Below, one piece after another: positions 1-10,384 of a DNA stretch of 10,384 nt; the first letter of the stretch is position 1, and every line of letters starts with the position of its first letter. The stretch is from the NCBI GenBank assembly GCA_044222065.1, contig JBGAOA010000100.1, positions 1 to 10,384 of the forward strand. The letters run 5' to 3'. The notes beneath the pieces were generated by a model. It ran no database searches. It was not told the DNA's origin and saw nothing but the letters and a program-made list of their open reading frames with translations. This DNA comes from Candidatus Eiseniibacteriota bacterium. GTDB taxonomy: Bacteria > Eisenbacteria > RBG-16-71-46. The position numbers and the translations under genes are program-made.

Positions 1-49
1 CTCGGGGCGAAGGGCTGCTCCGCGATCGCGCGGGTCGAAGGACTGCTTC

Positions 50-201
50 GAGGGCGGGACGAACCGAGCAAGATGCCCTTTCGGGCACGCCGAGCCCGCG
101 CGGAGCCAGGACGGTGGAGCGCGGGCGAAACGTAGCGAGCCGGAGCAGGATGCGGAGGCGAGCGGCCAGGAAGGGCCTCTTGCTCGTCTCGCCCCGCCCT
201 C
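50..201 (+). repeat. Structured GGA-displaying element, copy 1 (70-nt core 94-163 inside a long closing stem); candidate ncRNA or REP-like element
   Basis: Core 94-163 is 65/70 identical to 8635-8704. Closing stem: GAGGGCGGG 50-58/193-201, CGAGCAAGA 65-73/178-186, GCCCTT 75-80/171-176. Intergenic location. Confidence 0.9.
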
Positions 202-240
202 CAGGTAGACTTTCGTCTCTCTCACGCGGCTCCGAGACGA

Positions 241-279
241 AACTCGCGCGGCACCGATGTGGAACTCGCGCGCCACCGA
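241..279. repeat. 17-bp direct repeat, 22-bp period
   Basis: AACTCGCGCGGCACCGA (241-257) and AACTCGCGCGCCACCGA (263-279), one mismatch. Confidence 0.7.
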
Positions 280-317
280 AACACGACGCGCGCGGCCCCG
301 GAGAGCCGCGCGCGTCG
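279..317 (-). terminator. Probable intrinsic terminator or 3' hairpin of the beta-barrel gene
   Basis: Perfect 13-bp stem CGACGCGCGCGGC (284-296)/GCCGCGCGCGTCG (305-317) with an 8-nt loop, about 20 nt past the stop at 339. Followed on the minus strand by a weak U tract, TGTTT. Confidence 0.6.
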
Positions 318-338
318 CGCGTCAGGTTCGCGGTTCGC

Positions 339-1040
339 TCACCAGTACCAGTTCAGGTTCAGCGACACGTTCGCGAAGTTCGCCGAGCGGCCCGGGCCCG
401 CGTTGATGTACGTGATCTCCGCCATCGGGCCGATGCCGAGACGCTTGCCCCAGCGCCACTCGTAACCGAGTCCGAGCGCCGCGGCGAAGCCGTCGTCGCT
501 GACTTCGTAGCGCAGCGTGTCCACGTAAGCGGGAACGACCGTCGCCGGCGAGTTCTGGAGCGCCGTGAAGCGGCTGCGCATCACGCCGCCGCCGGCCGCG
601 AACCGCACCCAGCCGCCCTTGAGCTTGCCCTGATCGGCGCGGATCGTGACGCTCGGCATGATGCCGCGGAACGTCCACGTCGAGCTGTCGGGCGCCGACT
701 CCCACTGGCTCATCTCGGCGCCGACCGAAACGTTCGGCTTCACGGCGTAGGTGAGGCGCACGTTCGCCGACGGACCGATCTCGCGATCGAACCGCTTGCC
801 TTCGACCTTCTGCTCGACGCTGCCCATTCCGTACGCGAAGCCGACGCTCCACGCCGACGGGGTCACGGGCGTCGTGGCCTTCTTCACGCTGTGGCGTTTC
901 TGCTTCTCGGGCTTCGGCGCTTCGGTGCCGGCCGCGGCCTTGTCGGTGGGGGCGGCCGGCTTGTCGTCGGCCGCGAAGGCCGTCGTCAACGCGAGGCCGA
1001 GGATGAGCGGCGCGACGGCCGCGAACGCGCGAAACCGCAT
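339..1040 (-). CDS. Outer-membrane beta-barrel protein (small, probably about 8 strands), 233 aa
   Basis: Sec signal peptide (MRFRAFAAVAPLILGLALTTAFA), then an A/P/K-rich linker. Alternating amphipathic strands follow (WSVGFAYG, VRLTYAV, VSVGAE, LGLGYEWRW), ending in an aromatic C-terminal strand VSLNLNWYW (BAM-type signal). GAGGAG RBS upstream. Confidence 0.88.
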   Translation of the reverse strand: MRFRAFAAVAPLILGLALTTAFAADDKPAAPTDKAAAGTEAPKPEKQKRHSVKKATTPVTPSAWSVGFAYGMGSVEQKVEGKRFDREIGPSANVRLTYAVKPNVSVGAEMSQWESAPDSSTWTFRGIMPSVTIRADQGKLKGGWVRFAAGGGVMRSRFTALQNSPATVVPAYVDTLRYEVSDDGFAAALGLGYEWRWGKRLGIGPMAEITYINAGPGRSANFANVSLNLNWYW

Positions 1041-1096
1041 GAACGATCTCCTCGAGGAATCCCGGATGGGCCCGGTGCGGATGGAACAGGCCGGGA

Positions 1097-1126
1097 ACCT
1101 TAGCGGTAGGGAGGGGGAAAGGACAA
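1097..1126 (-). promoter_or_regulatory. Putative sigma70-type promoter for the beta-barrel gene
   Basis: Minus strand TTGTCC (1126-1121)-N18-TAAGGT (1102-1097). Same GCTAAGGT -10 region as the promoter at 4045-4073. Confidence 0.5.
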
Positions 1127-1166
1127 ACGCGGGCGATTCTCCGGCGCGGTCCCGGCGTGCGCCCCT

Positions 1167-1919
1167 CTACCCCCCGAAACGCTCCTTGAGCCGCGCGGCC
1201 CACGTGCTCGTCGAGTCGTGCGCGAGGTATTGCGCGGCGGCGAGGCGCGCTTCGGCCTCGCGCTCGACCGCGGCGAGCAGCAGCGCGCGATCGTAGAGCG
1301 CCGCCGCGAACGCCGGCTGATCCGCGCGCACCGCGACGAGCTGACCGAGCGCGCGGAGCCGCAGCGCGCGCACTTCGCGCTCGTCCGTGCGCGTGAGCGC
1401 GTCGAGCGCGAGCGCCACGCCGTAGCCGAGGTGCGCCTCGGCGCAGTAGCCGGGCAGGATCAGCGCCTCCTCGTAGCGCCGCTCGGCGCGCGCGAGTTCG
1501 CCCTCGAACAGCAGCAGGTGCGCATCGAACGCCGCGAGGCGAGGGTCGAAGGGGCGCCGGTCGCGCGCTCGCGCAACCATGAGCCGCGCATCGAGCAGCC
1601 GCAGCCCGGCGCCGTCGTCGGCCGCTTCGGCGAACGAACCGACGAGCGCCGACGCGAAGCGCAGCTCGCCGGCGCTGAACGGCACGCGGCCCTCGAGCAG
1701 CGAATGCGCGGCGCGCACGTCCGCGTCGTCCGGCAGGCCGTCGTGCGACTGGCCGCGAACGAACAGCGACACGGTCGCCATGGTGCCGAGCCCGACGAGC
1801 ATCACGAGGAAGCCGAGGATCGGCAGCACGCGCCAGCGCAGGCGGCGGTCGAGATCGTCCGTCGGCGGGAGCGGCGACGCGTTCGCGGGGGCGGCGGGCG
1901 GCGTGTCGGGGCGCGACAT
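1167..1919 (-). CDS. Membrane-anchored TPR-like helical-repeat protein, about 250 aa
   Basis: Part of ORF 1167..2210, with the start placed at MSRPDTPP (ATG 1919). Sequence upstream is R/A-rich and overlaps the divergent gene. One TM helix (VLPILGFLVMLVGLGTMATVSLFV) is followed by TPR-like motifs (GELARAERRYEEALILPGYCAEAHLGYG; AAALYDRALLLAAVEREAEARLAAAQYLAHDSTSTWA). Confidence 0.78.
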   Translation of the reverse strand: MSRPDTPPAAPANASPLPPTDDLDRRLRWRVLPILGFLVMLVGLGTMATVSLFVRGQSHDGLPDDADVRAAHSLLEGRVPFSAGELRFASALVGSFAEAADDGAGLRLLDARLMVARARDRRPFDPRLAAFDAHLLLFEGELARAERRYEEALILPGYCAEAHLGYGVALALDALTRTDEREVRALRLRALGQLVAVRADQPAFAAALYDRALLLAAVEREAEARLAAAQYLAHDSTSTWAARLKERFGG

Positions 1920-2095
1920 GGGCCGGCACGTTAGCGAGCGGGCCGGGCGACCGCCAGCCCCGCGTGGTGCGGGTTGCCACGGCACTTCGCGCTGGAGCCC
2001 CGCGGGACCGCCGACTAGATTCGCCGCCGCGCGGATCATGGACTCGCGCCTCGGCCCGGCGAGCGGGCGAGTCGTATCGAAACGGAGGGATCGGA

Positions 2096-2971
2096 ATGCG
2101 CGCACGAGTTCGCGCCGGCACGCCGGGGCGCGCGGGACGGGGAACGCGATTCGCCGTGCTCGCGCTCGCGCTCGCCGGCGCCGTGGCGGGCTCGTGCGCC
2201 TCGCCGCCACGAAGTCCGGCTCCGAGTCCCGCGCTGCACGCCGTCGCCACCGCGAACGGGTACGAGCTGCCGCGGACCTCGCCCTCGGGCATGCTCCACG
2301 TCGTGTTCGAGAACCGCGACACGACGACGCACGAACTTATGTTCATCCGGCTCGCGCCCGGCATGACGGGCGACGCCTACGTCGCGGCGGTGCGGTCCGG
2401 CGCCGACTTCCCCGAGGGCGCGATCGATTGCTCCGGCATCGGGCTCACCGGCGCGGGCGAGCGCGCCGAGGCCTGGCTGCGTCTCGAGCCGGGCGAGTAC
2501 TTCCTCGCCTGCTGGTATCGCGGGCATCTCGAGCGCGCGCGCGTCCAGACGCTCGCCGTGACCGCGGACACGACCGTCGGCATCACGCCGCCGCCGGCCG
2601 ACGTGTCCGTGCGGCTCGCCGACTTCCAGTTCGACCTGCGCGACTCGGTCGCGAAGGGCGAGCGCGTGCTGAAGGTCGAGACGCTCGGGCCTTCGAAGCA
2701 CGAGATGGACATCTTCAGGCTCGAGGAGGGCAGGAGCCTCGCCGAACTGCGCGCGTGGATGCACGCGGGCAAGCGCGGACCGGGGCCCGCGACGCCCGTC
2801 GGCGGCGTGCTCGACAGCCACGACCTGGCCCGCGTCGTGTGGCTCAAGCGCGACTTCGCGCCGGGACGCTACGTCCTGTGGTGCGGCATGCCGATGGTGG
2901 ACAACGTCGAGATTCCGAACGGCCAGCACGCCGACGCCGGCATGGTGCGCGTCTTCGTCGTTCCGGAATGA
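2096..2971 (+). CDS. Lipoprotein with two tandem cupredoxin-like domains, about 291 aa
   Basis: GGAGGGA RBS at 2084-2090 before ATG 2096. Hydrophobic signal ends in lipobox-like AGSC. Internal duplication: HELMFIRL...LEPGEYFLACWYRGH and HEMDIFRL...FAPGRYVLWC-x14-HADAGM, matching the His...Cys-His-Met type-1 copper ligand pattern. Confidence 0.82.
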   Translation: MRARVRAGTPGRAGRGTRFAVLALALAGAVAGSCASPPRSPAPSPALHAVATANGYELPRTSPSGMLHVVFENRDTTTHELMFIRLAPGMTGDAYVAAVRSGADFPEGAIDCSGIGLTGAGERAEAWLRLEPGEYFLACWYRGHLERARVQTLAVTADTTVGITPPPADVSVRLADFQFDLRDSVAKGERVLKVETLGPSKHEMDIFRLEEGRSLAELRAWMHAGKRGPGPATPVGGVLDSHDLARVVWLKRDFAPGRYVLWCGMPMVDNVEIPNGQHADAGMVRVFVVPE

Positions 2972-2974
2972 CGG

Positions 2975-2994
2975 CGCCGCGCGATCGCGCGGCG
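2975..2994. terminator. Perfect 20-bp palindrome between convergent stops (possible bidirectional terminator hairpin)
   Basis: CGCCGCGCGATCGCGCGGCG fills most of the 25-bp gap between the gene ends at 2971 (+) and 2997 (-). No U tract. Confidence 0.45.
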
Positions 2995-2996
2995 AC

Positions 2997-3887
2997 TCAG
3001 ATGCTGCGGCCGTCTTCCGCCTTCGCGATCCAGTCCCGGCCCGAGTCGAGGCTGCGGCGCGCGTTCTGGAAGTGCCGCGTGCACTCGATCGCGTAAGGCG
3101 GACGTCCTCCGCCCGCGGCCGAGCCCGTGACCGCGCCGAGTTCGCCGAGCGCGCGCTGCGCGCTGTCCCACGCGAAGCGCACGCGGAGCGAGACGGTCGA
3201 ATCCGGAGCCTCGGGCAGCGATTCGCGGAGGCGCGCGACGTCGTCGTCCCAGTCCACCGCCCAGCTCTGCCACGACTCCCGCACGCCGTCGTCCACCGTG
3301 CCGTCCGGGTGCGGCTCGCCGAGCCGGCCCGTGTCCCCGACGCCGCGCTCGATCTGCCGATCGATCCGGTCGAGCACCGGACGGAGCCGCGCGACGACCC
3401 AGCGGTCACGTTCGGACAGCTCGATCCGCGGCTCCTCGGCCGGGGCGACCGGGTCGGCTTCGCTGAAGCGGAACCACGAGGCGTCGTCGAACAGGTTCGA
3501 GCGGATTCGCATCCAGTTCTGCCGCACGCGCGCGAGCTCCGCTCCGCCGAGGCTGCCGGGTCCGCGGCACATCGCGGCGAGCGTGCCGAGTTCGCGCGCG
3601 CTGAAACGCGCCATGTGGGAATCGCTGCCGGCGAGCAGCGCCTCGCGCATCTCGTCGACCGAGGCCGCGAGCCGGACGCGCTGCTCCAGCGACAGCGGGG
3701 CGGGCGCGAAGAGCTGCGCTTCCAGGTTCGTGATCGGGGCGCGGAACTGAGCCGAGGAGAACACCGATTCGTACTTCGCGACGCTCACGAGCCCTTCGGT
3801 CGTGTGGAGTCCGTGGCCGGCGAACGCCAGCGCCGCCAGCACGGCGGCGACGCCGAGCAGGATTCTCACTCGCAGCATGCGCAGCAT
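2997..3887 (-). CDS. Hypothetical exported or membrane-anchored alpha-helical protein, 296 aa
   Basis: GAGGAGGAG RBS at 3900-3892. N-terminal signal/TM segment (RVRILLGVAAVLAALAFAG). Normal globular composition; no family recognised. Confidence 0.75.
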   Translation of the reverse strand: MLRMLRVRILLGVAAVLAALAFAGHGLHTTEGLVSVAKYESVFSSAQFRAPITNLEAQLFAPAPLSLEQRVRLAASVDEMREALLAGSDSHMARFSARELGTLAAMCRGPGSLGGAELARVRQNWMRIRSNLFDDASWFRFSEADPVAPAEEPRIELSERDRWVVARLRPVLDRIDRQIERGVGDTGRLGEPHPDGTVDDGVRESWQSWAVDWDDDVARLRESLPEAPDSTVSLRVRFAWDSAQRALGELGAVTGSAAGGGRPPYAIECTRHFQNARRSLDSGRDWIAKAEDGRSI

Positions 3888-4044
3888 TCGGCTCCTCCTC
3901 GCGCGATCGGTGTGTGTGGACGAATCCGCTCGCGATCTCCGTCCTTATCGGGCGGCGCGACGCGGGATTTCACTCCGCGCCGCCCCGGCGCCGAGCGGCC
4001 CGCGCGCGGGCCCGCCGCGGGCGCGCGTGCGTGGCTCCAAATCG

Positions 4045-4073
4045 TTGTCGCCCTAAAGAGTTGTTGCTAAGGT
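4045..4073 (+). promoter_or_regulatory. Putative sigma70-type promoter of the nuclease/ATPase operon
   Basis: TTGTCG (4045-4050)-N17-TAAGGT (4068-4073) with extended -10 TG at 4065-4066, in an AT-rich patch about 80 nt upstream of ATG 4154. Confidence 0.6.
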
Positions 4074-4153
4074 GCCGATCCAACGCGCATTGCGCCGCGC
4101 GGAGACATCGCACTCCGCGGCGCGTTCGTTTCCGACCGGAGGCCCGTTCCCGC

Positions 4154-5425
4154 ATGGCCGTCGCGACGTTCATCCAGGTCTCCGACCTGCACCTCGGCCG
4201 TTCGTTCGGCTGGCTGCCTCCGGAACAGCGCGCCGAGCGCCGCGCGGACCAGCGGCGCGCGCTCGAACTCGTGGTGCGCGAGGCGATCGAGCGCGGCGCG
4301 CTCGCGATCCTCGTCCCGGGCGACCTGTTCGACGCCGAGGCCGTGGACGCCGACACGCTCGCGTTCGCCGTGAGCGCCTTCAACGTCGCCGGCTGTCCGC
4401 CCGTGTACATCACGCCCGGCAATCACGATCCGTGGACCGAGTCGAGCCACCTCTGGAGCCAGCGCCTGCTGCGCGCGCGCGGCTGGGGCTGGCCCGATCA
4501 CGTTCACGTGTTCACGACCGCGAACTGGTCGCCGAAGGACGTGCCCGGCGCCGAGGGCGTGCGCGTGTGGGGCCGCGTGTTCACGTCGAGCGTGGTCTCG
4601 ACGAATCGCCCGCTCGCCGAGGGCTCGATCATCCTGCCGTCGTCGGCGGACGCGACCGGCCTCGACATCGCCGTGTTCCACGGCTCGCTCGAGGACCGCT
4701 GCCCGCCGCACCAGAAGGTGACGGCGCCGTTCACCGAGAACGAAGTGAAGCACTCGCCGTTCGGCTACCACGCCGTCGGCCACTACCACCAGCGCATCGA
4801 GCTGACGCACAAGGCCGCGCAGGAGACGTCCACGTCGTCGCGCGGCAACAGCGGCGTCGCGTCCGCCGGCGTGCGGCTCGCGTACGCGGGCTCGGCGATC
4901 GCGCTCGACGCCACGGAGTCGGGCACGCACGGCGCGCTCGAAGTGCGCATCGAGTTTGGCAACCGCCAGCCGTTCATCGAGACCGAGCCGATCGAGCTCG
5001 ATCGCCGACAGGTCTACGAGGTGAAGGCCGACGTGAGCGGCGCTTCGAGCGCCGAGCAGGTGGACCGCCGCATCGGCCGCGCGATCAGCGAGGCCGGAGT
5101 GAGCGAGCGCGACATCGTCGTCGTGCGCGCGCGCGGCCGGCTCGTGAAGGGCGTGCGCTACGGCGCGCCGGGTTCCGACGTCACGTCGCGCTGCTTCCAC
5201 GTGAAGCTCGACCTGCGCGAGGTGCGACCCGACTACGACCTCGACGCCTACCGCCGCGACGAACCGGGCACGACCGAGGAGCGGTTCGCGAAGGCGCTGC
5301 TCGAGAAGCTCGACGCCGAGAAGGACCCGAACGAGCGCGCGCTGCTCGAGTCGGCGCTCTACTACGGCCTCGACGCGTTCCGGCTGCGCGAAGTGGTTCC
5401 GGCCTACGAGGAGCTGGGCGAATGA
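4154..5425 (+). CDS. yhaO: Mre11/SbcD-family metallophosphoesterase DNA nuclease (YhaO-like), 423 aa
   Basis: All five phosphoesterase motifs are present: SDLHLG, GDLFD, GNHD, FHG, GHYH, plus YAGS. The start MAVATFIQVSD fits the family N-terminus. The stop overlaps the next ATG (ATGA, 5422-5425). The symbol denotes family resemblance, not proven orthology. Confidence 0.93.
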   Translation: MAVATFIQVSDLHLGRSFGWLPPEQRAERRADQRRALELVVREAIERGALAILVPGDLFDAEAVDADTLAFAVSAFNVAGCPPVYITPGNHDPWTESSHLWSQRLLRARGWGWPDHVHVFTTANWSPKDVPGAEGVRVWGRVFTSSVVSTNRPLAEGSIILPSSADATGLDIAVFHGSLEDRCPPHQKVTAPFTENEVKHSPFGYHAVGHYHQRIELTHKAAQETSTSSRGNSGVASAGVRLAYAGSAIALDATESGTHGALEVRIEFGNRQPFIETEPIELDRRQVYEVKADVSGASSAEQVDRRIGRAISEAGVSERDIVVVRARGRLVKGVRYGAPGSDVTSRCFHVKLDLREVRPDYDLDAYRRDEPGTTEERFAKALLEKLDAEKDPNERALLESALYYGLDAFRLREVVPAYEELGE

Positions 5426-8307
5426 AGCTCGTGCGCCTCAAGGTCGAGGGCTTCGGCTCGCTCAAGGGCGAGTTCCGCTTCGATCCCGATCGCGTGACGC
5501 TGGTCGTGGACGACAACGAGCGCGGCAAGTCCACGCTGATCGCGGCGATCAACGCCGCGCTGTACGGCCTCGAGGACGACCGGCGCTCGTTCCGCACGAT
5601 CACCCCGCTCGAACGCTGGCGGCCGTGGGGCGGGGGCGCGTACCAGGTCGAGCTCGAACTCGAGCACGGCCACGAGCGCATCGTGATCCACCGCGACTTC
5701 GAGCGCGGCACCGTGTCGGTGTTCAACGGCTCCGGCAAGGAGATCACCGAGAAGTACCGCGCGGGCAAGGACGAGTTCCCGGTCGGCAAGACGCTCTTCG
5801 GGCTCGACGAGTCCGAGTTCGAGAAGTGCGCGCTGCTGCGCCAGGGCGAACTCGACCTGGTCGTCCCGGCCGAGGAGCGCGCGCGCCGTCATTCGACGCT
5901 GCACGCGCGGCTCGAGAACGCGGCCGACACGAAGGTCGGCGACACGAACGCGACCGAGGCCGTGCAGGTGCTGCAGTCGGCGACCTCGGCGTACACGTCG
6001 CCCGAGCTCGGCACGACGATGAAAGTCGAGAGCGCGATCCAGAAGCTCGAGGCGAAGCTCGGGCTCATCGAGGCCGACTTGAAGGCGAGCGAGCACGATC
6101 TCGCGACGATCGCCGATCCGATGGAAGAGCTGTCGAAGCTGGCCGACGAGGAGTCCGCCGTGAAGGGCTCGCTCGACCAGCTCGACGCCGAGCGCCGCGT
6201 CGGGCTCGCGCAGGAGCTGCGCCGCAAGCTCAAGGACGACGACGGCCATCGCGACGAGTGGGAGACGCTGCGCCGCGAGGCCCGCAAGCTCGAAGAGATG
6301 CGCGTGCTGCCGCCGAACGCGGAAGCCGACCTGCGCGACGCCGTCGCGCGCCACGAAGAGATGCTCCGCAAGCTCGACGCGCTCGAACAGCGCCGTGTCG
6401 AGGAGCAGACGCGCGAACGCTCGCGCGTCGAAGAGGAACTCGAGACCCTCAAGGCCTATGCCGCGTGCACGTCGGACGACGCCGACCGCTTCATCGCGCT
6501 CGCCTCCGAGCTGCGCCGCATCGCCGACGAGGACGAGCGGCTCCGCACCGAGACGTTCAATCTGCGCGACTCGATCGCGAGCCGCGGCCACGAGCCCGAG
6601 CGCATGGGCGCGCTGCGAGAGCGCTTCGGCGAGCTGTCGGGCGAGCAGGAGAAGCTGCTGCGCGGCCAGTCCGAGCTCGCGCTGCAGTTCCAGACCGAAG
6701 TCGCGACGCTCGAGAACGCGCGCACCGAGGCGACCGAGACGCTGCGCTCGATCGATGCGCTGCGGAACGCGCGCCGGCTGCCGGGCTGGGTGCTCACCGC
6801 GCTCGGCCTCGGACTCGCCGCCGCCGGCTTCGCGCTGCTCGCGCTCAAGACCGCGGCGCCGCTCTGGACCTCGATGCTCGCGATCGGCGGCGTCTCGATC
6901 CTGATCGGCCTGCCGCTGCTGCTGTCGGGCGCGAACGCGAAGCAGGACGAACGCGAGGACGCGCTCCGCAAGCTCGCCGACGCCCAGCGCCGGCTGAACC
7001 AGCTGCGCCAGCAGCGCGCCGAGAGCGAAGTGAACGTGAACGAGCTGTCGCGCTCGATGGGTTACCGCGATCCGGTCGAGCTGCTGCGCGACTGGAACGA
7101 GTACACGCGCGTCATGGACGAGAGCGGCCCGATCTACAAGGCCGAGTCGCAGCTCCAGGCCCTGCGCGACCAGCGTTCGGCCGCGCTCGCCGAAGTGAAG
7201 TCGCTGCTCACGAAGATCGGCGGCGGCTCGCCGGACCCGGGTTTCCTCGAGCGCGCCGCGCACAGCGTGCGACTGCACCTCGCGGGCCAGAAGCAGCTCA
7301 ACGAGATCAGCAAGGGCTGGGGCTGGATCGAGGAGGAGAAGCGCGTCACGGAAGCGCAGGCGAACGGGCTCCGGGAGCGCGCGATCAAGGTGCTCGAGCA
7401 CGCCGGCATCGACCACGAGGACGGCAAGCCGTGGGCGGACTATTTGCGCGAGATCGGCGAGCGCGCACGCACGGGCCAGCGCCTCGAAGTGCTGCGCTCG
7501 GAGCTGATCCCGCAGGCCGAGCGGCGAATGCTGCCCGAGACGCAGGTCGAGGAGATCCGCGCGCAGCTCACGGGCCTCGAAGCCGTGGGCCCGATTCCGG
7601 ACGACGCGAAGGCGCGCCCGCAGGCGGACCTCGAGGCGCAGACGATGCTGCTGCGCGCGCAGCTCGACTCGGTGAAGAACCGCCGCCAGGACCTGCGCGT
7701 GCAGGTCGAGGACGTGTGGCGCAAGGTCAACGTCGGCCGCGCCGAGAAGTCGTCCGAGCTGGACCGCATCCAGCGCGCGCTCGACCACGCGCGCCGTTTC
7801 CAGCGCGCCGTGGCCGTCGCGACCGAGACGATCCAGAGCGTGTCGGTCGAGACGCACCGCCGGTGGGCGGACCACCTGAACGAGCGCGTGCGCGAGCTGC
7901 TGAAGCCGCTCGGCACGGGCGTCGAGCAGGTGCGATTCGGCGAGGACCTCGATTTCTCGATCAAGCCCGTGAACGGCCAGCAGGCGCCGCGCGGCAAGGC
8001 GACGGCGCAGCTGTCAGCCGGCGCGCGCGACCAGCTGTACCTCGCGATCCGGCTCGCGGTGAGCGAGTACCTCGCGCGCGGCCAGGCTCCGGCGCCGCTG
8101 CTGCTCGACGACGCGTTCGCGACGAGCGACGACTCGCGCGCGGCGGCGGGCATGCACCTGCTGCTCGAGCACTTCTCGAAGCAGCACCAGGTGATCGTGG
8201 CGACGTGCCATCGCAAGCGTCACGAGTCGATGGCGGCGAACGACGCGAAGCTGTGGGAAGAGCGCGTGCAGTGGCTCGACCTCGGCGCGGCGGTCCGCCA
8301 GGGCTGA
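5422..8307 (+). CDS. yhaN: Rad50/SbcC-like SMC-family ABC ATPase (YhaN-like) with central transmembrane hairpin, 961 aa
   Basis: Starts MKLVRLKVEGFG. Walker A variant DDNERGKST (5509-5535), long coiled coils, two hydrophobic helices at about 6784-6930. Signature LSAGARDQLYLAIRLA (from 8011), Walker B LLLDDAF, H-loop ATCH. ATGA coupling to the nuclease. The symbol denotes family resemblance. Confidence 0.92.
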   Translation: MKLVRLKVEGFGSLKGEFRFDPDRVTLVVDDNERGKSTLIAAINAALYGLEDDRRSFRTITPLERWRPWGGGAYQVELELEHGHERIVIHRDFERGTVSVFNGSGKEITEKYRAGKDEFPVGKTLFGLDESEFEKCALLRQGELDLVVPAEERARRHSTLHARLENAADTKVGDTNATEAVQVLQSATSAYTSPELGTTMKVESAIQKLEAKLGLIEADLKASEHDLATIADPMEELSKLADEESAVKGSLDQLDAERRVGLAQELRRKLKDDDGHRDEWETLRREARKLEEMRVLPPNAEADLRDAVARHEEMLRKLDALEQRRVEEQTRERSRVEEELETLKAYAACTSDDADRFIALASELRRIADEDERLRTETFNLRDSIASRGHEPERMGALRERFGELSGEQEKLLRGQSELALQFQTEVATLENARTEATETLRSIDALRNARRLPGWVLTALGLGLAAAGFALLALKTAAPLWTSMLAIGGVSILIGLPLLLSGANAKQDEREDALRKLADAQRRLNQLRQQRAESEVNVNELSRSMGYRDPVELLRDWNEYTRVMDESGPIYKAESQLQALRDQRSAALAEVKSLLTKIGGGSPDPGFLERAAHSVRLHLAGQKQLNEISKGWGWIEEEKRVTEAQANGLRERAIKVLEHAGIDHEDGKPWADYLREIGERARTGQRLEVLRSELIPQAERRMLPETQVEEIRAQLTGLEAVGPIPDDAKARPQADLEAQTMLLRAQLDSVKNRRQDLRVQVEDVWRKVNVGRAEKSSELDRIQRALDHARRFQRAVAVATETIQSVSVETHRRWADHLNERVRELLKPLGTGVEQVRFGEDLDFSIKPVNGQQAPRGKATAQLSAGARDQLYLAIRLAVSEYLARGQAPAPLLLDDAFATSDDSRAAAGMHLLLEHFSKQHQVIVATCHRKRHESMAANDAKLWEERVQWLDLGAAVRQG

Positions 8308-8321
8308 ACCGCGTCGCGCCT

Positions 8322-8346
8322 GCGCGTTCGTCGCTGACGGACGCGC
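8322..8346 (+). terminator. Hairpin just after the ATPase stop
   Basis: GCGCGTTCGTC (8322-8332)/GACGGACGCGC (8336-8346): 11 bp with one U-G pair, 3-nt loop, no U tract. Confidence 0.35.
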
Positions 8347-8379
8347 TGCCGAAGGTGCCGCGACTCGTAGCCCACTGAC

Positions 8380-8524
8380 GCGCTGCGGAGGACGCCGGGG
8401 GCCTCGCCGGGCCCGCTCGCCTCCGCATCCTGCTCCGGCTCGCTACGTTTCGGCCGTGCTCCACCTTCCTGGCTCCGCGCGGCCTCGACGTACCCGGCGA
8501 GCCCTCCTGCGTCCCCCGCAACGC
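8380..8524 (-). repeat. Structured GGA-displaying element, copy 2 (inverted; core 8415-8484)
   Basis: Reverse complement of 8415-8484 is 69/70 identical to 8635-8704. It has its own closing stem: CTCGCCGGG 8403-8411/8493-8501, GGACGC 8390-8395/8509-8514, TGCGG 8384-8388/8516-8520. Confidence 0.9.
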
Positions 8525-8591
8525 TGCGCATCACTGAAGGGCACGGCCATCGCCTGCTACACGCCGAGCAGGGAGCGGACGCGCCATCGCA

Positions 8592-8741
8592 GCCCGAGGA
8601 GGCTCCTGGGCAGAGCCCTTTCCGGGCACGCCGAGGCCGTGCGGAGCCAGGAAGGTGGAGCACGGCCGAAACGTAGCGAGCCGGAGCAGGATGCGGAGGC
8701 GAGCGGCCAGGAAAGGGCTCTGGCCAGGAGCCTTCTCGGGC
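8592..8741 (+). repeat. Structured GGA-displaying element, copy 3 (core 8635-8704)
   Basis: 32-bp closing stem 8592-8623/8710-8741 with one G-G mismatch and one G-U pair, enclosing the two-hairpin core. Confidence 0.92.
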
Positions 8742-8817
8742 GTGAGCGAGCAGAAGGCGGACTTCCGGGCGTCAGCGAGCTGAAGGCGAACTTGCGGGCG
8801 TCAGCGAACTGAAGCCG
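8737..8817. repeat. 29-bp tandem repeat, about 2.8 units
   Basis: CGGGCGTGAGCGAGCAGAAGGCGGACTTC (8737-8765), CGGGCGTCAGCGAGCTGAAGGCGAACTTG (8766-8794), CGGGCGTCAGCGAACTGAAGCCG (8795-8817). Confidence 0.85.
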
Positions 8818-8820
8818 CGT

Positions 8821-9024
8821 CTACGCCCGTTCGCTCCGTTCCAGCTTCGGCAAACGCTCGAGCTGCGAGATGCGCGCGCGCATGACGCGCTCGAGCGCCG
8901 ACGTCACGAGCAGCGCTCGCCACACCTTGCGCGCCTGGAAGAGCGCCGCCACCGCAACCGCGACGAGCATCATCGCGAGACCCACCGGCTCCGACACGGC
9001 GATCCACTCCACGCGATCGAACAC
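8821..9024 (-). CDS. Small single-pass membrane protein, 67 aa
   Basis: GTG start with a GAGGAG RBS (9036-9031) overlapping the upstream stop codon. One TM helix (VGLAMMLVAVAVAALF) followed by a basic amphipathic tail. Confidence 0.7.
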   Translation of the reverse strand: MFDRVEWIAVSEPVGLAMMLVAVAVAALFQARKVWRALLVTSALERVMRARISQLERLPKLERSERA

Positions 9025-9034
9025 GAGCGCCTCC

Positions 9035-9463
9035 TCAGTCCTGCGAGCGGACGAGCCACGAACTCAGGAGTAGCGCGGCGCCCACCGTGATCGGGATGAT
9101 GCCGACCGCCCAGGCCGAGTCGTTCGGCTGGATGATGCGCAGGAACACGAGGATCGAGACGCCCGCGGCGATCGTCACGATGCCGCCGATGAGCAGTCCC
9201 TGCGCGCGGCGCTTGGCGACGTCGCGCGGAGACCAGAACATGGAGGCGAGGTCGCCGCTGGCCGTCGGGAGCGGCGGCAATTGCGCCGGATCGATCCCGC
9301 GCTCGATCGCGGCGATCCGTTCGCGCTGCGCGAGCTCGACGAGGCGCTGCTGGCCGATCATGCGCACGATGCCCGCGGCGATGCCGCCGATGATCGCGAC
9401 GATCGGAATGCTGAAGGCCATGAACGGAACGACGAATTCGGGACTGAGCAGGTCGAGCAGCAT
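9035..9463 (-). CDS. Three-TM membrane protein, DUF6249-like, ECF-sigma associated, 142 aa
   Basis: GAAAGGAG RBS. TM1, then RLVELAQRERIAAIERGIDP, then two C-terminal TMs (GLLIGGIVTIAAGVSILVFL; WAVGIIPITVGAALLLSSWL). This layout resembles DUF6249 proteins as I recall them; not HMM-verified. Confidence 0.8.
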   Translation of the reverse strand: MLLDLLSPEFVVPFMAFSIPIVAIIGGIAAGIVRMIGQQRLVELAQRERIAAIERGIDPAQLPPLPTASGDLASMFWSPRDVAKRRAQGLLIGGIVTIAAGVSILVFLRIIQPNDSAWAVGIIPITVGAALLLSSWLVRSQD

Positions 9464-9523
9464 GTTCGTGGCTCCTTTCGGCGGCGCTCCGCCGCGGCGG
9501 GTGGCTCCGGTTCGGGTTTCGCA

Positions 9524-9556
9524 CGGTTGGACGGGGAGTTCCTCGCCGAGGTTTCA
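9524..9556 (-). promoter_or_regulatory. Putative ECF sigma promoter for the membrane-protein operon
   Basis: Minus strand TGAAAC (9556-9551)-N17-CGTCCAACCG (9533-9524). Confidence 0.72.
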
Positions 9557-9599
9557 GCCCTCTCCGCGGACGTCGCGCGCGGCACGGGCCGAACTTCGA

Positions 9600-9633
9600 T
9601 GAAACCCGGCGCCTCCGAACCCCCGTCCAACCG
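9600..9633 (+). promoter_or_regulatory. Putative autoregulatory ECF sigma promoter
   Basis: TGAAAC (9600-9605)-N18-CGTCCAACCG (9624-9633), with boxes identical to the divergent copy. ATG 9638 follows almost immediately. Confidence 0.7.
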
Positions 9634-9637
9634 GGCG

Positions 9638-10215
9638 ATGGAGCCCGCCCCGGCCGCCGCACCGGCCCCGGGCGCCGCCGACGAAGCGGCGCTCATCGCC
9701 CAGGCCCGCCTCGGCGACGCCGCCGCGTTCCGCGTACTGGTCGAGCGCCATCAGGATCACGCCTACGGGCTCGCGCTGCGGCTGCTGCGCTCGCCCGAAG
9801 ACGCGCGCGACGTGGCGCAGGAGTCGTTCGTGCGCGCGTGGCGATCGCCTTCGAGTCCGCGAGACTCGCGCTTCGGGACATGGCTGCACCGCATCGTCGT
9901 GCGACGCGCGCTCGATCGCGCCGACGCGCTGCGCCGCCGTCGCGCGCGCGAGGACGCGCTCGAGCGCGGCGCCGAGATCGCGGCGCCGTCCGAAGAGCCC
10001 GGCGCCGGCGAACGGGCGCGGCGGCTCGAGGCGCTCATGAGCCGGCTCTCGGACGCGCAGCGGCTCATCGTCACGCTCTTCTACTTCGAGGAGCGATCGG
10101 TCGCCGACGTCGCGTCGCTGCTCGGCATGCCCGAAAACACCGTGAAGACGCACCTCCACCGCGCGCGCGCCGCGCTGCGCGAGGGCTGGGAGCGGCAGGA
10201 AAGGGCGGCGCGTGA
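9638..10215 (+). CDS. ECF-family (sigma70 group 4) RNA polymerase sigma factor, about 190 aa; natural stop apparently displaced by a 1-nt deletion
   Basis: Hand translation, as it is absent from the ORF track: DEAALIAQARLGDAAAFRVLVERHQDHAYGLALRLLRSPEDARDVAQESFVRAW...SRFGTWLHRIVVRRALD (region 2) and LSDAQRLIVTLFYFEERSVADVASLLGMPENTVKTHLHRARAALRE (region 4). As given, the frame stays open to the window end; TGA 10213-10215 is one base out of frame. Alternative in-frame ATG at 9599. Confidence 0.9.
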
Positions 10216-10384
10216 ACGACCGGCCGCGGGATCCAAACGCGGACGCGCGCTTCGAGGCGTGGCTCGACGCCGCGCTCGCGCCGCTGCGCGAGCGCGCCTC
10301 GAAGCTTCGCGGACGGCGTGGCCGCCCGCATCGCCGCCGCGCCGGGAGGCGACGCCGCGTGCCGCGCGCGATGCCGCGTCCGTC
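10212..10384 (+). CDS. Probable anti-sigma factor N-terminus (partial, apparent frameshift near 10300)
   Basis: GTGA overlap at the sigma 3' end gives MNDRPRDPNADARFEAWLDAALAPLRERA. A shifted frame from 10306 reads FADGVAARIAAAP, resembling the P-x-x-F-x-x-x-V-x-x-R-I helix of anti-sigma N-termini. Confidence 0.5.
   Translation, partial: MNDRPRDPNADARFEAWLDAALAPLRERASKLRGRRGRPHRRRAGRRRRVPRAMPRP

Follow-up and report, generated by a model that had tools for sequence, protein, structure and literature searches.

The window, which is the whole stretch of 10,384 nucleotides that was analysed, contains three copies of a repeat that folds back on itself. Copy 1 (54..197, + strand) has a left arm (54-86), a core (87-164), and a right arm (165-197), and the pairing of its arms may be chimeric. 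Hairpin 1 of this copy (94..126, + strand) has an 8-bp stem with a GGA/GGA internal loop (102-104, 116-118) and, above a GCC/GGT top stem, the apical loop AGGAC (108-112) closed by C-G. Hairpin 2 (135..163, + strand) is built from a GA/GA loop, a GCC/GGC stem, and a GGA/GGA loop, and its apical loop, AGGAT (147-151), also has a C-G closing pair. Copy 2 (8380..8524, arms 8493-8524 and 8380-8411, core 8412-8492) is on the - strand and is the divergent partner of copy 3 (8592..8741, arms 8592-8627 and 8706-8741), which is on the + strand with hairpin 1 at 8635-8667 (loop AGGAA) and hairpin 2 at 8676-8704 (loop AGGAT).

An outer-membrane beta-barrel-like gene (339..1040, - strand), with a weak match to PF13505 that is below the cut-off, ends toward copy 1. 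A metallophosphoesterase gene (4154-5425) is upstream of an SbcC/SMC-like ATPase gene (5422..8307, + strand), which stops 72 nt before copy 2. Since a short ORF of 67 aa without a Pfam family (8821..9024, - strand) ends toward copy 3, the doublet of copies 2 and 3 sits between convergent genes. Three degenerate direct units (GTCAGCGAGCTGAAG-like) are found downstream of copy 3 at 8742-8820. In the ECF sigma-factor gene (9843-9875) there are small insertions near 9855-9859 relative to a public DNA run, therefore the window may carry local errors or a strain variant.

Each of the three copies folds as a three-way junction on the strand that carries the GGA loops, with two hairpins rising from a long basal stem to form a Y. 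The fold is not due to chance, with z-scores of -4.2, -8.3, and -10.3 on the GGA strand; those of the opposite strand are -4.0, -6.8, and -9.2, and the GGA strand is lower in folding energy by 4 to 12.5 kcal/mol. A search of the window against Rfam gave nothing at E<=1, and between 8360 and 8760 only matches at chance level or to a hairpin made of two copies. A weak match to the Xanthomonas sRNA sX9 (RF02228, E 3.6) at 8664-8733 on the - strand shares a 13-nt run, on the strand opposite GGA. GGAM-1 was considered as an identity and dropped, being an unrelated guanidine riboswitch.

Another contig of the window's genome (C122) terminates in a copy of the repeat, the 78-nt core of which is identical to that of copy 1. 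The right arm of the C122 copy has no mismatches in 33 to the left arm of copy 1, where copy 1's own right arm has 6. Because of this crossed complementarity and the identical core, copy 1 may be a chimera of assembly, or one of two units in tandem. The T81·G170 pair is suspect for the same reason, as the arm pairing of copy 1 may be an assembly product.

An earlier note on this DNA proposed that compensatory substitutions and a strand bias of G-U pairs reflect selection on a single-stranded fold of the GGA strand. Its reading of copies 1 and 3 was borne out. There are five differences between 94-127 and 8635-8668, of which four form two compensatory pairs in the stem of hairpin 1 (C95/G125 to G/C and C99/G121 to T/A) and the fifth is in the apical loop (C112 to A, AGGAC versus AGGAA). 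The G-U sites that it named are all present, these being G105·T115, common to the three copies, T81·G170, G8599·T8734, A8389/C8515, and C8383/A8521. The C·A in hairpin 1 of copy 2 is present as well, but it is not the sole exception, as an ungapped audit of the GGA strand identified three more A·C oppositions that had been overlooked (A63·C188, A59·C192, and G8399/T8505). With the shared GCC/GGT site counted once, there are 5 G·U sites and 4 A·C, which is no bias, and the claim does not survive on the window alone. Most of the G·U examples sit in the outer arms, yet the conclusion drawn from them holds on the evidence of homologues.

Homologues were collected with a first covariance model made from 36 copies, which has matches in 33 of 61 relatives: 29 of 36 genomes of family f1, 2 of 3 of family f2, where there are 15-16 copies in each of the two, and none of the 10 of family f3. 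The f3 tallies take in one unpublished genome, G038, on which no conclusion rests. A second model was used for a phylum sample of 121 genomes, 39 of which have the repeat. Copy numbers range from 0 to at least 39 per genome, and the genome of the window has 9-10 good matches plus two partial tandem units on contig C3. The 172 aligned matches reduce to 165 distinct sequences, of which 157 full-length copies from 38 genome labels were analysed. The median element is 148 nt long with a median arm of 33 nt (n=140). It has a variable basal stem of about 33 bp, GNA/GNA internal loops, and two apical loops. In one copy (L481:59-188, - strand) the second apical loop has been swapped for an extra hairpin with a TTCG loop. 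Of 33 stretches found in a pattern scan, one is a 31-base match in an actinomycete, and the remaining 32 are recorded under uncultured bacteria or Candidatus Eisenbacteria. An exact pattern built from the window had no matches in genome contigs. In viral contigs the hairpin-2 pattern had no matches, and a 19-letter hairpin-1 pattern had 103, of which 80 were scanned and none fit the model. This is a real, strand-polar structured repeat, a mobile element of about 150 bases in the genomes of uncultured Eisenbacteria.

Alignment of the genomic copies, which the earlier note had put forward as a check, revealed covariation. Alignment A3 contains 103 distinct homologues. Pairing is present in 91.6% of its cells, against 27-41% when the registers are slid as a control, and both partners vary in 26 of the 27 pairs. 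A3 had been fitted to the model, and a second alignment, A5, agrees with it. G-U and A-C were counted by strand, as had also been suggested. Arms and hairpins were aligned to their own reverse complements and isolated mismatches were tallied, with scoring limited to Watson-Crick pairs so that G·U was not favoured. Three sets were counted: the 157 copies, 22 metagenome copies picked by the hairpin-2 pattern, and 25 further copies. On the GGA strand, G·T to A·C was 38:3, 5:0, and 6:0 in hairpin 1 and 84:57, 7:12, and 20:7 in the outer arms. Pooled over 204 copies, this is 49:3 in hairpin 1 versus 111:76 in the arms (Fisher p=3e-7, with copies that are not independent), and hairpin 1 is still at 30:5 when collapsed to one count per genome and site. 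Such p-values overstate the polarity because the first and third sets came from G·U-tolerant models and the copies are related. Hairpin 2 has almost no mismatches to tally (0:1). Purine-purine mismatches in the arms exceed pyrimidine-pyrimidine ones (91:51, 12:8, and 25:9), so the arms are not free of polarity.

The strong bias of G·T over A·C in hairpin 1 in all three sets shows that, in the core, selection acts on a single-stranded fold with a defined polarity. The proposal therefore stands for the core; for the arms, where the bias is weak and uneven, the case is weaker.

The two tips of the Y look like CsrA binding sites, as predicted from their sequences. GGA is kept in 304 of 314 apical loops and A(N)GGA in 277, and 120 of the 157 copies have A(N)GGA in both loops. 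The class C-AGGAX-G accounts for 162 loops and C-ANGGAX-G for 78, giving 240 of 314 for C-A(N)GGAX-G; seven loops read CGA. In the internal GNA loops the middle base is free (G75, C34, T32, and A25 on the 5' side), with G and A fixed. The CsrA/RsmE site is described in the available text of PMC4005645 as A(N)GGAX on a stem, where N is optional and both N and X are free. CsrA is encoded in the window's genome by a gene that matches above cut-off (C121:9151-9390, L041). Its product has Asn55, and the gene is apart from the flagellar genes; it overlaps a 104-aa ORF of no family, with a histidine kinase gene next.

CsrA is present in 55 of the 61 relatives, including 34 of 36 in f1 and all 10 in f3. 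FliW was looked for in the window's genome and was not found, and is in 0 of 36 f1 genomes, 3 of 3 in f2, and 8 of 10 in f3. Across the phylum sample, 38 of the 39 repeat-bearing genomes have CsrA, and the repeat is in 38 of 103 CsrA-bearing genomes versus 1 of 18 without CsrA, a co-occurrence that is largely that of one clade. The other 65 CsrA-bearing genomes show no repeat, and some genomes of this kind, such as G005 and G026, are near-complete. A flagellin-repression model predicts few 'functional' CsrA homologues in Eisenbacteria, according to the available text of PMC13443453, the authors of which warn that those outside this class are not necessarily inactive. In genome G017 a copy lies between two flagellin-like genes and antisense to them, in a family without FliW (L216).

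Copies survive mostly right behind stop codons and in flexible loops of proteins, and they have no fixed direction relative to host transcription. Using a codon-model gene caller built for the analysis, 119 copies have both neighbours within 600 nt. Of these, 55 are between convergent genes, 28 are tandem sense, 21 tandem antisense, and 15 divergent, against a background of 379 convergent pairs among 3,252 gene pairs (11.7%). About half of the copies have a stop codon no more than 18 nt from their edge, with no difference between the two sides (40/85 and 37/84). Because direction relative to flanking genes is random (28:21 sense to antisense at tandem sites, p=0.39), the polarity belongs to the repeat rather than to the host transcript, and there is therefore no sign of selection for presence on mRNA. 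Among the matches listed, the close pairs and arrays within 600 nt, leaving out the partial array on C3, comprise 14 divergent of 16, 2 tandem, and no convergent (p=3e-7). Of 144 copies, 114 have their nearest core within their own genome, and arm identity is 0.54 within genomes versus 0.38 between them. As the nearest cores are mostly from the same genome and the arms are common to paralogues, the conserved Y-shaped core and its long basal stem travel together between loci.

Eleven of the 157 copies are well inside ORFs, in both directions. Among 30 orthologues retrieved for the error-prone DnaE (dnaE2-like), 10 have a model match in the same loop, sense in 4 and antisense in 6. Eight of these ten are read through in frame, one is cut by the contig end, and one is frameshifted; an eleventh row has long arms with a divergent core. 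In a quick protein tree with 11 rows labelled as filled, G012 by eye, these rows are scattered and need 9 changes (shuffle mean 9.0), of which at least 4 are forced by strong branches. Three of the dnaE2-site copies share a rare CCGGAY loop, two of them being near neighbours of each other. The pattern may reflect repeated insertion or an ancient insertion followed by loss and inversion. Of 34 genomes inspected at the linker between ArgH and ArgA, 7 have a full copy there (5 sense and 2 antisense) and 3 a partial one. Copies thus sit in frame inside proteins in the manner of coding repeats of the Rickettsia palindromic element type.

Just before argH in the window's genome (C3:19880-20260, L087), two partial units, each an arm and hairpin 1, together with a full copy read in frame as the C-terminal tail of argininosuccinate synthase. 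Copies are found at differing positions in or near arginine genes (argF, argG, argH, and argR) and the imuB/dnaE2 cluster in several genera (L123, L087, L168, L196, L109, and L205). A weaker match to the model (L281:522-634, G001), some 870 nt upstream of the usual dnaE2 loop, probably marks a second site either within that gene or ahead of it.

At dnaE2 sites there are leftovers of arms that had been duplicated or inverted. The last 36 nt on the right side in G076 repeat exactly, in reverse, conserved host codons that lie upstream of the insert, although the case comes from one fragmented assembly and an artefact of fold-back during assembly could explain it. At another dnaE2 site, a remaining piece of arm terminates in the opposite end of the core. 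Template switching has been described as homogenising arms and inverting spacers (available text of PMC8604942) and as able to create and maintain stems (available text of PMC8794818). By this means compensatory arms and flipped cores could arise with no need for stepwise selection, and part of the arm 'compensation' may be due to template switching, given the arm in G076 that repeats host coding DNA in reverse. Double changes do not separate templating from selection, with 11 transitions to 8 transversions in close arm pairs and 11:9 in hairpin 1. An excess of transversions in the arms was dropped as proof of templating; it is 117:56 at 60% identity but 11:8 at 80%, and since it fades in this way it reflects saturation. 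The arm in G076 would be a direct trace of templated copying, and it cautions against taking covariation in long basal stems, on its own, as proof of RNA function.

The searches for a mobiliser and for signals of the repeat's own expression were largely negative. No target duplication was seen, the lengths of duplications matching a swapped-flank control. No conserved end motif or terminal repeats were found, with arms 38% identical between genomes, which sets the element apart from MITEs and other TIR-type elements. Upstream of 123 copies no 4-6-mer is clearly enriched (best p=0.002 before correction), and none of the 123 has a T-run after the arm that could serve as a terminator U-tract. Scans for a promoter or intrinsic terminator found none, using a consensus that may not be that of this lineage, and a sigma-54-like string between copies 2 and 3 was dropped, being in 1 of 123 upstream regions. 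The 507 neighbouring ORFs were clustered and 52 cluster representatives were scanned against Pfam, together with 87 of 184 single immediate neighbours, the other 97 being mostly longer. The one transposase-like match among those scanned is a weak HTH (E 1.3e-6); the other genes are unrelated. Reverse transcriptase is found in 7 of 36 f1 genomes and is absent from the window's genome and from copy-rich G034, G022, and G015, a distribution that does not support retro-spread by a resident enzyme. GIY-YIG occurs in one long protein with no repeat beside it. Contigs from three RNA libraries hold pieces of flanking genes and no listed piece spans a copy; the libraries are shallow and the DNA run also breaks there, so the missing contigs are weak evidence because contigs break at repeats.

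A Y1/TnpA-like gene is present as a single copy in 33 of 36 f1 members, with a family match in 49 of 61 genomes, and it occurs in f3, which lacks the repeat. In the window's genome (C107:15589-16030, L285), as in L287-L315, it is behind a lexA-like gene, recognised by motif, in 30 of 30 loci. No model matches lie near the 30 Y1 loci, so the gene is not flanked by the repeat. The protein is about 60-70% identical across genera, mostly with HVH, and lacks the helix-D catalytic tyrosine in 30 of 30 aligned sequences, the catalytic motif of Y1 proteins being Y---Q (available text of PMC6006769). A conserved GCACA-N3-GT(T/G/A)CA box precedes the gene, the strict form of which occurs 3 times in the window's genome. 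From its sequence, this looks like a domesticated, possibly SOS-controlled ssDNA-binding protein.

We give about even chances to the repeat being a non-autonomous mobile foldback element of the TwoAYGGAY type, the GGA strand of which is selected to fold single-stranded and so display two predicted CsrA-type loops. Read-through transcripts of neighbouring genes would carry the GGA strand, and binding of its two A(N)GGA loops by a host CsrA dimer could then maintain selection on the loop code. Wherever a copy lies between convergent genes, or two copies form a divergent doublet, one GGA strand would always be transcribable. Template switching at replication may be largely what preserves and lengthens the arms, and it could also flip the core between them. 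A ssDNA hairpin is the likeliest form of the intermediate in copying, because no reverse transcriptase goes with the repeat. The acting form may be RNA or ssDNA.

Other explanations have to be weighed against this. The Y-fold and GGA loops could instead be the recognition site of a DNA-mobilising enzyme, HUH/TnpA-like or other, on lagging-strand ssDNA, with any likeness to CsrA sites incidental or secondary. The independence of repeat direction from transcription suits such a site, as do the Y1/TnpA-like gene in most of family f1, the CGA loops, which would be unsuited to CsrA, and copy 3, which folds alike with DNA parameters (z -4.5). Sheared G·A pairs also suit GNA/GNA and GA/GA loops in DNA as in RNA. 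However, the Y1-like protein has no catalytic tyrosine, is not flanked by the repeat, and is found in f3 without it; the core of copy 1 is not significant as DNA (z -0.95); and a DNA GNA triloop would not allow an optional N with a fixed middle G, the opposite of what the loops do. We regard this as possible, if rather unlikely. A dedicated CsrA sponge, in which the copies are small-RNA genes that jointly replace the antagonist FliW in the family with CsrA and without FliW, is less likely again. The distribution of CsrA, FliW, and the repeat in f1 (34/36, 0/36, 29/36) and f3 (10/10, 8/10, 0/10) fits it, two loops match a CsrA dimer, and the idea is in print for TwoAYGGAY (available text of PMC4333381 and bioRxiv 10.64898/2026.09.22.753630). 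Yet f2 genomes have FliW (3/3) and two of the three still have 15-16 copies, copy number varies from 0 to at least 39 with near-complete CsrA-bearing genomes having none, there is no conserved upstream motif, promoter, or U-tract (0/123), and 11 of 157 copies are inside ORFs in both directions. There is also no sign of an abundant RNA in the shallow contigs of the three RNA libraries, which weighs little.

It could also be that the fold is not selected, the palindrome being upheld by template switching and spread by gene conversion, with covariation and bias as mutational by-products. The templated arm extension in G076, the arm remnants at dnaE2 sites, the weak and uneven G·U bias in the arms, and the capacity of template switching to create and maintain stems (available text of PMC8794818) are in keeping with this. 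It does not account for asymmetric features of the core that cannot be templated from the other arm, namely GGA in 304 of 314 loops and the fixed G and A of GNA/GNA, and a strand mutation bias would hit core and adjacent arms alike, against the 49:3 and 111:76 observed. This is already disfavoured for the core and is very unlikely overall. More speculatively, the repeat in the Eisenbacteria family with CsrA and without FliW might be both a dispersed RNA antagonist and a targeting tag of CsrA, the first outside Gammaproteobacteria. Copies in the dnaE2 and argH-argA frames would flip between their own arms by template switching. The flip would switch a CsrA clamp with two sites on these mRNAs on or off and leave the protein unbroken, and under DNA stress the fold might be bound by the conserved TnpA-like protein behind lexA that lacks the tyrosine. 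We consider this scheme decidedly improbable as a whole.

The mobile foldback element with predicted CsrA-type loops remains our preferred reading. Elements of the TwoAYGGAY type are widespread, and their CsrA binding and mode of spread are open questions in print. The Eisenbacteria family is invisible to Rfam at its cut-off, and a clade with CsrA and FliW in 0 of 36 genomes is a setting where an RNA antagonist would be needed. Across genera the two protein loops can be filled, empty, or inverted, which makes them a natural series for the study of insertion. Tests must be in vitro or heterologous because the hosts are uncultured.

In comparison with known systems, the repeat shares with TwoAYGGAY (RF01731) the two hairpins with GGA loops from one basal stem, the tandem GA, and the multi-copy state with wide variation in copy number. 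The available text of bioRxiv 10.64898/2026.09.22.753630 describes long basal stems in the Bacillota type, and the Eisenbacteria basal stem, with its median arm of 33 nt, is likewise elongated and variable. RF01731 seed rows include five-base AGGAY and ACGAY loops, as in Eisenbacteria (available part of PMC2864571, supplement 5). Among the matches listed, 14 of 16 doublets are divergent, versus 68.4% in Pseudomonas TwoAYGGAY as given in the available literature, and the 11 of 157 copies in CDS compare with 1,693 of 16,086 TwoAYGGAY hits, which were set aside (available text of bioRxiv 10.64898/2026.09.22.753630). The RF01731 model finds two matches in five copy-rich genomes, at 28.9 and 25.3 bits, both on the GGA strand of copies in G034. 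The gathering threshold of 43 bits is not reached, and there is no match in the window or its genome. Literal AYGGAY is present in 23 of 314 Eisenbacteria loops and in none of the 6 in the window. Eisenbacteria hairpin 1 is longer than that of TwoAYGGAY, with 3x3 GNA/GNA loops, and the upstream 5-6-nt repeats of Pseudomonadota TwoAYGGAY are not enriched. CsrA binding by TwoAYGGAY has been proposed (available text of PMC4333381) and the link of its mobility to regulation has been called unresolved (available text of bioRxiv 10.64898/2026.09.22.753630). Eisenbacteria are absent from the available main text of the same preprint, and repeated occupation of particular protein loops, in either direction, goes unmentioned in the TwoAYGGAY literature as available. 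No publication on the Eisenbacteria repeat family was found; the text of Weinberg 2010 and the preprint supplements may report intragenic or inverted copies.

The Csr/Rsm sponge sRNAs (CsrB, RsmZ) likewise have A(N)GGAX loops of five or six bases with a C-G closing pair, in hosts that encode CsrA (available text of PMC4005645), whereas the Eisenbacteria repeat has two sites only and is dispersed, mobile, partly intragenic, and without a promoter or terminator signature. Rickettsia palindromic elements, as described in the available text of PMC3184786, are also palindromic repeats of about 105-150 nt read as extra residues in proteins. The likeness seen is in behaviour inside proteins; Eisenbacteria copies are mostly intergenic, have a different structure, and hit the same two loops across genera. 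REP/REPIN with RAYT are likewise intergenic multi-copy hairpins with inverted doublets, enriched between convergent genes (available text of PMC6006769), but the Eisenbacteria repeat has no conserved tetranucleotide foot or end, its arms are not conserved, and no HUH gene is flanked by it. It is with TwoAYGGAY that the agreement is closest in kind: by its sequence the Eisenbacteria repeat works like TwoAYGGAY and is probably related to it, the literal loop and cut-off tests notwithstanding, and it is a previously undescribed variant of that type, found also inside two proteins in either direction.

Follow-up and report, generated by a model that had tools for sequence, protein, structure and literature searches.

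The three copies of a structured element found in the window (the whole 10,384-nt stretch of DNA analyzed here) probably represent a family of palindromic repeats of about 140-150 nt, belonging to one clade of Candidatus Eisenbacteria, that spread as small non-autonomous mobile DNA and do not constitute a dedicated regulatory RNA gene. The preliminary description of this DNA had proposed either a distributed RNA that sequesters the regulator CsrA or, alternatively, a mobile repeat. The second proposal fits the comparative data, namely loci that are filled in some genomes and empty in others, copying of the whole hairpin, and in-frame insertion into genes. The copies and the neighboring genes of the window are as follows.

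36..215, plus strand: copy 1, whole hairpin (covariance-model match 67-179; core 81-165; outer stem 36-86/165-215, 78% complementary)
339..1043, minus strand: gene with its 3' end facing copy 1; the C-terminus of the product ends in aromatic residues and appears outer-membrane-barrel-like by eye
4154-5425, plus strand: SbcD-like phosphoesterase gene, preceding the SbcC-like gene
5422..8307, plus strand: SbcC-like ATPase gene, the upstream member of the convergent genes that flank the pair of copies 2 and 3; a tie to the element is not implied
8380..8524, minus strand: copy 2, whole hairpin (model match 8399-8510; core 8413-8497; outer stem 8380-8411/8493-8524)
8525..8591, no strand: spacer of the copy 2/copy 3 pair, 67 nt, joining the two 5' ends so that the pair is head-to-head
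8592..8741, plus strand: copy 3, whole hairpin (model match 8608-8720; core 8622-8706; outer stem 8592-8627/8706-8741, 92% complementary)
8732..8814, plus strand: 29-nt tandem repeat, 2.8 copies, beginning within the final 10 nt of copy 3
8821..9036, minus strand: small ORF with no assigned family, called by codon-position GC only; the downstream convergent neighbor of the pair

The sequences quoted in the preliminary description are present where it placed them (50-201 on the plus strand, 8380-8524 on the minus strand and 8592-8741 on the plus strand), and the first copy is now extended to 36-215. The common core described there is indeed shared, with 94-96% identity among the three window copies, but measures about 85 nt rather than 70 nt. 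In the self-comparison of the window, the direct repeat 71-183/8612-8724 is 89% identical, and the inverted repeats 8413-8506/8613-8706 and 82-165/8413-8496 are each 93% identical. Each copy has a self-complementary outer stem of its own. In copy 3, hairpin 1 occupies positions 8635-8668 and hairpin 2 positions 8675-8705, with counterparts in copies 1 and 2. The spacer between copies 2 and 3 has no similarity to the spacers of other pairs, and no sigma-70-like promoter was found in it. Copy 1 lies at the start of the contig, and its imperfect outer stem may be an assembly chimera, because its 5' arm would pair without a single mismatch with the 3' arm of a copy located at the end of contig C122; three contig ends in this genome bear copies. 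A third, more diverged unit of the 29-nt tandem repeat, read by eye, extends to 8828 over the stop codon (8821-8823) of the minus-strand gene, and the repeat as a whole is one case of the partial terminal duplications that adjoin many copies. The minus frame 322-2364, which is a frame other than that of the called gene 339-1043, has no Pfam match, and no synteny was found between the window flanks and about 77 loci of relatives.

As anticipated from the three copies, the family is genome-wide, with 10 covariance-model matches in this genome, and it extends across the clade. In the order, 74 of 102 genomes contain matches to the covariance model, at 1-35 per genome and about 554 in total. In a sample of the phylum, 49 of 151 genomes have matches, all of these in the families f1, f2 and f14, and none in 14 other families. 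The repeat is confined to one clade of Candidatus Eisenbacteria, a lineage without, to our knowledge, any cultured member. Within the order the distribution is uneven: the element is absent from the 10 genomes of family f3, is present at 15 copies per genome in f2, and is missing from some genomes of f1. The family also matches no named RNA family, in line with the preliminary description, which had recognized none: a scan of the whole window against Rfam 15, with the Csr and Rsm models included, returned no matches at E-values up to 1. Viral contigs gave no matches to the DNA pattern. Matches to that pattern in Streptomyces, Kitasatospora, Nocardioides and a gammaproteobacterial bin were taken as chance, their span being 57-74 nt against the typical 50-53 nt. 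No work on genome repeats was found in the sampled portion of the literature that names Candidatus Eisenbacteria.

Folding returns both of the hairpins described previously and places them on a three-way junction. The architecture of the element thus consists of a long, variable outer stem that leads to the junction and from there to the two hairpins. Each hairpin contains a 3x3 internal loop, bordered by a G and an A that are conserved and possibly form G.A pairs, and is capped by a C-AGGAU-G loop. For the three window copies, folding z-scores of the GGA strand range from -5.7 to -10.3, with none of 200 shuffled sequences being equally stable, and the opposite strand is also stable (z from -4.7 to -9.2). 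Units are 121-219 nt long, and the outer stem comprises 14-52 bp (median, 29 matched base pairs), with the pairing kept and the sequence differing between copies. Among 76 distinct copies, 88.5% of the alignment cells pair, where shuffles give 63% and slid controls 33-39%, and double changes occur at 33 of the 39 pairs, which amounts to strong covariation in all helices; these counts come from a model-fitted alignment, which favors the structure.

The six GGA motifs, which had been described as unpaired and invariant, are identical in the three window copies, and in the larger set the two apical ones are nearly invariant (72-76 of 76 per base), but the four internal ones vary. Conservation around the four internal loops is limited to the G and A on either side (64-74 of 76); the central position is occupied by G in 32, 67, 59 and 58 of the 76 copies. 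The conserved branched core and the twin GGA loops point to a specific protein partner. The strands of the element differ in the mismatches of the outer stem: among 69 copies there are 44 mismatches of the G.U type versus 21 of the A.C type and 47 of the G.A type versus 8 of the C.U type, these counts not being independent given the relatedness of the copies, and purine-purine mismatches fall predominantly on the GGA strand. Within the model region, G.U and A.C numbers (81 vs. 75) give no strand signal.

Several lines of comparison argue for mobility. Within a single genus, the copy number ranges from 0 to 27. The C15 copy of genome G001 resides in a convergent intergenic region of 330 nt, and the same region is 38-210 nt long and element-free in all five congeners; at the locus of the G001 pair, the element is likewise absent between the conserved flanks in those congeners that hold both flanks. 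Filled and empty loci are compared here between species, and accordingly the boundaries of the insertions are approximate. G001 also contains two copies, 460 kb apart, that share a 170-nt stretch with the entire hairpin at 94% identity, and in G022 eight copies have common termini. The copied unit is the whole hairpin. The possibility that the outer arms were copied from the local flank or from pre-existing terminator stems is not supported, given that the G022 and G001 copies bring their arms along. Neither the G001 copy pair nor the filled and empty sites of the DnaE gene (see below) showed a target-site duplication, and there is no conserved terminal inverted repeat, as the outer arms differ between copies and termini are common only within subfamilies. 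Close pairs are head-to-head in all 12 cases among the model matches listed, and one tandem +/+ pair is known (G076:C301); the spacers of the pairs are unrelated to each other. The pair in G095 encloses a gene that resembles a c-type cytochrome, judged solely by a CxxCH motif seen by eye.

Most of the sampled copies are intergenic. Both neighboring genes were called for 41 copies. These neighbors are convergent in 17 cases, tandem in 22 (with 10 copies sense and 12 antisense) and divergent in 2, so that at least one gene 3' end adjoins 39 of the 41 copies, and no orientation bias is apparent. In a G017 copy, the 5' arm contains the stop codon of a gene that looks trpB-like by eye, but five orthologues do not conserve the tail encoded there, so that this case, too, lends no support to arms taken from the local flank or from terminator stems. 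At least 5 of 50 sampled copies are intragenic. One such site is in a DnaE-family polymerase (identified through Pfam). The DNA that separates two conserved anchors there was measured in 28 loci, of which 9 have 6-21 nt, 5 have 42-87 nt and 14 have 132-345 nt. Of the 14 long inserts, 13 have a length divisible by 3 and an open reading frame free of stops, and 10 match the model, 5 in the sense and 5 in the antisense orientation relative to the gene. Filled and empty states of this site occur inside the same genus; the repeated filling of one DnaE loop could nevertheless stem from a single old insertion followed by many losses, and not from repeated transposition. The linker of an ArgH-acetyltransferase is filled in G022 (antisense) and in G016 (sense) and is empty in this genome. 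The in-frame copies occupy surface-loop or linker regions of the proteins, in either orientation.

No transposase or other mobilizing gene was found for the element. The co-occurrence with RAYT (TnpA-REP) genes that the preliminary description had suggested checking did not materialize, as the Y1_Tnp domain does not track the element across the 102 genomes. It is encoded, in single copy, in 94 of them, among which are the 10 genomes of f3, none with the element, and f1 genomes that likewise have no copy, whereas f2, with its 15 elements per genome, yields only weak Y1_Tnp matches (28-38 bits). The only Y1_Tnp gene of this genome (C107:15692-16030) lies directly after a gene that looks lexA-like by eye; its flanks match no repeat of the genome and contig C107 contains no model match. 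RAYT as the mobilizer was rejected on the grounds that it shows neither adjacency to nor co-variation with the element, and a reverse transcriptase was rejected in the absence of any RVT_1 domain from this genome.

The mechanism considered here has two components. A candidate enzyme would recognize the folded GGA strand as a single-stranded nucleic acid, and the branched core, the unpaired purines and the strand asymmetry would be kept because the enzyme reads that folded strand. Template switching between inverted repeats during replication would preserve the complementarity of the arms, lengthen them through partial duplications and let the core change its orientation. In other organisms, switching of this kind is reported to homogenize and expand the arms and to invert the spacer (PMC8604942, PMC13100816, PMC8794818). 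Effects on host RNA, such as that of a 3'-end hairpin on neighboring transcripts, would be secondary. Conservation of the core over whole genera, together with the near-perfect stems of most copies, is greater than expected for selfish DNA under neutral decay, and the repeats could have a host function.

Such a function might be sought at the ends of transcripts. As has been suggested for REP and BIME sequences, the repeats could be maintained chiefly as 3'-end hairpins that act in either orientation, terminating transcription or impeding 3' exonucleases where convergent and tandem genes end, with recombinational spread being incidental. The location of nearly all copies beside a gene 3' end in unbiased orientation and the very stable folds of both strands agree with this explanation, and the RNA data of the window provide a weak hint in the same direction: two RNA libraries, each from a different study, yield contigs that cover the 3' end of sbcC and break off at 8390 and 8398, at the base of copy 2, where a DNA contig continues to 8442, and in a third RNA library a contig starts at 8755, 14 nt beyond copy 3, all at a depth of 2-3x. 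No contig in three RNA-library runs covers 8399-8754, from which neither expression nor silence follows at a strandless depth of 2-4x. However, a TTTT tract is found within 30 nt downstream of none of 49 copies (and AAAA upstream of none of 48), no intrinsic terminator or sigma-70-like promoter was called in 8250-8900, the in-frame copies within genes cannot terminate transcription, and the orthologous sites of congeners are element-free. Moreover, a plain hairpin would suffice for this role, which leaves the branched core, the near-invariant loops and the strand asymmetry unexplained, and the explanation is accordingly considered unlikely. It is highly improbable that the elements are independent structured small RNA genes with a partner other than CsrA, freed by RNase III cleavage in the outer stem. 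The strong covariation in all helices would be expected of such genes; a long stem conserved in pairing only, as observed here, is a typical double-strand processing signal, and the head-to-head arrangement of the close pairs would fit divergent transcription. Against this stand the mutually unrelated spacers of the pairs, the tandem pair in G076, the ORF-internal copies in both orientations and the variable presence of the element among congeners. No enriched upstream motif was found either, which is weak evidence given that the promoter types of the phylum are not established. In run X18, a 215-nt contig shares 87 nt with the C3 copy; its depth of 3.7 is similar to that of the neighboring genes, and DNA carry-over is possible.

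The CsrA question deserves separate consideration. A C-G pair closes both apical loops, whose sequence is CAGGAUG or close to it. This matches the CsrB repeat consensus, CAGGA(U/A/C)G, and the CsrA/RsmE consensus. Each unit exposes two apical loop GGAs and four further GNA/GGA triplets in internal loops flanked by G and A. Judged from these sequence features, the elements might be CsrA-titrating RNA modules in which the two apical loops would clamp one CsrA dimer whenever the GGA strand is transcribed, the copies jointly acting as a sponge. The near-invariance of the apical GGAs and the enrichment of purine-purine mismatches on the GGA strand are compatible with this scheme, as are the presence of csrA (C121:9151-9390, encoding 79 aa) and the lack of a match to the FliW family in this genome, which is 94% complete. 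The csrA gene is present in 96 of the 102 genomes of the order, including all 10 element-free f3 genomes and the f1 genomes without the element; csrA being near-universal with or without the repeat, its co-occurrence is therefore uninformative either way, and the gene is not specific to carriers. A dedicated CsrA-sequestering RNA is not supported: the orientations are used without bias (10 sense vs. 12 antisense), the in-frame copies run both ways, the flanks showed no common upstream motif, no downstream T-run and, between paired copies, no sigma-70-like promoter, the middle base of the four internal GGAs varies, and no Csr or Rsm family was matched in Rfam. Furthermore, a published model predicts that few Eisenbacteria homologues of CsrA repress a Bacillus reporter, which is weak evidence (PMC13443453). 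Overall, the sponge appears quite unlikely. A mobile element with a built-in CsrA clamp, in which a rigid, G.A-braced scaffold would present two C-AGGAU-G loops close to the optimum and tie sense-transcribed host RNA or a processed fragment to CsrA, is very unlikely as well; if it did exist, the copy number of a selfish repeat would set the level of free CsrA in a phylum that has CsrA and lacks FliW or a known Csr small RNA.

The family breaks assemblies, reshapes intergenic regions and inserts 40-110 residues into loops of enzymes, and is thus relevant to annotators and protein modelers. The filled and empty alleles of one protein loop across dozens of genomes offer material on the origin, flipping and decay of inserts.

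Among known structured RNAs, the TwoAYGGAY motif also presents two hairpins with the same GGA terminal loop, an arrangement that would suit a dimeric binder. The present element differs in its long outer stem, three-way junction, G.A internal loops and lineage, and had no match in Rfam at E-values up to 1. With CsrB, RsmY and RsmZ it shares the GGA in hairpin loops, apical loops that match the CAGGA(U/A/C)G consensus and a csrA gene in the genome; however, those RNAs are encoded by one or a few promoter-driven genes, whereas here 1-35 mobile-like copies occur in either orientation, some within ORFs, with two loop GGAs per unit and no Rfam match. The repeats resemble MITEs (Correia, ERIC, BOX and RUP) in being small, non-coding, structured, multicopy and insertion-polymorphic, and bacterial MITEs are occasionally intragenic with in-frame fusions (PMC10969869), but the copies described here have no terminal inverted repeats conserved across copies and no target-site duplication was seen. 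REP, REPIN and BIME sequences are extragenic palindromes at gene 3' ends, often in inverted doublets, and the 3'-end location of 39 of 41 copies and the inverted close pairs are similar. These repeats are reported to persist by vertical descent in lineages with a single-copy Y1 transposase, RAYT. In contrast to REPs, which are short and have conserved arms, the units described here are 121-219 nt long, with a conserved core and varying arms, and the Y1 gene is neither flanked by the repeats nor tracks them.

The likeness extends to the Rickettsia palindromic elements, which are dispersed palindromes of about 150 bp with no identified transposase that are found in intergenic regions and in unrelated genes, where they insert in-frame and add a peptide segment to the product (PMC10969869). 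The inserts in the DnaE-family polymerase and in the ArgH-acetyltransferase match this behavior, and the resemblance is functional only. The repeats of Candidatus Eisenbacteria belong to another phylum and to a genome of 72% G+C, possess a conserved branched core with two G.A-rich hairpins and variable outer arms, occur in both orientations at the same protein site, and are mostly intergenic among the sampled copies. They would provide a second, independent case of Rickettsia-type in-frame palindromic DNA, in this instance in a free-living, GC-rich lineage.

The source MAG (GCA_044222065.1; 4.2 Mb, 131 contigs, 72% G+C) includes the window as its contig C24, in which three copies of a palindromic repeat of about 150 nt are found among the following features:

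36-215, plus strand: copy 1 of the element
4154-8307: sbcD-sbcC-like operon (Metallophos; AAA_23, SbcC Walker B), ending 73 nt before the inverted pair formed by copies 2 and 3
8380-8524, minus strand: copy 2
8592-8741, plus strand: copy 3
8732-8814: 29-nt tandem repeat that starts inside copy 3
9281-10384: ECF-type sigma factor gene (Sigma70_r2, r4_2) that runs past the window end

SbcCD is a nuclease that cuts DNA hairpins; the flanks of the window have no synteny in relatives. Inspection of the sequence found the hairpins quoted in the preliminary description in place, and the core shared by the three copies indeed exists, at 94-96% identity, but is about 85 nt long rather than 70 nt. The repeat finder reports a direct repeat (71-183 vs 8612-8724, 89%) and two inverted repeats (8413-8506 vs 8613-8706 and 82-165 vs 8413-8496, 93% each) and, beyond the core, a self-complementary outer stem that is each copy's own. 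The predicted RNA fold of every window copy consists of one long outer stem, a three-way junction and two hairpins (z-scores -5.7 to -10.3; 0/200 shuffles equally stable), and the strand opposite to that with the GGA loops folds almost as stably. A copy at a contig end (C122:20476-20564) shares the core of window copy 1 (1-215) and has a 3′ arm perfectly complementary to the 5′ arm of that copy; a break of both contigs in this one repeat, or a swap between them across it, is probable.

A scan of the whole window against Rfam 15, with E up to 1, gave no matches; the observation is real and the element family is new to Rfam. BLAST recovered more copies in the source genome and in 20 of 60 relatives, and the alignment of 44 copies (A1), in which RNAalifold finds double changes in 9 of 13 pairs, was followed by a covariance model (R1) with 39 base pairs. 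By this model, the element forms the genome-wide family that had been anticipated, with 10 copies in the source genome, including three at or close to the end of a contig, and matches in 74 of the 102 genomes of the order (1-35 per genome, ~554 in total). Carriers number 71/88 genomes in family f1, 2/3 in f2 and 0/10 in f3; when the phylum was sampled evenly, matches came from 49 of 151 genomes, all of them in f1, f2 or f14, with none in the 14 other families (e.g., f11, 0/32; f17, 0/12). A DNA pattern scan of one genome per species of bacteria and archaea yielded 45 loci; most of the record titles that name a taxon refer to Candidatus Eisenbacteria, several loci are titled only ‘uncultured bacterium’, a few fall under other taxa, and no viral contig has the element pattern. 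Bins with the titles Saccharimonadales and Candidatus Cybelea have typical 52-nt pattern matches (L117, L139, L150), and these seem more likely to be mis-binned Eisenbacteria contigs than cases of true presence.

In the 87 matches (76 distinct) aligned to R1, a model-fitted alignment that favours the structure, 88.5% of cells are paired, compared with 63.0% after shuffling and 33-39% with partners slid, and two-sided changes occur in 33 of 39 pairs, with all six helices supported. Pair swaps are visible in the unfitted alignment too: hairpin 1 has many from GC to CG and from GC to AU, and hairpin 2 has the change from GCC/GGC to GGC/GCC. Both apical loops are A-GGA-U/C closed by C-G, with GGA present in 72-76 of the 76 distinct copies. 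In the internal loops, G-N-A faces G-G/A-A; the flanking G and A are retained in 64-74 copies, and the middle base of the four loops is G in only 32, 67, 59 and 58. At the foot of hairpin 2, 72-75 copies retain a tandem GA/GA. The six GGAs described as invariant are so in the window but, across these 76 copies, only in part, and four of them may be structural purine-purine loop motifs, possibly G.A.

In 69 copies, the outer stem comprises 14-52 matched pairs, with a median of 29. Because its mismatches are asymmetric (44 of G.U type vs 21 of A.C type and 47 of G.A type vs 8 of C.U type, counts that are not independent given the relatedness of the copies), selection appears to act on the GGA strand, in the form of a folded single strand; the R1 region, with 81 G.U vs 75 A.C, has no strand signal like that of the outer stem. 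Whole hairpins measure 121-219 nt, mostly 140-152 nt, and tend to start with GC and to end with GC, with A preceding in 22/49 and G following in 22/49.

Within one genus, the number of R1 copies varies from 0 to 27. One copy of genome G001 lies in a 330-nt spacer of convergent genes (contig C15); in 5/5 congeners, this locus has flanks conserved at 74-82% and a spacer of 38-210 nt from which the element is absent. At the locus of the G001 pair, the flanks are separated, in congeners holding both of them, by 319 nt to 5.8 kb of DNA devoid of the element. Between the plus copy of that pair and a G001 copy 460 kb away, identity is 94% over 170 nt, a stretch made up of the whole hairpin and 10-20 nt on either side; a third copy has the core alone in common with these two. 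Eight copies in genome G022 have common termini, and the differences among their related arms are paired changes. Given this whole-hairpin match and these common termini and related arms, the arms travel with the element and are not acquired from the target site.

Clustering of the neighbours of sampled copies brought out some ‘neighbours’ that contain the element. In a DnaE-family polymerase (Pfam DNA_pol3_alpha, finger, HHH_6 and OB domains), the site lies between the finger and HHH_6 domains. The region was searched in 89 f1 genomes, 72 of which have the gene; at the 28 loci with both conserved anchors, the intervening DNA measures 6-21 nt in 9, 42-87 nt in 5 and 132-345 nt in 14. All but one of the long inserts (13/14; the exception is G110, 325 nt) are stop-free multiples of three. 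R1 matches 10 of the 14 (39-98 bits); relative to the gene, five of these are in sense and five in antisense orientation. Those without a match look decayed. Filled and empty sites coexist within single genera (G112 vs G027; G110 vs G034, G016 and G111; G019, G096 and G097 vs G101 and G102). An additional match of 48 bits (L204:940-1055, G001:C23) falls in the 1407-codon open frame that also contains the polymerase insertion site, ~850 nt upstream of that site, and possibly marks a second location inside the gene. The linker of an ArgH-acetyltransferase fusion (Lyase_1, ASL_C2, Acetyltransf_1) contains an antisense copy in G022 and a sense copy in G016; the source-genome orthologue, 44 residues shorter, has a linker without the element and a copy ~120 nt upstream of the gene. 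There, three tandem 87-nt units, each comprising the 5′ arm and hairpin 1, precede the complete copy (C3:20061-20196, L005).

Among the R1 matches listed, 12/12 pairs of copies that lie on one contig with <1 kb separating the two matches are head-to-head, 5′ end towards 5′ end; BLAST found one tandem +/+ pair (G076:C301). The arms of pair members are unrelated, as are the spacers of different pairs. One head-to-head pair (L082:785-1468, G095:C362) flanks a 227-codon ORF with CxxCH, c-type-cytochrome-like by eye. Partial tandem duplications of element ends adjoin many copies, namely in the window, at C28, C60, C110 and C3 of the source genome and in several relatives; those within the DnaE inserts of G014 and G110 lie symmetrically on both arms. 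At C110:24400-24831, each side of the copy has repeats of the outer arms that alternate with two spacer sequences; the spacers of one side recur on the other as reverse complements, in unchanged rather than mirrored order. Three papers report template switching at replication between inverted repeats as homogenising and expanding arms and inverting the spacer (PMC8604942, PMC13100816, PMC8794818). Such switching could keep the arms complementary despite sequence drift, produce the arm duplications and place both orientations at one protein site, and none of these three features would then require separate selection on each copy.

No mobilising enzyme was found in the source genome, which has no reverse transcriptase match and a single Y1_Tnp gene:

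C107:15692-16030 (L107): Y1_Tnp gene, the only one in the source genome

The proposed check for co-occurrence with RAYT genes was negative, in that the Y1_Tnp family does not track the element across the order. The gene at C107 lies directly downstream of a gene read by eye as lexA-like and has no flanking repeats. Since the family is present as a single copy in 94/102 genomes, it resembles a domesticated HUH enzyme, possibly one linked to the SOS response. No target-site duplication is seen at the G001 copy pair or the filled and empty DnaE sites.

The CsrA-binding consensus is CAGGA(U/A/C)G. Both apical loops match it, and this motif resemblance is the basis of the proposed role as a CsrA sponge RNA. 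The source genome (94% complete) does encode a Pfam-confirmed CsrA, with no FliW family match and with adjoining ORFs that lack a Pfam match:

C121:9151-9390 (L059): csrA, 79 aa, Pfam 91.6 bits

However, csrA occurs in 96/102 genomes of the order, element-bearing or not, some copies are coding sequence, and half are antisense to the local direction of transcription. With genes called by codon-position GC likelihood, both neighbours were assigned for 41 of 50 sampled copies, 17 in convergent, 22 in tandem (10 sense, 12 antisense) and 2 in divergent contexts. The sampled copies have no common upstream motif, T-run downstream (0/49) or A-run upstream (0/48), and thus no common promoter or terminator signal; around the window pair, no sigma-70-like promoter or intrinsic terminator was called. 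A sponge function seems improbable. With a Bacillus reporter model, a 2026 paper predicts few ‘functional’ CsrA homologues in Eisenbacteria, and its authors caution against equating that prediction with inactivity (PMC13443453). In the RNA evidence, which comprises assembled contigs only (2-4x depth, three libraries), two contigs from separate studies terminate at the foot of copy 2 (8390 and 8398), a point that a DNA contig passes to reach 8442, and a third RNA contig begins 14 nt outside copy 3; these positions at the edges of the copies weakly suggest that neighbouring transcripts have their ends at element hairpins.

The best-supported nature of the element is that of a dispersed palindromic DNA repeat of the RPE, REP or MITE kind, probably mobile, with a conserved core that is unusually elaborate for such a repeat. 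Rickettsia palindromic elements are described as ~150 bp long and lying in-frame in ORFs (PMC10969869); the present element shares this RPE behaviour, being located in-frame in the ORFs of the DnaE-family polymerase and the ArgH-acetyltransferase.
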